Virus record (IMG/VR): IMGVR_UViG_3300032280_000442
Span: 224,001 to 288,000 of that record
Direction: 5' to 3' (one strand)
Length of the DNA stretch: 64,000 nucleotides
Source of the DNA: a virus
Lineage: Duplodnaviria; Caudoviricetes
This document shows, piece after piece, positions 1-64,000 of the stretch. The notes below the pieces were generated by a model, which did no database searches, was not told where the DNA came from, and saw nothing but the letters and a program-made list of their open reading frames with translations. Position 1 is the stretch's first letter, and each line of letters starts with the position of its first letter. The translations under genes were made by a program, and so were the position numbers.

Positions 1-2705
1 ATATTTTGATTGAATGAGAAATTTGAATGAAACATAGATTCCATATTAGTCACTTTAGAAACATTCCAACTTCCAATTGGTTGATTAAATGTTGATAATC
101 TAAACATCCAATACATACTGACATTGGTTAAAGTATTAATTGTCCAAGCACTAATTGACGGTGACCCCCCATTATTAAATGATGAAACTACAAACATTCC
201 ACCAAAATCATTAACTTTACTAACGTCCCAATTTCCAATGTTTTGGTTAAATGGTGTGGCGTTAAACATTCCAAACATACTAGTAACATTTGATGTTGAC
301 CAACCACTTATTGATGGTGAACCACCATTATTAAATGAGTTAACCGATGGAAAACCTTGAAGCATCAACGACATATTAGTAACGTTTGAAACGTCCCAAC
401 TTCCAATATTTTGATTAAATGATTGTGCGCTTCTGAACATATACGACATATTAGTGACACTACTAACATTCCAAGAATTTAAAGGTTGATTAAATGGTGT
501 GGAACTAAACATATTATTCATATTAGTAACATTTGACACATCCCAAGAATTAATATTCTGATTAAAAGATGAAGTATTAAACGTATAACTCATATTCGTC
601 ACATTTGAAACATTCCAACCGGATAATGGTTGGTTAAATATTGTTTGAGCAAACATACCCGCCATATTAGTAACATTTCCAACATTCCAATTATTAATAG
701 GTTGATTAAAAGATGATAATTCAAACATTGATGACATATTTGTAACATTACTTACATTCCAACCGGATAATGGTTGATTAAAGATACTTGCAAATAAGAA
801 CATATTACTCATATTAGTAACATTAAAAGTATTCCAATTTGATATAGTACTTGAACCACCATTATTAAATAAGAAAGCCGAATCAAACATACCCTCCATA
901 TTGATTACATTACTCACGTCCCAATCACCAATATTATCATCAAATGATGACGCTACTTGGAACATATAAGACATATCAGTAACATTTGACGTGTCCCAAG
1001 AATTAATATAAGGGATATTTGTTATTGATGAACAACTTTCAAACATAAGGGATAAATTATTGACACCATTTAAATTTAAAACATCGTTCACATTTGATAA
1101 TGATAAATTGGTACAAACATAGAAATTACCACCACTATTACCTAATCTTAGACAACCCCATTGTAAAACTTCATATATTTTGGAAGCGCTGACTGAATTT
1201 ATTAAAAACGACCAACCAACTAATGTTCCGGTTATTGTTATCGTATAATCACCGGGAGTTACGTATATATGTGTTCGATTATCGTAAATATTTTCTGATG
1301 TGGTCCCATCACCCCAATCAATTGTTCCATAGTAAAACCCTGACGTTTCGTATGGCAATGTGATTGATGTGTTAGGTGATGTTGTTCTCCAAACAGAAAT
1401 AAATGATGGTGGTGTTATAGGTTCACAAGTTTGATATTTAATACATAACTCACAATCTATATATGTTGTTCCGTGATTCCAAAAATCGGTTACCCACGTT
1501 CTAATTTTAGATTCTCTAATTATCTCTAAACATTCTCCATATGAATTTACAATAGCCGTTCCGGGTAAAAATGTTGTCGGTAACATTATGTATTTTATGA
1601 TTTTTTTGAAACAACAAGATTGGACTTGAAATAAAGTATATTTAATCGGTGTTGTTGGTGTTGGAGTCGGTGTAAGTGTTGAGGTTGGTGTTGGTGTTGG
1701 ACACGCTCCCACAATACCATAACTTCCACTAGTGGTTAATCTATAAACACTATTACATTCCGCACATATATTTTGAGTAAACTCTGTACCAAAATCACTT
1801 CTTGGAATATTAATATTAATTGATAAATTACTTCCACAAGGCGTATATTGAAAGGTTGAATTTCCACCTTTACCTGAACCACCATATAATATATAATTTC
1901 TACAACCAATACAAGGTGTTGCCGATGGTGTTGGTGTTGGTGTTTTAGTTGGACAAGGGTAAATAAAATTGGCTCTTTGACAATGAACAACACTTGGTTG
2001 AGACCCCATTGCAATGAATGAATAAACATTATTAGTCGATGAACTTACTACATAAGTTGCACAACCAACAAAACCGTTACTCTCAATATAATAAGCCCCG
2101 GATAAAGGACTAAACGAACCCGGTATATTAGATAATGTAAATTGATTTAATGAGTTACAACTATCTTCAAAATATCCCACAATTGGAGGTAATGTTGGGG
2201 TTGGTGTTGGTGTCGGAGTCGGTGTAGGAGTCGGACCAGGACATTCGTCATTAATACAGATATCTGAAGATATGTTGATTGTTACACCACTATCAGCAAA
2301 TGGATTACTACCACAAACAAATAATGTTGTTGCGGAATATATTACACCATAAAAAGGTTCTCCACCACAATTTATGTAATTATAAGTTAAAGTTACCCCC
2401 GAAGTATTTTCGAAGGATATACAATTACACGGAGCTTTTGTTGGTGTTGGTGTTAGTGTGGATGTTGGTGTTTGTGAAGGTTTTGGGTCATCACAATTAT
2501 GATACTGAAGTTCTGAACAACCAAGAGAATCAGTAATTACAACTAATACTTCATCAACATTAATAAGTTCTACCGGAATGTTAATTGTCAATGGAGCCGA
2601 TGTAGCTCCTGAGACACCTAAATAACAATACGTGTTTGTAATATCACAAATTGTAATATCATAAGGAGAGTGTCCTGTTAAACTTGTGATTTGTATTACT
2701 TGCAT
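1..2705 (-). CDS. Large virion surface/adhesin protein (Cys-rich modules, Pro/Thr linkers, PKD domain, DUF285/BspA-like repeats); 3' end runs off the window
   Basis: Not in the ORF track because it lacks a stop in the window. Manual translation from ATG 2705 (MQVIQITSLTGHSPYDITICD...) stays open through TPTPTPT linkers, FISVWRTT...IDWGDG (PKD) and INSWDTSNVTDMSYMF-type repeats. Confidence 0.85.
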   Translation of the reverse strand, partial: MQVIQITSLTGHSPYDITICDITNTYCYLGVSGATSAPLTINIPVELINVDEVLVVITDSLGCSELQYHNCDDPKPSQTPTSTLTPTPTKAPCNCISFENTSGVTLTYNYINCGGEPFYGVIYSATTLFVCGSNPFADSGVTINISSDICINDECPGPTPTPTPTPTPTPTLPPIVGYFEDSCNSLNQFTLSNIPGSFSPLSGAYYIESNGFVGCATYVVSSSTNNVYSFIAMGSQPSVVHCQRANFIYPCPTKTPTPTPSATPCIGCRNYILYGGSGKGGNSTFQYTPCGSNLSININIPRSDFGTEFTQNICAECNSVYRLTTSGSYGIVGACPTPTPTSTLTPTPTPTTPIKYTLFQVQSCCFKKIIKYIMLPTTFLPGTAIVNSYGECLEIIRESKIRTWVTDFWNHGTTYIDCELCIKYQTCEPITPPSFISVWRTTSPNTSITLPYETSGFYYGTIDWGDGTTSENIYDNRTHIYVTPGDYTITITGTLVGWSFLINSVSASKIYEVLQWGCLRLGNSGGNFYVCTNLSLSNVNDVLNLNGVNNLSLMFESCSSITNIPYINSWDTSNVTDMSYMFQVASSFDDNIGDWDVSNVINMEGMFDSAFLFNNGGSSTISNWNTFNVTNMSNMFLFASIFNQPLSGWNVSNVTNMSSMFELSSFNQPINNWNVGNVTNMAGMFAQTIFNQPLSGWNVSNVTNMSYTFNTSSFNQNINSWDVSNVTNMNNMFSSTPFNQPLNSWNVSSVTNMSYMFRSAQSFNQNIGSWDVSNVTNMSLMLQGFPSVNSFNNGGSPSISGWSTSNVTSMFGMFNATPFNQNIGNWDVSKVNDFGGMFVVSSFNNGGSPSISAWTINTLTNVSMYWMFRLSTFNQPIGSWNVSKVTNMESMFHSNFSFNQN

Positions 2706-2707
2706 TA

Positions 2708-2926
2708 TTACTTAATAATTAACTCATCTGTAGATTGTTTATCATAATTAATACCAAATTTTGATAGTTCAGTTACAAATTCTTCACGAATAGTTGTTGT
2801 AAACATATTAGGTTTTGGTGTTATCATATATTGACCGGATGTAACCTCACCATAATGAGGTAATGTTTCATAATCATCGTATGATATAAAATAAGTTGTT
2901 ACTGAGGGGTATTTAATTTCGTTCAT
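2708..2926 (-). CDS. Small hypothetical protein (paralogue of 2957-3151), possible fibre chaperone
   Basis: 72-aa ORF tightly packed in the operon; shares a HYG...GQ..T motif with its neighbour. Confidence 0.65.
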   Translation of the reverse strand: MNEIKYPSVTTYFISYDDYETLPHYGEVTSGQYMITPKPNMFTTTIREEFVTELSKFGINYDKQSTDELIIK

Positions 2927-2956
2927 ATTTTATAAGTATTTAGAAACTAATTTAAA

Positions 2957-3151
2957 TTAAACCTGTGATTGGTTTATTATTGGGGAATTTGATATATATT
3001 CTTGACCTAAATCAAGAACTCTATCAATTAATTCTTGTTCTGTATCGAAATACTCTAAAAATGGTTGTCCTGTTGTAACCACCTGTCCTTCTCTAAGACT
3101 TCCATAATGAAACACGGTAGTTTCGTTATGTGCTAAATAAAATTTGTTCAT
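2957..3151 (-). CDS. Small hypothetical protein (paralogue of 2708-2926)
   Basis: 64-aa ORF containing FHYGSLREGQVVTT. Confidence 0.65.
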   Translation of the reverse strand: MNKFYLAHNETTVFHYGSLREGQVVTTGQPFLEYFDTEQELIDRVLDLGQEYISNSPIINQSQV

Positions 3152-3174
3152 ATTATTATTATTTTAATTATTTA

Positions 3175-5430
3175 TTATATTCCTCCACCATCAACTATGG
3201 TCCAACCCCAACCTGTTTGAAGATACGCTTGACCTTCATCATAAATATATGGGTTAGAAAATGAACTACCAATTAAATCAAAAGTAAAACTATCTATAAC
3301 ATCTATAAACCAAACCCCATTAGCCTCAACTGTTCCATTAGATGGTGATACAGAAAGATATATTTTCATACCGCTATATAATATATCTCCAGGGTCATAA
3401 AGTAAATAAACTCTACATAAACCAGAACCATTATTAGTAATATCTGAAATAGGATAAATATTTGCTGGTCTACTAAGTAAAGCTCTACCTTCAAATGATA
3501 CTGATGTGGTATAATTTGCCGTTCCAAATGATATTGACTGATATGTTTGAATAAAAGTCAAATTAGACCACCCATTATAAATTGCATCAAGATTGGCAGC
3601 AGAAAACGTTGATGGTGTTTTAGTTGACATAAAATTTGAAAAGCTTGAAACAAACCCAATATTCCAATTACCAATGTCTTGATTAAACGCGACAGCACCT
3701 TGAAACATTTGACTCATATCAATAACGCCACTAACATTCCAACCACTCAACGGTTGGTTAAAACTTATTGAGTTAGAAAACATAAAATCCATATAATCAA
3801 CACTACTGACATCCCAATTACCAATAGGTTGATTAAAATTTGAAGCACTACTAAACATACCACCCATACTTGTAACGCCAGTAACATTCCAACCACTTAA
3901 AGGTTGATTAAAACTTGTTGCACCAGCAAACATAGAATTCATATTTGTAACACTACTAACATTCCAATTATTAATATTTTGATTAAAATTTGGAGTACTA
4001 TTAAGCATAGCATACATACTTGTAACTCTACTAACATTCCAACCACTTAATGGTTGATTAAAATTTGTTGCTTGTTGAAACATTTGAGACATACTAGTAA
4101 CTCCACTAACATTCCAATTATTAATATCTCTATTAAAAGATGTTGCTTGTTGAAACATAGAACCCATATTTGTAACATTACTAACATTCCAACCACTTAA
4201 AGGTTGATTAAAAGATGTTGCTTGTAGAAACATAGAATTCGCATTTGTAACACCACTAACATTCCAATTATTAATATCTTTATTAAAAGATGTTGCAGTA
4301 GTAAACATATTAGCCATATTTACAACTCTATTAACATTCCAATTACCAATATCTTGATTAAAAGATGTTGCTTGTTGAAACATAAAGGCCATATCTATAA
4401 CTCTACTAACATTCCAACCACTTAAAGGTTGATTAAAATTTGAAGCACTATTAAACATAAAAGCCGTATCTGTAACACCACTAACATTCCAATCATTAAT
4501 ATTTTGATTAAAATTTGAAGCAATATTAAACATACCCCTCATAGTTGTAACTCTACTAACGTTCCAACCACTTAAAGGTTGATTAAAATTTGAAGCACTA
4601 CTAAACATTGAGGACATATTAGTAACACCACTAACATTCCAATCATTAATATTTTGATTAAAATTTGAAGCACTATTAAACATAGTAGCCATATTTGTAA
4701 CATTACTAACATTCCAACCACTTAAAGGTTGGTTAAAGTTTGTTGCTCCTTGAAACAAAGCAATCATATTGGTAACATTACTAACATTCCAAGAATTTAT
4801 AGGTTGATTAAAATTTGGTGTTACACCAAACATTTGCTGCAAATCATTTACATTAGACAAATCCCAATTATTAATACCGGTAACATAATTAACGAGTGTG
4901 TTTGCAAAAAAACCAAACAAACTTAAAAGAGTGTTAGGTACTCTTGGTGTTAAATCAATTAAATCTTTTGTGTTATAAGTTAAATTAGTACACCCATTAA
5001 ATGGCCCTGACCCAACGGTAAGCTGTTTAAAAGTGCCCCATTGTATAATTTGAAGTATTTTTAATCTATCACCACCAGTATTAAATTGAAACCCATCAAT
5101 AATCCCTTTTATTTTTATAGTGTAAATACCGGCAGTTGCGTACGTATGTGTAATAGCCGCTGCGTTATAGGCTCTAATAATGTCTATACTTCCATCACCC
5201 CAATCAACGGTAAAATTATAATTACCGTTAATACTTAAAGGTAATCTAACTTGTTTGTTTGTTGATACACCAGCATTTCTTGTATTCCAAACGGTTATAA
5301 AGGACTTTCCATCTTCAGGTGTTTCATTGGAAATGTTCCCGCTATCCAAACCACTAAAGTAATTTGACAGAGTTCCAACACTATTTCCGTTAAATGTTAA
5401 TCCGTTATTTAAACCGTTGAATAATCCCAT
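3175..5430 (-). CDS. PKD + DUF285/BspA-like repeat surface protein
   Basis: FITVWNT...VDWGDG PKD motif followed by ~16 tandem 25-aa FNQPLSGWNVSxVTxMxxMF repeats. Confidence 0.88.
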   Translation of the reverse strand: MGLFNGLNNGLTFNGNSVGTLSNYFSGLDSGNISNETPEDGKSFITVWNTRNAGVSTNKQVRLPLSINGNYNFTVDWGDGSIDIIRAYNAAAITHTYATAGIYTIKIKGIIDGFQFNTGGDRLKILQIIQWGTFKQLTVGSGPFNGCTNLTYNTKDLIDLTPRVPNTLLSLFGFFANTLVNYVTGINNWDLSNVNDLQQMFGVTPNFNQPINSWNVSNVTNMIALFQGATNFNQPLSGWNVSNVTNMATMFNSASNFNQNINDWNVSGVTNMSSMFSSASNFNQPLSGWNVSRVTTMRGMFNIASNFNQNINDWNVSGVTDTAFMFNSASNFNQPLSGWNVSRVIDMAFMFQQATSFNQDIGNWNVNRVVNMANMFTTATSFNKDINNWNVSGVTNANSMFLQATSFNQPLSGWNVSNVTNMGSMFQQATSFNRDINNWNVSGVTSMSQMFQQATNFNQPLSGWNVSRVTSMYAMLNSTPNFNQNINNWNVSSVTNMNSMFAGATSFNQPLSGWNVTGVTSMGGMFSSASNFNQPIGNWDVSSVDYMDFMFSNSISFNQPLSGWNVSGVIDMSQMFQGAVAFNQDIGNWNIGFVSSFSNFMSTKTPSTFSAANLDAIYNGWSNLTFIQTYQSISFGTANYTTSVSFEGRALLSRPANIYPISDITNNGSGLCRVYLLYDPGDILYSGMKIYLSVSPSNGTVEANGVWFIDVIDSFTFDLIGSSFSNPYIYDEGQAYLQTGWGWTIVDGGGI
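3660..4870 (-). repeat. In-frame ~75-bp tandem repeat array (DUF285 repeats) with a 150-bp higher-order period
   Basis: Recurrent ctaacattccaaccacttaaaggttgattaaaa units alternating with ctaacattccaat(c/t)attaatat units. Confidence 0.85.
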
Positions 5431-5446
5431 TATTTAATATAAAATG

Positions 5447-5899
5447 TTATGCTTGATAATCCGCTCCGTGAGCAACAATCCAAGCGGCTCTTGAAGCGGT
5501 TAAGTTGGCAAGTGATGATGCTCTTAAAATATCATTACCTTGAAGAGGAATATATCTTTTACCCGTATTATCTAATGGTAATCCAAGAATGTTAATACCG
5601 TCAAGAAAATCGGTATTAAAACGAGCGGCGTTTGTATTACCGGCAGATAATGGAATGTTAACAAGTCCTACAGGAAGAACAATCGCTCCACGTAAGATAT
5701 AAACCCATATGTTAGTTGTGACGGTATCTGTGGTATAACCCATAAGTGAATATACTCTACCACCTAAAGAACCTGCGGTGTATATTGTTGTACCATTATT
5801 GTTCGTACCAAGAGCTCCGATAGTTGTACCCGATAATACCGCAACACCACTATTTGGTACGTTGGCTAAAACCGGTATTTGTCCATTTGTTAAAGGCAT
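5447..5899 (-). CDS. Hypothetical virion/fibre-associated protein
   Basis: 150-aa Gly/Thr-rich, beta-rich ORF within the fibre operon. Confidence 0.7.
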   Translation of the reverse strand: MPLTNGQIPVLANVPNSGVAVLSGTTIGALGTNNNGTTIYTAGSLGGRVYSLMGYTTDTVTTNIWVYILRGAIVLPVGLVNIPLSAGNTNAARFNTDFLDGINILGLPLDNTGKRYIPLQGNDILRASSLANLTASRAAWIVAHGADYQA

Positions 5900-5928
5900 T
5901 TTTTTGTGTTTTTAAATTTTATTTGTTA

Positions 5929-7575
5929 TTAATAATTATATAAATTTCTAAATGATGTCATAAGAAGATAATCAATATCTCCTCCAACTATTGTTGTTGC
6001 ACTAAAGGTATTTGCCGTTAGACCATTTGTAAAGGTTGTTGCACCTGAAACTGTTCCTCCACTCAAAGGTAATGATGGTAAATTTTGATATGTTGTTGCA
6101 GATATTGTAGTAGCCGTTATATTATTAGCTGTTAGATTATTATTACCTAAATTAACATTTGTAGTTGCTCCACTATATGGAACTAATCCAGCTATACTTA
6201 CACTAGCTACTGGTAGTTGTAATCTTGAATTGGTGGAATCATCGTAAAATAATGTAATATCACGATTTACACCACTTAATATATTTGCATAAATTTTAAC
6301 CACTAATCTATCAGTAGTCAATATGGTTACATTAGTAGGTAATAGTATGCTAACTGTTTGTTGAATTACTACGTTGGTTGCTATTACAGATGTCATATCA
6401 CTAGTACCAAGAAGAGTTTCTGTTCCAGCTAAGTTTCGTTTGTAAATTTCAGCAAAACATTCGTAAGTATTACTTCCTGTATTTTTTTGAGTTTCAAAAT
6501 GTACCGTTACAATTCCACTTGGAATTACGCTTGTATTGGGGTAATTAAGGTTTGTTGCAAAATTAGCTAATAACGTTGGTGAAGTTGAAACTGTTGTTAC
6601 AATTGAAGCAATAGCGTTTGGAACAAATAATGGTAATATAACCATTTGTTCATACCCCCCTATATCTGAATTATTTGAACTGAATATATATGAGTCACTA
6701 ACATTTGTTGGTAAACCCAAATATGTCGTTGCTGATATTGTTGTTGCTGATATTGTTGTTGATGTTAAACCTCCCGTAAAATTTGTTGCCCCCGATACTG
6801 TACCACCGGTAAACGATGTTCCTGTACTTGTACTAAAACCAGAGACACCAAATGTTCCTCCGCTATTATTTGTAAAAGTTGCGGTTCCATTATTATAAGT
6901 TCCTCCGGTTACAAATATGTCTTTAGGTAAATTCTGATATGTTGTTGCAGAAATTGTATTTGCCGTTAATCCACCTGTAAAGATTGTTCCACCTGAAACG
7001 GTTCCTCCGGTAAATGTTTCACCACCACCGGTCTGTAATACTCTCCAAGAAGCGTTTGTGTCGTTATAACCACCGATACCTGATATTGTTGAAGATGTCC
7101 AAGCACTTATAAACGCAATTCCGGCAGCTGAGTTATTCTTAACCGTTGTTCCATAATCTGAGATAACCACAGTTTGACCACCAGGTCCCGTGGCACCTGT
7201 TGCGTTATTCCATAAAGTATCATAATTATCAATTCTAAATTGATATATTTTATTGGTTTCATAAACATATACTAACATTCCCAATTTTCTTCTACCCGAA
7301 GAAATATTATCAGAATTTAATGTTAATACATCAGGGGAGAAAACCGAACCGGAACCTTTTACTAATTGAATTGGAACGGAGTTACCTGAAAATTCAATAA
7401 TTCCAGTTGTTGCCGGAGGTATCGTATAGGTTAATCCGGATAAATCATAAACCTCCATATATCCACCTGTTTGAAGGATACTGAAGTTTGTACCAAAGGT
7501 TGCGTTATTTGGGACAGATGGGTTACCAAATGATGTTATAGGAGAAACCGGTATTTTGTTTAAAAAATCACTCAT
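5929..7575 (-). CDS. Tail-fibre-like protein with GGTVSG.T.FT.GLT..T.SATT repeats
   Basis: 548 aa; repeated GGTVSG(A/G)TxFTxGLTxxTxSATT units. Confidence 0.7.
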   Translation of the reverse strand: MSDFLNKIPVSPITSFGNPSVPNNATFGTNFSILQTGGYMEVYDLSGLTYTIPPATTGIIEFSGNSVPIQLVKGSGSVFSPDVLTLNSDNISSGRRKLGMLVYVYETNKIYQFRIDNYDTLWNNATGATGPGGQTVVISDYGTTVKNNSAAGIAFISAWTSSTISGIGGYNDTNASWRVLQTGGGETFTGGTVSGGTIFTGGLTANTISATTYQNLPKDIFVTGGTYNNGTATFTNNSGGTFGVSGFSTSTGTSFTGGTVSGATNFTGGLTSTTISATTISATTYLGLPTNVSDSYIFSSNNSDIGGYEQMVILPLFVPNAIASIVTTVSTSPTLLANFATNLNYPNTSVIPSGIVTVHFETQKNTGSNTYECFAEIYKRNLAGTETLLGTSDMTSVIATNVVIQQTVSILLPTNVTILTTDRLVVKIYANILSGVNRDITLFYDDSTNSRLQLPVASVSIAGLVPYSGATTNVNLGNNNLTANNITATTISATTYQNLPSLPLSGGTVSGATTFTNGLTANTFSATTIVGGDIDYLLMTSFRNLYNY

Positions 7576-7579
7576 ATTA

Positions 7580-8620
7580 TTATGTTATTGTGTTACCCCT
7601 CATATAAATATTTTGAGTATCGGTTATCTTGAATATTGTATTAGGGTAAGTTGTATAAACTCTATATGTTATTGGAGGAATTGTTGCTCCGGTATATGTA
7701 AATGTATATGAATTTATTGTACTTTCGGTTCCAACACCCGTTAATAAATTAGGACTATTACTTGTGTTAATATCAATAATTGTCTGTTTCTTATTATTAG
7801 TCAACGAAACAGGTATTATCCAAGTATACCATCCACTACCATTAACATATCCTGCCGGTATTTTTGTTGTTAAGAAATTATAAGCAACAATTGAGTTATT
7901 ATATTGGTCCTCACCACCTGATGTTTGAGGAACAGTTTGTTGTATCAATGATGGGAATAAACCATTTGTCCAACCACTAAAATCAACATACTTATTCATA
8001 TCAATATTAAACTCAGTTTGATTTTGCGTCGGTTGAGAATAATTTGTAAACCCAAAGAAGTTTCTACCACTATTATACATCCATTGACCTATATTTGTTG
8101 AACCTGAAACTGGTTCGATAAATAAATATGCAAAATACGCCGGTGTAGGTGTAGGTGTTGGAGTTTTAGTCATTGTTGGTGTTTGACTTGGTGTGGTTGT
8201 ATTTGTCGGTGTAGGTGTTGGTGCATTAGGTGTTGATGTGTTTGTCGGTGTCTGTGTGTGAGTTGGGGTAATACTTGGTGTTGGCGTTGGTGTAGGGGAA
8301 ACATTACAAGGATTATATGTTGGTGTATTTGTTGGTGTACTTGTCGGTGTCGTTGTGTTTGTTGGAGTTTGAGTCATCGTTGGGGTTGGGGTTGGTGTAG
8401 GAACGGTTACATTCATAATTATTGGACAATCCGCACCCTCAATCAATATGGTATAAACACCATACACATCACGAGGAGGTGTTAATAATGACGGATTAAA
8501 CACATATGGTAATGATTGGTTTCCTAAATTAATAACCGCATTAACATTTACAGGTTTAAACAAAATATTTGCCACCTCACCACTATAATTTACGCTTTGT
8601 ATTGTTATTGTATTTGACAT
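7580..8620 (-). CDS. Virion protein with a Pro/Thr-rich linker
   Basis: 346 aa; ~90-residue TPTPT tract; N-terminal module shared with 51272-52948. Confidence 0.75.
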
Positions 8621-8637
8621 ATTTTATTTTTTTATTA

Positions 8638-11600
8638 TTAAGGTATACAATCCATTTCTGTTGTTACGGATTCAACCACACCTGAAGCATTTACATAAAC
8701 CCCATCATAAATAATAGCACCACTATTACATTCCCCATTTCTAAATAACGCACCAAAACCAGGACCATTACACGATACATATGATGTTAATTGTGGATTA
8801 TCATAGAACTGAGTTCCAACTACTATTGAAGGAGATAGTGAGTATACCGTTATTTCATCACAGTTGTATTGATAAGGTAGACAACATCCAAACAAATTAT
8901 ATGTGTAAACAGTTGGTCTTGTCGGTGTTGGTGTTCTTGTCGGTGTTGGAGTTTGTGTTCTCGTAAGTGTTGGTGTATTTGTTGGTGTGGTTGTTGGAGT
9001 TTGTGTTGGTGTTAATGTTGGTGTTCTCGTAAGTGTTGGTGTTGGGGTGTTAGTTGGTGTTGGACAAGCAAACGCGTTAACTGTAGGTGCCGGTAAAACA
9101 CCTAGTTCCGCTAATCCCCACGAGGTTTCCTGATAAGGATATTGTGGTGGAGGTGTAGTGTTACCATAATAATAAGTAGCCTCATCATCAGAGTTATATA
9201 TACTCCACACTGTTATTCCTAAAACTTCTTGAAGAATAATACTAAAAGCATTGTATACGTAGTATGGCCTATTGAATCCATTTAGTGTGTAATTACCAGC
9301 ATATGTGTACGTACCATTCGCCCCAACACTTCCAGCTCCACTAACACATACACTACCTGCAGGTGTTGTAGTTGGCGTAATTGTTGGTGTGCGTGTGAGT
9401 GTTGAAGTGTTTGTTGGTGTTAAAGTATTTGTTGGAGTTAAAGTATTTGTTGGTGTTACACTTGGTGTTGTTGTATTAGTTGGAGTTATAGTGTTTGTAG
9501 GTGTTACACTTGGTGTTGTTGTATTAGTTGGAGTTATAGTGTTTGTAGGTGTTATACTTGGTGTGACTGTATTTGTCGGCGTCACTGATGGTGTTACACT
9601 TGGTGTTGTTGTATTAGTTGGAGTTATAGTGTTTGTAGGTGTTATACTTGGTGTGACTGTATTTGTCGGCGTCACTGATGGTGTTACACTTGGTGTAGGA
9701 GTCACCGTTGGTGTAGGACCATTAATTGTAAATGTAAAATCATCCACAGGACAAAATTCTTCACCACAATCAGGACAATCCGGATTAAACATATTAAAAG
9801 TATCCTTTAATAAATTAAAATTATGTTTAACCTCAGGTGCGGATAATGGTGAGACATACATTCTGAATTGAGATATAGCCCCATCAAATGTTCCTCCAAA
9901 ATTTTGTTCCAATAATATATTTGTGGTTAACCCACTATACATAGTACCAACTAAATCATTTGTTGGTAAAGATTCGGGGTCTTGAATATATGTTGTTCCG
10001 GTTGTTGATGAGAATGTTAAATTTTCTCTTAAACCCTGTGTTCCACCACCCCACGAAATATTAAACGGAACACCAACTTGTTTTTCTTTATCTGTATTTA
10101 AACCTCTTGGAATAATCTCCTCAAAATTCTCTATAGTAAAAAATCTTCTACCATTAATATATATTTTTAGTCTACCTTTTCTATAATGTTTATCAATTAA
10201 CCATTTTTCGTTTAAATCAACTAATTCAACTTCACCCGGTGCTGGATATCCTACTTGAGTGTATGGAGGTGCGATTAATGACATTGAATTGTTAGCTAAT
10301 GATTCTAAAAGTTTTCTTTCAGTTATATCTCCTAATCCTCCACGATACCACAAATCACAAGTATCTAACCAAGTGTATCTTTCCCATACCGCATCAAGTT
10401 GGAACCAATGTTCTTCTTCCAAATACGCAGGATTTACATTCTCACAATAATCATATATTCCTGTTGGAGAACAATACTCAGTTATAGTATATCCTGTTTG
10501 ATAAGTTATCCCACTAGTCTCACAAGACCCTGTTGTAACACAATCACCAGTAAATCTTAATACTTTAACACCTATTGATGGATTATGTGGGTCACCACAT
10601 AATTTAAATGAAATCGCGTTGGATATTGAATCAAATAATGGGTCCGTTTCACAAGTTGATTGGACTGATGATTCACAAGTATGGTTTCTACATTCCCATC
10701 CACAGATATCATTTTCAAATGTTGGGCAACCACAAGATGAACAAACATAAGACGATGAATTACAACCACAAGTATTACAACCATAATTATGATGAGGGTC
10801 GTGGTCACCATTAATACTTCTTGGTGGATAAACATAGATACAACGACTATCTGTTACCCCTGTATTACAACAAGCACAAGTTTCTAACCCAACTAATCCG
10901 GAAGTAACTCGAGTATAAGCGGATATCCCACCCATAAATCCATCCGCGTGATGATAAAATTTATTCTCAGCACGAGTTCCCATATAAAAGAATATATTTT
11001 TATTTTGGGGATAAACAACATTTAATGTTGTTTCACCTGAAGATGGTGAGTATTCGTTATTTTCCGGAAATCTTGGTTTTAATAACATTTCAACAGACCA
11101 TCCTTTATTCATCCTTTCAGGGAATATCTCGTAATCATAACCAAATAACTTGTAAAATCCTTGATAAAATCCACCATATAATTGGTGGATGTTAGTTCCA
11201 CTAATTAAATCATACTGACTAATAACCTCATATAATATGGTTTTATTAAATCCTGTAAATCTAATATTACTACTAGTATATCCTGTAACTTGGAACATTT
11301 TAAATCGTCTATCAAACGATAATCTATCAAACTTAGTAAAATCATTAATCCCATTGGTAAATGTTATTGTTTGTCCGGTCATACCTGTAACCAATCCATT
11401 ATCAATTCCGGTTAAACCAATATCACAAGATGTGTTAGCGGTTAAACAACTTAAATCTAAATTATCAGGATTATAATAGTTTTTAGAAACAAAAACATTA
11501 TTAAAATTGTAATGTTTATAAATTAAAGAATATTGTTGGACAGAACTACTATCGTCAATATCAAAATAAAATGGTAATCTATTACCGTATGTTTGAGCAA

Positions 11601-11730
11601 TAAGATATGGTGAGAAAACAACTTCTTCATTAAAGTTTCTCTCATCGCTAACTAATGACATATCATTAGATTCTAACCCTAATTTTATACCCCAATTTGG
11701 TTTTGGAAATTGATTTATATTTTGACTCAC
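8638..11730 (-). CDS. Large structural protein (Cys-rich region, LamG/concanavalin-like segment, Pro/Thr-rich C-terminal linkers)
   Basis: 1030 aa with GTG start; LKIYING...FDGAISQFRMY..PLSAPEVKHNF resembles the end of a LamG domain; long TPTNT tracts. Confidence 0.7.
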   Translation of the reverse strand: MSQNINQFPKPNWGIKLGLESNDMSLVSDERNFNEEVVFSPYLIAQTYGNRLPFYFDIDDSSSVQQYSLIYKHYNFNNVFVSKNYYNPDNLDLSCLTANTSCDIGLTGIDNGLVTGMTGQTITFTNGINDFTKFDRLSFDRRFKMFQVTGYTSSNIRFTGFNKTILYEVISQYDLISGTNIHQLYGGFYQGFYKLFGYDYEIFPERMNKGWSVEMLLKPRFPENNEYSPSSGETTLNVVYPQNKNIFFYMGTRAENKFYHHADGFMGGISAYTRVTSGLVGLETCACCNTGVTDSRCIYVYPPRSINGDHDPHHNYGCNTCGCNSSSYVCSSCGCPTFENDICGWECRNHTCESSVQSTCETDPLFDSISNAISFKLCGDPHNPSIGVKVLRFTGDCVTTGSCETSGITYQTGYTITEYCSPTGIYDYCENVNPAYLEEEHWFQLDAVWERYTWLDTCDLWYRGGLGDITERKLLESLANNSMSLIAPPYTQVGYPAPGEVELVDLNEKWLIDKHYRKGRLKIYINGRRFFTIENFEEIIPRGLNTDKEKQVGVPFNISWGGGTQGLRENLTFSSTTGTTYIQDPESLPTNDLVGTMYSGLTTNILLEQNFGGTFDGAISQFRMYVSPLSAPEVKHNFNLLKDTFNMFNPDCPDCGEEFCPVDDFTFTINGPTPTVTPTPSVTPSVTPTNTVTPSITPTNTITPTNTTTPSVTPSVTPTNTVTPSITPTNTITPTNTTTPSVTPTNTITPTNTTTPSVTPTNTLTPTNTLTPTNTSTLTRTPTITPTTTPAGSVCVSGAGSVGANGTYTYAGNYTLNGFNRPYYVYNAFSIILQEVLGITVWSIYNSDDEATYYYGNTTPPPQYPYQETSWGLAELGVLPAPTVNAFACPTPTNTPTPTLTRTPTLTPTQTPTTTPTNTPTLTRTQTPTPTRTPTPTRPTVYTYNLFGCCLPYQYNCDEITVYSLSPSIVVGTQFYDNPQLTSYVSCNGPGFGALFRNGECNSGAIIYDGVYVNASGVVESVTTEMDCIP
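9453..9696. repeat. Perfect 90-bp tandem duplication plus a partial 48-bp unit inside the Pro/Thr linker
   Basis: 9501-9590 and 9591-9680 are identical (gtgttacacttggtgttgtt...gtcactgatg). Confidence 0.9.
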
Positions 11731-11743
11731 AATCTTTTTTATG

Positions 11744-11771
11744 ATAAATAGTCAGAAACGAAGTATTTATA
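11744..11771. promoter_or_regulatory. Divergent pair of putative late-promoter motifs (TATTTAT on each coding strand)
   Basis: ATAAATA at 11744-11750 precedes the minus-strand start at 11730; TATTTATA at 11764-11771 precedes ATG 11786. Confidence 0.6.
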
Positions 11772-11785
11772 TATAAAAAGTTGAT

Positions 11786-12622
11786 ATGATTAATTTTAAT
11801 ACCGAATATTTTGGAAACAATTGTTACTTCTACATTAAAGATAGAGGTAATAAAATATCCCTTTATTATAATGTGGCGAACACTTTAACGGAATCAAGAA
11901 AATCTGACGATAAAATTGAGTTTGATAAAAAAGACGAAAAAAAAGTTAAAGGTGTGGTTTCTTCAGCATTAAAAACAAAATCTAAAGTTTCTAAAAAAGC
12001 TTTAGATAAAAAACTTAAAGGAATTAAATCCAAAGAAGAAATTGATGAATTAGTTGATGAGGACGGTAATATGTTAGGCTCAAGAATACCAAATCTTAGT
12101 CAAATATTAACACCTCACAAAACTATGGACCAAACAGTCGCAATGACTAGAATGACAAATGACCCTGTAACAAGAGGTTATAGAGTTTATTATGGTGAGA
12201 GTGAAGAAGGAACTGATGATGTAATTAACGAGGTCGATTATTCAGAAGCATTTGGATATGAGGAAACAAAAGATATGGATTATCACGATACCGTTAAAAC
12301 TCTTGAGGAATTGGGTGTTGAAAATGCTGAAGAAAGAGCCGACGAATTTGGTAAAATGCGAAAAGCAAAGAAAAAGAATGGTATATTAAAACAAAGATTG
12401 TCAGAAAAAGAAACATTAGAAGAACGTCAACATAGATTAATGAAAAAAATGGTTGAGGATATTTTAACTAAAAAATCAAAAGATAATTCTGATGTTATTA
12501 AAAACACCGGTGTTAGTAAAATATTAAAAAAAAATATTAAAGCAATAAAAAATATTGCAGACAAAGAAGGTATTAGTATCAATATGTTAATAAAAGCTTT
12601 AAAATCATCAGACGATGAATAG
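11786..12622 (+). CDS. Hypothetical protein, probable internal head protein
   Basis: 278-aa highly charged ORF with LTE/INE/LSE motifs. Confidence 0.75.
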   Translation: MINFNTEYFGNNCYFYIKDRGNKISLYYNVANTLTESRKSDDKIEFDKKDEKKVKGVVSSALKTKSKVSKKALDKKLKGIKSKEEIDELVDEDGNMLGSRIPNLSQILTPHKTMDQTVAMTRMTNDPVTRGYRVYYGESEEGTDDVINEVDYSEAFGYEETKDMDYHDTVKTLEELGVENAEERADEFGKMRKAKKKNGILKQRLSEKETLEERQHRLMKKMVEDILTKKSKDNSDVIKNTGVSKILKKNIKAIKNIADKEGISINMLIKALKSSDDE

Positions 12623-13082
12623 TGAATTATACGGAAAAACTTATCCGGTTCCTCAAGATGTCATTGATTACTTACATCAATGTCATCAAGCTGTTGGTGA
12701 AGTCGATGAAACTACCGAAGGTTTTAAACGTAATAAAGATTTAAGAGAAAAAGGTGAGGTAACTTATCAACAATTAAAACGAATGAAAAATTGGTTTGAT
12801 AATTTCAATGGTCACCAAGATGAAATCTCTCACATATTAAATGGTGGTCACTATGTTAAAAATTGGGTTGAAAATATTTTGAAAGGAGATAGAGATACAA
12901 TAGACACTCGTAAACAATCAACTTCTGAAGTATTACCAAATCAACACATTAAACCTCACGAAAAAGATGGTATGATGAGTATGAATAGACCAAGTCAAAG
13001 TCATAATTCATCTATCAATAAATTTGATACAGCAATCACAGAAAGTTTAAAAAGAATAAACGAATTAATGAAAAAAATATAA
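12615..13082 (+). CDS. Hypothetical phage protein
   Basis: 155 aa, overlaps the upstream gene; ends ITESLKRINELMKKI. Confidence 0.75.
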   Translation: MNSELYGKTYPVPQDVIDYLHQCHQAVGEVDETTEGFKRNKDLREKGEVTYQQLKRMKNWFDNFNGHQDEISHILNGGHYVKNWVENILKGDRDTIDTRKQSTSEVLPNQHIKPHEKDGMMSMNRPSQSHNSSINKFDTAITESLKRINELMKKI

Positions 13083-13087
13083 TAATT

Positions 13088-13384
13088 ATGGCAGTAAATG
13101 AACCATTAGATTTTGCACAACCGGATAATACATTATCATCAATAGCCGAGGCTCAAAGAAAATTATTATTCCCAAAAAATGACTTTAAAAAAACAGATAA
13201 CGAATATTCGTCAGTAAACCCTGATGCTCTTGCCGATGGTGATACTGATGGTAAAGGAACCGGTAACTTTTTAGATGTTTATAATGAACAAGCAGGTGCA
13301 ATCCAAGATATTTTAGAAAGAAAATCTGAAATAGTTTTAAACCAATACAAGTCAAACTCACCTTACACAACACCAAGTGCATAA
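13088..13384 (+). CDS. Hypothetical protein
   Basis: 98-aa ORF, translationally coupled (TAATG) to the next gene. Confidence 0.7.
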   Translation: MAVNEPLDFAQPDNTLSSIAEAQRKLLFPKNDFKKTDNEYSSVNPDALADGDTDGKGTGNFLDVYNEQAGAIQDILERKSEIVLNQYKSNSPYTTPSA

Positions 13385-13782
13385 TGAAACTTTACAACAC
13401 ATTTAAATCTCTTATTTTAGAAGTAGCATCAATCGATTCAATTGTCGATGCTATTAAAAATAAAGATAAGATAATCATTTATTACGACGGTGATGAACCG
13501 GGAGGACGTGGTTTAAGAAATATTGAACCCGTTTGTTTTGGATATTCAAAAGCCGGAAACCCTGTATTAAGAGCTTGGGATGAAGAGGGAGCCTCTCACA
13601 CCGGTTATAAAGGTGAACAACCCTTACCAGGATGGAGATTATTTAGAGCGGATAAAATCCTTTCTTTTAAACCATCAGGTGAAAAGTTTAACGAACCAAA
13701 GCCCGGATACAATTTTAATGGGGATAAAAGTATGAACAGAGTTATCATAAACGCGGTTTTCGGACAAAACCCAACACAATAA
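13384..13782 (+). CDS. Stand-alone WYL-domain protein
   Basis: AIKNK.KIIIYY...RNIEP.......VLRAW...WRLFRADKI matches the WYL pattern. Confidence 0.8.
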   Translation: MKLYNTFKSLILEVASIDSIVDAIKNKDKIIIYYDGDEPGGRGLRNIEPVCFGYSKAGNPVLRAWDEEGASHTGYKGEQPLPGWRLFRADKILSFKPSGEKFNEPKPGYNFNGDKSMNRVIINAVFGQNPTQ

Positions 13783-13791
13783 TTAAATTTT

Positions 13792-14424
13792 ATGACAAAC
13801 GAATTAAGTTTAATGGAAAAATTAGCGGTATCCAAAAAAATAATGGACGCCCATAATAGAATACCAACAGGTGGAGCATCACAATCAATGGGGTCTTATA
13901 ATACGCCTATGGTTGAAAATTACGAACCAGTAAAAGCTTCTTATAATATACCTCAAGAATTATTACAAGAATCTGAAATAAACCAACCATATTTATCATC
14001 AATACCAAAAACTCCATCTGCACCACAACCATTAACAAGTGATAGAGTTATGGCATCAAAATTACCTGACGCAATTAAAAGATTAATGATTGAACACCCT
14101 ATTGAAATTCCAAACTCAATGGGAGGTGGTGGTTCTGTATTATCAGATGAATTAGTTGAAAAAGCAACTAGATTGATGAATACAGATGCTAGAGGAAATC
14201 AAGTTAATCAACCAAAACAAGTTGTTAGAGAACAATCCCCTATACAACAACCTCAAGTTAATAATAAACAATTACGTGAAATGTTAAAAGAAGTTGTAGA
14301 GGAAGTCTTACAAGAAAACGGAATTTTATCAGAATCAGAACAAAAATCAAACGAAGTCTTTTCTTTTAAAGTAGGAAAACATATATTTGAAGGTAAGGTT
14401 ACTAAGATAAAAAAAATCTCTTAA
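13792..14424 (+). CDS. Hypothetical phage protein
   Basis: 210-aa ORF followed by an intrinsic terminator. Confidence 0.75.
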   Translation: MTNELSLMEKLAVSKKIMDAHNRIPTGGASQSMGSYNTPMVENYEPVKASYNIPQELLQESEINQPYLSSIPKTPSAPQPLTSDRVMASKLPDAIKRLMIEHPIEIPNSMGGGGSVLSDELVEKATRLMNTDARGNQVNQPKQVVREQSPIQQPQVNNKQLREMLKEVVEEVLQENGILSESEQKSNEVFSFKVGKHIFEGKVTKIKKIS

Positions 14425-14444
14425 CTTTATTTACTCTCAAGATT

Positions 14445-14474
14445 AACCCCTTTCTACCAAGATTGGGGTTTTTT
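14445..14474 (+). terminator. Rho-independent terminator
   Basis: AACCCC...GGGGTT stem followed by a T-run, 20 nt after the stop at 14424. Confidence 0.7.
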
Positions 14475-14508
14475 ATTTTAAAATAGTTTCCTTTTGATTA
14501 AACCGGTA

Positions 14509-14516
14509 TATTTATA
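14509..14516 (+). promoter_or_regulatory. Putative late-promoter motif TATTTATA
   Basis: Lies 17 nt upstream of ATG 14534. Confidence 0.55.
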
Positions 14517-14533
14517 TAATAAAAAATTATGTT

Positions 14534-15448
14534 ATGGATATTAAAACTGAAAAAAAAATTATCTCCGAATATAAAAAGGGAAAAAGTAGTTTAGACATTG
14601 TTAAAATTGTTGGTTTATCAAAACCTACAATCCTTAAAGTATTAAACAAACATAATCTCGTTAGAAAAAGAGATAGATGTTCCACATTAGATATTAAAAA
14701 AGAGGGGGAAAGATATTATATAACTCGTAAATGCCCTAAATGTAATAAAGACATTAAAACAACTTCAAAAGATAAAGTAATTGCGTGTAGGAATTACTTT
14801 AACGCAATTAATAGCCATCATAATTGTGTTAAATGTATGTCAGAATCATTTATTGGGGAGGGAAATCATTTCTTTGGTAAAACACATACCAAAGAAAGTA
14901 TTAAAAAAATGTCTAAAAGTAAAACAGGTCAATATACCGGAGACAAAAACCATATGAAACAAGAAAAATATCGTCAAATGAGTAGAGATATTATGAGGTC
15001 AAATTGGGATAACGGTATTTTAGATAGAAAAGTCATTTCAGAACAAATGAAACAAACTCAGAGAAGTGGTAAAATTAAATCCGGTATAATATCAAAAAGA
15101 GAAAAAGAAATTGTTAAAGAAATAAAACAATTGGGTTATAAACTAATTCATTCATATCGTGTTGATACTAAAATTTGTGATGTATACATACCATCATTAA
15201 ATTTAATTATCGAATATTTTGGTGACTATTGGCATTGTAACCCCAAAAAATACGAATCGGATTTTTTTAATAAAAAAAAGGGTAAGTTTGCTTGGGAATT
15301 ATGGGATTATGATAAAAAGAAACTTGAATTAATCAAAAGTTATGGTTATAATTTAGAAGTTGTGTGGGAGGGTGACCTTAAACTCAACAATAAATTAATA
15401 GAAATCATAATAGAAAACTATGTCACAAAACTCACTTCAACGCCCTAA
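14534..15448 (+). CDS. Free-standing homing endonuclease (HTH + CxxC Zn finger + NUMOD3 + Vsr/DUF559-like nuclease)
   Basis: N-terminal HTH-like segment, CPKC/CVKC, GEGNHFFGKTHTKESIKKMS (NUMOD3), C-terminal CDVYIP..NLIIEYFGDYWH...GYNLEVVWE. Confidence 0.8.
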   Translation: MDIKTEKKIISEYKKGKSSLDIVKIVGLSKPTILKVLNKHNLVRKRDRCSTLDIKKEGERYYITRKCPKCNKDIKTTSKDKVIACRNYFNAINSHHNCVKCMSESFIGEGNHFFGKTHTKESIKKMSKSKTGQYTGDKNHMKQEKYRQMSRDIMRSNWDNGILDRKVISEQMKQTQRSGKIKSGIISKREKEIVKEIKQLGYKLIHSYRVDTKICDVYIPSLNLIIEYFGDYWHCNPKKYESDFFNKKKGKFAWELWDYDKKKLELIKSYGYNLEVVWEGDLKLNNKLIEIIIENYVTKLTSTP

Positions 15449-16681
15449 CGGTCAAGAAAAGATTAGCGTACTTGTACTGCCATCTGACCGTACGGGCGTT
15501 GGTTAAATCAAGGTAAATTTAGGTCAGTTGACCCCCACGTATTCCTACAAAACCTGTATCCGGATGACTTCCACGTAGATATTGACTACGAACCACAGAT
15601 AAATAATGTCGAATATTGGAAAAAATATCAGATAGTTCACGCTCACAGAACAATTGGGCAAGATTATAATATCGCACCTCAATTAATTGAATGGTTAAAA
15701 TCAATTGGTATTATTGTTATTATTGACCTTGATGATTATTGGTTACCAACTAAGGAACATCCAATACATAATATTATTGTTAAACATAAAATTGATGAGA
15801 AAATTAAGGCAAACTTAAAAGTTGCGTCATATGTAACAACCACTACGGATATTTTTGCAAATGAAATTAAAAAATTAAACAAAAATGTTATTGTATTTCC
15901 AAACGCAATTAATCCAAAAGAATTACAATTTAATCAACCAACACCTCCATCAGATAAAATTAGAGTAGGATGGTTAGGTGGTTCATCTCATTTACACGAC
16001 TTAGAATTACTTGGCGGGTTTGTACAAAAAAATCAAGATATTAACGATAAATTACAATACGTTATTTGTGGGTTCGATACAAGAGGGACTGTTACGGAAA
16101 TTAACCCACAAACAGGAGAAGAAAAACAAAGAGATATTTTACCTCACGAAACAGTGTGGGCTCGTTATGAAGAGATTTTTACCACTAACTATAAGACAAT
16201 CGATGATGACTATAAAAAGTTTTTATTAGAGTTTAAAGAAGGTGAATACAATTCAGGAAATAATTTACCATATGTTCGAGTTTGGACTAAACCTGTTACT
16301 ACTTATGCTATGAATTATTCAAAATTTGATATATCTTTGGCACCAATTAAAAACCATATTTTTAATGTAATGAAATCTCAGTTAAAAGTGATTGAAGCTG
16401 GATTTTATAAAAAAGCGTTAATTGCGTCTGAGATTGGTCCTTATACAATTGATTTAGTTCATTGTTTAAAAAATGGTGAGTTTAATGAAGAAGGTAACGC
16501 TATTCTAATTCCTGAAAATAGAAATCATAGTGATTGGGCTAAATCGATTAAGAAATTGGTTCAAAATCCTGAAATGATTAAAGTATTGGGTGAGAGATTA
16601 TATAATACCGTTAAGGATAAATACGATTTAAATATTGTAACAAAAAATAGAGCAGAATTTTACAAATCTTTAATAAAATAA
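15420..16681 (+). CDS. GT-B fold glycosyltransferase split by an 11-nt insert (15504-15514); ~416 aa if the insert is bypassed, otherwise a pseudogene
   Basis: ATG 15420 gives MSQNSLQRPNGQEKISVLVLPSDRTGVG*. The -1 frame continues KFRSVDPHVFLQ...IIDLDDYW...VFPNAI...RVGWLGGSSHLHDL, open through the track ORF 16154-16681 (DISLAP...FNVMKSQLKVIEAG), and has no start codon before 16154. Confidence 0.8.
15437..15502 (+). other. GC-rich RNA hairpin ending on the putative take-off codon
   Basis: CAACGCCC (15438-45) pairs with GGGCGTTG (15494-501) and ACGGTCA (15448-54) pairs with TGACCGT (15485-91), separated by a 2x2 internal loop. Confidence 0.7.
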
Positions 16682-16683
16682 AA

Positions 16684-17385
16684 ATGATAAAAATACCTTT
16701 AAGTAAAATATTGTTTCTTGATATTGAAACAGTAGGTGGTTGTAAAAATTATACCGAGTGTCAAGTTAGTAATCCAAATGTTGCAAAACAATTTGAGAAA
16801 TATTTCGATTGGTTCCAAAAAAGATTTCCGGAAGATGCCGGTTTTTCTACCGATAAGGTTTTTGAAAAAAGAGCTGCATTAGTTCCGGAGTTTGCAAAAA
16901 TTGTTTGTGTTAGTGTCGCATTTGTTATGGACAACGGTGATATTAAAAAACAATCATTTTCAGGTGACGATGAAAAATCATTATTAAAAGAATGTCAATC
17001 ATTACTTAATCGTTGTGGTAAATTAGATTTTTATCTATGTGGTCACAATCTTAAGAATTTTGATATTCCAATGTTGGCAAAAAGAATGATTATAAATGGA
17101 TTAATGCCCCCATCAATCTTACCGTCATATGATACTAAGCCGTGGGAGATTAAAGCTATTGATACCAAAGAAATTTGGCAGTACGGAGCCTACACAGCAA
17201 TTGGGTCATTAGACCTAATGTGTTCTTGTATGGATGTCCCTTCACCAAAGGAAGGTGATGTTACCGGAGATAAAGTTCACGACGCATATTGGAATAAAAA
17301 TATGTTACCTGAAATCACAGCTTATTGCGAACGTGATGTATTGGTATTGATTGACGTAATAAAAAAATTAAAAGAATTAGAATAA
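16684..17385 (+). CDS. 3'-5' exonuclease (DnaQ-like, PolB-exo type)
   Basis: ExoI LFLDIET, ExoII GHNLKNFDIP and ExoIII YCERDV motifs. Confidence 0.85.
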   Translation: MIKIPLSKILFLDIETVGGCKNYTECQVSNPNVAKQFEKYFDWFQKRFPEDAGFSTDKVFEKRAALVPEFAKIVCVSVAFVMDNGDIKKQSFSGDDEKSLLKECQSLLNRCGKLDFYLCGHNLKNFDIPMLAKRMIINGLMPPSILPSYDTKPWEIKAIDTKEIWQYGAYTAIGSLDLMCSCMDVPSPKEGDVTGDKVHDAYWNKNMLPEITAYCERDVLVLIDVIKKLKELE

Positions 17386-17987
17386 TGGATAATTTTGACG
17401 AATTAGCAAAATTAAGAGATAGATTGCTTAATTTACAAGAAACTTTTTCATCTGAAACTGGTGAGATAAATTATGATGACATTTTAAATGAAATGGATGT
17501 TGATTTAAAACAAATTGAAGAAAATATTGTTGAAAATAACACTAAATTAGATTTACCTTATCAAATACTTCATCCGGACACAATCCATCCAAAATACAAT
17601 TACGATAGTGACTCAGGATTTGATTTACATTCAACAGAAGAGGTTACTATACCCCCATTTGGTAGAGCATTAGTTCCAAGTGGGTTAGCCTTTGATATTA
17701 GAGATGGTTTTGAAATTCAAGTAAGAACAAAAAGTGGTTTAGCTATCAATCAAGGTCTTATGGTTTTAAACTCACCGGGAACCGTAGATAATGGATACAC
17801 AGGAGAAGTTAAAGGAATTATATTCAACACAAACCCTACTGAGGTGACAATCCCAAAAGGTATGAAATTTGGTCAAGCAGTTTTATGTCCTGTTGTAAAT
17901 GGTGCTTGGGTTGATTTAAATCAAGTTGCAAAAATAAATAAAAAAGAACGAGGAGCTAACGGATTTGGTTCTACAGGTATATTATGA
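17385..17987 (+). CDS. dut: dUTP diphosphatase
   Basis: SGFDL, RTKSGLA, GTVDNGYTGE, QAVL and RGANGFGSTG motifs. Confidence 0.95.
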   Translation: MDNFDELAKLRDRLLNLQETFSSETGEINYDDILNEMDVDLKQIEENIVENNTKLDLPYQILHPDTIHPKYNYDSDSGFDLHSTEEVTIPPFGRALVPSGLAFDIRDGFEIQVRTKSGLAINQGLMVLNSPGTVDNGYTGEVKGIIFNTNPTEVTIPKGMKFGQAVLCPVVNGAWVDLNQVAKINKKERGANGFGSTGIL

Positions 17988-19378
17988 TTACAATAGTTTA
18001 CTCAACACATAAAGACGAAACTTATAATAACAAATTTAAACAACATTTGTTACAAACTGTTGGTTTAAAAAATGTTCAAATTTTAGAATACACAAACTAC
18101 AATCAATATAGTTTAACTGAAGTTTATAATAAAGGTTTAAACGAATCGGTTAATGATATTGTTGTATTTTGTCATAACGACATTATTTTTGAAAAAGAAT
18201 ATTGGGGTAAACGAGTTTTAGAACATTTTGTTAAAAAACCTGAATATGGTATATTAGGTGTTGCCGGGACATCATATTACCCTAGTTCTGGAAGATGGTG
18301 GGACATACAGGGTGAGATGATTGGTCAAGTTTATCACCAACACGAAGGTAGAAAATGGTTATCTGAATATAATAAACCATTTGGTAATAAAGTAATTGAT
18401 TCTATCATTGTTGATGGACTTTTCTTTGCGGTTAAAAAAAGTAATTTAAAAACTAATTTTGACGAATCATTTACCGGATTTCATTTTTATGATACTTCAT
18501 TTTGTATGAGTAATCATTTATTAGGCGTTAAAATTGGGACAATTTCAAATGTTGCATTAACACATCTTTCTATTGGTATGACTAATAATCAATGGGAACA
18601 GAATCGATTATTATTTTTAGAAAAATACAAAGAAAGTTTACCTATTAAATTAGAATCAAAATACCCTATAAGTAAAATTAATCCAAAATTACCTTTGGTT
18701 TCTATAATAATACCAATTTATAATTATGGGGTTCAATTTGAAAAGGCGTTACAATCAGTATTTAACTCTACTTACAAAAACATAGAGATTGTTATTGTCG
18801 ATGATGGGTCTACAAACACTTATGTTAAATTAAAATTAGATAGTATTAAAGACCATCCAAATGTTAAAATTATTCATCAAGAAAATCAAGGACCTTCTTC
18901 TGCAAGAAATAATGGAATTAAAAATTCTAATGGTGATTTAATATTACCATTAGATGCCGATGATATGGTTCAACCTGACTATATCCAATTATGTGTTAAC
19001 ATATTGAAAAACAATAAAAATATAAGTCCGGTTTATTGTGATACTCATCATATTGGGCAAACTCAAGGTATTGAGGTAAGACCTGAATGGTCATTAGAAA
19101 GATTAAATAAAGGACCATTTATTGTTAATTGTTCTATGTTTCACAGAGAGGCATTTGATAAATGTGACGGATATGATGTCGAATTAAAAGGGTGGGAAGA
19201 TTATGATTTATGGCTTAGAATGGGGATTAACGGATATGTAGGTAAAAGAATACCTAAACCTTTATTTATATATTTTCATCACGAAATTGATGGAACGGTA
19301 TCTTCTGAAGCTAACGTTAATCAAATTGAATTACACCAAAAAATATTAAACAAAAACTATAGTAATGAAATTATTTGA
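17984..19378 (+). CDS. Two-domain glycosyltransferase (GT-A + GT2)
   Basis: N-terminal VFCHND...GILGVAG...VDGLF...FHFYD; C-terminal VSIIIPIYN...VDDGS...ARNNG...LDADD...EDYDLW. Confidence 0.9.
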   Translation: MITIVYSTHKDETYNNKFKQHLLQTVGLKNVQILEYTNYNQYSLTEVYNKGLNESVNDIVVFCHNDIIFEKEYWGKRVLEHFVKKPEYGILGVAGTSYYPSSGRWWDIQGEMIGQVYHQHEGRKWLSEYNKPFGNKVIDSIIVDGLFFAVKKSNLKTNFDESFTGFHFYDTSFCMSNHLLGVKIGTISNVALTHLSIGMTNNQWEQNRLLFLEKYKESLPIKLESKYPISKINPKLPLVSIIIPIYNYGVQFEKALQSVFNSTYKNIEIVIVDDGSTNTYVKLKLDSIKDHPNVKIIHQENQGPSSARNNGIKNSNGDLILPLDADDMVQPDYIQLCVNILKNNKNISPVYCDTHHIGQTQGIEVRPEWSLERLNKGPFIVNCSMFHREAFDKCDGYDVELKGWEDYDLWLRMGINGYVGKRIPKPLFIYFHHEIDGTVSSEANVNQIELHQKILNKNYSNEII

Positions 19379-19994
19379 AAAATTTGACAAAGTATATTGT
19401 ATTAATTTAGACCGAAGACCGGATAGATTAGAAAATTTTACTAAAGAAGTCGAGAAACATAACTTAGGTGAATTTGAAAGATTTTCAGCATATGACGGTA
19501 AACAATTAAATTTAACTAATGAACATAATTTAAAACCAGGTGAGATTGGTGTAATAAAATCTAATTTAGATATTATTAAAAACGCAAAGAAAAATAATTA
19601 TAAGACCATTTTAATTATTGAGGACGATTGTGTGTTCAATGATGAGATTGTTAATTTTGAAGATTATTTTAATCAACTACCTAATGATTGGGATATGATA
19701 TATATGGGAGGTAATCACAATACTCATATGGGAGTTAATCCTCCTCAACAAATTAACGATAAAGTTGTAAAATTACACTCAACATACTCAGCACATTTTA
19801 TTGGGATTAAATCGTCTGTATTTGACCACATAGAAGTTTTATTAGAAAGAGGTCAACAACCGTTAGACGTTGAATACGTTAAATTACAAAAAATATTTAA
19901 TTGTTATTCTTTTACTCCAGCATTAACAAGTCAATTAGTTAATTTTTCAGATATTCAGGAATCAACAACAGATTATAACTGGTTAATAAAATAA
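19365..19994 (+). CDS. Glycosyltransferase family 25-like
   Basis: YCINLDRRPDR, SAYDG, GEIG, LIIEDD and WDMIYMG motifs. Confidence 0.85.
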   Translation: MKLFEKFDKVYCINLDRRPDRLENFTKEVEKHNLGEFERFSAYDGKQLNLTNEHNLKPGEIGVIKSNLDIIKNAKKNNYKTILIIEDDCVFNDEIVNFEDYFNQLPNDWDMIYMGGNHNTHMGVNPPQQINDKVVKLHSTYSAHFIGIKSSVFDHIEVLLERGQQPLDVEYVKLQKIFNCYSFTPALTSQLVNFSDIQESTTDYNWLIK

Positions 19995-19995
19995 T

Positions 19996-20814
19996 ATGTC
20001 AGAAATAATATCAACAGCTTATTTAATGGGGGGACTTGGGAATCAAATGTTCCAAATGTCTCACGCATTATGTCAAGGTTGGAAAAATAATATCCCGACT
20101 AAATTTAGACCGTCATCGTATACTCCGATGCAAGCCAATCAACCAACAAAATATTTAGACAATATTTTCAGAAATGTTGAATTTACTAATGATATACCTG
20201 AGACAATACGAATTGAGTCAGGTTGGGGATATACACCACTTAATCCTTCTTGGTATACGTCTATAGAATTTTTTGGTTATTTTCAGAGTAATAAAAACTT
20301 TTTAGGTTATGATGAAAAAATAAAAGAATTATTCCAACCAACAGAGGAGTTCATCAATAAAGTAAAATCATTATATCCAGAAATTAATAATGATGGAACG
20401 TTATCTGTACACATTAGAAGAGGTGATTACACAACAATAAGTCACGTTCTTCCTGTTATAGATAAAACATATATCGATGAAGCAATCAGACAAAATGGTG
20501 ATTACTCAACGTTATTTATTTTTTCAGATGACGTTGATTGGATAAAACAAAATCTATCATATCCAAATCAAATTATTGTTACTGAATTAGAAGATTATGA
20601 AGAACTATGGCTTATGTCGTTATGTAAAAATAACATAATGTCAAACTCAACATTTTCTTGGTGGGGAGCGTTTTTAAATAATAACATAAATAAAAAAGTA
20701 TACACTCCAAGCCTTTGGTTTGGGCCTGCCGGAGAATATAATTTCCAAGACATATATTTAGATTCTTGGACAAAAATAAACGTAACCTATTCCGAAGGAA
20801 AATTAATTTTTTAA
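19996..20814 (+). CDS. Alpha-1,2-fucosyl/colitosyltransferase (GT11)
   Basis: GGLGNQMFQ, GYFQS, HIRRGDY, FSDD and NSTFSWWGAFL motifs. Confidence 0.9.
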   Translation: MSEIISTAYLMGGLGNQMFQMSHALCQGWKNNIPTKFRPSSYTPMQANQPTKYLDNIFRNVEFTNDIPETIRIESGWGYTPLNPSWYTSIEFFGYFQSNKNFLGYDEKIKELFQPTEEFINKVKSLYPEINNDGTLSVHIRRGDYTTISHVLPVIDKTYIDEAIRQNGDYSTLFIFSDDVDWIKQNLSYPNQIIVTELEDYEELWLMSLCKNNIMSNSTFSWWGAFLNNNINKKVYTPSLWFGPAGEYNFQDIYLDSWTKINVTYSEGKLIF

Positions 20815-20817
20815 AAT

Positions 20818-21582
20818 ATGAATTATTTACAAGGACAAAAATTTAGAGAAATATACGATAACAATAAAATTTACTATTGTGATACACACGATGTAAATTC
20901 ATTTTTTGATAATATTAATTTTACACACGATTTTGTGTTGGTATCACACAACAGTGATGGTAATATAACAGATAACCCTATTAGACATTATGACGCTGAT
21001 GTTAAAAAAATCCCTAAAAATTTAAAAAAATGGTTTGGACAAAATCTTAATTACGAATCAGAGATTATTGAGTCATTACCTATTGGTTTAGAAAATTCAC
21101 AATGGTTTCCGGAAACAAGAAAAATTGAGAAGTTATTTAACATTAATTCAACACCAAAAAATATTAAAAATTTGGTTTATTTAAATTTAAACATATTAAA
21201 TAATCCGGGTGTTAGACAACCAATTTATGATATGTTAAACGATAAACCATATGTCACAACACAATATGGTAGAAATGGTTTGGGTTATGATGAATATCTT
21301 GATAACGTATACAACCATAAGTTTATGATTTGTCCTGAAGGTAATGGGATTGATGTCCACCAGCCTTGGGAATCTTTATACGTTAACACAATTCCAATTC
21401 AAAAGAAAAATATTAATAACAGTAATTGGAGGGAATTACCAATTTGTTGGTTAGATGATTGGGAACAATTAACTGATGAAAATTTTTTAATATCAGAATA
21501 TAAAAGAATATCTGAAACAAAATTTGATTTATCTAAATTAGATTTTGATTATTGGAAGAATAAAATACAAAATTCCATATGA
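20818..21582 (+). CDS. Exostosin-like (GT47-like) glycosyltransferase
   Basis: HNSD, PIGL, KFMICPEGNGIDVHQPWESLY...IPI. Confidence 0.7.
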   Translation: MNYLQGQKFREIYDNNKIYYCDTHDVNSFFDNINFTHDFVLVSHNSDGNITDNPIRHYDADVKKIPKNLKKWFGQNLNYESEIIESLPIGLENSQWFPETRKIEKLFNINSTPKNIKNLVYLNLNILNNPGVRQPIYDMLNDKPYVTTQYGRNGLGYDEYLDNVYNHKFMICPEGNGIDVHQPWESLYVNTIPIQKKNINNSNWRELPICWLDDWEQLTDENFLISEYKRISETKFDLSKLDFDYWKNKIQNSI

Positions 21583-22628
21583 AAATAATAGTAATTGGTG
21601 CCGGTATTTTTGGTATTACAACGGCACTAACATTATCCGAAAATGGGTATGATGTGACATTAGTAGAATGTGAAAATGATATAATGACTAAAGCCAGTAA
21701 ATGTAACCACAATAGATTACATTTTGGGTTTCATTATCCAAGAAGTATTAAAACTGCAAAACAAAGTTTAGACGGATATGATTTATTTTATAATAATTTT
21801 TCAAATTCAGTATTAACTAATTTTCCAAATTATTATTTAATTGAGAAAAATGGTAAAATATCCGGTGATGAGTTTAAACTATTTTGCGATGAATTAGACA
21901 TATATTACAAAGAATCATCTCCCAATAATATTGAAGTGGATATGAGTAATATTACTTTATCAACAATAACTAATGAACCAATATTTGATTTTGAATCTAT
22001 TAAAATCGATTTATCAGAAAGATTAAAAAATTCAAAAGTTAGTCTAATTTTAAATAAAACAATAACGTCTGTTTCAGACTTATCCGGGTTTGATGTCGTT
22101 ATTAATACAACATATCGTAATATTAATAAAATTAATGAGTTGTTCAATATCGAACCCATAAAGTTAAAATTACAAGATGTTATTGTCCCAATATTTAAAA
22201 TGAATTCTGATAAGATTGGTTTAACAATTATGGATGGTGAGTATTGTACTATTATGCCAAAAGGGTTTGAAACGAATACTTTTTTATTATACCACGTAAA
22301 ACACTCGGTTCTTAAACAAATTGAGGATTATGTGATTCCAAATAATTGGGTTAATAATGACCCGGAGTATATTAATAACAAAATAAATGAAATATACGAA
22401 TCTTCAAAAACTTACTACCCATTCTTAAAAGATTGTGAGAAAATATCATATTGGAGAACAGTTAGAGCATTACCAATTAATGATGACGATGAACGTTTAA
22501 GTACGTTAACTCTTAATAACGTTGGTGATAAAAAAATAATAACATTATTGTCAGGTAAAATAACAACTTGTTGGTTAATGTCTGAAAAAATATTAAAAAT
22601 ATTAAATGAAAACACTACTAATAGGTAA
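21579..22628 (+). CDS. FAD-dependent oxidoreductase
   Basis: VIGAGIFG Rossmann motif; NHNRLHFGFHYPRS; SGKIT. Confidence 0.85.
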   Translation: MKIIVIGAGIFGITTALTLSENGYDVTLVECENDIMTKASKCNHNRLHFGFHYPRSIKTAKQSLDGYDLFYNNFSNSVLTNFPNYYLIEKNGKISGDEFKLFCDELDIYYKESSPNNIEVDMSNITLSTITNEPIFDFESIKIDLSERLKNSKVSLILNKTITSVSDLSGFDVVINTTYRNINKINELFNIEPIKLKLQDVIVPIFKMNSDKIGLTIMDGEYCTIMPKGFETNTFLLYHVKHSVLKQIEDYVIPNNWVNNDPEYINNKINEIYESSKTYYPFLKDCEKISYWRTVRALPINDDDERLSTLTLNNVGDKKIITLLSGKITTCWLMSEKILKILNENTTNR

Positions 22629-23373
22629 CGGATACTGGGGGTCGATAGTGCAGTCTAAATTAATAACTCAAACTGATTTACTCTACGTTGCAAACTCTAA
22701 AGATAATATTGACGATATTTTAAATAAGTTTGATGTTGATTATGTTTTTGTTTGCACCCCAACTGACACACACTACGATATTGTTAAAAAATGTCTTAAT
22801 CACCATAAAAACGTTTTTTGCGAAAAACCTTTTACCGGTGATTTCGATAAAGCAAAAGAATTATATGAAATATCTGAAAAAAATAATGTAAACATTTTTG
22901 TTGATAATATTTTTCTATATCGATATGAATTTATTAATATACAAAACACCGCATTCAGTAATATTAAATTTATATGGAATAAATACGAAAATATATTTAA
23001 CGAAAACTTATTAAACAGATTACTTTACCACGACTTATATTTATTATTGAATTTATCAAATAACGGGTGGAACATTAAATCGTGTAATATTTTTGATGAC
23101 AGATTATCATTATCGTTAATTAACAACGATTTAACTTCCGAATTTAATTATAATAGAAGTTGTAAAGATAAAAAAGAAAAAATATTAATTTTAGATAATC
23201 ACATCGTAGATTTTTCAGAACCGTTAAATGACCCATTATCAGAAATAATTAATAATTTACAAAATAATAAGATTAACCTTGAGGTTAATAAAAATATAAC
23301 CCTAAACACAATTAAACTTTTAAACAAAATACAAAATGAATGCTTACTACACACATCAAGACACATTAAATAA
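22606..23373 (+). CDS. Gfo/Idh/MocA family oxidoreductase
   Basis: IGNGYWG, CTPTDTH, VFCEKP and HDL motifs. Confidence 0.85.
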   Translation: MKTLLIGNGYWGSIVQSKLITQTDLLYVANSKDNIDDILNKFDVDYVFVCTPTDTHYDIVKKCLNHHKNVFCEKPFTGDFDKAKELYEISEKNNVNIFVDNIFLYRYEFINIQNTAFSNIKFIWNKYENIFNENLLNRLLYHDLYLLLNLSNNGWNIKSCNIFDDRLSLSLINNDLTSEFNYNRSCKDKKEKILILDNHIVDFSEPLNDPLSEIINNLQNNKINLEVNKNITLNTIKLLNKIQNECLLHTSRHIK

Positions 23374-23875
23374 AATTTTAGAATCTTTCGATTATTCAAC
23401 ACCAATTCACTGCCTTGAATTTGGTTCAGGTGATGGTAGTTCTTCTGTTTTTCATACTTTTGCACAATCTAACCCAAATTTAACTGTGGATTGTTTTGAA
23501 CACGAGGAAAGTTGGTTAAATAGTATGTCAGAAAAATATAAATTAAACAATTATAATTTTAATGTAGTCGATTGGTCAACAATGAATTATGATGATTTAA
23601 AAATTAAAAATTATGATTTAATTTTTGTGGACCAGGGAGATTGGGATGCCAGATTAGTTACGATAGACAAAATGAAAAATAATGCTAAGTATATTATATT
23701 ACACGACTATTGTTATTATAATGGTTTTGGTCCCGGAATGGTACATTCGCCAGATATGGATTTTAATAACGTTGGTGAAGGTTCTTTTTTCCATAAATAT
23801 AGTGTTGATTTTGAAGTTACCGGTGTAACCGAATTATTCCCACCAACATTAATTTTAAAATCTAAAAATTTATAA
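23336..23875 (+). CDS. Class I SAM-dependent methyltransferase-like protein
   Basis: CLEFGSGDGSS, YDLIFVD and ILHD motifs. Confidence 0.7.
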   Translation: MNAYYTHQDTLNKILESFDYSTPIHCLEFGSGDGSSSVFHTFAQSNPNLTVDCFEHEESWLNSMSEKYKLNNYNFNVVDWSTMNYDDLKIKNYDLIFVDQGDWDARLVTIDKMKNNAKYIILHDYCYYNGFGPGMVHSPDMDFNNVGEGSFFHKYSVDFEVTGVTELFPPTLILKSKNL

Positions 23876-24687
23876 TGATATCGGTTTATTTAAATGGCCG
23901 GTTAGGCAATAACTTATTTCAATACGCTTTTTGTAGAATATCGTCAATTAAAAAAAATTGTAATTTTTACATACCAAAAAATCGAGAAGAATCAATTTCT
24001 TTTTATGGTTATTGTTCACAAAAAACATCTCAATATTTAGAGATGTCTTGTGAATCAAACCCACATTATTGGACCGGTGAAAAATTATTTACCATCGATT
24101 ATGGAATCAATGACGGACATATATATAAATCAATTGGTAACACAAATGTTGAAAACGTTACAGATGGAACATTATTAGTAGATTTTTATCAATCAGATTC
24201 ATATCTGTTAGAATATCGAGACATTATCTTGAATGATTGGTATAAATTTAATGAAAGTATTGTTGAAGAATCTAAAGAATTACTTAATAGGTACAATGTT
24301 GATGAATATTGTTATATACATTTAAGAGGTACGGATTACAAAACTATTCCACAATATTTTTTACCCATTAATTATTATTTGAAAGCAATCGACCATATAA
24401 AAGAATTGAACCCAAATATTAAATTTTTAGTTATAACCGATGATGTTGATGAGGGTAAAAAAATGTTCCCCGAATTTGAGGTTTTAAGTAACTCAACAGA
24501 AATTGATTTTTATTTAATTTCACAATCTAAATACAAGATAATTCCAAACTCATCTTTTTCTTGGTGGGCATCTTGGTTATCACAAAATAATAAAATAACA
24601 ATAGCGCCAAATAATTGGTTCAACTATAATAGTGGTGACACATTCTCACCACCCGGAATAAAAACATCTTTTTTTACTTATATTTAA
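23875..24687 (+). CDS. Second GT11 alpha-1,2-fucosyl/colitosyltransferase
   Basis: GRLGNNLFQ, HLRGTDY, ITDD and NSSFSWWASWL motifs. Confidence 0.85.
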   Translation: MISVYLNGRLGNNLFQYAFCRISSIKKNCNFYIPKNREESISFYGYCSQKTSQYLEMSCESNPHYWTGEKLFTIDYGINDGHIYKSIGNTNVENVTDGTLLVDFYQSDSYLLEYRDIILNDWYKFNESIVEESKELLNRYNVDEYCYIHLRGTDYKTIPQYFLPINYYLKAIDHIKELNPNIKFLVITDDVDEGKKMFPEFEVLSNSTEIDFYLISQSKYKIIPNSSFSWWASWLSQNNKITIAPNNWFNYNSGDTFSPPGIKTSFFTYI

Positions 24688-24688
24688 T

Positions 24689-25600
24689 ATGTTAATACTT
24701 ACACACATTGGACTTCAACTACCTGAGTATTTGAATACGTTTTTAACACAAGTTAGAAAATTTAATAATAACTATGATATCGTTTTTTTGGTTAACCAAG
24801 TTAATTGTGAAAACGAAATATTCAAAACACATAATGTTAAAACTTACCCAATTGAGGAATTAATTACCGATAGGGTTAATAATTTTATTAATAATTTTGG
24901 TTATGGTAACATTAATACTGTACACCAAAATATTCTTTATGGTGCCCCTGATTATTGGTGTGTTACCGCAGCAAGGTTGTTTTTTATTTATGAATATTGT
25001 TTAAGGAGCAATGTTAGTAAATTTTTTCATTTTGAAAATGACATTATGTTATACGAAAATTTAAATACTATTGAAAATTTAATTGTTAAAAATAGTTTGT
25101 ATCATAATCAAATTTCTATAACAAGAGGTACTAACAATAAAATTATGACCGGATTTATGTATGTGGATACTTTAGAATCTTTTAATCATTTATTGACTGA
25201 AATAAATCACTACTTAGAATCTAAATTAGATTTATTTTCGTTTGGTATCGACCATTTAAATGAAATGGGATTACTTCACATATATCAAGTAAACAACCCC
25301 GATAAATTAATTAATTTACCAATAGCCCCAAATAATAATTTAACAACAGATTTTGAATTTTATCAGTCCGTTTTTGACCCGGCCACATATGGTCAATTTC
25401 TTGATGGAACACCAGGGTCTCCGGGTGTTAGTCTAATACCGGATAGTATCATTGGGACCGAATTTAGTTATTCAAATATACCAATAACATTTGAAGTTAT
25501 TGATAATTTAAGAATACCATTCGTGAGTTATAATAACAATAGATATAAAATAAATTCTTTACATATTCACTCAAAAAGATTAAACTTATTTCTAAGCTAA
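24689..25600 (+). CDS. Putative glycosyltransferase
   Basis: RLF, HFEND, NEM, FDPATYGQFLDG and LHIHSK motifs; located inside the glycan cluster. Confidence 0.6.
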   Translation: MLILTHIGLQLPEYLNTFLTQVRKFNNNYDIVFLVNQVNCENEIFKTHNVKTYPIEELITDRVNNFINNFGYGNINTVHQNILYGAPDYWCVTAARLFFIYEYCLRSNVSKFFHFENDIMLYENLNTIENLIVKNSLYHNQISITRGTNNKIMTGFMYVDTLESFNHLLTEINHYLESKLDLFSFGIDHLNEMGLLHIYQVNNPDKLINLPIAPNNNLTTDFEFYQSVFDPATYGQFLDGTPGSPGVSLIPDSIIGTEFSYSNIPITFEVIDNLRIPFVSYNNNRYKINSLHIHSKRLNLFLS

Positions 25601-25611
25601 AATAAATTAAA

Positions 25612-26376
25612 ATGAAAAACTACGACATAGTAATTGTATCCCACGAAAAAGATTTCAATAATATTAAATTTATTGTTGAGTATTCTCAAAAAAACTTAAA
25701 GTTTGATTCAATACACTTAATTTTAAGTGAAAGAAAAGAATTCACCGATTTAGAATTGATAAAAACTTTAACAGATAAACCTGTATTTTTACATTTAGAA
25801 AGTAATATTTTAAAGGTTGATAAATCAAGAATTAACCATAGACCAAATTGGATTTATCAAATGTTGTTGAAAATTTTCCAAGATGTTACATTAAACGATG
25901 ATTTTTTAATTATTGAGTCTGATTGTTTAATACTTAAAGAAATTAACTTTTTTGAGGAAGATAAAACAACTTTATATTTATGTCGAGACCAACACCACAC
26001 ACCATATTTTAACTTTAATAATTTATTAGGATTTGGAAGAGAATATAACCATTCATTCATTTCTGAATTTATGATGTATAATAAACAAATAGTAAAAGAT
26101 TTGTTAAATAAATCAAATTGTAAAGATGTTAATGATTTTTTAGAAATTATATATAATAATGTGAATGGGGATTGTTATCCAGCCGATTACGAATTATATG
26201 GTAATTTTTGTATTAAATATCATAGAGATAAAGTAGATGTGAAACATTTAAACTATAATTTTTTTGGGAGAGAATCCACACATAACCCATTTTGGACTGA
26301 CTCAGAAATAATTGAATTAATTAATAGTAATTTAGATAAAGAAGTTATAAGCTTCCATACTTGGGGAGAAAATTAA
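25612..26376 (+). CDS. Putative glycosyltransferase (DUF6492-like GT-A)
   Basis: WIYQMLLK, IESD, SFISEFMM and DYELYG motifs. Confidence 0.6.
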   Translation: MKNYDIVIVSHEKDFNNIKFIVEYSQKNLKFDSIHLILSERKEFTDLELIKTLTDKPVFLHLESNILKVDKSRINHRPNWIYQMLLKIFQDVTLNDDFLIIESDCLILKEINFFEEDKTTLYLCRDQHHTPYFNFNNLLGFGREYNHSFISEFMMYNKQIVKDLLNKSNCKDVNDFLEIIYNNVNGDCYPADYELYGNFCIKYHRDKVDVKHLNYNFFGRESTHNPFWTDSEIIELINSNLDKEVISFHTWGEN

Positions 26377-26380
26377 AATT

Positions 26381-27166
26381 ATGACACTTAAACCTTCGTT
26401 AATAATAGGTAATACGTCTCAATTAAGTTATTATTTCCCCGATACTTTTGAAAAAATATCATCTAGAAATATTGAATTTGATAGAGTTTGTTCACAACAA
26501 TATGATAAAGTTTTTTTGTTGTTTGCAGAACAAAGGACTTTTTTAAATGAGTCTGAGGATTTTTTTGTAAAAACTAATGTTGATTATACTATAGAGGTTA
26601 TTAATAAATTTAAAGATATCTCAAATAAAATCATCATTTATTCAACATCAGAATTGTGGAACAAATATGATGGATGTATATCGTTAAAAGATAGTTACAA
26701 TTATAATTATTCCCCATACATTAAATCAAAAGAAATCCTTTGTAATTACATTAACAATAATAGAGACATTTATCCTAACGTAATTATTATATACCCATTT
26801 AATTTCAATTCAGTTTATAGAAAAGAAGGATTTCTTTTTGGTAAAATATTTGATTCAATATTAAATAATAAAAAAATATCTATCGGAGATATAAATTTTA
26901 ATAGAGATTTAACCCACCCAAAAAATATTGTAGACATTTCATTAAAGGTTAATGAGGATTGCATTATTGGTTCCGGAGAATTAATTAACGTCCAAAAATT
27001 TATTGAGGACATATTTGCAAAATTAAATAAAAACATTATAGATTACATTGAATATGATGATTCTAATAATCTAAAAACAAAAAGAGGTGGATATTATTGT
27101 TGTGATAAAACAATTGATTATGATGACCTCATTAACTTAACAATTAAAGACATATATGAGTATTAA
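26381..27166 (+). CDS. NAD-dependent epimerase/dehydratase-like (SDR) protein
   Basis: STSE, SPYIKSK (YxxxK), FNFNS and RDLTH; GMD-like with a degenerate Rossmann motif. Confidence 0.7.
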   Translation: MTLKPSLIIGNTSQLSYYFPDTFEKISSRNIEFDRVCSQQYDKVFLLFAEQRTFLNESEDFFVKTNVDYTIEVINKFKDISNKIIIYSTSELWNKYDGCISLKDSYNYNYSPYIKSKEILCNYINNNRDIYPNVIIIYPFNFNSVYRKEGFLFGKIFDSILNNKKISIGDINFNRDLTHPKNIVDISLKVNEDCIIGSGELINVQKFIEDIFAKLNKNIIDYIEYDDSNNLKTKRGGYYCCDKTIDYDDLINLTIKDIYEY

Positions 27167-28307
27167 ATTAGTAAAAGACACGATTGATTTTGATGATATC
27201 AACAAGTTAATAGAATGGTTAAAAACTAACCCAAGATTAACTAAAGGAGAATTAACTACGACTTTTGAAGATTTGTGGTCTAAATGGTTAGGTTGCAAAT
27301 ATTCGGTATTTGTTAATTCAGGGTCATCAGCTAATTTGGCTGCAATATATTCATTAATATTGTCAGGTAAATTAAAAAACAATAAAATTATTGTACCAGC
27401 AGTATCTTGGGTTACAACTGTAACACCTGCAATACAATTAGGTCTAACACCTATTATGTGTGATTGTGATATGGATAATTTAGGATTAGACATTAATCAC
27501 TTAAAAACTTTAATTAAAGAAGAAAATCCTTCTGTTATTATTTTAGTTCACGTATTAGGGTTTCCAAATCATATGTCTGAAATAATTGAATTATGTAAAG
27601 AAAATGATATTTTATTAATTGAAGACACTTGTGAATCAATAGGTTCAAAATATGATGAAAAACATTTAGGAACTTTTGGTGATTTATCTACGTTTTCTTT
27701 TTATTTTGGACACCATATGTCAACAATAGAAGGTGGTATGATATCAACTGATGACGAAGACTTATACCATATTTTACTATCCATTAGGTCACACGGGTGG
27801 GATAGAGACTTACCTATATCAAAACAAAAAGAATTACGTGAAAAATATAAAATTAATGATTTCAAATCATTATACACTTTTTATTATCCAGGATTTAATT
27901 TACGAGCAACAGACTTACAAGCATTCATTGGGATTCAACAAATGGGGAAATTAAATGATATTGTTGAAGGTCGAAATAAAAATTATTTGAGATATCAAGA
28001 AGGTATTAATAATAGTTTTTGGAATGTGAAACCAACAAGTAATTCTTATGTATCAAACTTTTCTTACCCAATAATCACAAAAAATCTTGATAAATTAATA
28101 TCTGAGTTACAAAATAATGATATTGAATGTCGACCTTTAATTTGTGGGTCAATAAATGAACACCCGTTTTGGTATGAAAGATATGGTAAACAAGAATTAC
28201 CAAACTCAAAATTAGTTCACGAATATGGTTTATACTTACCTAATAACCACCAAATGACTGAAGAAGAAGTGACTAAAGTAATTAAAATTGTTAACGAGAA
28301 TATATGA
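27156..28307 (+). CDS. colD: PLP-dependent GDP-4-keto-6-deoxy-D-mannose 3-dehydratase (ColD-like; DegT/DnrJ/EryC1/StrS family)
   Basis: NSGSSAN, VPAVSW, EDTCES, SFYFGHHMSTIEGG (His in place of the catalytic Lys), RSHGW and ECRP; 383 aa with no Fe-S insert. Confidence 0.75.
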   Translation: MSIKLVKDTIDFDDINKLIEWLKTNPRLTKGELTTTFEDLWSKWLGCKYSVFVNSGSSANLAAIYSLILSGKLKNNKIIVPAVSWVTTVTPAIQLGLTPIMCDCDMDNLGLDINHLKTLIKEENPSVIILVHVLGFPNHMSEIIELCKENDILLIEDTCESIGSKYDEKHLGTFGDLSTFSFYFGHHMSTIEGGMISTDDEDLYHILLSIRSHGWDRDLPISKQKELREKYKINDFKSLYTFYYPGFNLRATDLQAFIGIQQMGKLNDIVEGRNKNYLRYQEGINNSFWNVKPTSNSYVSNFSYPIITKNLDKLISELQNNDIECRPLICGSINEHPFWYERYGKQELPNSKLVHEYGLYLPNNHQMTEEEVTKVIKIVNENI

Positions 28308-29206
28308 GAAAATTATTAGTAACCGGTGGTAATGGTTTAGTTGGTTCTTCCATTATCTCTGATGTAAAAATTGGTAAACAATATGACTTAAGAAATATTG
28401 AAGAAACCAATAAAATGTTTGACTATTATAAACCAACTCACGTTATTCATTGTGCTGGAAAAGTTGGTGGTGTTAGTGCCAATATGGATTATAAAGGAGA
28501 ATTCTTTTATGATAACATAATGATTAATACTAATGTTATTGAATCGTGTAGATTACATAACGTTAAAAAATTAGTATCATTTTTATCCACTTGCGTATTT
28601 CCAGACAATATTGAATACCCTATTACAGAAAAAAAGATTCATTTAGGAGAACCTCACTTTTCAAATTATCCATACGCCTACGCTAAACGAATGGCTGATA
28701 TTCAAATCAGGGCTTACCGAGAACAATATGGGTTAAATTATGTTTCAGTTATACCAACAAACATATATGGACCAAATGATAATTTCTCACTTAATTCAGG
28801 TCACGTAATACCAATGTTACTACATAAAATGTATAACGCTCAAAGAGACAATACGGATTTTGTTGTTTGGGGTAGTGGAACACCATTAAGAGAATTTATT
28901 TATTCTAAAGATGTTGCTAAATTATCTGAATGGGCTTTAGACAATTATGATGAATCCGAACCAATAATATTCAGTAATTCTGTTGAAATTAGTATTATGG
29001 ACTTAGTTGACTTATTAGTAAAAGAATTTAACTTTAAAGGGAAGGTAGTATTTGATAACTCAAAACCGGATGGACAATTTAGAAAACCATCCGACAATTC
29101 AAAATTAAAATCATATTTACCTAATTTTGAATTTACCCCAATTGAAAAGGGATTAAAAGAAACAATAAATTGGTTTATAGAAAATTATGACAAAACAAGA
29201 AAGTAA
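28304..29206 (+). CDS. fcl: GDP-L-fucose synthase / ColC-like epimerase-reductase
   Basis: GGNGLVG, AGKVGG, LSTCVFP, YAYAK, PTNIYGPNDNF and WGSGTPLREF motifs. Confidence 0.92.
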   Translation: MRKLLVTGGNGLVGSSIISDVKIGKQYDLRNIEETNKMFDYYKPTHVIHCAGKVGGVSANMDYKGEFFYDNIMINTNVIESCRLHNVKKLVSFLSTCVFPDNIEYPITEKKIHLGEPHFSNYPYAYAKRMADIQIRAYREQYGLNYVSVIPTNIYGPNDNFSLNSGHVIPMLLHKMYNAQRDNTDFVVWGSGTPLREFIYSKDVAKLSEWALDNYDESEPIIFSNSVEISIMDLVDLLVKEFNFKGKVVFDNSKPDGQFRKPSDNSKLKSYLPNFEFTPIEKGLKETINWFIENYDKTRK

Positions 29207-30176
29207 AATAGCACTAATCACTGGGATTAATGGTCAAGACGGTTCTTATCTTGCAGAATTCTTATTAGAAAAAGGATATGAAGTTCACGGAACTTTAAAA
29301 CGAAATTCAGTATCAGAAAATCAAACATCAAGATTGGATAAAGTATACGATAAAGTTAAATTACATTACGCTGATTTAACCGACCTATCATCATTAGTAC
29401 GTGTTATTAGTGAGGTTAAACCGATTGAAATCTATAATTTAGCCGCTCAATCACACGTAAGAATATCTTTTGACCAACCATTATACACCGCAAATGTTAC
29501 GGGGATAGGAACTTTAAATGTTTTAGAGGCAGTCAAATTATTAAACCCATCTATTAAAATTTATCAAGCATCATCATCAGAAATGTTTGGAAATTCAATT
29601 GATACGGATGGATATCAAAGAGAAACTACACCATTGAATCCCGTATCACCTTACGGATGTGCCAAAGTTTTTAGTTATAATATTTGTCGTAATTATAGAA
29701 ATTCATATGGAATGTTTATTTCAAATGGAATATTATTCAACCACGAATCACCAAGAAGAGGTACTAACTTTGTAACTAATAAAGTTTGTAAAGAAGCCGT
29801 TAAAATAAAACTTGGATTATCCAATGAACTTAAACTAGGTAACTTAGATGCCACTCGAGATTGGGGACACGCAAAAGATTATGTTAAAGTAATGTGGGAG
29901 ATTCTTCAATTGGATAAACCTGATGATTTTGTATGTGCAACAGGAATATCACATTCAGTACAAGACCTATGTGAGTATGTTTTTGGAAAATTAGATTTAG
30001 ATTGGGAATTATATGTAAAACAAGACGAGAAGTTTTTAAGACCGGAAGAATTACATAATTTAAAAGGTGACCCATCAAAATTAGTAAAAGCGACGGGATG
30101 GACTCACGACTATACTTTTGAGAGTATGTTAGACGAAATGATTGAACATTGGTTAACATATTATAAACAACAATAA
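29187..30176 (+). CDS. gmd: GDP-mannose 4,6-dehydratase
   Basis: ALITGINGQDGSYLAE, NLAAQSHV, QASSSE, SPYGCAK, FNHESPRRG and RDWG motifs. Confidence 0.96.
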   Translation: MTKQESKIALITGINGQDGSYLAEFLLEKGYEVHGTLKRNSVSENQTSRLDKVYDKVKLHYADLTDLSSLVRVISEVKPIEIYNLAAQSHVRISFDQPLYTANVTGIGTLNVLEAVKLLNPSIKIYQASSSEMFGNSIDTDGYQRETTPLNPVSPYGCAKVFSYNICRNYRNSYGMFISNGILFNHESPRRGTNFVTNKVCKEAVKIKLGLSNELKLGNLDATRDWGHAKDYVKVMWEILQLDKPDDFVCATGISHSVQDLCEYVFGKLDLDWELYVKQDEKFLRPEELHNLKGDPSKLVKATGWTHDYTFESMLDEMIEHWLTYYKQQ

Positions 30177-30183
30177 TTTTAAA

Positions 30184-30945
30184 ATGGCTGAACAGCGAAA
30201 AAGAAAACCAACAACAACTCCCACTCCGGAGGTAACAGGTAAACCGGTAAGTAAAAAAGATTTAATTACTCAGATTATTAAAAGAAAAACTAAAGAAAAG
30301 TTTTTAACTATAAATCAAAAAAAGTATTATGATACTTTAATAGATAGTGAAATAACAATTTGTTCCGGGCCAGCGGGTGTTGGTAAAAGTTACATAACAA
30401 TGAAAGCAGCAATTGATTTACTTTCGGACCCAAAAACACCTTACGAAAAAATAATTATTGTTAGACCGGCCGTTGAAGCCGAAGAAAAATTAGGTTCATT
30501 ACCAGGTAACGTAGAAGAAAAATTAGACCCATATATTTTCCCCTCTTATTATTTATTAAATAAAATTATTGGAAAAGAGTCTAGAGAAAAATTAAAAGAG
30601 ATTGAAGTTATCGAAGTATTTGCATTAGCGTTTATGAGAGGTATGAACATTGATAATTCTATTTTAATATTTGAAGAAGGTCAAAACGCATCTCCAAGTC
30701 AAATGAAACTTCTTTTAACAAGAATTGGGTTTAATAGTAAATTCTTTATTTCAGGTGATGTTGAACAATCAGACAAATATAAAAACAAAACCTTAAGTGG
30801 TTTATGGGATGCAATTGAAAAATTTAGAGATGATGATTATGTATCAACATTTGAATTTAAAGATAAAAATGATATTGTAAGAAACCCATTAATTAGTAAG
30901 ATATTACGTAAATACGACAACGAACCGGATGAGAATAGCAATTGA
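30184..30945 (+). CDS. phoH: PhoH-like ATPase
   Basis: GPAGVGKS, RPAVE..EKLGSLPG, FMRG, EEGQN, LTRIG, GD..QSD and DIVRNPL motifs. Confidence 0.92.
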   Translation: MAEQRKRKPTTTPTPEVTGKPVSKKDLITQIIKRKTKEKFLTINQKKYYDTLIDSEITICSGPAGVGKSYITMKAAIDLLSDPKTPYEKIIIVRPAVEAEEKLGSLPGNVEEKLDPYIFPSYYLLNKIIGKESREKLKEIEVIEVFALAFMRGMNIDNSILIFEEGQNASPSQMKLLLTRIGFNSKFFISGDVEQSDKYKNKTLSGLWDAIEKFRDDDYVSTFEFKDKNDIVRNPLISKILRKYDNEPDENSN

Positions 30946-31525
30946 GATTAATGGGGTGTTAAGAAACACATTGGATAAAATCCAACAAACCTATCAAAAA
31001 TATATGATAGATAAAACTGAGGGTTTAGATGACGACGAATCTTTTAAATACGAAATAACCCCACCATTAAACAGTTTAAATCTTAGAAACCATTTTAAAT
31101 TTCAAAATGATGAAGAATTATTTTCATTTTTATACGAAGAATTTCCAATGGAAATATTTGGTCATTCACAATCAACCGAATATTCTACATTCAACGACTT
31201 AAATGAAATATATTTAAATTTGAGAGATAATCACGATATACTGATAGTGTCCGATGAGATTGGTAAATCTAAACCAGCGTCTTTGTTTTTCTTATCAAAA
31301 TTTGGATGTTTGGTTGAAAAAGTAAAATTTTACAGTAATTCAACAATAAATTCGATGTGGGATGAAATAGATGTTTTACTTACATCAAACCCTGCTCTAT
31401 TATTAGAACATCCGGAAGATAAATTTATCATAAAATATCAAACGGAGTACAATAAACATATCAAATCAGACAATTCAATAACATCAATTAAAGAATTAGA
31501 ATTTGAATTAACAAAAATAAAATAA
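30929..31525 (+). CDS. HAD-fold (5'-nucleotidase-like) protein with a degenerate motif I
   Basis: N-terminal RIAIEINGVLRN resembles the DxDGVL motif of HAD enzymes. Confidence 0.55.
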   Translation: MRIAIEINGVLRNTLDKIQQTYQKYMIDKTEGLDDDESFKYEITPPLNSLNLRNHFKFQNDEELFSFLYEEFPMEIFGHSQSTEYSTFNDLNEIYLNLRDNHDILIVSDEIGKSKPASLFFLSKFGCLVEKVKFYSNSTINSMWDEIDVLLTSNPALLLEHPEDKFIIKYQTEYNKHIKSDNSITSIKELEFELTKIK

Positions 31526-31803
31526 TGTTAAAAGTATTAGGGGAAAATTATTATTTGGATTTAGACAAAATAGATGATTACGTCCAAATTAAAGGTGAAA
31601 AAATTAATATAACCGGTGTTACAGAATCCGCGCATATCAGTATCATAAAATACGAAACAGTCAAATTAATGATGGAAATCATTATGGATGAGACGGAAGA
31701 AATTGATGAAACACTCGGAGTTAAAGGAACAAATAACATATCAATACCATTTAAAATTGCGTTTAATACGTTACTATATAAAAAATTACTAAACAAATTA
31801 TAA
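31525..31803 (+). CDS. Hypothetical protein
   Basis: 92-aa translationally coupled ORF. Confidence 0.7.
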   Translation: MLKVLGENYYLDLDKIDDYVQIKGEKINITGVTESAHISIIKYETVKLMMEIIMDETEEIDETLGVKGTNNISIPFKIAFNTLLYKKLLNKL

Positions 31804-31804
31804 T

Positions 31805-32860
31805 ATGAATCAAGAACAAATTTCAAAATTAGAGTTGTCAATTGAGAATATGAAAAATAAGAAATCTAAGATTTATCTTATCACTCAAGACACAAAAGGT
31901 AACGCCAAAGCGTCCATCGCTTATATCTATAGATTAGGTTTGGCATTATTAAACGCAGGATATAATCCAATTATTTTACACGAAACCCCTGATTATAAAG
32001 GAGTATCAGAATGGTTAGGAGAGGAATATATGACTTTACCTCATCAATCTATTGAAGGTCAAAATTTACAAGTATCTCCGGAAGACTTAATCATTATCCC
32101 TGAATTATATGGTTTCATTATGTCTCAAATAACAAACTTACCTTGTGGTAAAATTGTTATTTGTCAATCTTACGACTATATGTTAGAAACATTACAACCA
32201 GGTCAAACTTGGAGTGATTTAGGATTTTTTAAATGTATAACAACTTCTGACAAACAAAAAGAACAAATTGAAACGGTTATGAGAAATATATCATTTGATA
32301 TATTAACACCTTATATTTCCGATGTTTTTAAACCTCAGGTGTTACCATCAAAACCAATTATCACAGTACATTCAAGAGACCAAAGAGATACTGTTAATTT
32401 AATTAAAACTTTTTATATTAAGTTTCCACAATACAGATGGATTACTTTTAGAGATATGAGAAATTTAACGGAAACAGAATTTGCCAAAGGATTAGATGAA
32501 TCTTGTTTATCTGTTTGGATTGATGATGTAAGTGGTTATGGAACATTCCCTTTAGAATCTATGAAATGTGGTGTCCCTGTATTAGGTTTAGTTCCTAATT
32601 TATTACCGGAATGGATGACAGAAGACAATGGATTATGGATAAACAATAAAACACAATTAGTTGATTTTATTGCTGATTACTTACAAAATTGGTTAGAGGA
32701 TAATGTAAATGAAAATTTATTTATTGAAATGAACAAAACCGTAGATTCATTACCTACCAAAGAAACTTTTGAAACAGAATCTGTAAGATTATTTGAAGGG
32801 TATTTAAATACTAGACAAGAATCATTTGCTGAACAATTATCTAAACTACAAACAATATAA
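31805..32860 (+). CDS. Putative GT-B (GT4-like) glycosyltransferase
   Basis: DLIIIPE and GYGTFPLESMKCGVPV motifs. Confidence 0.75.
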   Translation: MNQEQISKLELSIENMKNKKSKIYLITQDTKGNAKASIAYIYRLGLALLNAGYNPIILHETPDYKGVSEWLGEEYMTLPHQSIEGQNLQVSPEDLIIIPELYGFIMSQITNLPCGKIVICQSYDYMLETLQPGQTWSDLGFFKCITTSDKQKEQIETVMRNISFDILTPYISDVFKPQVLPSKPIITVHSRDQRDTVNLIKTFYIKFPQYRWITFRDMRNLTETEFAKGLDESCLSVWIDDVSGYGTFPLESMKCGVPVLGLVPNLLPEWMTEDNGLWINNKTQLVDFIADYLQNWLEDNVNENLFIEMNKTVDSLPTKETFETESVRLFEGYLNTRQESFAEQLSKLQTI

Positions 32861-32867
32861 GAACAAT

Positions 32868-33680
32868 ATGGAAGAAATTAAAAAATTTGATGTATCGGTA
32901 ATTTTACCAATTAAATCATCTAAAGTTAGAGATTTTGATGAATACTTTAAAAAATGTATTGAGTCATTAAAAATACAAAAAACACAAATAAATGAACTTG
33001 TTATTGTTCATACAAACGAAACCTCGTTGGTTGAATACTTAAACGGTTTTGATTTTGGTGATTTACCGGTTGTTAAAATTGAGTGGACTAAAGAACCTAA
33101 TTTTTCAGCTCAGGTCAATTATGGTGTAAGAAGTGCAAAATCTACTTGGGTATCATTATTTGAATTTGATGATGAATACTCATCAATTTGGTTTAAAAAT
33201 GTTTTAAAATATTCTCAAATATATTCTGATGTACACGCATTTTTACCAATCGTTGTAGATGTTGATAATACTGAGAAATTTGCCGGATTCACTAATGAGG
33301 CAACATTCGCAGCTAATTTCACACCTGAAATGGGTATCTTAACAAATGAGACGTTAATGGATTATCAAAATTTTCAATTATCGGGAATTGTTATTAAAAA
33401 AGAGTCATTCATTGATTATGGTTTATTAAAACCATCTTTTAAATTAACATTTGGTTATGAATTCTTTTTAAGAATGACATACAATTCAATAAAAATTATG
33501 TCAATCCCTAAAATAGGATACAAACATATGAATTTAAGAGAGGGGTCTATTTTTTGGAACTATAAAAATGGGGATGATGCTATAACACCCGATGAGGTTA
33601 AATTTTGGGTAGAGTCTGCAAAAAAAGAATTTTTCTTTATTAATGACAGAGCCATAAAGTACGAACCACAAGAAGTTTAA
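32868..33680 (+). CDS. GT2-like glycosyltransferase
   Basis: VSVILP, QVNYGV and FEFDD motifs; ATG 32868 preferred over the overlapping track start at 32826. Confidence 0.75.
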   Translation: MEEIKKFDVSVILPIKSSKVRDFDEYFKKCIESLKIQKTQINELVIVHTNETSLVEYLNGFDFGDLPVVKIEWTKEPNFSAQVNYGVRSAKSTWVSLFEFDDEYSSIWFKNVLKYSQIYSDVHAFLPIVVDVDNTEKFAGFTNEATFAANFTPEMGILTNETLMDYQNFQLSGIVIKKESFIDYGLLKPSFKLTFGYEFFLRMTYNSIKIMSIPKIGYKHMNLREGSIFWNYKNGDDAITPDEVKFWVESAKKEFFFINDRAIKYEPQEV

Positions 33681-34429
33681 TGTCTGAAACAATTAATTTA
33701 ACGGGAGATACCAGTGTTGAGTTAAAGAAGAAAGGTAGAAAACCAACCCAATTAAATTATTTTGATGTTCGGGAGGAATTGGCAGTTGTAAGATTTTTAG
33801 AAACTGAATGTCCAATTGAAAGAAATAAAATTTATAATGAGTTTTTATTAAAACCTTTAGATAAGATGATATCTTCAATTATTAGAAGATACAAATTATA
33901 TAGAAAAGATATGGATTTCACAGAAATTCATACAGACACTCACTCGTTCTTAATAACAAAAATAGATAAGTTCAAGCCTTCTAAAGAAAAGAAGGCTTAT
34001 TCTTATTTTGGAACCATATGCAAAAATTATCTTATGGGTCAAATTATTAAGGACCAAAAAGAAACAAATAGAAAAATATCTTATGAAGATATTTCTACTA
34101 GTTTAGAAAACGATGAAGGGTTTGCATATTACATAGAAAATGATACACTAGATTCTGAAAGACTTATTCATCATTTCTTAATTAAATTAGATTTATTTAT
34201 TAAAAATGAAAATCTAAATGAAAATGAGGTAAAACTTGGTCAGGCGTTGTATGATTTATTTGATAATTACGAAAATATTTTTGTTGGAAACGATAATAAT
34301 AAATTCAACAAAAATATAATATTACTTTCATTGAGGGAAATGACCAATCTTTCTACCAAAGAGATAAGAGGGTCTATGAAAAAATACAAAAATATGTATT
34401 TTGACTTGGTTCAAACTATGATTAAATAA
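33680..34429 (+). CDS. Putative late-transcription sigma factor (T4 gp55-like)
   Basis: Sigma region-2-like KIDKFKPSKEKKAYSYFGTICKNYL resembles the gp55 FDPEK..NPFAYFTQI segment; sits just before structural genes. Confidence 0.6.
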   Translation: MSETINLTGDTSVELKKKGRKPTQLNYFDVREELAVVRFLETECPIERNKIYNEFLLKPLDKMISSIIRRYKLYRKDMDFTEIHTDTHSFLITKIDKFKPSKEKKAYSYFGTICKNYLMGQIIKDQKETNRKISYEDISTSLENDEGFAYYIENDTLDSERLIHHFLIKLDLFIKNENLNENEVKLGQALYDLFDNYENIFVGNDNNKFNKNIILLSLREMTNLSTKEIRGSMKKYKNMYFDLVQTMIK

Positions 34430-34443
34430 AACCCAATCTTAAA

Positions 34444-34450
34444 TATTTAT
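34444..34450 (+). promoter_or_regulatory. Putative late-promoter motif TATTTAT
   Basis: Lies 4 nt upstream of ATG 34455. Confidence 0.5.
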
Positions 34451-34454
34451 TGTT

Positions 34455-34835
34455 ATGGGAAGGCCAACAAAAAAAGAAATTAATTTAACCAAAGAATCAA
34501 TGTTATCATTGATGCAGGAAATCTACAATGAACTTGTAGAACAAAGAAATACTGCAATACGAATTCAAAATAAAATGTTAACAATGATGAAGGAACCTGA
34601 AGATATGACAATTATCGGTCCGGTTATCGAAAAACAACAAAAAATCATAAATGATTGTGTTGAGAAAAAATTAACATTGTCCAAATTACAATCTGGTATG
34701 TGGGAAAAATCTAATGCTAATAAAGATAGTGGAGGTGGATTTTCAATATCAGACTTAGGGGATGATGAATTATTAAAAACATTAATGGAAAAAGATATAT
34801 CAAAAGATAACGATTCCTATAAATTGAAAAAATAA
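34455..34835 (+). CDS. Hypothetical coiled-coil protein
   Basis: 126-aa helical ORF. Confidence 0.75.
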   Translation: MGRPTKKEINLTKESMLSLMQEIYNELVEQRNTAIRIQNKMLTMMKEPEDMTIIGPVIEKQQKIINDCVEKKLTLSKLQSGMWEKSNANKDSGGGFSISDLGDDELLKTLMEKDISKDNDSYKLKK

Positions 34836-34841
34836 TAAATT

Positions 34842-36746
34842 ATGCCATCATTAGATATAAATTTTGATTATAACAAAATTCAAAAAAAACTTAATGCGAC
34901 TAAATCTTTTACAGATATTAAGTCTCAGTATAATGATGCAACCAAAAAAACTGGTGAGTCGTTTGAAAAAACAAAATCTCAAGTTTCCGAATCGTTAACA
35001 AGTGTTAAAAATCAAACTAAAAGATATCAAAGACAAGTTAAGAACCAATTTGAACAACTTTTAGATTTAACCAATACGTCCGGAGGAAACGGTAGTGGTT
35101 CACCAAAATACATTAAAAGACTTCTAATTAGAACAATTAAAAATGTTCAACCAAGATTACGAACAATTGTTATCAAAGATTGTTTAACCGCGTTAGGTTG
35201 TGACCAACAACAAACATATACCACAGGCCAACCTATATATGTGAAAGTAGGGTCTGTTGACTTATTTAATAGGTTATTTATTGACCCTCAAGATGAAGTG
35301 GGTGTGGTTGTTTATGAGAAAAATTTACCTCAACCAAATCAGATACCTTATTCAATGAATAGGAAGTTATATGAATTAACAACTAATAATAACCTAATTT
35401 ATAATTACAAAGGTAAATCAGGTCAAGATTTATTTGATATACAATATTCTGACACTGATGGGAATGGTGTTACTGGTGGTTGGTTTAAAATTGACTTAAA
35501 AGCTCGAAATAACCCACTTAAAGTTGGTGAGTTTATGGTTGATTATTATGACACCATAAGAATGTCTGAAGATACAGATATTATTGCGTCAATTATGGAA
35601 TCATTATCCGGAGCAATTTCTATGAAAATTAATGCCGGAACATCTCAAGTTGAGAATGCTAGTCAAGCAGAATTAATTTTAGCAAGAATATTAGGACTTT
35701 GTTTTGATAGTGGAGGAAGTGATGGTGAAATAGACACTAGTGGTATTTCTAAAATTGCCGAATTAGATGGTATAGATGATTCATTTTTTGAATTTACTGA
35801 AATTGATTTAAGAAATATTGATATTAGAACCGCTAACATTAAAAAAGGTGTTATACAATTTGAAGATTGTAATAATATTGATTTACCTGTTAATTTTAAC
35901 GAAATTGTGGGGGCGTTAGGCCAATTAAATTTTTATGAAGGTTCCGAATTTGAAGATGCTGCAAATAACGTTAGTGATGTTTTAGCAAACAATCCATCTT
36001 GGATTGGTGTTGGAATTAATATTGACCCACAAGTTGTTGTTGATACTAATTTTATTAAGTTAATAACTAACGGAATGATTGGAGCATTAATAACTCCAAA
36101 AATGATATTACCAATTATTGTTATGTATAAAGCATTGGGTAATACGTTGGCTGACAACATTAAATCATTTGTTGACTTTGCAAAAATATTTAAAAAATTC
36201 TTTATTAATTTAGTATCTAAAGTAGGTGCAATTTTTGTGGAAGAATTATACAAATTAATTAAAGAGGATATTTTAAAATTAGTACAACAAGTTATTCAAG
36301 ACATCGTTAAAGAAAAAATTGTTAAAAAATACGCAATGATATTAAAATTGTTAGCATTATTATTAGCAATAATTGGATTAATAACTGACTATCGTAAATG
36401 TAAAAATTTAATTGACGATATTCTTGCTTTATTAAATTTATTAAATGTTCCCGGATTTGGTAGTAGTATACCATTACCAATATTATATGCCTCACAATTA
36501 TTAGACGGTTATTCCGAATCAAGAGCATTTATTGGGGCTATTGAAGAAATGCAAAATTTAGGTATTCCAACCGGAGCAATGCCAAGTGGAGCACCAAATT
36601 TTGATTTATTAGGTAGATTTGGACAAATGAAAGCGATGGCTTTGGAAGAAGCCGAAAATAATAAACTTCAAGTTGCGGTGGGACCATTACTAGTTACACC
36701 AGCATTCTTAACAGTACCAACAAGTTCATACGGTAAAAAATTCTAA
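34842..36746 (+). CDS. Hypothetical structural protein with a hydrophobic C-terminal helical region
   Basis: 634 aa; ILKLLALLLAIIGLI segment; directly upstream of the spike gene. Confidence 0.75.
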   Translation: MPSLDINFDYNKIQKKLNATKSFTDIKSQYNDATKKTGESFEKTKSQVSESLTSVKNQTKRYQRQVKNQFEQLLDLTNTSGGNGSGSPKYIKRLLIRTIKNVQPRLRTIVIKDCLTALGCDQQQTYTTGQPIYVKVGSVDLFNRLFIDPQDEVGVVVYEKNLPQPNQIPYSMNRKLYELTTNNNLIYNYKGKSGQDLFDIQYSDTDGNGVTGGWFKIDLKARNNPLKVGEFMVDYYDTIRMSEDTDIIASIMESLSGAISMKINAGTSQVENASQAELILARILGLCFDSGGSDGEIDTSGISKIAELDGIDDSFFEFTEIDLRNIDIRTANIKKGVIQFEDCNNIDLPVNFNEIVGALGQLNFYEGSEFEDAANNVSDVLANNPSWIGVGINIDPQVVVDTNFIKLITNGMIGALITPKMILPIIVMYKALGNTLADNIKSFVDFAKIFKKFFINLVSKVGAIFVEELYKLIKEDILKLVQQVIQDIVKEKIVKKYAMILKLLALLLAIIGLITDYRKCKNLIDDILALLNLLNVPGFGSSIPLPILYASQLLDGYSESRAFIGAIEEMQNLGIPTGAMPSGAPNFDLLGRFGQMKAMALEEAENNKLQVAVGPLLVTPAFLTVPTSSYGKKF

Positions 36747-36748
36747 TT

Positions 36749-36970
36749 ATGACTCAAAAAGAAAAATCTGAAAAAGTATTACAAATTATTAAAGAATACA
36801 AAACATCGTCAAATAAAGATTTAACTCTTGCTATGGATTGTATCCAAGAAGATTTTGAATATACTAAAAAGTTAGTATTAAAAGGAACAGAACAATTAGA
36901 TAAGTTAGAATTAACTTACAACACCATATTAAAAGAATATCAAAAGAGAATGAAACAAAATGGAAATTAA
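36749..36970 (+). CDS. Hypothetical protein
   Basis: 73-aa ORF in the operon. Confidence 0.65.
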   Translation: MTQKEKSEKVLQIIKEYKTSSNKDLTLAMDCIQEDFEYTKKLVLKGTEQLDKLELTYNTILKEYQKRMKQNGN

Positions 36971-38528
36971 TAGAAAAAATAAACATCAAATATTATTTCC
37001 AGGGTATGTCTATGATAATCAGGACCCTATGATGTTAGGTCGACTTAGAATTATTCCTGAGACAAAAAACTATGATGATATTATCGCTTCAGTTGTTGAT
37101 TGGAACGAAGAAACCGATATATGGACATCAAAAGACCCGTTAATCTATATTCCTTTATTACCTTTTTATATTAGTCAAACACCTAAAATAAATGAATACG
37201 TTCATATTATTTATATGAATAAACTTGAACCATTCAAAAATCAATTTTATATTCAAGGACCATTTTCGTCTCCAATGACAACCCCTTTTGAAGATAATCA
37301 AGGGGCTAAAAAATTCTTAGCCGCAGGTGATAAAATAAAAGAAGGGTTAAGTATTAAAAACCAAAATGGTGAATACCGTGATGATAATAGCAAAGGAGTA
37401 TTTCCTGAACCGGGAGATAACGCTTTATTAGGTCGAGGAACCGCCGATGTTATTGTAAAAGAAAATGAAGTATTAATTCGAGCAGGTAAAACAAAAGAAC
37501 TATCCAAAGATAAGTTTCCAATAGGAAATCAAAATAGAGCCTTTTTACAGTTAACAAGATTTACACAAACTAAAAAAACATTACCAAAAGAATCAAATTA
37601 TCGTTTAGTTCAAGATGTTCTATTAGTTAAAAAAATGATTGTTTGGGATATCACAAATTTAGATAATTCTACAGGTAATTTTACAGGGTCCGTTAAGTTA
37701 TATAATCTTAAACCGAGTTCAAAAGTTAATACAGACAATTTTAAATTTGACACAATTTTAAATTTAACAAGTGGTGAAGATTACGGAGTTGAATTAGAAT
37801 CTGTCTCATTTATGGGTAAATCTTTTAATGAATCAGTTAAAGCAATTAATGATTTTATTTCTAAAGTATTTAACCCAAATGTTACATTTACCGGTATTAC
37901 TATAAATAACCCACAAAATCTTGCAACCCAATTTCCGTTTGTTGTTACCCCATCAAAACAAACCTACGAAATTGGTAAAAAATTCTCACCAACAACAGCG
38001 TTAGGTGAAATATTAGAATATATTAACTACAAAAGATTTTTTAATAACATTAAGTTAAACAATTCTGAGGAAGAAGGTTGGTTTTTAGTTTCTGAAAATA
38101 AAGGAGGTAAACCATTGTTTGGACCTCAAGGAACTTTAAAAGAAGAAATAATTCAACCAACAACATTTGAAAATGAAGATATCACATACGGTGCGTTAGG
38201 TGCTCAACGGATATTTTTATTATCACAAAATTCTACAAGTCCCAAAGGACAAATAAGTCTTGCCGATACTTTATATGGTATACCACAAGATAAGTTTATT
38301 GGTGCAGGACAAACATTATATGATAAAACATATTCATCAGTTAGAGGTGAAGAGTTGGTTAAATTAATTGAAAAAATTGTTGAGTTCTTAAACAACCACG
38401 TTCACCCTCACGCCAATATGGTACCGGATGAAGCAACTCAAGGTTCTAAAACAACCAAGACCAGTATCAACCAATTATTGGCCGATGTAAATAATACTGT
38501 CTTAAATCAAAATATTCGAATAAACTAA
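36960..38528 (+). CDS. Baseplate hub/central spike protein (gp5/gpV-like)
   Basis: N-terminal OB-fold motif GYVYDNQDPMMLGRLRI...PLLP...PKINEYV; C-terminal RGEELVKLI...NHVHPH (HxH metal-binding spike tip). Confidence 0.75.
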   Translation: MEINRKNKHQILFPGYVYDNQDPMMLGRLRIIPETKNYDDIIASVVDWNEETDIWTSKDPLIYIPLLPFYISQTPKINEYVHIIYMNKLEPFKNQFYIQGPFSSPMTTPFEDNQGAKKFLAAGDKIKEGLSIKNQNGEYRDDNSKGVFPEPGDNALLGRGTADVIVKENEVLIRAGKTKELSKDKFPIGNQNRAFLQLTRFTQTKKTLPKESNYRLVQDVLLVKKMIVWDITNLDNSTGNFTGSVKLYNLKPSSKVNTDNFKFDTILNLTSGEDYGVELESVSFMGKSFNESVKAINDFISKVFNPNVTFTGITINNPQNLATQFPFVVTPSKQTYEIGKKFSPTTALGEILEYINYKRFFNNIKLNNSEEEGWFLVSENKGGKPLFGPQGTLKEEIIQPTTFENEDITYGALGAQRIFLLSQNSTSPKGQISLADTLYGIPQDKFIGAGQTLYDKTYSSVRGEELVKLIEKIVEFLNNHVHPHANMVPDEATQGSKTTKTSINQLLADVNNTVLNQNIRIN

Positions 38529-38550
38529 ATATTTATTGTTAAAAGATTTT

Positions 38551-40011
38551 ATGTCAATTAACAATTCATATTTCAGTAAGAACAACACACTCATATCAAA
38601 TAGCTTAACAAACACAGGAAGAAATCCTGTGACTGAGCTATTCTATGGTTCGTTAGCAACATCACTATACCCAAATGGTTTCAGTCGATTTATCTTTGAT
38701 TTAGACCTAACTCTATTACAAGAAAAAGTTTCTGACGGAACTATTTCAACAACTTGTAATGATACTATGGTTCATACATTAAGAATGGTTAATACCTCAA
38801 CATTTAATCTTGAACAATTAAATACAACAACATCTCAAGGTAGATTAAGAGCAACGTCATTTGATTTAATATTATTTAGAATACCTAACAACCAATTATG
38901 GGATGAAGGTGTCGGATATGACTTTGCAGATTTAATATACGACTATAGTAATTCTGACAAAAATTTCTCAACAAGACCGTCCAATTGGATTCAAACAACA
39001 ACATTAAGTGGTTGGACATCACCAGGTATCTATAGTAATATCAATAGTGGAGCAACACCATATAGTGCATTAACTATTGTTGATACTCAACACTTCCAAT
39101 TTGGAAATGAAAATATTTCATTTGATATGACAAGTGAAATTAATAGTATTTTAACAGGGGGATTAACCGGTGTTACGGGTTGGGGTATCGCTTACTTACC
39201 TCAAATAGAAAACTTAACAGGGTTGACTGAAAACTATGAAGTCCAATTCTTTACAAGACATACCCAAACATTCTACGAACCATTCTTAGAAACAAACTAT
39301 AACGACATAATTGAAGACAATAGAAATAACTTTTCATTAGGTAAAGTAAACAAGTTATATCTGTATCTATATGAAGATGGTAATCCAATTAATTTAGACC
39401 AATTACCATCAGTATCTATTTCAGATGCAAGCGGAACACCAATATTGGGATTATCAACACCAAACTTAGATGTTTGTCAAAGAACAAAAGGGGTGTACGA
39501 AGTTATCATCCCACCATTATTAGGTTACAAAACACCTTGTTCGTTCTATGATGTTTGGAGTGATTTATACATAAATGGATTTCAAGTAGATGATATCACA
39601 AATAGTTTTACAGTATACCCATTTAAAAAATCAGTTCAAATTGGTACAACAACTCAAGACCCTAAAGTTTATGGTTTTGATTTTTATGGTATTAAACAAG
39701 ATGAAAAAATATACAACACAGATATTAGAAAAGTTGGGGTGGTAATCAAACAAGCTTACTCAACAAATAAAATACTTCCAAACGTAGAGGCACATTATAG
39801 AGTATATGTAAGAGAAGGTCAAACAGAAGTTGAGGTTCAAGATTGGACAAGAATAAACAAAACCCCAAATGAATACTATTTTATGTTCGACACAAGAGAT
39901 AAAATACCTAACGAATATTATATTGATTTGAAAGTATTAAGTAGTGGGGAAATAAACACATATAAAAAACAAATCAAATTCCAAATAGTAAATCTAAAAT
40001 ATTTGGAATAA
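38551..40011 (+). CDS. Hypothetical virion structural protein
   Basis: ~486 aa; ATG 38551 lies downstream of TATTTAT (38530-38536). Confidence 0.75.
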   Translation: MSINNSYFSKNNTLISNSLTNTGRNPVTELFYGSLATSLYPNGFSRFIFDLDLTLLQEKVSDGTISTTCNDTMVHTLRMVNTSTFNLEQLNTTTSQGRLRATSFDLILFRIPNNQLWDEGVGYDFADLIYDYSNSDKNFSTRPSNWIQTTTLSGWTSPGIYSNINSGATPYSALTIVDTQHFQFGNENISFDMTSEINSILTGGLTGVTGWGIAYLPQIENLTGLTENYEVQFFTRHTQTFYEPFLETNYNDIIEDNRNNFSLGKVNKLYLYLYEDGNPINLDQLPSVSISDASGTPILGLSTPNLDVCQRTKGVYEVIIPPLLGYKTPCSFYDVWSDLYINGFQVDDITNSFTVYPFKKSVQIGTTTQDPKVYGFDFYGIKQDEKIYNTDIRKVGVVIKQAYSTNKILPNVEAHYRVYVREGQTEVEVQDWTRINKTPNEYYFMFDTRDKIPNEYYIDLKVLSSGEINTYKKQIKFQIVNLKYLE

Positions 40012-40035
40012 TCAGATATTTATAAATAAAAAATT

Positions 40036-40419
40036 ATGGCAAATAGATTATTAACAGGAACAACTTGTTCTTTGGGAGCAGTAATAACATTTATCGCTGA
40101 GGATACTTTAGTAATGGCAAACGCGTTAAATAAAATATATCAACTTGGTGATGGAACGTGTATTACATTGACCGCAACAGGGGCAACAACATCCAGTTTA
40201 ACAACTAAAGTAATTGTTTATGGACCATACAGTTCTTGTACGGAATGTATAACACCTTTAAATAGTGCCGGAGTAACATCAATTAATTGTGTTGATTGTG
40301 GTACAGGTACCGTAACGGCAACAACACTACCTCACGCAATCTATACCAACGGACAAAATAGAGCTATCTCACAAAATAACACAGTTACATTAGGAGGACC
40401 CAACGGACTAAACAACTAA
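40036..40419 (+). CDS. Small Cys/Thr-rich hypothetical virion protein
   Basis: 127 aa; preceded by TATTTATA (40017-40024) and followed by a terminator. Confidence 0.7.
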   Translation: MANRLLTGTTCSLGAVITFIAEDTLVMANALNKIYQLGDGTCITLTATGATTSSLTTKVIVYGPYSSCTECITPLNSAGVTSINCVDCGTGTVTATTLPHAIYTNGQNRAISQNNTVTLGGPNGLNN

Positions 40420-40421
40420 AT

Positions 40422-40455
40422 AAAAAAAGAGAAATTAAGTTTTCTCTTTTTTTTT
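40422..40455 (+). terminator. Rho-independent terminator
   Basis: A7-GAGAAA...TTTCTC-T9. Confidence 0.65.
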
Positions 40456-40520
40456 GTCAAAATATTTTTTATTCTCAAAAATATCATTACATTTGTACCA
40501 TATAATAAATCAAGTACATA

Positions 40521-40961
40521 ATGAGAAAGATATTTAAATTTTTTAAAAGATTGGCGGTAAGACGTATTGCAAAAACAAGAAATCAATTTGATTACCAAGA
40601 CCCGGGACTATTAGGTGATGTTCACATCTGTAAAGCGATATGCCGTAAACTTATAACAAGTGAAGGTTCGAAGTTTTTAATTGCACCACTATCTTCTCAA
40701 AGATATATTAAACATTCTGAACTTGGAATCTTTGTTATCCTTGACGATAAAAAAATTAGTGTAATCAATCACGAATACTACTACAGTAATATCTTATTAT
40801 CTAATAGAGACTGGGACAAATTAACTAAGATGTATGATACAAAAGTAGAACGTATCAGACAAGAATTAAAAAATGAAATGAAGTCCCAAATCAAATATTC
40901 TTTAAAAGGTATTTTAGATAGAGTGGACAACTCCAAAAAAACAAAAACCCCTACTGAGTAA
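40521..40961 (+). CDS. Hypothetical basic protein
   Basis: 146-aa ORF ending inside a bidirectional terminator. Confidence 0.7.
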   Translation: MRKIFKFFKRLAVRRIAKTRNQFDYQDPGLLGDVHICKAICRKLITSEGSKFLIAPLSSQRYIKHSELGIFVILDDKKISVINHEYYYSNILLSNRDWDKLTKMYDTKVERIRQELKNEMKSQIKYSLKGILDRVDNSKKTKTPTE

Positions 40962-40971
40962 GGGGTTTTTT
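40943..40971. terminator. Bidirectional intrinsic terminator between convergent genes
   Basis: AAAAACCCCT...AGGGGTTTTTT. Confidence 0.75.
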
Positions 40972-40973
40972 AT

Positions 40974-42200
40974 TTAAAACATATCTTCAAGATTATTTAA
41001 ATGTTTTTTAACGATATCTAAGTCACCAATATCGGTGTAGGTAAATCCTTTACTCTTTAAGGTCTGAACCTCCCTATGTAAGTGTAACATCATCTGTCTA
41101 ATCATATTTGACATTGTAGGGTACGATTCAATCATTTTATCCAAATGATAAGATTCTGTAGGTAATTTTAATACATTCCCAATTTTCTTAACCCAATCCT
41201 TACCATAATTGTCAGCATCCATTTCCATATCCCAATAGATTTTAAAGAACTCTTCAAAATCCTCAATATCCCCCATATAAGAATCCTTCATATCAAAATC
41301 ACTCATTTGTTGTTCGTGTTTTAATTCGTGAAATAATATGTAAACAAACGATGCGAAATTAGGTAACATCTCAGGTGAACATAATATAATCATATTACTT
41401 GTTCTCACCCCTTTAAATCCGGTACTACAAGAGTTTAACACCTTTATTGTATATCCTCTATCCTGAATGAAATCTTTTATCTTTTCAGATATTAAATTAT
41501 ATTCCTTCATTTTATCCTCAGGAATATTTTTTCTAAATTTATCAATAACCCTGTCGTAATTAGAACCTGTTTTTAGACCATTTGGGACAATATCTCCTAA
41601 AACGGTACCTTCGGTTACCTCAACCCATTCTTTGACCGTATTAACGTCGTGTGTGTCTATATTATAACTTCCATTAACACCTTTCTCCCACATTCCAACA
41701 ACTCTATCCACATTATTTTTTAAATTCTTACTTTTACTTTTTTTATTAATTTTATGTGAAGATTGATTTATAAAAGGAAATAACTCAGACTTTCTCCATT
41801 TTTTTAACCCCAACTCTATTGGACCATTATATTCACCAGCACTATTAGCCGTTGTGTTTTCTTTTATTGGTACAACTTTTTTATTTTTACCCGGTGTTGG
41901 ATTAATACCACTACCGTCCTCATCACTATTAGTCGATTCAGGATGTTTGGTCATATAATTAGTAATTTTCCTAGCTTTACCCTCTATTTTTTTAATCTCT
42001 TTTTTTGTCTCATCCATAGAACCGTCATAACTATCAAACTCCAATTCCGGACTATCATATTTAGATACAGGAATTGTAAAAGGACCCATCTCAGTTTTTT
42101 TAAATTTACGAACACCAAGTTGCATAGGACCCACATAAGAACCTTTACTTCCACTATCACTAGTCGCCTCTTTAATCTGTATTTTGTTATTTTTGTTCAT
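40974..42200 (-). CDS. Probable head protein with a duplicated N-terminal motif and a C-terminal HExxH metallopeptidase-like domain
   Basis: FHELKH...EMDAD; two IKE.T....G.Y.GP..LG..K repeats; TATAAATA at 42206-42213 upstream. Confidence 0.7.
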   Translation of the reverse strand: MNKNNKIQIKEATSDSGSKGSYVGPMQLGVRKFKKTEMGPFTIPVSKYDSPELEFDSYDGSMDETKKEIKKIEGKARKITNYMTKHPESTNSDEDGSGINPTPGKNKKVVPIKENTTANSAGEYNGPIELGLKKWRKSELFPFINQSSHKINKKSKSKNLKNNVDRVVGMWEKGVNGSYNIDTHDVNTVKEWVEVTEGTVLGDIVPNGLKTGSNYDRVIDKFRKNIPEDKMKEYNLISEKIKDFIQDRGYTIKVLNSCSTGFKGVRTSNMIILCSPEMLPNFASFVYILFHELKHEQQMSDFDMKDSYMGDIEDFEEFFKIYWDMEMDADNYGKDWVKKIGNVLKLPTESYHLDKMIESYPTMSNMIRQMMLHLHREVQTLKSKGFTYTDIGDLDIVKKHLNNLEDMF

Positions 42201-42228
42201 ATACTTATAAATATACTAAAATTTAATT

Positions 42229-42453
42229 ATGGAACAACAACCTGAACTATTTGGAAAGTTATTTGAATCAATACCAATCCAATCCGAAGAACATTTAGAA
42301 GTTATCCTTGAAACTATGGATAAAGACCACGCAATCTATTATCTAACACAAGCAGTAAAATACGCATATCAATCCGGAATATACTCCATAGGCGAATGCG
42401 AAGTTATCTCAAAATCAATTAGAGTTACCAATAAAAAAGAAAAAGAGGACTAA
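42229..42453 (+). CDS. Hypothetical protein
   Basis: 74-aa ORF ending at a GAGGAC/GTCCTC hairpin. Confidence 0.7.
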   Translation: MEQQPELFGKLFESIPIQSEEHLEVILETMDKDHAIYYLTQAVKYAYQSGIYSIGECEVISKSIRVTNKKEKED

Positions 42454-42462
42454 TTGTCCTCT
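42441..42462. terminator. Hairpin terminator between convergent genes
   Basis: AAAAGAGGAC-TAATT-GTCCTCT. Confidence 0.6.
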
Positions 42463-43139
42463 AATATTTTATTCGACTTACGAATATTCTCCTCTCCCCA
42501 CATCGGTTGGAGGTTATCCAAACACCAACATTTCATAAATTCCTCGTCACCAATTTCTTTGATATTAAAAGAAGATATAGGTAGTTTATGGTCTACGTGA
42601 AACTCACCGTAATTATCCCACGTCATTCCTTCCGTAAATTGGTTTTCTAAATGAACAATCAATTCTTCCGGAGTATATCCTAAAATATCAAAGTAATGTC
42701 CGTTCTTCTCCACATTACTCTCCTTTAAAACCTGATATATCGCAGTTCTGAAATTGGAGATTAGTTTATAGAGGGGGTCAGACGCTTTACGATTTCTTTC
42801 GTAGTCACGTTTAGTTTTTCGTAATTTATCACGATTCTCTTCTCTCCATTTTTTTTGATATTCTTTTAAATGTTCTTTTTTATTTTCCCTCCATTCAGAA
42901 TAGTATTCTGATATTTTTTCTTTATTAGATTCGTAATATTTCTTATCAGCAATTTTTTTTCCTCCAAAATATCTTCTACCCGGAGTATCCATTTTAACAT
43001 CATTTTCTTTTAACACACGATTAATTGTTTTTTCAGAAACTAAATACTTTTCACCAATTTGTCTAGTACCCCAAATATCGTTAACATATAGAGATATCAT
43101 ATCCTTTATTTGTTCATCATTAAATATAATTTTTCTCAT
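42450..43139 (-). CDS. Free-standing HNH homing endonuclease
   Basis: N-terminal HTH-like segment, basic YxxW repeats, MTWDNYGEFHVDHKLP...NLQPMW..ENIRKSN. Confidence 0.85.
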   Translation of the reverse strand: MRKIIFNDEQIKDMISLYVNDIWGTRQIGEKYLVSEKTINRVLKENDVKMDTPGRRYFGGKKIADKKYYESNKEKISEYYSEWRENKKEHLKEYQKKWREENRDKLRKTKRDYERNRKASDPLYKLISNFRTAIYQVLKESNVEKNGHYFDILGYTPEELIVHLENQFTEGMTWDNYGEFHVDHKLPISSFNIKEIGDEEFMKCWCLDNLQPMWGEENIRKSNKILEDN

Positions 43140-43182
43140 ACTATAAATACTCTCATTTTATCTATTGTTTACAAATATACAT

Positions 43183-43210
43183 AAAAAAAAGGGACATATA
43201 GTCCCTTTTT
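43183..43210 (-). terminator. Intrinsic terminator after the major capsid gene
   Basis: A8-GGGAC-ATATA-GTCCC-T5. Confidence 0.8.
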
Positions 43211-43232
43211 GTTAAATATTTTAAGATTTTGA

Positions 43233-45056
43233 TTATCTCAATTCTCTTAAATCGAATGTTCTAACACCATCTACAGTAATTCTGCCATAGAAGCGATTAT
43301 TTACCATTTTTTTCGCGTATCTCGTCATTATACCTTTGATAGGTGTAAAGTTGAACGGATTGTACATTGTAGGTGTTAATTGTAATGGTACATACGGTGC
43401 GTAGATGTAACCTGTGTCTAACAATGATGTTCCTTTGTGTCCTACTAACACTGTGTTAGCTGGGAAGTAAGGGTCACGGTAAACTTGGTAACGACCTGCT
43501 AATGTACCAACTCTTTCAATACCCATATTGTATTGGTCTTGCTCCGGAGACGCGTTAGATACGTGGAAGTACTCTAAATCGTCAAAGATAGCAGAGATTT
43601 CAGAAGAAACCACAATCCAGTTAGCACCACCTCTTAAAGTAGATTTGTGGATTTGAGCTGATAATTGGTTAATCGCTGTGATTAACGTTTGGTTCCAGTC
43701 TTTTTGAGTGTAGTTTGTAGTTGCAGAAATTCTTCTCCATCCATTGTAATCCCATCTTAAAGTCCAAGCTGCACCTTTACGTAAATCTCTTAAGATTTCA
43801 CGGTCGATTTCAGCCGCAACTTGTTCAGATAATAAAGCTGTTAATTCAGCTTCAGCATCGATGTTGTGGAAAGCCGCAACGTCTTGAGCTAACTCAGGAG
43901 ACCATTGTGCTCTTAATTTTCTTTCAGTAACAGAAACTGTAACAGAATCTAAGTCGAAAGAAACCTCACCGATTTTATCTTCAAATTCTAATTCTTCGTA
44001 ACGTCTGAAAGCCGCTCTAATGTTAGTTGTTACCGCAGTACCACTCCAGTTAGCAGCTGTTAACGTTGCTCCTGAATATCCATCAGGTGTAGATTGACCA
44101 CAAGATACACATACTGGTACTTGAGTATCAACTTCTAAATAGATAATACCTTGTGCAGAACAAATGTCTTTGAAAGAACCACCGTTACCGTTAGTCGGCC
44201 AAGCAGTAGTTGTTGTAGTACCGTACTGAACAATACCTTGACCATATTTCTGAGTAACAACTCTAAATAATAATGGTGTGAATGTTGAAGTACCTAATTG
44301 AGTTGCTGCAGTAGCGTCAGAAGTATATAATTTAAGACCTGATAAAAATTCTTCAGTATCCATTTCTTGACCATTAGGTCCGATTAATTTACCATCACCT
44401 GTAGATGAGAAACCTGACATTGCAACTAAGATTTTTCTGTTTTCACCACTGTAAGATGCAGGTACTAACGCTCCGTTAGACCATTGTACAGTAGCACAAG
44501 TAGCTGTAATTGCTGACCATCTACCTTTTGAATAATCAAATAATCCTTCAGGGTCTAAACCTGGTTCAGTTCCTTCATAGAATAAATCATAAAGGTTTTT
44601 TTGGTAAGCTCCTGTAGAATCACCATAACCTTGTCCTGCTAATCCAGCTCCACCATAGTTACCCGGAGAACCGATTGGTGCGTAGTGTTCACCTGATTGA
44701 CTTTGAGTTCCACCTGTATATCCTTGAATTTTTGGTACAAAGAAGAATAATTTACCGATTGGTAAATTCATTGCTTGTACAGATACGATTTCATTCGCTA
44801 ATAATTTAGAGAATACTCTTCTTACGATAGGGAAAACAACAGTTTCGAATGCTCCGTTAGAACCTTCACCTGTAGCTTCGTTTATCAAGAAAGACGCTTG
44901 GTTCTCATATAACTGAGCTACGTTTTCTCTCATATGTCCTTTAAGACCTTCTAGGAATCCTAATTTATCCCATTTGTTGATTGTGTCTTCTTTAATAACT
45001 TTCAAGTGTTTTAACCCGATGTTACCAACTAGACCTGATTCTAATAATGCTCCCAT
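43233..45056 (-). CDS. gp23: Major capsid protein (T4 gp23-like)
   Basis: VSVQAMNLPIG.LF, RKLRAQWSPELAQD...H.IDAEAELT.LLSEQVAAEIDREI and GYIYAPYVPL...FTPIKGIMTRY. Confidence 0.96.
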   Translation of the reverse strand: MGALLESGLVGNIGLKHLKVIKEDTINKWDKLGFLEGLKGHMRENVAQLYENQASFLINEATGEGSNGAFETVVFPIVRRVFSKLLANEIVSVQAMNLPIGKLFFFVPKIQGYTGGTQSQSGEHYAPIGSPGNYGGAGLAGQGYGDSTGAYQKNLYDLFYEGTEPGLDPEGLFDYSKGRWSAITATCATVQWSNGALVPASYSGENRKILVAMSGFSSTGDGKLIGPNGQEMDTEEFLSGLKLYTSDATAATQLGTSTFTPLLFRVVTQKYGQGIVQYGTTTTTAWPTNGNGGSFKDICSAQGIIYLEVDTQVPVCVSCGQSTPDGYSGATLTAANWSGTAVTTNIRAAFRRYEELEFEDKIGEVSFDLDSVTVSVTERKLRAQWSPELAQDVAAFHNIDAEAELTALLSEQVAAEIDREILRDLRKGAAWTLRWDYNGWRRISATTNYTQKDWNQTLITAINQLSAQIHKSTLRGGANWIVVSSEISAIFDDLEYFHVSNASPEQDQYNMGIERVGTLAGRYQVYRDPYFPANTVLVGHKGTSLLDTGYIYAPYVPLQLTPTMYNPFNFTPIKGIMTRYAKKMVNNRFYGRITVDGVRTFDLRELR

Positions 45057-45087
45057 TTTTTTGGTTTTTATTAATTTTAATTTATTT

Positions 45088-46674
45088 TTATTTTATTTTT
45101 GTCATTAAATCTTTCATTCTCAAGAACTGTGGATTCTCATATGTTTTAGACTCAATTAAGTTAACTGCTCCTGTAGAAGGTGATTTTGCAATTGTTCTTT
45201 CGATTGACTCGTTCATAGATTGAGATTTAGTTCCTGCTGATAATTCATTTTTAACAACTTGATATAAATTTTTAGATTCTTTAATAGTTTCAACACCATC
45301 AAATCTTCTTAAAATGTTAATTTTTTCTTGTTTTGATGTTGAGTGTTCAGTGAACAAACGTGTAGCGTAAGCTAAGTTTGAGTTGAATACCGCAACCTCG
45401 TTTAATTTACTTCTAAAAACATTAAGTGCTTTTCTGTACTCTTCATTCTTCTCTCTAAGAATTTGTAATTCTTTGTTTGAAGCATTTTCTTTAATAGCTG
45501 TATTAAAACTTGAGTGAGCTCTTGGTTTTGGTAAACCACCTTTTCTGAAATTAGACCCTGCACCTAAAGTACGAACCGCCTCTTTTGTTTCAGATTTTTT
45601 TACAAAAGGTTTTTCCATTCCTTCTTTTGACTCAACTTTTTTAACCATTTTGTTTTTACCAAGCTTACTTCCGGCATTTTCACCTTCTTTGTACTCGAAT
45701 TTTGCTTTACCTGTTCCCATAGTTCTTGGACCTTGTTTCATTTTTGTGTTGAAACCTCCTCCTTTTGAATCATAAGAGAATTTTGGTTTTCCCATTCCAA
45801 TACCTTTACGTGTCATTGACATTTTTTTAGATTCCATAACTCGGTCTTCCTCTTGTTCTTCCATATCAATATATCCTTCAGAATCATCCTCATCCATTTC
45901 GATTTCATACATAAGTTCTTCGTCTAAATCAAAATCAACATCATCAGCATCAATTTCGTCACCATCTTCGCTGTCAGAAAACATTCTGTCAACGATATCT
46001 TCGATAGTTTCTCCATTCATACCCATATCGTCTTCGTCTAATTCAAAATCTTTGTAGTGTCCGTCAACATCTCCAATTTTATGACCATCACGTCTTTTAA
46101 AATCGTGTTCGTTTCCTCCCCACATTTCATCGACTTCTTCAGACCACTCTTCGTAGGTTTCTTCTTCACCTTCACCAACAATCATATACTCTTTACCGGT
46201 TTCCTCATCTTTTAAGTGAGTGTTTCCTTTGTCGTCTTTTGTAACAACAATGTTATCATCCGGTCCCATAAGTTGAAATACTCTAAGTACTTCTTCATCG
46301 TCAGCGTCAGTTAAGTCGATAGTATCTTCTTCGTCGTCCATATCTTCTTCGTCATCGAAGTCCATATCTTCTTCTTCGTCGTCACCATCATCCTCTGTGT
46401 CGTCCATATCATCAGTATCCATTTCATCACCTTCTTCATCTGAATCATCGCCCATATCCATATCGGCAATATCATCAGAACCCATAGGGTCTTCCATTTC
46501 AACGTCATCGATTTCAATCTCATCATCTTGTTCAGATAAAGATTCTTTTACTAGGTCTTTGATTTCTTGTTTCATTGTAGAAGCAAGTATTCCTTTTGCA
46601 TTTTCAGCTACCGCCTCTTCCAAATTTTTCATTTGGATGATAGCCTCTTCAACTAAAGATTTTTCTTTTGCCAT
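45088..46674 (-). CDS. gp22: Prohead core scaffold protein (gp22-like)
   Basis: Highly acidic low-complexity protein between the protease and capsid genes; C-terminal LNEVAVFNSNLAY...RMKDL. Confidence 0.75.
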   Translation of the reverse strand: MAKEKSLVEEAIIQMKNLEEAVAENAKGILASTMKQEIKDLVKESLSEQDDEIEIDDVEMEDPMGSDDIADMDMGDDSDEEGDEMDTDDMDDTEDDGDDEEEDMDFDDEEDMDDEEDTIDLTDADDEEVLRVFQLMGPDDNIVVTKDDKGNTHLKDEETGKEYMIVGEGEEETYEEWSEEVDEMWGGNEHDFKRRDGHKIGDVDGHYKDFELDEDDMGMNGETIEDIVDRMFSDSEDGDEIDADDVDFDLDEELMYEIEMDEDDSEGYIDMEEQEEDRVMESKKMSMTRKGIGMGKPKFSYDSKGGGFNTKMKQGPRTMGTGKAKFEYKEGENAGSKLGKNKMVKKVESKEGMEKPFVKKSETKEAVRTLGAGSNFRKGGLPKPRAHSSFNTAIKENASNKELQILREKNEEYRKALNVFRSKLNEVAVFNSNLAYATRLFTEHSTSKQEKINILRRFDGVETIKESKNLYQVVKNELSAGTKSQSMNESIERTIAKSPSTGAVNLIESKTYENPQFLRMKDLMTKIK

Positions 46675-46696
46675 TGTTTTTATATAGTTTTTAATA

Positions 46697-46704
46697 TATA
46701 AATA
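46697..46704 (-). promoter_or_regulatory. Putative late-promoter motif for the scaffold/capsid operon
   Basis: TATTTATA on the minus strand, 22 nt upstream of ATG 46674. Confidence 0.6.
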
Positions 46705-46792
46705 TCTCCCAATATGAAAAAAGTTTAAATTAAACTCAAATCACATCAGGTATTTTATACTTTAATAAATATCATCATAAAATAAAAAGCAT

Positions 46793-46820
46793 AAAAAAAG
46801 AGGACATATAGTCCTCTTTT
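46793..46820 (-). terminator. Intrinsic terminator
   Basis: A7-GAGGAC-ATATA-GTCCTC-T4; near-identical to 43183-43210. Confidence 0.78.
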
Positions 46821-46841
46821 GTTTAATAATTAAAATTTTAA

Positions 46842-47051
46842 TTACTCAATTACTTCGTCAATTTTACTCTCAACAATTGCAGTAATTCTCCACTCCATTG
46901 TGTAATGTTCGAAAACTTTAGTAACTTTAGCCTCTACGTCAGTAGGGTTATAACCACTAACTAATTTTTCTTCTCTTAATTTTTTAATCTTTCCTGACGC
47001 CTCATCAACTGAGTCTAAGGTAACTTTTGCGATAAAATACTTTTCTTCCAT
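46842..47051 (-). CDS. DUF4494-like small protein
   Basis: YFIAKV....SGKIKKLREEKLV....TDVEAKV resembles the Bacteroidota DUF4494 N-terminal unit. Confidence 0.55.
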   Translation of the reverse strand: MEEKYFIAKVTLDSVDEASGKIKKLREEKLVSGYNPTDVEAKVTKVFEHYTMEWRITAIVESKIDEVIE

Positions 47052-47065
47052 TTTTTGTTATTAAT

Positions 47066-47791
47066 TTAGTATCCCAAATAATCGTTTAATTTTTTCATTA
47101 AGTCAAGCGATTTGTTTCCGGAATCTCCAACGTGTCTTTCAACACTCATTTTTTTCTCTTCTTCTAAGTTCTCATCGTATAGATGTTTGTCGTCTTTATT
47201 TAAGAATAGATACGCTCCCGGAGTTGAAGGTGACGATACTAAGTCAAAACAGATTAATTCAAAATCATCCTGTACTTCATTTTGTTCCCCAATTTTTTTA
47301 AGGGACCCTACACCTCTTGAAGATATCCCTAACGTAACTCCTTGTCTAAGGTAGTTTGCTGCTAAGTCACCTTTGGTGGAACAAATTCCACTTTCGTGGT
47401 ATCCCGGAGAAGTAAGTAATTTTATCTTACCCATTAGGACATTTCCTTCCCACCATACTTCGGTGATTGAGTGAGACACTCTATCTAAATCGATAAGAGA
47501 TGATTCCGGGTGATTTAACTCAGATAGAGCAGTTCCCTTTTGAATCATTTTTTTATAATTCTCAGCCTCTCTTTTTAATATTTTTTCAGGATATGTTCTA
47601 CCATTTCTATTTGGTGTATTATATTTTTGTAATACAGCATAAAATTCGATTGGTTTAGAGTGGTCTAGTATTCCATTAGATTCTCGTAGGATTTCAACAT
47701 TACGTGATTCTGTTGGGTTAATATACCCTGCGTCATACTCAACTAATATACCTTTTCCTGATTCGCTTGGTTGTAATATTCTTAAATTCAT
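47066..47791 (-). CDS. gp21: Prohead core protease (T4 gp21-like)
   Basis: NRNGRTYP, ELNHP, VSH, GISSRGVGS and DLVSSPSTPGA motifs. Confidence 0.93.
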   Translation of the reverse strand: MNLRILQPSESGKGILVEYDAGYINPTESRNVEILRESNGILDHSKPIEFYAVLQKYNTPNRNGRTYPEKILKREAENYKKMIQKGTALSELNHPESSLIDLDRVSHSITEVWWEGNVLMGKIKLLTSPGYHESGICSTKGDLAANYLRQGVTLGISSRGVGSLKKIGEQNEVQDDFELICFDLVSSPSTPGAYLFLNKDDKHLYDENLEEEKKMSVERHVGDSGNKSLDLMKKLNDYLGY

Positions 47792-47806
47792 TTTGAATGT
47801 TTTATT

Positions 47807-47814
47807 TATAAATA
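47807..47814 (-). promoter_or_regulatory. Putative late-promoter motif
   Basis: TATTTATA on the minus strand, 15 nt upstream of ATG 47791. Confidence 0.6.
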
Positions 47815-48285
47815 TTAAACATTCTCGGTTTGTAACGATTCTTCTATTAATTTGCTCTTTTTGGTTAGATAAAAATTGAAATTTTCATTGTTTAAAAAAT
47901 TATCTTTAAAAATTTGTTGTGTTATTTGTTGTAGTGATTCTTTGATTTCATTTCCTTTAAAATCCAAATCTTCTTGGATTATGTAAAAATTTATTTCAAG
48001 ATTCATAAATGATTTTTTATGTATGTTTAGTCCGCTGGACCTTAAATCTAAATCTACTATAAATTTTTCATCAAAAATTTTTTTGTTTATTGACTCGTAA
48101 ATTGAGTGTTTGATACTTCTACTTAGGTTAAGGACTGTCCTTGTCCAATTATCACATTCATAAATTGGTTCGACCCAAGTTTGTATGTTTAAGTAGAGAG
48201 ATTTGAGAGTGATTGAGTCTACCGTTCCATATACAATTTTAGCTGTTTTGAATCCGTGTAGTAGAGAAGTTTTTCCCTTTTTCAT
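47815..48285 (-). CDS. Hypothetical protein
   Basis: 156-aa ORF in the head module. Confidence 0.75.
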   Translation of the reverse strand: MKKGKTSLLHGFKTAKIVYGTVDSITLKSLYLNIQTWVEPIYECDNWTRTVLNLSRSIKHSIYESINKKIFDEKFIVDLDLRSSGLNIHKKSFMNLEINFYIIQEDLDFKGNEIKESLQQITQQIFKDNFLNNENFNFYLTKKSKLIEESLQTENV

Positions 48286-48370
48286 TAAATTTCATATTTT
48301 CCCGTTTATTTTTTAAAATAATAGGTGTTTTTATATGTAATGTCAAAACTTTTTTGTAAGAGGGATATAT

Positions 48371-48574
48371 ATGTATTATATGATAATAGTAAAACTAAAT
48401 AACAACGTAACGATTGAAAAGGCTTTAAAACTTTATAAAAGTAAAGTTATTAAGACTCGTCAAAGTGGGGAACTTTTTAAAAGAAAGGAATTTGTTAAGA
48501 AATCTGTTATTAAGAGAAATGAACTTTCTAAGGCTAAGTATGTCCAAAAAAAGTTCAATTCTGATAATGATTAA
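48371..48574 (+). CDS. rpsU: Ribosomal protein bS21 (phage-encoded); alternative start at 48380
   Basis: MIIVKL....IEKALK.YK.KV.KT....EL..RKEFVKKSV.KR....KAKYVQ matches the Bacteroidota-type bS21 pattern; antisense to the head module. Confidence 0.85.
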   Translation: MYYMIIVKLNNNVTIEKALKLYKSKVIKTRQSGELFKRKEFVKKSVIKRNELSKAKYVQKKFNSDND

Positions 48575-49290
48575 AGATTCTCTTTAAGATTCTTAAGTTT
48601 GAAATACGTAAGCTTATCGTATTTTTCAGAAATTACTTTTGATATAGTTTCATCAATTCTTGTTTGCATTGAATTATCAGTGCTAGCATTTTTCATTTCT
48701 GTTAATTTTGTAACCACACCTTCTTTAAGTGTGTTATATTTTTCATTCAATGTTGAATCATCTTCTGACAATAAAGAGATTAATTCTTTTTTATCTGATT
48801 CGTTTAATCCATCGATGTAACTTTTAATAGTTTTGTTTGCAACACTTACCATTGTAGATAACGGTAAGTCAATTCCTTCAGTTTTTGTGATTGGTAATTT
48901 TTTAAGAGATTCCGCAATAACTTTTCTACTTTTGATTTTTGATTCAATAGTTAAAACATCACTAGAGAATAATGTATCGATATCTGTATAGTTATTTTCT
49001 ACTTTTTTATTTCCTATCCAAGCATTTAATTGATTAACATCTGATTGTTTTAATTTATTTACGGTATTCTCGTAAATTTTAATACATTCATTGATGTAAT
49101 CATTACAATAAGATTCGCTTAAAGATTTTGGAGAACTTAGTTCATCGTATAAATAAAACAATTTACTAATGTTTTTATTTTCTATAACAAGTTTCTTAAA
49201 TGTTTTTAATTCGTTTTTGAATGTGTCGTTAGCATATGATTCTAACAATACATTTTCTATCTTTGTTTTTAATAAACCAAAATTTTTCAT
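48571..49290 (-). CDS. Hypothetical head-module protein
   Basis: 239 aa downstream of the portal gene; TATTTATA at 49304-49311 upstream. Confidence 0.75.
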   Translation of the reverse strand: MKNFGLLKTKIENVLLESYANDTFKNELKTFKKLVIENKNISKLFYLYDELSSPKSLSESYCNDYINECIKIYENTVNKLKQSDVNQLNAWIGNKKVENNYTDIDTLFSSDVLTIESKIKSRKVIAESLKKLPITKTEGIDLPLSTMVSVANKTIKSYIDGLNESDKKELISLLSEDDSTLNEKYNTLKEGVVTKLTEMKNASTDNSMQTRIDETISKVISEKYDKLTYFKLKNLKENL

Positions 49291-49312
49291 ATCTAATTTT
49301 TATTATAAATAT

Positions 49313-51193
49313 CTAATCTTTTAGAAGTTTACTTAATTGGGCTTCAATATCCCCTAAAGAATTTTTTCCTTTGGATAAATCAATGAATGATTCGTCTTCT
49401 GTTAAGGTTGAACTCTCAACTAAAATTTTTAAATTATCTCTTTTAAATGATTCCGGTGTAACTCCCGCTTCACCTCCCGGTTCAGGTCCAGGTGCTGGTT
49501 CAGGTGCTCCACCCAATTCAGGTTCTCCACCCAATTCAGGTCCACCTAAATCTTCCATTCCTCCGCCTCCTCCGAAGCCTCCTCCTCCACCAGGTGGTGG
49601 TGGGGATGATGGTGCCGCTCCACCCGCAGTTGTACCTGACGGTGCGTTTCCGTATAATTTATCAATATTATCAAAGATACCTGTATGAGTGATTATGGTT
49701 GCGGTATTAGTTAACTCAGCACCCACAGCCATTTCAATTCTCTGTTGTTGTAAGTCAAGTTTAATTTCTTCGTCTGAGAATCCTAAAATATGTTTCTTAG
49801 CCCACGATACAGATACCGGAGCGATTCCCGCAATTGCCGCAACACCTTGTTGGTATAAAGCAATTTTTTCTTTCCAAAGTTCAATTTTTAATAAATCAGC
49901 TTGTGATGATGGATTAGTTAACGCTAATGTAAAGTTTGATAATTCATCTTCAAATCCTAATAAGAATAAATGGATGATTGCAATTTTATTTAATTCGGCA
50001 ATCATAGATTTTTGAATCTTATTAATTGTTCTTGCAAAACGAATATCCATTAACGATAAATTTTTACCATCACCGGCAGTTTCTTCAAAACCTAAAAACG
50101 CCTTAGGAACTCTAAGAGCCGTTAATAATTTCTTTTGGATATATTCTATATCGGCAATCTCTGATAAGTTCTGAGCTCCCGCTAATGTTTCAATTGGCAT
50201 TGACGCGGCTGGGTCTCTAACAGGAATAAAATAATCTTGGTCAACAGCCATTTGATTAAATCTCATATCCACATTACCTGTTTTGGAATCAACAACTTGG
50301 TCTCTTTTGAATTTGTTTGCAACACGTTGTACATATGCCTCAACATCTTTGTCATCCATATTACCTACGAATACTTTGAATACACGTCTTTCAGGTGCTC
50401 TCGATGTACGATAAATTAACATTGCATCTTCAGACAATAATAATTGTTTCCAAATACGTCTTGCCTTTTCTAACATTGAGGTTCCGTAAGGAAGTTTTCT
50501 ATCATCACCTAATAAACGGAAGTGAGCAATTTCCCAAGAGTTGAACTCCATATCTTTTGCTTTCCATTTAAATCTTAAACCTTTGTTTTCTACCGGTTCT
50601 TCAAGATTTGCCGATTTTGCAGCCATACCTCTTTCCAAACGTTCTATTTCAATGTTTGGTAATTGCATACAACCAACAATACCTTTATCAGAATCTAATT
50701 TTAAGTAAACAAAATTATCACCATATTTACAAGTATTTCTTGTCCACATAGTTAAGTTTGTATTGATATCCAATACATTGTTAAATAAATCGGCTAATAT
50801 TGATTTTATTCTTTTTGATTCAGAATAAATTTGTAACATATATCCATTCTCATCTACCGTAGTAGATTCTTCACCATAAATGTCTAATGCCGCTGATATC
50901 TCAGGAGTATATTCCATTGATTCGTAATCATAAAATGACGCCAAACGAGTTGGTTCATAATAAACGGCTTGAGTATATAAATTACTTTCAATCTTAGTCC
51001 ATTGGTTAGATAGATAATAAGTTTGTTGTGCTTGTAATTTTTCTCTTTCATATTCTGCTTGAGAAGTAGTTTTTAATAACTCTTTTTTGTCAAGCTTATA
51101 TGTTGGGTAGTCTTGATTTAATAGTGAATTTGGACCAAAAGCTCTTGATAACCTTTGCCAAACCGTTAAATCGTTATTTTGATTATTTTCCAT
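49313..51193 (-). CDS. gp20: Portal vertex protein (T4 gp20-like)
   Basis: PEISAALD, EDAMLIYR..RAPERRVF..FVGN, DYFIP.R, IETL.G.QNL and LRVP motifs. Confidence 0.95.
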   Translation of the reverse strand: MENNQNNDLTVWQRLSRAFGPNSLLNQDYPTYKLDKKELLKTTSQAEYEREKLQAQQTYYLSNQWTKIESNLYTQAVYYEPTRLASFYDYESMEYTPEISAALDIYGEESTTVDENGYMLQIYSESKRIKSILADLFNNVLDINTNLTMWTRNTCKYGDNFVYLKLDSDKGIVGCMQLPNIEIERLERGMAAKSANLEEPVENKGLRFKWKAKDMEFNSWEIAHFRLLGDDRKLPYGTSMLEKARRIWKQLLLSEDAMLIYRTSRAPERRVFKVFVGNMDDKDVEAYVQRVANKFKRDQVVDSKTGNVDMRFNQMAVDQDYFIPVRDPAASMPIETLAGAQNLSEIADIEYIQKKLLTALRVPKAFLGFEETAGDGKNLSLMDIRFARTINKIQKSMIAELNKIAIIHLFLLGFEDELSNFTLALTNPSSQADLLKIELWKEKIALYQQGVAAIAGIAPVSVSWAKKHILGFSDEEIKLDLQQQRIEMAVGAELTNTATIITHTGIFDNIDKLYGNAPSGTTAGGAAPSSPPPPGGGGGFGGGGGMEDLGGPELGGEPELGGAPEPAPGPEPGGEAGVTPESFKRDNLKILVESSTLTEDESFIDLSKGKNSLGDIEAQLSKLLKD

Positions 51194-51221
51194 ATTCTAA
51201 ATTTAAATATAATTTTCTTTA

Positions 51222-51229
51222 TATAAATA
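51222..51229 (-). promoter_or_regulatory. Putative late-promoter motif
   Basis: TATTTATA on the minus strand, 28 nt upstream of the portal ATG. Confidence 0.55.
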
Positions 51230-51271
51230 GTGGTAACAATCATTAATGACCATTAATATAGTTTAGTTACT

Positions 51272-52948
51272 CTATATTAGACCACCATCAGTAATAGTCC
51301 AACTGTTAGGTGGTGAAATTAATATAGCTTTAGAAGCCGTTGCCCCACTTGTATGTTTAATTGTCCCAAAATTTATTATTTTATTTGCCAATACAGGTCT
51401 TGATGCCCAACCTATTAATAAGTTATCATAATTTGTTGTTGAATAGTCATTATATGTTTTACCACTCATAAAACCACCCGAGGTACCAAATGTCGTAACT
51501 CCAGACACAACCCAATTACCAATAGGTTGGTTGAAAGCGTAAGCGTTAAAGAACATATCACTCATATTTGTCACTTTTACCGTATTCCAAGAATTTAAAG
51601 GTTGGTTGAACGACGAGGCTCTAACAAACATACCCGTCATACTAGTCACATTAGAGGTGTTCCAACCACTAATATCTTGATTAAACGCCATAGGTAATCT
51701 TGGGCTGGTGTAAGCGTAGAACATAAAATCCATTCTTGTAACTCCCGAAGTATTCCAAGAACCAATTGGTTGATTAAAATAAGGTTGTCCAACAAACATT
51801 TGTAACATAGTTATAACTTTGGATGTGTTCCAATTATTAATACTATTAGAACCTCCATTATTAAACACACCATCACCCCTACTACAATTAAATAAATAAG
51901 CCATAGTTGTAACTCCTGAAGTATTCCAAGAACCAATGTTTTGGTTAAAAGATGTAGCATCAAAAAACGTTCCATATAAAGATTGGCAAGACGATAAATT
52001 CCAATTCCCAATATCTTGGTTAAACGCACCCTTAGAAAACATAAGTTCCATTGTAACAACCTTAGATGTGTCCCAATTACCTATTGGTTGATTAAAATTA
52101 TGGTATACACCTGAAGAGTCTGAACCAAACAGATATCTCATTGTTGTAACTCCTGAAGTATTCCAATTATTAATATCAGGACTTCCACCATTATTAAAGT
52201 TTCTAGCATTAGCAAATACGTTTTGCATATCTATAACATTTGAAGTATTCCATCCTCCAACATTATCATTAAAATTAGTACTATTTTCAAACATTCTATT
52301 TAATGATTTAATATTTGAAGTATCCCAATTATTAATATTTGCAATTGTGGTTAATGAAGGGCAGGAGTAAAAGAACGTAGTCAATGCTGACATACTTGTT
52401 AAATCAGGTTCACCAGTTACACCGGTTAAAACTAAATTAGTACATCCAAAGAATGTTCCATAATTATTATTAGGTGAGAATTTATTTCCCCAATGTTTAA
52501 TTTCCCTAAGTTTTAATTTATCACCCGCATTATTAAAACAGAATCCACTAACAAATCCATCAATAGTTATTGTATAATCACCGGCACCTGTATAAGTGTG
52601 GGTTCTATTTGCGTATGAATTGACGGAAGTAGTACCATCACCCCAATCAATTAAACCTGAGTACATACTTCCGGACGCAAGATATGGTAAGGTAACCGTT
52701 TCAGTTGCTCCTGTTGTTCTCCAAACTGAAATAAATTCTGTTGGTGGCGGACAAGGAATATTTAACGAACAAGTTTTATTGTAATTAGGTAAATAGATAT
52801 CATACGTTCCATAATAATCTTCGGTTTCGTAATCATATGGTAAGGTAACACTTCCAATAAGAATACTTCCACCTGAGCAAGGGTAAAATGTAATGTCGGC
52901 TATTTGTCCGTCGTAATTTGTTGTTAATATTTCTAAAATTGTTGCCAT
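51272..52948 (-). CDS. PKD + DUF285/BspA-like repeat surface protein
   Basis: FISVWRTT...IDWGDG, FNQPIG.WNTS.VT.M..MF repeats and a C-terminal W.ITDGG shared with 3175-5430. Confidence 0.88.
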   Translation of the reverse strand: MATILEILTTNYDGQIADITFYPCSGGSILIGSVTLPYDYETEDYYGTYDIYLPNYNKTCSLNIPCPPPTEFISVWRTTGATETVTLPYLASGSMYSGLIDWGDGTTSVNSYANRTHTYTGAGDYTITIDGFVSGFCFNNAGDKLKLREIKHWGNKFSPNNNYGTFFGCTNLVLTGVTGEPDLTSMSALTTFFYSCPSLTTIANINNWDTSNIKSLNRMFENSTNFNDNVGGWNTSNVIDMQNVFANARNFNNGGSPDINNWNTSGVTTMRYLFGSDSSGVYHNFNQPIGNWDTSKVVTMELMFSKGAFNQDIGNWNLSSCQSLYGTFFDATSFNQNIGSWNTSGVTTMAYLFNCSRGDGVFNNGGSNSINNWNTSKVITMLQMFVGQPYFNQPIGSWNTSGVTRMDFMFYAYTSPRLPMAFNQDISGWNTSNVTSMTGMFVRASSFNQPLNSWNTVKVTNMSDMFFNAYAFNQPIGNWVVSGVTTFGTSGGFMSGKTYNDYSTTNYDNLLIGWASRPVLANKIINFGTIKHTSGATASKAILISPPNSWTITDGGLI

Positions 52949-52987
52949 ATATTATTCGTAAGTGTAAATTGTTCCGTTATAAAAAAG

Positions 52988-54055
52988 TTAATCTTTTATT
53001 AATCTCACTGAAAGTCCATTAGCTTTACTAATAACTGAACTATTGATATTAGTACTATTATAAGCAATATATCGGTAATAAGCGAATGTTAATATAAACT
53101 CTGTTGAACTCCACCAGAACCCTTGATTATTAATAAGGTTAAAGGATGTTGTGCGTATTCCTCCACCAAACGCTGAAAATCCGCTAGAATTAGTTGCCTG
53201 ATTAGGTGTTAACCAATGACAACCACCTGTTTCTTTCATTGCTCCACCGGCAGGACTTGTTCCTCCTAAATAATTTACAAGAGTTGTCCATTCGGTATCA
53301 GAAGGAATATGATAACCGGTTGGTGCCAATCCTCTTGGGTCGTTTACCGCATACCAATTGTATAATTTTCCGTAAGTTGTTCCTGTAACCGAATCATTGT
53401 TATAGTAACACCAAGCACCTGTGGTTAAATTATTCCAAGTTGTTTGGTCAGTAACTTGAGGAATTACATCACCGTTACGATAAGTTGTTACATCTAAATT
53501 ACATTTTGCCCACGTTTGAGTTCCAATCAATACATCCTGTGTTGTACAATTTGGGCACGGATTTAATGTCGGTGTAGGTGTGGGTGTTTTAGTAAGTGTA
53601 GGAGTTGGAGTCAAAGTAGATGTTGGAGTAAATGTTGGGGTTGATGTTGGGGTTGATGTTATTGATAATGTTGAAGTAAGTGTTGGAGTTGGTGTGATTG
53701 TAGGTGTTGGTGTTGGGGTTGGTGTTATTGACTTAACAACATATGTAAAATCACAAAATGGTTGAGATGTTTGAGACGGTGTTGGAGTTGGACGATTACC
53801 CTCATTTACTGGTGTAGGTTTAGGAAAATGTTTAGTAATGTTAATGTTATCACCACCTTTTACAGTAAAAATCCCTTGTCCTTCAACATTAAGTTTTGAG
53901 CCCGCAATAATATTACCTGATTTTTTTCTGATAACAAAAAAACCGGATTTAAAATTGTTTTGAACAATAACACCATTTGGTTTGTTTTCTTCGTTTAAAT
54001 CAAGATTAATATTTACGGAAACATCAATACTTCTCTTTCTATCTGAGATACCCAT
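52988..54055 (-). CDS. Pro/Thr-linker protein with a C-terminal FISUMP (Fibrobacter succinogenes major paralogous) domain
   Basis: IGTQTW..CNL...YRNGD.IP...AWCYY...YGKLYNWYAV.D.RGLAP.G.HIPS..EW...GFWWSS...GLSVRLIKD. Confidence 0.88.
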   Translation of the reverse strand: MGISDRKRSIDVSVNINLDLNEENKPNGVIVQNNFKSGFFVIRKKSGNIIAGSKLNVEGQGIFTVKGGDNINITKHFPKPTPVNEGNRPTPTPSQTSQPFCDFTYVVKSITPTPTPTPTITPTPTLTSTLSITSTPTSTPTFTPTSTLTPTPTLTKTPTPTPTLNPCPNCTTQDVLIGTQTWAKCNLDVTTYRNGDVIPQVTDQTTWNNLTTGAWCYYNNDSVTGTTYGKLYNWYAVNDPRGLAPTGYHIPSDTEWTTLVNYLGGTSPAGGAMKETGGCHWLTPNQATNSSGFSAFGGGIRTTSFNLINNQGFWWSSTEFILTFAYYRYIAYNSTNINSSVISKANGLSVRLIKD

Positions 54056-54078
54056 TTATTCTTTTTAAATAAATATAA

Positions 54079-55845
54079 TCACATACCAAATAACCAACCA
54101 TATTTTTGATAATCTTCACGACTAACTTGTTGGCCTCCAAATTGATTCATTCTATCTTGATAATGTGGTATTACAGGGTCAAAATTTATATTCTCTTTAA
54201 TTGATTCATTATTACTTACAGACCAAGAATCAATCATTGCCTTGGTTTGTTCGGTAACCTTAGTTAATTTACTAAAAGAAGATTCTGCGACGTAAGTTGC
54301 CATCGCAATTGACATAATTAAATCATCGTGATGTCCTTTTTGGTGGTCAGGACGACCATTGATATAAACAAAGGTGTTCATCTCATTATACAAACGATTA
54401 CTATAAATTTTAAATTTATGTCTCATTACTTCTTCAAACGACGCAATAATTTGAACCCTTTTGTTGTTAAAATTTATTCCCGGAATTTTATCCATAGCTT
54501 TTGGGTCATACTTCCATTTGTTTGCCAAATCAAGACCGTCAACATATAAATCTCGGTAATTCATTTCTTGTAGTTTTCTTGCCGTTGAAACCCCCATTCC
54601 ACCGGTGATATCAATTACAACAAAACAAGAATAGATTGTTGCCCATTTATGACAAATTTCCGCCATAGTATCCGGAGGTAATTTTCCAACATATTCCGCA
54701 ACTTGTTCTTGTGTATCAAAATCTATAATTTGAAATGAACTGAAATCCTCAGAATCCCCACGAGAAACGTCGACACCCATAATGTATTTATGTCCCACAA
54801 TCGGGTCTTTCCAAATCCAAAGAGCGTTACCCATTAATTTGTTAATGGGTTCTTTAACCATATTCTCACGGATATCTTGCATCATAAGAGAATCAAATAC
54901 GTTATCTCCGGAACCTAAGAAGTTACATTCTAACTCCTGAGATACTTTTCGTTTGTCGTATTTTAATTTTTTTACCATCGCCTCAAACCAAGATGAACAA
55001 GGTTTGTATCCGTCTGCCATCAATAATTTAACATCATCAAAATTTCTAGCATCATAAGACTTACTTCCCCAATCAATAAAATCATTAGGATTGTATTCTT
55101 CTTTGTTTAAAAGGTAATGGATTATATTGTCAGTTTTTACAAAATATAAATCTTTTGTATAACGTGGGTCACGATACCAAAACATCTCCGTAATTTTAAA
55201 ATCATTCATATTACGTAACGCTTGGTCATATATCTCATAGTAAATTGGGTCATATCCGTTGGGAGTTGAAACCACAATTACTTTACCCCCCGTAGATAGG
55301 GATGCCATACAGGCAGACCAGAAATCACTATCGGCCTCGATAAACGCTGCCTCATCAAATACAAGTATGGTAGGTGTAAATCCACGCAAGGCATCCTTAG
55401 ATGTTGCAACGGCTTTGACCTCACACCCATTTGTTAATTTATAGTGTCTTTGGGAATTTTTTGATTTATCAAAATCTACACCGGTCCAAGAAGGCCATTG
55501 TCCAACGAACGATTTTATTTTGTTCGCCATCTCCAATGAAGTATCCAACTTATTGGCAATAATCAATATCTTCTCAGGAGTTTCTTTTCTAGCAAATATT
55601 AATTTTTTAGACATCCAAGCCGCGGTAACTGTTGATACCCCGGCCTGTCTGTATTTTAATGCTATGTTTTCGTTGTAGTTTTCGTAATCGTCTAATAGAG
55701 TAATTTGGTCCGGGAAAAGTTCCAAAGGAACATATTTTTTTACCGTGTTATCATACGTTTCTAAATACGTTTTTAATGCGTATTCCGTATCTCTATTACA
55801 TTTTACGTACTCTATAAGTACTTGTTCTCTTGTTAAATTAGACAT
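54079..55845 (-). CDS. gp17: Terminase large subunit (T4 gp17-like)
   Basis: LFPDQ, KYRQAGVST, VFDEAAFI, VSTPNG, QELEC.F, GVDVSRG and HHDDLIMS motifs. Confidence 0.95.
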   Translation of the reverse strand: MSNLTREQVLIEYVKCNRDTEYALKTYLETYDNTVKKYVPLELFPDQITLLDDYENYNENIALKYRQAGVSTVTAAWMSKKLIFARKETPEKILIIANKLDTSLEMANKIKSFVGQWPSWTGVDFDKSKNSQRHYKLTNGCEVKAVATSKDALRGFTPTILVFDEAAFIEADSDFWSACMASLSTGGKVIVVSTPNGYDPIYYEIYDQALRNMNDFKITEMFWYRDPRYTKDLYFVKTDNIIHYLLNKEEYNPNDFIDWGSKSYDARNFDDVKLLMADGYKPCSSWFEAMVKKLKYDKRKVSQELECNFLGSGDNVFDSLMMQDIRENMVKEPINKLMGNALWIWKDPIVGHKYIMGVDVSRGDSEDFSSFQIIDFDTQEQVAEYVGKLPPDTMAEICHKWATIYSCFVVIDITGGMGVSTARKLQEMNYRDLYVDGLDLANKWKYDPKAMDKIPGINFNNKRVQIIASFEEVMRHKFKIYSNRLYNEMNTFVYINGRPDHQKGHHDDLIMSIAMATYVAESSFSKLTKVTEQTKAMIDSWSVSNNESIKENINFDPVIPHYQDRMNQFGGQQVSREDYQKYGWLFGM

Positions 55846-55866
55846 ACATACTGTTGTCGGTAATTT

Positions 55867-57252
55867 TTAGAATCCTAACGCAGATAAATCAATATCGTCT
55901 AAGTCATCTAAGTCATCAAAATCATCATTATTATTTCCATAATTATCACTATCATCATCGTCATCAGACATTTTTGATTCATATTCGTGTTTTTTAAGGA
56001 TTTCAACAATTTCGTTAACCATTCTATTTATTACCTCTTTTGCTTCAGGTTTATCAGCCATAATAGCTTTTGCTAATACCATAAAATCTTTCGCCTCTAA
56101 TTGAGACAATTTCATAAATAAGTATTGTTGAAGGTGTCTTTGGTCATCTTCATATAATTTGTCAGGCCACACTTCTCTAAATTTTTCCCAAAATATTGGA
56201 CCTAATCTTGAGTCCCATATTTCCGCAGGTAATGTATCTTCAGCACCAACAACCATACTTCTTTGAACAGGGTCGTTTGGTAAGCCTTGGTCACCATATA
56301 ATGAATAAATACCTTTAACTATCTCGTGTACCAATAACGGGAAGGTAAATGCTTTTGCTCTAATTGTTGGTGGGTCTGTTTCAGGGTCTGATTCTGATTG
56401 CCCCATTTGACCACCACCTGAACCGGCCATTCCTTCCATATCAGGATATAACCAATATAAGTGTTCCATTAGTGATTGTGTTACACCATATAAATTCAAT
56501 AAGTTTGGACTTAATCTATTTATTTCATCACTAACTAACGTATACATATGACCACCTTTAAATGCCGCTCCTTGAACTAATGAATTAATCATTCTTCTTT
56601 TCGCTTTCTCTAAATTGAATTTTTCCATAGAATCCATAAAGTCTTCTATTTCTTCTTGGTGTTCTTCACCCTCTTTGAACGCCTCTTCAACATCTTCTTC
56701 ATCCGGTTGTTCAGGTTGTGTTTGCATTCCTTCAGACGCACCCATTGGCCCACTAACTAACTCAACATCAAATTGTAATTGTCCTTCAGGAATTCCTAAT
56801 TCTTTTTTAACTAAATCAACCGCTAAGTTTTCAAGATATTCTTTGTTTTGAACCTCAACTCTTTTAATTTGTTGTAAACCATTCATAACAGAACTCATAA
56901 GTCCCATCATAGGATTATTTCCTTGAATTGGTGTCGTATCACCTAAAAATCTTCTTACTTTATCAACAGAGTCCTTAAATCTTTGTGAAGATATTGTTTC
57001 AACAAAATCTCTATCACCATCTTGTGGTAACGCAGGATGTTCAGCGTACGGAGTTCTTTTTTGTTGGATTTGATTTTCAATTCCCGGTTCCATTCTTTCT
57101 GGTCCTTCATAACTAACAGGTGCTTCATTTAAACGACGATTAATTTCGTTTAACATAGTTTGTTGGTTATTAGTCAAACCTTCATTAACTAATTTTTTAT
57201 CTAAGTCACTTTTGACTTTCAATATCTTTTCCATTTTTAAATTTGCACTCAT
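55867..57252 (-). CDS. Hypothetical protein, probable head-associated
   Basis: 461 aa; LVNE/RLNE motifs near the N-terminus; acidic tail. Confidence 0.8.
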   Translation of the reverse strand: MSANLKMEKILKVKSDLDKKLVNEGLTNNQQTMLNEINRRLNEAPVSYEGPERMEPGIENQIQQKRTPYAEHPALPQDGDRDFVETISSQRFKDSVDKVRRFLGDTTPIQGNNPMMGLMSSVMNGLQQIKRVEVQNKEYLENLAVDLVKKELGIPEGQLQFDVELVSGPMGASEGMQTQPEQPDEEDVEEAFKEGEEHQEEIEDFMDSMEKFNLEKAKRRMINSLVQGAAFKGGHMYTLVSDEINRLSPNLLNLYGVTQSLMEHLYWLYPDMEGMAGSGGGQMGQSESDPETDPPTIRAKAFTFPLLVHEIVKGIYSLYGDQGLPNDPVQRSMVVGAEDTLPAEIWDSRLGPIFWEKFREVWPDKLYEDDQRHLQQYLFMKLSQLEAKDFMVLAKAIMADKPEAKEVINRMVNEIVEILKKHEYESKMSDDDDDSDNYGNNNDDFDDLDDLDDIDLSALGF

Positions 57253-57254
57253 AA

Positions 57255-58211
57255 TTATTTTTGTTTAAGACCTAACGAATTAAATTTTAAAAAATTTGGT
57301 AATTCTCTTTTGATTGCTTTCGGAGCCCCTTGTTTACTTGGGTCCGGAGCGAAAGGATGTTTTGGTGTTGTACCAGGACTAACTTTTGGTTTTGCCGGAG
57401 CAACTTCAGTTCCTTCACCAACTTCTTTTTTCATAGCCTTTGGAGCTCCTTTTTTATTAGGGTCCGGTTTGAATGGGTGTTTCGGTGTTGTACCAGGTTT
57501 TACTTTTGGTTTTGCAGGTGCTGTTTTTGTGTCACCTTCTAAAAGATTTTCAAAATCTTTTTTAGACATTTTTGGTGTAATGTGTTTTTCTACAAGTCTC
57601 ATAATTTCTTTTTCAATTTTACTTTCTCCCATAGTCATCGTTGGTCTTATCTCACCTAATTTAGCTTGTGCAATTTTATTTAATGCACCACTAATCATTT
57701 CTTGATAATTCTCTTTTGTTTCTTTTTTCTTTTCAGGAAGTTTGGCAAAGTTAGTCTTTTCTGCAAACTCATCAGCCATTTTACACCATTTTTTTTGTTC
57801 TTTTGTTTTTCCATCACCACATTTAGCGAAGAAGTATTTTTGTTGTTTTTTTGATTCAAATTTTTCGTCAATCTCTTTTTCTTCAAACATACCCATTCCA
57901 TCCTCAGTTGCATCAGGGTCTTGAACCACATTTAATGTATCGTCTTCTTCAATTTCTTGGTTTTCACCCATAGGTGTTGCCATAATAGTTCCGTCAGAAT
58001 TTTTTTTAATATTATATCCTTTAGGTGTTGCCGGTAAATCACCTCCTTGTTCACCAACTTTATATCCCGTTTTAGCGGGTTCTGTTATTGGTGTTATTTG
58101 TTCTTGTAATTTATTGAATAATAAATCAACCTGACTATCAGTCATTTTATTTAGAGTAGAGGCTTTAATCCCTTCTTTTACTAGTTTCAATTTTTTTTGA
58201 TTAGTGTTCAT
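57255..58211 (-). CDS. Hypothetical protein with a duplicated Lys/Pro-rich C-terminal motif
   Basis: Likely start MNTNQKK at 58211; two APAKPKV.PGTTPKHPF.PDP.K.GAPKA units. Confidence 0.75.
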   Translation of the reverse strand: MNTNQKKLKLVKEGIKASTLNKMTDSQVDLLFNKLQEQITPITEPAKTGYKVGEQGGDLPATPKGYNIKKNSDGTIMATPMGENQEIEEDDTLNVVQDPDATEDGMGMFEEKEIDEKFESKKQQKYFFAKCGDGKTKEQKKWCKMADEFAEKTNFAKLPEKKKETKENYQEMISGALNKIAQAKLGEIRPTMTMGESKIEKEIMRLVEKHITPKMSKKDFENLLEGDTKTAPAKPKVKPGTTPKHPFKPDPNKKGAPKAMKKEVGEGTEVAPAKPKVSPGTTPKHPFAPDPSKQGAPKAIKRELPNFLKFNSLGLKQK

Positions 58212-58611
58212 ATTCAATTGTTTTTTCAAATTCCAATACGATATCTCTCTCGTATAATTTATCTTTGACTGATTGTTCAGTTTCACCAAACTTGAAAACC
58301 AATCTTCTTTGACGAGTGAAGTCAACGTCTTCACTTTCGTTTTCCCAACATAATGCGATTATATCATCCATTGAATCTATCATCGAAAAATAGTCAGAGT
58401 TTTGAATTACTGACATTGTGATTTGGTCATTCTTCAAAACTCCTACTTTTTTAATGTGTTCTATGTCCGGTGGAAGTGGATAACCATTTGATGGTTTTGA
58501 CTCCCAAGCTTCACCCCAAACATCTTCAGAACTATCCGAGAAAATAAATTCATATATGTTATCACCTTTATAGTTAGGTCCTAATTCATTAACATATATT
58601 AAATAACTCAT
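58201..58611 (-). CDS. Hypothetical protein
   Basis: 136-aa ORF coupled to both neighbours. Confidence 0.75.
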   Translation of the reverse strand: MSYLIYVNELGPNYKGDNIYEFIFSDSSEDVWGEAWESKPSNGYPLPPDIEHIKKVGVLKNDQITMSVIQNSDYFSMIDSMDDIIALCWENESEDVDFTRQRRLVFKFGETEQSVKDKLYERDIVLEFEKTIEYEH

Positions 58612-59999
58612 TAGATTATCTGACCTTTTGTATTAACTCTTAATTGTTCGTCATTCATTTCAAATACCAAGTTTTGTTTGTTTGTTTTCCCAACCAATTT
58701 AGCGTTTGGATATTTTTCCATTAATTTTCTTGCTCCAACTTCTTGAGAAATACTTTCAGATAATTGTTTGATTTTATTAATTTTAACTTTTTTACTTTCA
58801 GTAACTAATTTAGCTTGTCTTTTTTTAGATTCTAATAATTGTTTTTCTTTCGCGCCTATTTTAAAATAACCTTCAATAATTTTATCAACTTTAGATTCTG
58901 TAAAAATTCCTTCAATCATATCTTCAAGACGACCTGCGTGTTTAGAGTCGATATCAGGATGATTTAAACTTCTATGTTTTGAATGTCTTGGTTTAAAATC
59001 TTTTTCCATATCACCCATAGATTTTGACATTCCCATAAATTTTCTATCCGAAGAAAAACTAGGAGATAATTCTTCACCGGTATCCATATCTAATTCAAAT
59101 TTTGATAAATCAAAATCATCAAAACCTTCACCCATTTCACCTTCAGGACCCATCGGTTCTTCATCACCCATTTCATCATCAAAGTCAGGTTCTTCATCAC
59201 CAAAGTCAGGTTCTTCACCACCCATACCTTCTTCTTCAGTACCTTCGATTTTATCAACAATCTCTTCTTTATCTTCTTCTTCCATAGAATCCAAATCTAT
59301 TGCAGATAAAATTGAGTTGATAACATATTTTGAATCTTTAGATGTCATTTCGTCTTGACCTTCTTCTGTTTCTTGGAACGCTCTTAATTTTTGAGCTAAT
59401 TTACCTGTTAATTTTTGAATAGACTTTAAAGTAATCTCATCATTGTCATCGTCTTCAACATCTACATCTACATCAATATCTTCAGGTGCCGGAGCCGGTT
59501 CTTCTTCCGGAGCCGGAGCAGGTGCAGGTGCCGGAGCTGGTGCAGGAGCCGGAGCTGGTGCAGGAGCCGGAGCAGGTGCCGCTTGTTCTTTAGCTTCACC
59601 ACCCATTTTTAAAATATATTTAGTAGCCTCTTCAGGACTTTCGTAAAATAAGTTAACATTTTTTTCGTTACCTTCATTAACATTAACTTCTTTAGCAATT
59701 AAATTAAGTCTTTTTAATGCTTGAGAATATGATGAATAGTATTTTCTATTTTTCATAGGCTCCATATAATCAAACTCATTTGTTGACTCAGTTAAATTAC
59801 ATTTAATAATGTAACCACTTTTTTCTTTATCAATTTTATAAGTTTTACCGTTAGCCAAAACTTTAGTATATTCAGTAGATTTATCCTCATTAATTGGCGT
59901 AGGTATATTTTCTTTGTATCTAGCGATTTCCATAATACGTTGGATTTTCTCCATTCCTTGTAGTTTTTCGCTACCAACCGGTCTTAAATTGTTTCCCAT
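58611..59999 (-). CDS. Acidic hypothetical protein with an (AP)n linker, probable internal head/scaffold-like protein
   Basis: 462 aa; long APAPAP tract, D/E-rich, many (I/L/V)xE motifs; TATTTATA at 60031-60038. Confidence 0.78.
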   Translation of the reverse strand: MGNNLRPVGSEKLQGMEKIQRIMEIARYKENIPTPINEDKSTEYTKVLANGKTYKIDKEKSGYIIKCNLTESTNEFDYMEPMKNRKYYSSYSQALKRLNLIAKEVNVNEGNEKNVNLFYESPEEATKYILKMGGEAKEQAAPAPAPAPAPAPAPAPAPAPAPAPEEEPAPAPEDIDVDVDVEDDDNDEITLKSIQKLTGKLAQKLRAFQETEEGQDEMTSKDSKYVINSILSAIDLDSMEEEDKEEIVDKIEGTEEEGMGGEEPDFGDEEPDFDDEMGDEEPMGPEGEMGEGFDDFDLSKFELDMDTGEELSPSFSSDRKFMGMSKSMGDMEKDFKPRHSKHRSLNHPDIDSKHAGRLEDMIEGIFTESKVDKIIEGYFKIGAKEKQLLESKKRQAKLVTESKKVKINKIKQLSESISQEVGARKLMEKYPNAKLVGKTNKQNLVFEMNDEQLRVNTKGQII

Positions 60000-60083
60000 T
60001 TTATATGTTTTTGTTTGGAATTATTTTATATATAAATATGTTCAGAATTAAAAATGTTATAATTCTGAATGGTTTATTGTTAA

Positions 60084-60821
60084 TTATATTGATTTTTCCT
60101 TTAAAGAAAGTTTTTTATCTTGATATTCGTTTTGAAAATCAAATAGTTTTTGAATATAACCATTTCTTCTCAAAACTTTAAATACTAAGTTTTCGTCGGA
60201 CATTTCACCCCCATCTTCTAAACCGGCAGTCCTATATTTTTTTAATTTATCTTTAACCTTATTAATACTGTCCATACCGGATTCTATTGATTTATCCTCT
60301 GAATTGTCAATAACCTCATCAATAATTTTCATCCAATGTTGAGATTTGTTTTTTATTAACTCAGTATCAATTTCAACATCTTCTTTTTTAGGTTTGTTTT
60401 TCCACTCATCAAATAATACAGAATATTCACCACTACTAAAATGTGCCTCAACATCATTTTGAACATAGAGTTCCACATCATAACCATAGATTTTGATGTT
60501 GTGTTTGTCGTTAAATAAAGCTTTTTTTAATTTAAAAAGTTCTTCATATAATGGAAGTTCTTTTTCTGAGAATTGTTCAAAGTCGGCAATTAGGTGTAAA
60601 TCAACATCGGAATATTGAGACCAATTATAATTAGCCAATGAACCTGTCATAACCACATCGGATATAACAACATCAACACCTAAAAATTCAATGAACTCAT
60701 ATGCGATTTCTAATAAACGTTCTCTGACTTTAGGAGACATTTTATCTGACGATTCCCAAATCTTTGGATTTAGTTCGTCTTGTAAATGAAAACTAGATAA
60801 TATACTTTTAAGATTACTCAT
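60084..60821 (-). CDS. Pol-beta superfamily nucleotidyltransferase
   Basis: MTGSLANYNWSQYSDVDLH (GS...DxD) and YDVELYVQ. Confidence 0.8.
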   Translation of the reverse strand: MSNLKSILSSFHLQDELNPKIWESSDKMSPKVRERLLEIAYEFIEFLGVDVVISDVVMTGSLANYNWSQYSDVDLHLIADFEQFSEKELPLYEELFKLKKALFNDKHNIKIYGYDVELYVQNDVEAHFSSGEYSVLFDEWKNKPKKEDVEIDTELIKNKSQHWMKIIDEVIDNSEDKSIESGMDSINKVKDKLKKYRTAGLEDGGEMSDENLVFKVLRRNGYIQKLFDFQNEYQDKKLSLKEKSI

Positions 60822-60825
60822 TAAC

Positions 60826-60833
60826 TATAAATA
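60826..60833 (-). promoter_or_regulatory. Putative late-promoter motif
   Basis: TATTTATA on the minus strand, 4 nt upstream of ATG 60821. Confidence 0.5.
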
Positions 60834-60851
60834 CTTAAATATCTATAATTG

Positions 60852-61094
60852 TTAAAGTTTTTTATGTGTATAAGTTTTAACTATTTTTGATGAAAAGAAT
60901 TTACCCTGTGATTCCGCCATTCTGAATTGAGTATATACTTGGTGAGGAACCTCGGAATACTCATATTTTTGTCCATTATTGAACTCAACCAACATTACTT
61001 TAGTTTCAGTATCGTATTCGGTTTTTTTAACATTTGACGATTGGATTTCGTTAATAATCTTCGTCCCTTGAATTGTTTCTTTTAATATTGCCAT
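60852..61094 (-). CDS. KTSC domain protein
   Basis: SSNV....YD.....MLVEFNNG..YEY..VP..VY..F..AESQGKFF. Confidence 0.9.
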   Translation of the reverse strand: MAILKETIQGTKIINEIQSSNVKKTEYDTETKVMLVEFNNGQKYEYSEVPHQVYTQFRMAESQGKFFSSKIVKTYTHKKL

Positions 61095-61392
61095 CTTTTA
61101 AAGGTATTTCTAAATCTATTTGTTTTAATTTATCCATAAGATAATCATCAAACTCATTATTGTCAATATTACCAAAATAGGATGTCAATTCACTTTTTAA
61201 ATCTTTTATTAATGACGAAATTTTCTGATAATAATTCATAATGTCATTTGGATAATACGGAGCTCTTTCCAAATCTTTTTGAGTCCAACCCTCTCTTTGA
61301 AAGGCACGACGAAGTTTTCTATAAACCGCAGATAATTCAGATTCCGGGTGAATCGTATCAATATATTGTTTCCAAGCAGATTTCTTTTCCAT
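61051..61392 (-). CDS. Hypothetical protein
   Basis: 113-aa ORF; TATTTAT motif at 61397-61403 upstream. Confidence 0.65.
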   Translation of the reverse strand: MEKKSAWKQYIDTIHPESELSAVYRKLRRAFQREGWTQKDLERAPYYPNDIMNYYQKISSLIKDLKSELTSYFGNIDNNEFDDYLMDKLKQIDLEIPLKDGNIKRNNSRDEDY

Positions 61393-61503
61393 ATCAATAA
61401 ATATAATTCAGATTTGTTTTGTCCATCCAATTATTTATATTACTTTTGTCGAACCATTTGAAATAATGGAATTAACCCTTATACTTAAATAAAACAATTA
61501 ATT

Positions 61504-63549
61504 ATGATAGAATCTTTAGATGGTGGAAGTAATGGTGGTAATAAAGCAGTTAAGTCTGACTCATCAACACCCGTATTAGACAATTTTAGTAGAGATTTAA
61601 TTAAACTTGCCGAAGAGGGTAAACTTGACCCGGTAATTGGTAGAGAAAGAGAAATCACACGAATCGCCCAAATCCTTTCACGTAGAAAGAAAAATAACCC
61701 AATAATCATCGGAGAACCTGGTTGTGGTAAAACCGCAATCGTGGAAGGTCTTGCCATTATGATTTATAATGGGGAATGTCCAAGAAACTTAATGGACAAA
61801 CGTATCGTATCCTTAGATATGACATCAATTGTTGCCGGAACCAAATATCGTGGACAATTTGAAGAAAGAATGAAAGTTATTATTGAAGAACTTCAAAACG
61901 AACCTAACATCATTGTATTCATTGATGAAATTCACACAATTGTTGGAGCAGGAAATTCATCAGGTTCAATGGACGCATCAAACATCTTTAAACCAGCACT
62001 TGCTCGTGGAGAGATTCAATGTGTTGGTGCAACAACATTAGATGAATATAGAAAAAACTTTGAGAAAGACGGAGCATTAGAAAGACGTTTTCAAAAAGTT
62101 GTTGTGGACGCGGCAACCAAAGAAGAAACGTTAATCATTCTTAAAAACGTAAAAGATAAATACGAGAACTTCCATAAGGTAACTTATACGGATGAAGTAT
62201 TATCTGTGTGTGTTGATTTGGCCGACAGATACATCACCGATAGAGAATTCCCGGATAAAGGGTTTGACATCATCGATGAGGTTGGAGCAAGAAGTCAAGT
62301 TGAGATTAAAATGCCAGAATCTATCGAGAAGTTAAAACAACAAGCTGCCGACATCAAACAAGAAAAGGTAGATGTTGTTAAACAACAACGATATGAGGAG
62401 GCCGCAAATCTTCGTGATAAGGAAAAACGTGTCTTAGTTAAACTTGAAGCTGAAAAGAAAAAGTTTGAAGAAGAACTTCTTACACACAAAAAAGAAATCA
62501 CTTTAGATTTGGTTTATGAAGTGGTTTCCAATATGACCAAAATTCCGGTAACCAAATTAAACGCTGATGAAACTAAATTATTATCCGAGATGGAGGCAAA
62601 CCTATCTGATAAAGTTATTGGACAATCTGAAGCCGTTTCAAAGATTGCAAAATCAATCCGTAGAAACAGAATTGGTATTAAGGACCCAAACAAACCAATC
62701 GGTTCATTCATCTTCTTAGGTTCAACAGGTGTTGGTAAAACATACTTGGCAAAACAACTAGCGAAACAAATGTTCGGTAGTGAAGATAATATGATTCGTG
62801 TGGATATGTCTGAGTACCAAGAAAAACACACCATTTCAAGATTAATTGGAGCACCTCCGGGATACGTTGGATACGATGAAGGCGGACAATTAACCGAACA
62901 AGTTAAAAACAAACCTTATTCTGTAATTCTATTTGATGAGATTGAGAAAGCCAATAAAGATATTTTTGGTACTCTACTTCAAGTATTAGACGATGGTCAC
63001 CTTACCGATGGTATGGGGAGAAAGATTAACTTCAAAAATTGTGTCATCATTATGACATCAAACGTGGGGGTTAAAAAATTACAGGATTTTGGTTCGGGTG
63101 TTGGATTCAAAACGGGTAATAGTTCTTACGCCGAAGAGGAATACAAACGTGAGACTCTTAAAAAAGAACTTAAAAAATTCTTTACACCGGAATTCTTAAA
63201 CAGAATTGATGAGGTTGTTATCTTCAACTCTTTGGTTAAAGAAGATGTTACGAAAATTGTGACTTTGGAATTAGATAAATTATCTAAAAGATTGGTTGGG
63301 TTAAAATACAACATCACATTTGATGAAACTATTTTAGAACTAATCTCGGAAGTTGGATTTGATGAGACCTACGGAGCTCGACCAATCAAAAGAGCAATTC
63401 AAGATAAGATTGAGGATTTTGTATCCGAAGAGATTATCAAAGGAAATATGGTGGAGGGTGTTCCATACACCCTTATATCCGTAGAGAAAGAAGTGGTAGT
63501 TAAACCGGAAGAGGTAAAAAAGAGTAGAAAGAAAAAAGAGGACAAATAA
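61504..63549 (+). CDS. clpC: ClpC-like AAA+ ATPase lacking the Clp N-terminal domain
   Basis: [31 protein letters not shown]-type [30 protein letters not shown] loop and GARP; begins directly at [11 protein letters not shown]. Confidence 0.9.
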
Positions 63550-63563
63550 TCCTCTTTTTTTTT
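63532..63563 (+). terminator. Intrinsic terminator after clpC
   Basis: A6-GAGGA-CAAATAA-TCCTC-T run. Confidence 0.7.
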
Positions 63564-63609
63564 GTAGTTAATAATATTATCAATATCTTTGTAATCTAAA
63601 TCAAACAAT

Positions 63610-63924
63610 ATGAAAAAATATTTTTTAATAGTATCTTGTGTTTTTTTATTATATATCACCACTAAAAAAGATAAAATATATTACATACCTTTTGACATTC
63701 CTGGTAGTCAAATGGCATCAACTATTCCTCCATTTGGGACATTTATTGAATCTAAATATAAGACCGATAAATCGATATTAAGACACGAAATGGTTCATTG
63801 GTCACAATATCAAAGAATGGGTTTTTTTGGGTTTTACACAACTTACATAAAAGAATGTATTAAATATGGTAACAGATTTGATGGACCAATGGAAGTTGAA
63901 GCTAGAAAATTAAGTAAAATATAA
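63610..63924 (+). CDS. Small HExxH metallopeptidase-like protein with an N-terminal hydrophobic segment
   Basis: LRHEMVHWSQY...PMEVEAR; MKKYFLIVSCVFLLY resembles a signal or anchor. Confidence 0.65.
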   Translation: MKKYFLIVSCVFLLYITTKKDKIYYIPFDIPGSQMASTIPPFGTFIESKYKTDKSILRHEMVHWSQYQRMGFFGFYTTYIKECIKYGNRFDGPMEVEARKLSKI

Positions 63925-64000
63925 TAAGTTATTTAACACACCCAAATTTATTAGAATGTCCAACAACTTCTTTTAAATACCCCGTATTTGATATATATTT

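Follow-up and report, generated by a model that had tools for sequence, protein, structure and literature searches.

To our knowledge, the T4 gene 60 family is essentially the only established case of programmed translational bypassing in bacteria and phages, and what mRNA pairing behind the ribosome contributes to it is still under debate. Bypassing of gene 60 was shown in T4 by the junction peptide. Pairing of the mRNA on the exit side of the ribosome has been proposed as the forward driver in T4 gene 60 (Wills, Parsawar & Atkins, bioRxiv 10.1101/2024.12.09.627546), and the 5' stem-loop of the gene 60 family is not conserved between clades (Manning & Atkins, bioRxiv 10.1101/2022.08.31.505936). 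Shorter events, termed stop-hops, have been obtained in Escherichia coli from synthetic, artificial constructs, at low efficiency and with no stimulators (Atkins et al. 2016, PMC5009743); according to the same review, no natural in-frame stop-hop is known. The mitochondrial byps of Magnusiomyces capitatus appear to be independent of mRNA context (PMC5009743).

We analyzed a 64,000-nt stretch (hereafter the window) of a 308.6-kb phage genome, in which the start of a glycosyltransferase (GT) gene overlaps the last 29 nt of a homing endonuclease gene and is separated from the remainder of its coding sequence by 8 nt. The best explanation for this arrangement is a cassette made up of the homing endonuclease gene, a recoded and N-terminally extended GT start and a short gap that opens with a stop codon. 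The features of the locus are:

14534-15448, + strand: free-standing homing endonuclease gene, 304 aa (Pfam, PHROGs and profile match)
15420-15503, + strand: glycosyltransferase ORF1, an ATG and 27 further codons in frame 0, the last being the putative take-off codon
15437-15454, + strand: 5' arm of the main hairpin (RNAfold), with a 9-bp outer stem, one 2-nt side of an internal loop and a 7-bp inner stem
15455-15484, + strand: apical region of the hairpin, 30 nt (per-sequence folds)
15485-15502, + strand: 3' arm of the main hairpin, encoding S-D-R-T-G-V-G; its last two bases are bases 1-2 of the take-off codon
15501-15503, + strand: putative take-off codon GGT (Gly28), directly followed by a stop codon; the matched downstream codon restores the GVGKFR of gap-less relatives
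15504-15511, + strand: 8-nt coding gap TAAATCAA, beginning with the stop TAA (15504-06)
15512-15514, + strand: putative landing codon GGT, exactly where tblastn similarity to gap-less GTs begins
15512-16681, + strand: glycosyltransferase ORF2 in frame 2, 389 codons and a stop (PHROGs phrog_7162, glycosyltransferase, 5e-41)
15522-15533, + strand: small GGTC-AGTT-GACC hairpin (RNAfold)

The N-terminal part of the endonuclease contains an HTH, a zinc ribbon and a NUMOD3 motif (Pfam NUMOD3, 3e-8; HTH_7 and zinc ribbon matches weak), and the protein has a profile match to the DNA-binding domain of I-TevI (1i3j). Its C-terminal part is a PD-(D/E)XK/Vsr-like nuclease with the motif GDYWHCNP; this part matches genes annotated 'VSR endonuclease' in Tenacibaculum phages, and the protein has a weak Pfam match to REase_MTES_1575. 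PHROGs matches were to HNH/homing endonuclease families, and Pfam identified no HNH domain in the protein. Relatives of the endonuclease occupy the same place, upstream of the same GT. Across the whole 308.6-kb genome, there was a single endonuclease copy and a single match to the hairpin.

Codons 2-12 of ORF1 form a cassette-specific N-terminal extension, which is the source of the 5' arm of the hairpin, and the distance from the ATG to the take-off codon is 81 or 84 nt in all clades. MKEKINVLVLPSDKTGVGKFR is uninterrupted in gap-less relatives, where the insertion point corresponds to Gly18 of the protein, and tblastn similarity started at query residue 9 in 33 of 35 loci. Internal initiation of ORF2 was rejected because its frame contains no ATG, GTG or TTG before 16154, a distance of 214 codons. 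Fusion of the endonuclease to the GT by readthrough was rejected on account of a frame 2 TAG at 15464-66.

For comparison, we assembled 26 distinct gap-bearing alleles from related uncultured lake jumbo phages, and 27 distinct gap-less alleles. No relative was found in a cultured phage, the best GT match being to an uncultured 735-kb phage with 33% identity. Gaps among the gap-bearing alleles are 2, 3, 6, 8, 9 or 10 nt long, covering all three frames, and each starts with or forms a stop codon (TAA, TGA or TAG) directly after the take-off codon. The codons that flank the gap encode the same amino acid in 26/26 alleles (GGT/GGT, GGT/GGC, GGT/GGA, GGC/GGT, GGC/GGA or AGC/AGC; that is, Gly/Gly or Ser/Ser), and 18 of the 26 have the in-frame form of codon, stop and matching codon. 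The gap of the window contains no G, no Gly codon, no SD-like motif and no possible internal helix. A -1/+1 frameshift site was rejected since GTT GGT TAA offers no X XXY YYZ or CUU-U-type slip and the structure lies 5', not 3'. Homologous alleles would need -1, +1 or passage of an in-frame stop. Reassignment of a stop codon is contradicted by the presence of all three stops at the site, by gaps that are not multiples of three and by the genome's own genes, which end in TAA.

An earlier note, made from the letters of this DNA, had reported a set of base pairings around the gap, all of which are present in the sequence where it placed them. In an inverted-repeat search, the arms at 15438-15454 and 15485-15501 are 17 nt long, 88% complementary and 30 nt apart. 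RNAfold predicts a stem of 9 bp, U15437-G15502 among them, and another of 7 bp, with a 2x2 internal loop (15446-47 / 15492-93) between the two. Extra short apical helices, AGAU/AUCU and GAGUA/UACUC, occur in most clades and are weaker in this window; apical helix 2 was paired in 66-69% across alleles. The small GGTC-AGTT-GACC hairpin is likewise present where the earlier note placed it, but it is neither above chance nor specific to the cassette, since GGTC-N4-GACC occurs in 4/26 gap-bearing compared to 7/27 gap-less alleles.

The stability of the main hairpin depended on the background to which it was compared. For the window alone, z-scores against dinucleotide shuffles were only moderate (z = -1.83 over 161 nt, 12/200 shuffles; z = -2.75 over 111 nt, 2/200). 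Recoded versions with an unchanged protein sequence were much less stable than the native hairpin (z = -2.5 to -7.9); for the 26 codons of the window, z was -2.5 with uniform codon choice, -5.25 with the codon usage of this genome (0/500) and -3.7 with matched GC content (0/300). Most cassette alleles encode SDR where most gap-less alleles encode SDK (AAA), and this replacement makes the codons of the 3' arm GC-rich.

We found the same long hairpin in 26/26 gap-bearing alleles and in 0/27 gap-less alleles. Minimum free energies (MFE) over 78 nt ranged from -23.1 to -35.6 kcal/mol in gap-bearing alleles compared to -2.8 to -12.1 kcal/mol in gap-less alleles, with no overlap (Mann-Whitney p = 4e-10). 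When arms were swapped among eight clade representatives, the mean MFE went from -31.2 to -22.6, and only 2 of 20,000 permutations were as good as the native combination. Compensatory changes were seen at 10 of the 21 columns of the 3' arm, one of which runs through CG, UA, GC and AU, and base 1 of the take-off codon covaries too (CG/UG/UA). RNAalifold did not recover the helix from a gap-free codon-anchored alignment because the registers of the clades differ by 1-3 nt. Counts of pairs were diluted in the codon-anchored alignment and in a mixed alignment with gap-less and minus-strand matches, and we therefore added the arm-swap test, per-sequence partner tables and a covariance-model alignment restricted to cassettes. 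In the latter, 73% of cells were paired, compared to 33-45% with the partners slid, and 18 cells had changed on both sides, compared to 7.6 in shuffles (0/500). The 3' end of the helix falls between -2 and +1 nt from base 1 of the take-off codon in all 26 alleles, consistent with the earlier claim that the stem ends inside this codon. Helix length does not scale with gap length. Because the cassettes are homologous, the association of hairpin and gap rests on a few independent events and not on 26 origins; on a midpoint-rooted tree these amount to at least 2-3 losses of the gap, plus long-term maintenance. Together, the covarying arms, the recoding z-scores and the distribution among alleles support the view of the earlier note that this is a selected structure and not a by-product of random insertion.

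The distribution of the hairpin was also compared to that of the endonuclease. On the endonuclease tree, gap-less lineages that carry the endonuclease fall at three places (L068/L069, L178/L181 and a short-endonuclease clade), and none of them has the hairpin; L068/L069 keep the N-terminal extension, with the gap absent and the hairpin absent or decayed. In L001, the endonuclease has been lost by internal deletion, both arms are base-for-base those of the window and the 8-nt gap is kept. The endonuclease stop lies 16, 37, 46, 55, 67 or 73 nt upstream of the take-off codon depending on the clade; it may precede the helix, sit in either the internal or the apical loop, or fall within the 3' arm. 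The presence of the hairpin therefore follows that of the gap and not that of the endonuclease. The hairpin exists, is under selection for pairing, reaches as far as the take-off codon, is seen only together with a gap and is independent of both the endonuclease gene and the position of its stop.

Because the hairpin is real, conserved with compensation and confined to gap-bearing alleles, it most likely helps to drive a hop. We consider it probable that it is a selected mRNA element of the mobile cassette that refolds on the exit side and thereby promotes a short ribosome hop. A ribosome on the first 28 codons would have to melt the hairpin. Once GGT (15501-03) occupies the P site and TAA the A site, the 5' arm would already have left the ribosome, while the 3' arm would still be in the mRNA exit path. 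As the mRNA emerges, the re-zipping helix would pull it forward and resist a backward slide to the Gly codon GGC at 15495-97, 6 nt upstream; the proposed consequence is that peptidyl-tRNA-Gly would leave GGT, skip the gap and re-pair with GGT at 15512-14. Decoding would then restart at AAA, giving the normal ...GVGKFR... enzyme. In a simple exit model with the mRNA exit boundary at -13, the 11-nt hop of the window would gain -17 kcal/mol of new pairing, whereas for hops of 5-6 nt the gain before landing would be no more than -1.4 to -8 kcal/mol, and the larger part of the outer stem would form afterwards. The geometry predicted by this model suits the short-gap clades less well than the long-gap clade.

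The small gain in pairing energy before landing in short-hop clades would be easier to reconcile with selection of the hairpin for some other job in RNA, such as stabilization or processing of the mRNA, spacing or slowing of ribosomes, or tuning of GT initiation, its co-occurrence with the gap being due to the shared cassette. The data on selection concern pairing and not function, and the helix begins about 15 nt after base 1 of the GT ATG, near enough to affect initiation. However, these jobs do not account for absence or decay of the hairpin in gap-less lineages that bear the endonuclease, L068/L069 with their N-terminal extension included, nor for its retention in L001 after deletion of the endonuclease. 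A terminator scan of 14300-15700 found no terminator-like site and no U tract, the helix being followed by GUUAAAUCAAGG, and an Rfam scan of 14300-15800 at E values up to 10 gave no match near the gathering score and no intron (group I included), riboswitch or other family. On balance, another job in RNA seems unlikely.

A hop promoted by the hairpin must also be weighed against the absence of any RNA function. The GC-rich recoding could protect the cassette from its own endonuclease, lower homology with targets or stem from a GC-richer donor, and the GT could be inactive or made by frameshift or readthrough. There are many synonymous differences between the recoded region and gap-less alleles, as expected of a homing cassette, and in T4 the bypass insert occurs together with sequence divergence near the MobA site (10.1101/2022.08.31.505936). 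Recoding for immunity, however, gives no reason to expect coordinated changes in complementary arms or G-U pairs confined to one strand. An inactive GT is at odds with ORF2, which is open for 388-424 codons, intact in all 12 gap-bearing loci checked and has a dN/dS of ~0.1, while frameshift or readthrough would require three different mechanisms at homologous sites and leave the matched flanking codons (AGC/AGC included) unexplained. We give this explanation little credence.

The earlier note had also suggested a switch that couples termination of the endonuclease to expression of the GT. As it observed, the endonuclease stop TAA (15446-48) sits at the internal loop, with the first two bases inside the 2x2 loop. 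The stop has this position in the closest relatives of the window as well, and ribosomes that translate the endonuclease must open the outer stem. Coupling of this kind is highly improbable given the clade-to-clade shifts of the stop described above and the intact hairpin of L001, which has no functional endonuclease ORF. The alternative pairing of CTGACC (15484-89) with GGTCAG (15522-27) does exist, but it is not above chance and, among the 26 gap-bearing alleles, occurs only in the window and L001. Finally, although a 17-nt inverted repeat adjoins a nuclease gene, a role at the DNA level, be it as a cruciform or as a site of recombination or nuclease recognition, is scarcely credible. On the sense strand, G-U accounts for 42 of 413 pairs, an indication that the pairing is in RNA of that strand; in a cruciform, or on the opposite strand, these positions would be A-C mismatches. 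In addition, the expected target of the endonuclease is the gap-less allele, which does not have the repeat.

Literature searches turned up no account of bypassing in a glycosyltransferase gene of a phage and no publication on this cassette family. A hairpin-promoted hop would make these GT genes a family independent of T4 gene 60, with a gap too short for any in-gap signal and with a single conserved RNA feature, the covarying helix whose end lies at the take-off codon. The alleles form a natural series, in which the gap varies from 2 to 10 nt, all three stop codons and several codon pairs are represented, and some lineages have neither gap nor helix. This series can be used in reporters to ask whether exit-side refolding drives and directs ribosome hopping. 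Automatic annotation will label such genes broken, and the cassette suggests that homing endonucleases can hide in coding sequence by means beyond introns and inteins. A more general proposal, which we regard as evenly balanced between true and false, is that hairpin, stop codon and matched codon make up a minimal portable hop module, that exit-side refolding of the abutting 5' helix is the main driver of natural 5- to 13-nt hops, and that homing endonucleases use the module as a third way, besides introns and inteins, of entering essential coding sequence without inactivating it. If this is true, the alleles would include the first natural stop-hops and would offer a naturally occurring set of variants on which to test the 'exiting-mRNA driver' model of bypassing.

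Among the closest known systems is T4 gene 60 with MobA. In both, a phage enzyme gene is interrupted at a conserved Gly codon by an untranslated insert, immediately preceded by a free-standing homing endonuclease; a stop codon directly follows the take-off codon, and the Gly codons for take-off and landing match with latitude at the third base. Both have a 5' coding region that is carried by the cassette, recoded and extended at the N terminus; in both, the endonuclease may be lost while the bypass element stays, and an mRNA helix 5' of take-off is proposed as a forward driver through exit pairing. The analogy drawn by the earlier note to the gene 60 5' stem-loop fits in this respect but differs in position, as the helix abuts the take-off codon here and lies 9 nt upstream in T4. 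It is also the most conserved RNA feature here, whereas the 5' stem-loop is not conserved between clades of the T4 family, so that the importance of its counterpart in that family is uncertain. The host genes differ (a glycosyltransferase interrupted at Gly18 compared to the large subunit of topoisomerase II at Gly46/Asp45), as do the endonucleases (NUMOD3 and PD-(D/E)XK/Vsr-like compared to HNH in MobA). While the T4 gap spans about 50 nt and holds both a take-off stem-loop and, about 6 nt 5' of landing, a mini-SD, a gap of 2-10 nt has no room for an A-site take-off stem-loop or mini-SD. Unlike in T4, the nascent chain here is only 28-29 residues long at take-off.

The byps of Magnusiomyces capitatus are a further parallel: they number many per genome, rely on relaxed mitochondrial decoding and, at 27-55 nt, are longer than the 2-10-nt gaps described here. 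We know of no endonuclease associated with them. Synthetic stop-hops share with the GGT-TAA-GGN and GGC-TGA-GGT alleles the matched codons around a stop, with 9 nt giving one amino acid, and a trigger in the form of a slow-to-decode stop in the A site. The window itself, with an 8-nt gap and an 11-nt hop out of frame, would be a longer relative and not a strict stop-hop. Unlike the synthetic constructs, the site is natural and conserved, and it lies in a gene under purifying selection with a dedicated 5' hairpin.

The source genome belongs to an uncultured jumbo phage and is complete (308,574 bp, 31.5% GC, with direct terminal repeats). In the window, a homing endonuclease gene overlaps the start of a glycosyltransferase (GT) gene that is interrupted by an 8-nt gap (15504-15511) beginning with the stop TAA:

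14534-15448, homing-type endonuclease, free-standing, 304 aa (NUMOD3 motif, 3e-8)
15420, ATG start of the GT, within the end of the endonuclease gene (phrog_7162, 5e-41)
15420 to GGT-TAA (15501-15506), GT ORF1, before the gap, 28 codons, frame 0
GGT 15512-15514 to 16681, GT ORF2, after the gap, frame 2

The endonuclease additionally gave weak HTH and zinc-ribbon matches, and its C-terminal domain is PD-(D/E)XK/Vsr-like. ORF2 has no start codon in its frame for 214 codons. Searches of viral and metagenome contigs with the GT and the endonuclease yielded 26 distinct gap-bearing and 27 distinct gap-less alleles, which we compared at the GT gene start. Gap-less alleles read an uninterrupted MKEKINVLVLPSDKTGVGKFRSVDPH. 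All 26 gap-bearing alleles have a Gly codon (Ser in one), a stop (TAA, TGA or TAG) directly after it, 0-7 more bases, and then a second, matching Gly (Ser) codon just ahead of AAR-TTY (K-F). Gaps are 2, 3, 6, 8 (window), 9 or 10 nt long, so all three frames are represented, and the flanking codon pairs are GGT/GGT, GGT/GGC, GGT/GGA, GGC/GGT, GGC/GGA and AGC/AGC. In each of 12 gap-bearing loci inspected, ORF2 stays open over 388-424 codons; its dN/dS of ~0.1 resembles that of gap-less alleles.

Frameshifting or readthrough would have to work by three separate mechanisms at homologous sites, with the matched codons still unexplained. A predicted peptidyl-tRNA hop explains all gap lengths, the stops and the matched codons, and would restore the native GVGKFR. 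In one allele (loci L173, L174 and L217), GGC and GGA are separated by the 10-nt gap TGAATTTAAA, which holds two in-frame stops; translation in the +1 frame would produce EFKG, so in a reporter this allele would separate hop from frameshift well. Take-off codons across the family are GGU or GGC, and the landing codon is GGA in some alleles. The hopping tRNA-Gly may be the GCC species of the host or a UCC species of the phage that reads every GGN codon; the phage genome encodes 19 tRNAs, among them tRNA-Gly(UCC) at G000:C1:1381-1455, outside the window. Some gap-less endonuclease-bearing alleles (L010, L011 (L048, L049) and L069) have Ser (TCG or TCA) at the Gly18 codon (GVSKFR). Ser is thus tolerated there (compare the AGC/AGC hop allele, L051), and it may be an alternative escape from cleavage by the resident endonuclease.

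The inverted repeat described in the earlier note is present in the window, with 15438-15454 facing 15485-15501 (17 nt, 88% complementary), and folds into 9 bp (counting U15437-G15502), a 2x2 internal loop and 7 bp. GC content there is 42-45%, compared to 20-37% in adjoining 100-nt windows. Dinucleotide shuffles of the window sequence alone gave z scores of -1.83 (161 nt) and -2.75 (111 nt). Codon-preserving recoding, the comparison suggested in that note, was clearer (z -2.5 to -5.25). The native 78 nt have a minimum free energy (MFE) of -27.3 kcal/mol, against recoded means of -18.1 kcal/mol with uniform synonymous choice (z -2.5; 6/500 as stable or more), -11.8 kcal/mol with the codon usage of the source genome (z -5.25; 0/500) and -16.1 kcal/mol with GC-matched recoding (z -3.7; 0/300). 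The same three controls on ten other alleles gave z -1.35 to -7.9, L094 being the weakest.

The main hairpin is real, selected and gap-specific. The same long hairpin occurs in 26/26 gap-bearing alleles (MFE -23.1 to -35.6), whereas the 27/27 gap-less alleles range from -2.8 to -12.1, without overlap (p = 4e-10). Its arms covary: GCCC/GGGC in the window, CCCCUG/CAGGGG in L040, CAACCCCGG/CCGGGGUUG in L044, CUCCGG/CCGGAG in L072 and CUCCAG/CUGGAG in L173. Both sides have changed at 10 of 21 3'-arm columns, among them third positions of Gly and Thr codons; the take-off codon covaries at its first base as well (C-G, U-G and, in the AGC allele, U-A). G-U pairs account for 42 of the 413 in the 3'-arm column table, which indicates that the sense-strand RNA is what folds. 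When the 5' and 3' halves were exchanged among eight clades, the mean fold weakened from -31.2 to -22.6 kcal/mol, and 2/20000 permutations were equally good. A covariance-model alignment restricted to cassette alleles had 73.1% of its cells paired, compared to 33-45% with partners slid, and two-sided changes in 18 cells, against 7.6 in shuffles (0/500); these figures are conservative because the register differs by 1-3 nt among clades. The 5' arm sits in an N-terminal extension of 11 or 12 codons that is found in no allele without the endonuclease; L068 and L069, the only gap-less alleles to keep an extension, have an AT-rich one. At window codon 15489-15491 and its homologues, in the SD(K/R)TG segment, Arg (CGN) is the usual residue in cassette alleles and Lys (AAA) in gap-less ones; this protein change, SDK to SDR, was apparently selected for a stronger RNA helix.

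The proposed tie between the hairpin and the endonuclease stop did not hold across the family. Depending on clade, 16, 37, 46, 55 (window), 67 or 73 nt separate that stop from the take-off codon downstream of it. The helix ends, on its 3' side, between -2 and +1 nt relative to the first take-off base in each of the 26 alleles, and the ATG lies 81 or 84 nt from take-off in all gap-bearing clades. Locus L001, with an internally deleted endonuclease, keeps the 8-nt gap and hairpin arms identical to the window's at every base. Gap-less endonuclease-bearing lineages fall in three places on the endonuclease tree (midpoint-rooted, for drawing only), namely L068/L069, L178/L181 and a short-endonuclease clade, and all three lack the hairpin; L178/L181 have lost the 5' arm and keep a GC-rich 3'-arm relic. 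The hairpin therefore follows the gap, not the endonuclease.

The endonuclease and GT probably share one transcript. The endonuclease 5' flank (window 14490-14533: TTGATT ... TATATAAT ... ATG) is kept in 3/3 aligned cassette loci (window, L001 and L016), so the endonuclease seems to have inserted between the GT promoter region and coding start. Just past the upstream gene (13792-14424), an AACCCC-N14-GGGGTT repeat with a T run (14446-14476) looks like its intrinsic terminator; its long loop caused a terminator scan to miss it. Terminator-containing sRNAs in Rfam give weak matches at the same place.

On comparative grounds, the hairpin is rather likely to be a hop stimulator, a role that comparison among alleles supports well. 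When GGT occupies the P site and the stop the A site, the mRNA exit path would hold the 3' arm, the 5' arm would already be free, and each base of forward sliding would let one more pair form. Assuming an exit boundary at -13, the modeled pairing gain over the hop is -17 kcal/mol for 11-12-nt hops and -15 kcal/mol for a 9-nt hop, but only -1.4 to -8 kcal/mol for 5-6-nt hops, so this geometry suits the long-gap clade best. For short hops, a role in keeping the tRNA from re-pairing backward with the Gly codon located 6 nt before take-off, which always lies within the stem, may be more important.

Two lesser pairings in the earlier note were not supported. The alternative CTGACC/GGTCAG pairing is confined to the window and L001, and the small GGTC-N4-GACC hairpin is carried by 4 of 26 gap-bearing and 7 of 27 gap-less alleles. 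The latter (window 15522-15533; also L001, L037 and L173) is weak and begins 7 nt past the landing codon, approximately where mRNA would enter the ribosome once it has landed. It occurs in 4/6 alleles with gaps of at least 6 nt and 0/20 with 2-3-nt gaps and might act in longer hops as a weak forward barrier, but its presence in gap-less alleles, and in one clade for three of the four gap-bearing cases, means that it is possibly due to chance.

A literature search found no publication on the phage GT hop-cassette family. The 3-nt-gap alleles are a form of the synthetic 'stop-hop'; no natural in-frame stop-hop was known according to a 2016 review (PMC5009743). The closest known system is the T4 gene 60/MobA cassette (10.1101/2022.08.31.505936), in which an endonuclease likewise accompanies an insert that is not translated and is located at a conserved Gly codon. 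There, too, the codons are matched, a stop stands in the A site, the 5' region is recoded, and the endonuclease can be lost while the bypass element is retained. The proposed exit-side mechanism is the same idea as the exiting-mRNA pairing put forward as a driver for T4 gene 60 (10.1101/2024.12.09.627546). Unlike in T4 gene 60, the GT gap has no space for a take-off stem-loop or mini-SD. The differences in host gene, nuclease type and gap length, together with the conserved 5' helix abutting the take-off codon, place the GT cassette outside the T4 gene 60/MobA family.

Follow-up and report, generated by a model that had tools for sequence, protein, structure and literature searches.

A candidate mobile cassette linking a homing-type endonuclease gene to an 11-nt gap in a phage glycosyltransferase gene

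Endonuclease gene and interrupted glycosyltransferase gene

The window analysed here, a stretch of 64,000 nt, is part of the 308,574-bp genome of an uncultured phage. It contains an endonuclease gene followed by a glycosyltransferase (GT) gene whose reading frame is broken near its 5' end by a short gap (Table 1). The endonuclease gene is present in a single copy in the genome. Its product contains a Pfam NUMOD3 motif (E = 3e-8), belongs with homing/HNH endonuclease families in PHROG and is matched by the I-TevI DNA-binding domain (1i3j). The order of its domains is an N-terminal helix-turn-helix, a Cys4 zinc ribbon, the NUMOD3 motif, a linker and a C-terminal Vsr-like nuclease domain. In a fold search the C-terminal domain is matched best by the catalytic domain of I-Bth0305I (3r3p_A and 3r3p_B, TM 0.76-0.77 on target, for this domain) and then by Vsr (1cw0, 1vsr), with E-values which are weak (3.5e-3 to 2.6e-2) because only a single domain of the model matches. 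Pfam Vsr gave no match in the endonuclease at E < 0.1. The structural model places this domain in the predicted Vsr / I-Bth0305I-type nuclease fold. In an alignment of eight endonuclease sequences D216, E227, H234 and D260 are invariant and may correspond to the EDxHD residues, and GDYWHCNP is likewise invariant.

Table 1. Positions of the features of the locus within the window.
Feature	Position	Strand	Description
Mobile cassette	14489..15511	+	1023 nt, bounded by comparison with cassette-free relatives
Endonuclease ORF	14534..15448	+	304 aa; free-standing homing-type gene
GT leader ORF	15420..15503	+	28 codons, cassette-supplied; translation
5' stem-loop (predicted)	15440..15499	+	about 60 nt; ends 1 nt before the take-off codon
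Proposed take-off codon GGT	15501..15503	+	Gly28 of the leader, Gly18 of uninterrupted homologues; last sense codon before the stop
11-nt gap TAAATCAAGGT (candidate untranslated)	15504..15514	+	TAA 15504-06, ATCAA, GGT 15512-14
GT body	15515..16681	+	388 codons and stop; resumes at AAA (Lys), KFRSVDPH...
UUGACC (Val-Asp-Pro codons), possible take-off stem partner	15528..15533	+	read from sequence

The first-pass annotation had described a NUMOD3/Vsr-like endonuclease gene which overlaps the GT start by 29 nt, ends about 55 nt before the insert and supplies part of the 5' arm of a hairpin, and this description holds in all its parts. The domain label agrees with the matches given above. The endonuclease ORF ends at 15448 and the GT ATG is at 15420, with the first 29 nt of the GT leader lying within the endonuclease ORF. 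The endonuclease stop codon (15446-48) is located 55 nt upstream of 15504 and inside the predicted 5' arm (15440-15454), which pairs with 15485-15499.

The GT is matched by the PHROG 7162 glycosyltransferase family (E = 5e-41), while Pfam Glyco_trans_1_4 scores only below its cut-off. Its model has a strand at residues 5-10, a loop at 11-19 and a helix at 20-32, with low overall confidence (pLDDT 56) and low confidence in the loop. Sequence membership, together with the first strand, Gly-rich loop and first helix, assigns the protein to the GT-B type. The leader consists of a 10-residue N-terminal extension and of the native first strand and Gly-rich loop, and its C-terminus reads ...PSDRTGVG. 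In uninterrupted homologues GVG is followed by K at the take-off position; here the stop and spacer bases intervene, and the last three bases of the gap are the proposed landing codon. The GT body is 94-96% identical to uninterrupted 406-aa proteins. Among the best 120 matches, all 115 full-length proteins carry an unbroken GVGKFRSVDPH or GVSKFRSVDPH. The homologues share the motif PSDxxGV(G/S)KFRS with invariant P11, S12, D13, G16, V17, K19, R21 and S22, and the gap is situated between GVG and KFRS of this most conserved N-terminal motif. These alignments show the 11 nt to be a genuine insertion by comparison with the homologues. A DNA search of a phage collection gave no match, and protein matches in the same collection were distant (<=33% identity) and uninformative.

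No ATG, GTG or TTG is present in the first 213 codons of the GT body. When all long ORFs of the 308,574-bp genome were compared, the start-less stretch in the GT frame measured 222 codons versus 71 in the next ORF, and the GT frame was the only long ORF with a long start-less stretch. Here gene callers gave 375-380 aa instead of 416 aa. There is no suppressor tRNA among the 19 tRNAs of the phage, TAA terminates ordinary genes in this genome and the gap contains no homopolymer run. With the body start-less, and neither a suppressor tRNA nor a homopolymer run present, no route to the protein is visible other than passage of ribosomes over the gap.

One could still suppose that the enzyme consists of two separately made parts, a 28-aa leader ending at TAA and a 388-aa body produced by re-initiation at a non-canonical codon, which then associate. 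Endonuclease insertions that divide a gene into parts with reassembling products are on record (Manning and Atkins 2022), and the split subunits of T4 topoisomerase and of Aeh1 NrdA associate as separate pieces; a conserved leader would still be needed in such an arrangement. We nevertheless regard it as very unlikely. Beside the 213 codons lacking a start, no in-frame near-cognate start is found just past the stop in any of the variants. The 28-residue leader corresponds in the model to the first strand and loop of the N-terminal Rossmann-like domain and is improbable as a stable subunit, and the matched codons on the two sides of the break would be left unexplained.

Linkage and mobility of gap and endonuclease

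In blastn comparisons of the window with the cassette-free loci L033 and L151 similarity is lost at 14488 and returns at 15512. The cassette stands in place of about 98 nt of the relatives, which comprise the intergenic promoter region and GT codons 1-17. In the same manner 1034 nt of L001 are found in place of 110 nt of L046. It had been suggested that the endonuclease and the insert form a mobile cassette and that co-occurrence should be checked across related phages. An endonuclease or its remnant is present at all 30 gap-bearing loci and the gap is absent from all 29 GT loci without the endonuclease, as the suggestion requires. Two GTs which had been called too short (P0075 and P0091) were predicted beforehand to be gap alleles and proved to be such, each with a 304-aa endonuclease upstream. 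For the same 25 loci, presence or absence of the gap takes two changes on the endonuclease tree versus five on the GT-body tree, and gap alleles are interspersed among cassette-free alleles on the GT tree. An independent-pairs test of endonuclease versus gap gave 3-4 concordant and 0 discordant pairs, too few for significance (p 0.125-0.5).

The genome of L001 is otherwise about 99.9% identical to that of the cassette-free L046, and their distal flank shows one mismatch in about 1560 nt. Beside the cassette the right flank has 36 mismatches over 480 nt, and the left flank a comparable tract of about 540 nt. These tracts of about 0.5 kb on each side of the L001 cassette are co-converted sequence. 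In the window itself no co-conversion tract is discernible, since the flanks of L033 and L151 are only 83-90% identical and too diverged. Co-occurrence, the smaller number of changes on the endonuclease tree and the L001/L046 tracts all support the mobile cassette, and by these comparisons gap and endonuclease are inherited and transferred as one unit. The family of gap-associated endonucleases diverges down to about 40% identity, which indicates that the arrangement is old. Among distant endonuclease relatives away from this GT (L017-L031) a crude check found no comparable start-less downstream ORF.

A series of decay stages resembles that reported for gene 60. In L023 endonuclease codons ~9-261 are missing but leader and gap persist in front of an intact GT; L071 and L072 keep the extension and have no gap. 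At about 13 loci a relative of the endonuclease lies upstream of a gap-less GT, and L071, L072 and L013 are such gap-less alleles beside endonuclease relatives. The gap is thus not the sole route to coexistence with this endonuclease family, and the idea that it serves to destroy the target site is weakened accordingly.

The mobility of the cassettes with respect to the GT bodies, together with the very recent date of some invasions, would also suit a history in which the cassette simply kills the GT. The junction would then be a recombination scar, the matched codons a duplicated junction codon, and the bodies would be intact only since the invasions are recent and the gene is dispensable. 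The phage presumably has about ten other glycosyltransferase genes (by unchecked annotation), which we count in favour of dispensability, and the low dN/dS of the bodies could predate insertion. Against such a loss, which we consider unlikely, stands first of all the state of the bodies: all of the approximately 20 distinct gap alleles have an intact body of 387-423 AT-rich codons and not one has acquired a second lesion. Most pairs have a GT-body dN/dS of 0.04-0.18, and between the window and L023, which have diverged to a dS of 0.63, it is 0.06. The leader is always borne by the cassette and its protein is conserved while its codons drift; the 15-codon core has a pN/pS of 0.24 in 20 cassette alleles, and its changes include serine switches between TCN and AGY. 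The landing codon drifts only synonymously and in two lineages it has changed together with the take-off codon to Ser/Ser. The divergence of the gap-linked endonucleases, as mentioned, points to an old arrangement. The low dN/dS of the body may nonetheless date in large part from before each invasion, and the matched codons could partly stem from a junction codon that was duplicated and then inherited, and not from selection.

Gap variants and proposed decoding

Gaps of 5, 6, 7, 8, 9, 11 and 12 nt were found among the loci, all at the same codon, and all 30 of them begin with a stop codon (TAA, TGA or TAG). The take-off and landing codons are synonymous at 28 of the 30 loci, with the glycine pairs GGT/GGT, GGT/GGA, GGT/GGC and GGC/GGT and the serine pairs AGC/AGC (L016) and AGT/AGC (L086). 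L084 (AGC then GGC) and L094 (AGC then AGA) are near matches only, the latter on a poor scaffold. The truncated look of the L094 GT is an artefact of that scaffold (Ns and a duplicated segment), and decay was rejected as its cause. The leader measures 26-29 aa in all gap-bearing alleles versus 17-18 aa in free alleles, and within 37 nt of the junction the gap is the only fixed nucleotide difference between free and cassette alleles. A homology-free scan for a codon, a stop, the same codon and an open frame returned hundreds of chance matches in ordinary genes, and the pattern of a stop with matched codons is worthless by itself when homology is left aside.

The gap of the window is identical in L068 and L069, while L067 has one extra A and a gap of 12 nt. 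Near-identical cassettes differ by one base in their gaps (TAAATCAAGGT versus TAAATCAAAGGT, and TAACCAAAGGT versus TAACCAACAGGT). A single mechanism of frameshifting or readthrough common to all is thereby excluded, and the gap is independent of the reading frame. Taken one by one, the alleles could all formally be restored by ordinary recoding: a -1 frameshift would serve for gaps of 5, 8 and 11 nt, stop readthrough for those of 6, 9 and 12 nt and a +1 shift for those of 7 nt. For the window, slipping by -1 at GGT would yield GVG-LNQG-KFRS. Such an explanation, however, requires three different mechanisms in one family, with gap lengths falling in all three frame classes and an indel of 1 nt switching the class between near-identical cassettes. 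A slippery X XXY YYZ heptamer is absent, and a -1 slip would leave tRNA(Gly) or tRNA(Ser) opposite an unpairable TGG (window) or TAG (L016). Readthrough meets with the shift of frame caused by the 11-nt gap, with the missing suppressor tRNA and with the use of TAA to end normal genes. We hold ordinary recoding to be hardly probable at all.

The predicted 5' stem-loop appears as the same three-tier hairpin in single-sequence folds of the window, L001, L005, L006, L015 and L016. Its outer helix is 98% paired with CG<->GC covariation, and the whole hairpin is 72% paired versus 32-47% in slid controls. Taken alone, the hairpin of the window is not significant (z -1.5); free alleles are unstructured at this position (z ~0). 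A second stem may form around the take-off site, where UUGACC can pair with GGUUAA (15501-06), i.e. with the take-off codon and the stop. This stem is strong in the lineages with 5- and 6-nt gaps (dG -15 to -24 kcal/mol, z to -5.4) and weak in the clade of the window (dG -9.5 kcal/mol, z 0.1). A long-range pairing of CTGACC (15479-84) with GGTCAG (15523-28) was dropped, as it is unconserved beyond the subclade of the window. Rfam gave nothing in 14300-15800 but two sub-threshold matches on an upstream terminator-like hairpin, and a scan for terminators and promoters gave nothing informative.

With the anatomy of the cassette, its linkage to the endonuclease, its mobility and the constraints on the gap established by comparison of loci, we infer that ribosomes probably hop over the gap and produce one GT enzyme; we hold this reading with good, though not full, confidence. 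The cassette would consist of a promoter-proximal NUMOD3/Vsr-like endonuclease gene and its own copy of the first 28 GT codons, ending in GGT-TAA and a few spacer bases. Recombination into a cassette-free genome would replace the native GT start and leave the 11-nt gap behind. At the take-off GGT the ribosomal P site would be occupied by peptidyl-tRNA(Gly), with TAA standing in the A site. The peptidyl-tRNA(Gly) would then release the mRNA, which would slide forward, probably with help from the 60-nt hairpin, which would refold with its 3' arm just out of the P site, and in some lineages also from the stem containing the take-off codon. The same tRNA would re-pair at the landing GGT and synthesis would restart at AAA (15515), giving one enzyme of 416 aa. 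The efficiency of the hop may be low, as release factors are expected to compete strongly at TAA.

The gap may also have a role for the cassette itself. The protein motif, and hence the DNA around it, would be scarcely able to change, and spacer bases skipped by the ribosome would be the cheapest way to break a recognition site spanning the junction. With the site broken, the cassette's own genome would not be cut, i.e. the gap would protect against cleavage by the endonuclease. Less firmly, we lean towards a wider reading, in which the loci are a natural family of programmed stop-hops independent of gap length. In this family the endonuclease would immunise an immutable target by a stop and 2-9 spacers, and the hop would proceed through the P-site tRNA pairing anew, driven mainly by refolding of the hairpin, which would then lie behind the ribosome.

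Relation to known bypass systems

A literature search found no published description of this endonuclease/GT hop cassette. The bypass element known in phages is the T4 gene 60/MobA cassette with its homologues, which are known only from topoisomerase genes; the 2022 survey of Manning and Atkins (bioRxiv 10.1101/2022.08.31.505936) still called this cassette unique. If the proposed hop is true, bypassing has evolved more than once for the entry of homing endonucleases into conserved coding sequence. On the wider reading it would be a recurrent strategy of phage selfish DNA beside introns and inteins, and gene 60 of T4 would be no mere curiosity. Nature would then make use of short stop-codon hops, for which synthetic constructs have been the main source, and gene callers would as a rule shorten or overlook genes of this type. 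Since gap length, stop codon, codon pair and hairpin strength all vary naturally among the loci, they offer experimental handles on the mechanism of bypass.

The parallel with T4 mobA and gene 60, drawn already in the first-pass annotation, stands. The coding gap of gene 60 and the MobA element were described by Bonocora et al. 2011, as cited in Manning and Atkins, in whose account bypass and protection from cleavage are both experimentally demonstrated. As far as that account goes, the two systems have in common an endonuclease gene just upstream of the interrupted gene and a cassette which adds an N-terminal extension and a non-coding gap in a highly conserved motif. They also share matched glycine codons for take-off and landing, a stop as the codon next to take-off, a distinct 5' stem-loop located upstream of that site and flanking co-conversion. 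In both, some relatives retain the gap and lack the endonuclease, as L023 does here, and others have the extension and no gap. The T4 feature of a take-off codon within the 5' arm of a stem-loop is strong here in the lineages with 5- and 6-nt gaps and weak in the clade of the window.

The present cassette is nevertheless not a homologue of the T4 element itself, a possibility which was rejected on the NUMOD3 and Vsr-like domains, the GT host gene and the 11-nt gap. There is no homology to MobA, which is an HNH enzyme, and the host gene encodes a glycosyltransferase and not a topoisomerase II. When set against the same account of T4, the gap here is shorter and variable (5-12 nt, versus about 50 nt), no internal Shine-Dalgarno element or barrier to forward slippage is found, and the host gene is not split into two separately started ORFs. 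Bypass and protection are here proposed from sequence comparison, while those of T4 are experimental. VSR-type endonucleases are reported to replace MobA or MobE in some phages (Manning and Atkins 2022).

The event proposed here is, on the description in Manning and Atkins 2022 (their refs 5-8), the same as the hopping which occurs at a low level in E. coli test constructs when a stop or hungry codon is skipped. Those constructs are synthetic or incidental and inefficient, whereas the present arrangement occurs naturally, is conserved, is linked to a mobile element and has conserved RNA structure beside it. In the terminase gene g6/7 of Streptomyces phage phiHau3 (PMC10732093) bypass occurs at a rare UUA codon and a junction peptide is reported from mass spectrometry. 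Like the present case, this bypass spans a short distance within a phage gene, its take-off and landing codons match, and RNA structure is found locally. Its trigger, unlike here, is a rare sense codon with a proposed regulatory role, it has no homing endonuclease and no family of variable gaps is described for it. The Byp elements of Magnusiomyces capitatus mitochondria are elements of 27-55 nt resembling GC clusters and number 81 in 12 of 15 mitochondrial protein-coding genes (Lang et al. 2014, as cited in Manning and Atkins 2022). They too are mobile inserts within coding sequence which are skipped in translation, as the present gap probably is, but on that description they have no endonuclease and reside in a eukaryotic organelle. 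The C-terminal nuclease domain of the present endonuclease has the fold of I-Bth0305I and other EDxHD enzymes (PMC3239194) and is joined to modular motifs for DNA binding. The gene for I-Bth0305I lies within a group I intron, while the endonuclease here is free-standing and its host gene would be kept usable by a translational hop instead of splicing.

Structure and proposed decoding of the interrupted GT gene

The ATG at 15420, 29 nt before the stop of the endonuclease ORF, starts a second frame which reads MSQNSLQRPNGQEKISVLVLPSDRTGVG and ends at the TAA at 15504-15506. The frame one base behind is open from 15488, and from the AAA at 15515 it reads KFRSVDPHVFLQ and continues for 388 codons to a stop at 16679-16681. 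No ATG, GTG or TTG is present in the first 213 codons of this glycosyltransferase (GT) body frame after 15515, and it is the only long ORF in the 308,574-bp genome with such a startless stretch (222 codons from the preceding stop; the next one has 71). Once exactly 11 nt (15504-15514, TAAATCAAGGT) are removed, GVG is joined to KFRS. When checked on the sequence, the first-pass annotation proved correct in its coordinates, in the overlap of 29 nt and in the 55 nt from endonuclease to insert. The GT protein matches PHROG 7162, glycosyltransferase (E = 5e-41).

A search with the 388-aa GT body returned thousands of relatives, and we inspected the best 120 matches. The unbroken start MKEKINVLVLPSDKTGVGKFRSVDPH, or its GVS version, was present in all 115 full-length proteins (405-407 aa) among them, and residues P11, S12, D13, G16, V17, K19, R21, S22, D24, P25 and H26 are invariant among aligned uninterrupted proteins with identity as low as 67%. 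By sequence comparison with these homologues the gap is an insertion, placed within a conserved motif. In the low-confidence GT model, whose N-terminal domain alternates strands and helices, the junction would fall in the loop that links strand 1 (residues 5-10) to helix 1 (20-32). Public gene calls of five homologues (P0075, P0085, P0091, P0112 and P0120) begin at an internal Met and give 375-380 aa, not about 416 aa. The prediction that GTs called at this length are gap alleles truncated by the gene caller held for both that were fetched (P0075 and P0091, verified at three loci), and at each of these loci a 304-aa endonuclease lies upstream and the gap is 11 or 12 nt long. Since gene calls of gap alleles start at an internal Met, databases hold systematically shortened versions of this enzyme.

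Features of the window and gap sequences of the GT alleles, by length
Feature	Position	Strand	Remark
Endonuclease ORF, 304 codons	14534-15448	+	sequence
Three-tier hairpin	15440-15499	+	outer ACGCCC/GGGCGU; middle ACGGUCA/UGACCGU; apical on GUAC repeats
5-nt gaps			TAGGT, TGAGC
6-nt gaps			TAAGGC, TAAGGA, TAAGGT, TGAGGT
7-nt gap			TGACGGC
8-nt gap			TGAATGGT
9-nt gap			TAACCAGGC
11-nt gaps			TAACCAAAGGT, TAAATCAAGGT
12-nt gaps			TAACAAAACGGT, TAACCAACAGGT, TAAATCAAAGGT

A stop codon opens every gap, and at all loci except L084 and L094 the amino acid encoded by its final codon is that of the codon translated last before the gap. One shared frameshift or readthrough mechanism is ruled out, because gap lengths cover all three frame relations and among near-identical cassettes the gap can be one base longer or shorter. 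The take-off and landing codons for Gly vary among GGT, GGC and GGA, while two lineages have Ser/Ser pairs (AGC then AGC; AGT then AGC), in keeping with the Gly/Ser polymorphism found naturally at this residue. Of the two exceptions, L084 has AGC then GGC, where pairing could still occur via a first-position G-U, and L094 (JABAHO010006862.1) has an 8-nt gap, TGACGAGA, with AGC and an unmatched landing codon AGA; this gap may be unreliable, since the scaffold contains Ns and a duplicated 13-residue segment within the GT. Only one decoding model accounts for every variant, the proposed bypass of the gap by ribosomes. Nineteen tRNA genes lie at genome positions 167-10404 and 296225-296315, most of them clustered towards the genome start; there is no suppressor tRNA among them, and one is a tRNA-Gly(UCC). 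It is speculative to propose that its anticodon, if U34 is unmodified, could pair with any GGN landing codon.

The endonuclease and its co-occurrence with the gap

The designation of the upstream gene, single copy in the phage genome, as a NUMOD3/Vsr-like homing endonuclease is fair in view of Pfam, profile and fold matches. Pfam detects NUMOD3 (3e-8) together with weak helix-turn-helix, zinc-ribbon and PD-(D/E)xK-type matches, and a profile of eight relatives matches the DNA-binding domain of I-TevI (1i3j). The AlphaFold model has a pLDDT of 74 (73-86 in the C-terminal domain), and its best PDB matches are the I-Bth0305I catalytic domain (3r3p, TM 0.76-0.77 on target) followed by Vsr (1cw0, 1vsr); with the alignment limited to one domain their E-values are weak, but the top matches are mutually consistent.

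Loci were sampled from four directions: an endonuclease seed, a GT-body seed, the prediction on short GTs and a metagenome profile scan. The endonuclease seed gave 31 IMG/VR loci, 17 of them upstream of this GT, and the gap was at the same codon in 15/17. Of 34 usable loci from the GT-body seed, all 29 without endonuclease lacked the gap and both loci with the gap had the endonuclease or its remnant; in this unbiased sample the gap is thus present in 2/5 endonuclease-bearing loci vs 0/29 others (Fisher p ~0.02, calculated by hand). Metagenome scanning with the endonuclease profile added 19 GT-linked loci and further gap types. In the pooled table the gap is accompanied by the endonuclease or a remnant in 30/30 cases, 29/29 loci without endonuclease have no gap, and 13 loci (about 10 distinct contigs) have an endonuclease relative without the gap. 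The expected co-occurrence across relatives was therefore found, though the association is one-sided: the gap never occurs alone, while the enzyme family can exist without it.

Several loci represent variants of the arrangement. In L023 (IMGVR_UViG_3300042861_000881, locus positions 3900-4200) endonuclease codons ~9-261 are lost and the first ~8 are joined to the last ~43, while the GT body is intact and the leader and the 11-nt gap TAACCAAAGGT are still present, a stage at which the endonuclease is lost and the gap kept. Two loci, L071 and L072 (both 2690-2780), have the endonuclease and the cassette-type N-terminal extension and no gap, with Ser TCA as the junction codon in L072; they are sisters of a 6-nt-gap clade in the endonuclease tree and have probably lost the gap secondarily. 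A clade with a shortened endonuclease of ~250 aa (L013, L014, L081, L083 and L077), in which the stretch from NUMOD3 to the nuclease domain is ~50 residues shorter, lies upstream of GTs with a native MKEK start and no gap. The same series of decay and variants is described for MobA elements by Manning and Atkins (bioRxiv 10.1101/2022.08.31.505936). The arrangement is different in L087: a relative of this GT with 48% identity is encoded on the opposite strand (58-1203, minus) and is located upstream of an endonuclease relative with 38% identity.

Mobility of the cassette and possible protective role of the gap

The reading of endonuclease and gap as a mobile cassette is well supported by comparison of alleles. 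Along 2.4 kb on either side, L001 (12-nt gap) matches the cassette-free L046 at 97.5-97.7% identity, and between these flanks L001 has 1034 nt in place of 110 nt. Mismatches are unevenly spread: the 480 nt to the right of the landing codon hold 36, and the following 1560 nt hold 1. On the left a similar tract, ~540 nt long, takes in a terminator hairpin like that of the window. Such a distribution is expected of double-strand-break repair with co-conversion from a diverged donor. In the GT-body tree gap alleles are found among cassette-free alleles in three separate clades, and for the same 25 loci the gap state requires 2 changes on the endonuclease tree vs 5 on the GT tree. An independent-pairs test gave 3-4 concordant pairs and 0 opposed, too few for significance. 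The window's own cassette spans 14489-15511, and its nearest cassette-free relatives are too diverged to reveal a co-conversion tract. After the upstream gene, at 14445-14476, there is a hairpin AACCCC...GGGGUU followed by a T run, which is conserved in cassette-free relatives and came into L001 together with the cassette. Its loop is longer than the terminator scan allows, which left it uncalled, and in Rfam it has only sub-threshold matches.

In a further, plausible proposal the insert would protect the genome from its own endonuclease. Between free and cassette alleles the gap is the only fixed nucleotide difference within 37 nt either side of the junction, which is consistent with such shielding, and if the recognition site spans the GT motif, it would most obviously be broken by spacer bases. 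The loci that have an endonuclease relative and no gap count against the gap as the sole protective solution.

Leader, RNA structure and known bypass systems

The GT body is intact (387-423 codons) in all distinct gap alleles, and dN/dS is 0.04-0.18 in most pairs (0.06 at dS 0.63 for the window vs L023), part of which may date from before the insertion because cassettes move. The leader, which always travels with the cassette, provides the stronger argument for selection: its 15-codon core (K-I-x-V-L-V-L-P-S-D-x-x-G-V-G) has pN/pS = 0.24 in 20 distinct cassettes, with serine codons switching between TCN and AGY and proline encoded by all four of its codons. From this substitution pattern we infer that the leader is translated and needed as protein, forming the enzyme's first strand and Gly-rich loop.

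In cassette alleles the 60 nt ending 1-2 nt before the take-off codon fold as a three-tier hairpin, and in free alleles they do not; as had been claimed, the endonuclease stop codon lies in its 5' arm in the window fold. In a set of 13 distinct sequences, pairing in the outer helix reaches 98%, and four of the sequences have a CG<->GC exchange there; over the whole hairpin pairing is 72%, vs 32-47% with partners slid. Several lineages have z-scores of -3.5 to -5.1, the window only -1.5 and free alleles ~0. Since the 3' arm lies roughly at -16 to -2 from the take-off codon, i.e. inside the ribosome at take-off, its refolding could pull the mRNA forward, a role also proposed for the gene 60 5' stem-loop (Manning and Atkins, bioRxiv 10.1101/2022.08.31.505936; bioRxiv 10.1101/2024.12.09.627546). 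In a second stem the take-off and stop codons belong to the 5' arm and pair with the invariant UUGACCCC. Lineages with 5- and 6-nt gaps have a strong version of it (dG to -24 kcal/mol), the window's clade a weak one.

The suggested parallel with T4 mobA/gene 60 holds for design and function, not for descent, as endonuclease fold, host gene and gap length are all different. The 2022 survey places gene 60 homologues in topoisomerase genes only and calls that cassette unique (bioRxiv 10.1101/2022.08.31.505936), and our full-text literature searches found no description of an endonuclease/GT gap cassette of the window's type. One experimentally supported precedent of short bypass in a phage gene is the phiHau3 terminase, at a rare UUA codon (PMC10732093), where, unlike in the window, no endonuclease is involved.
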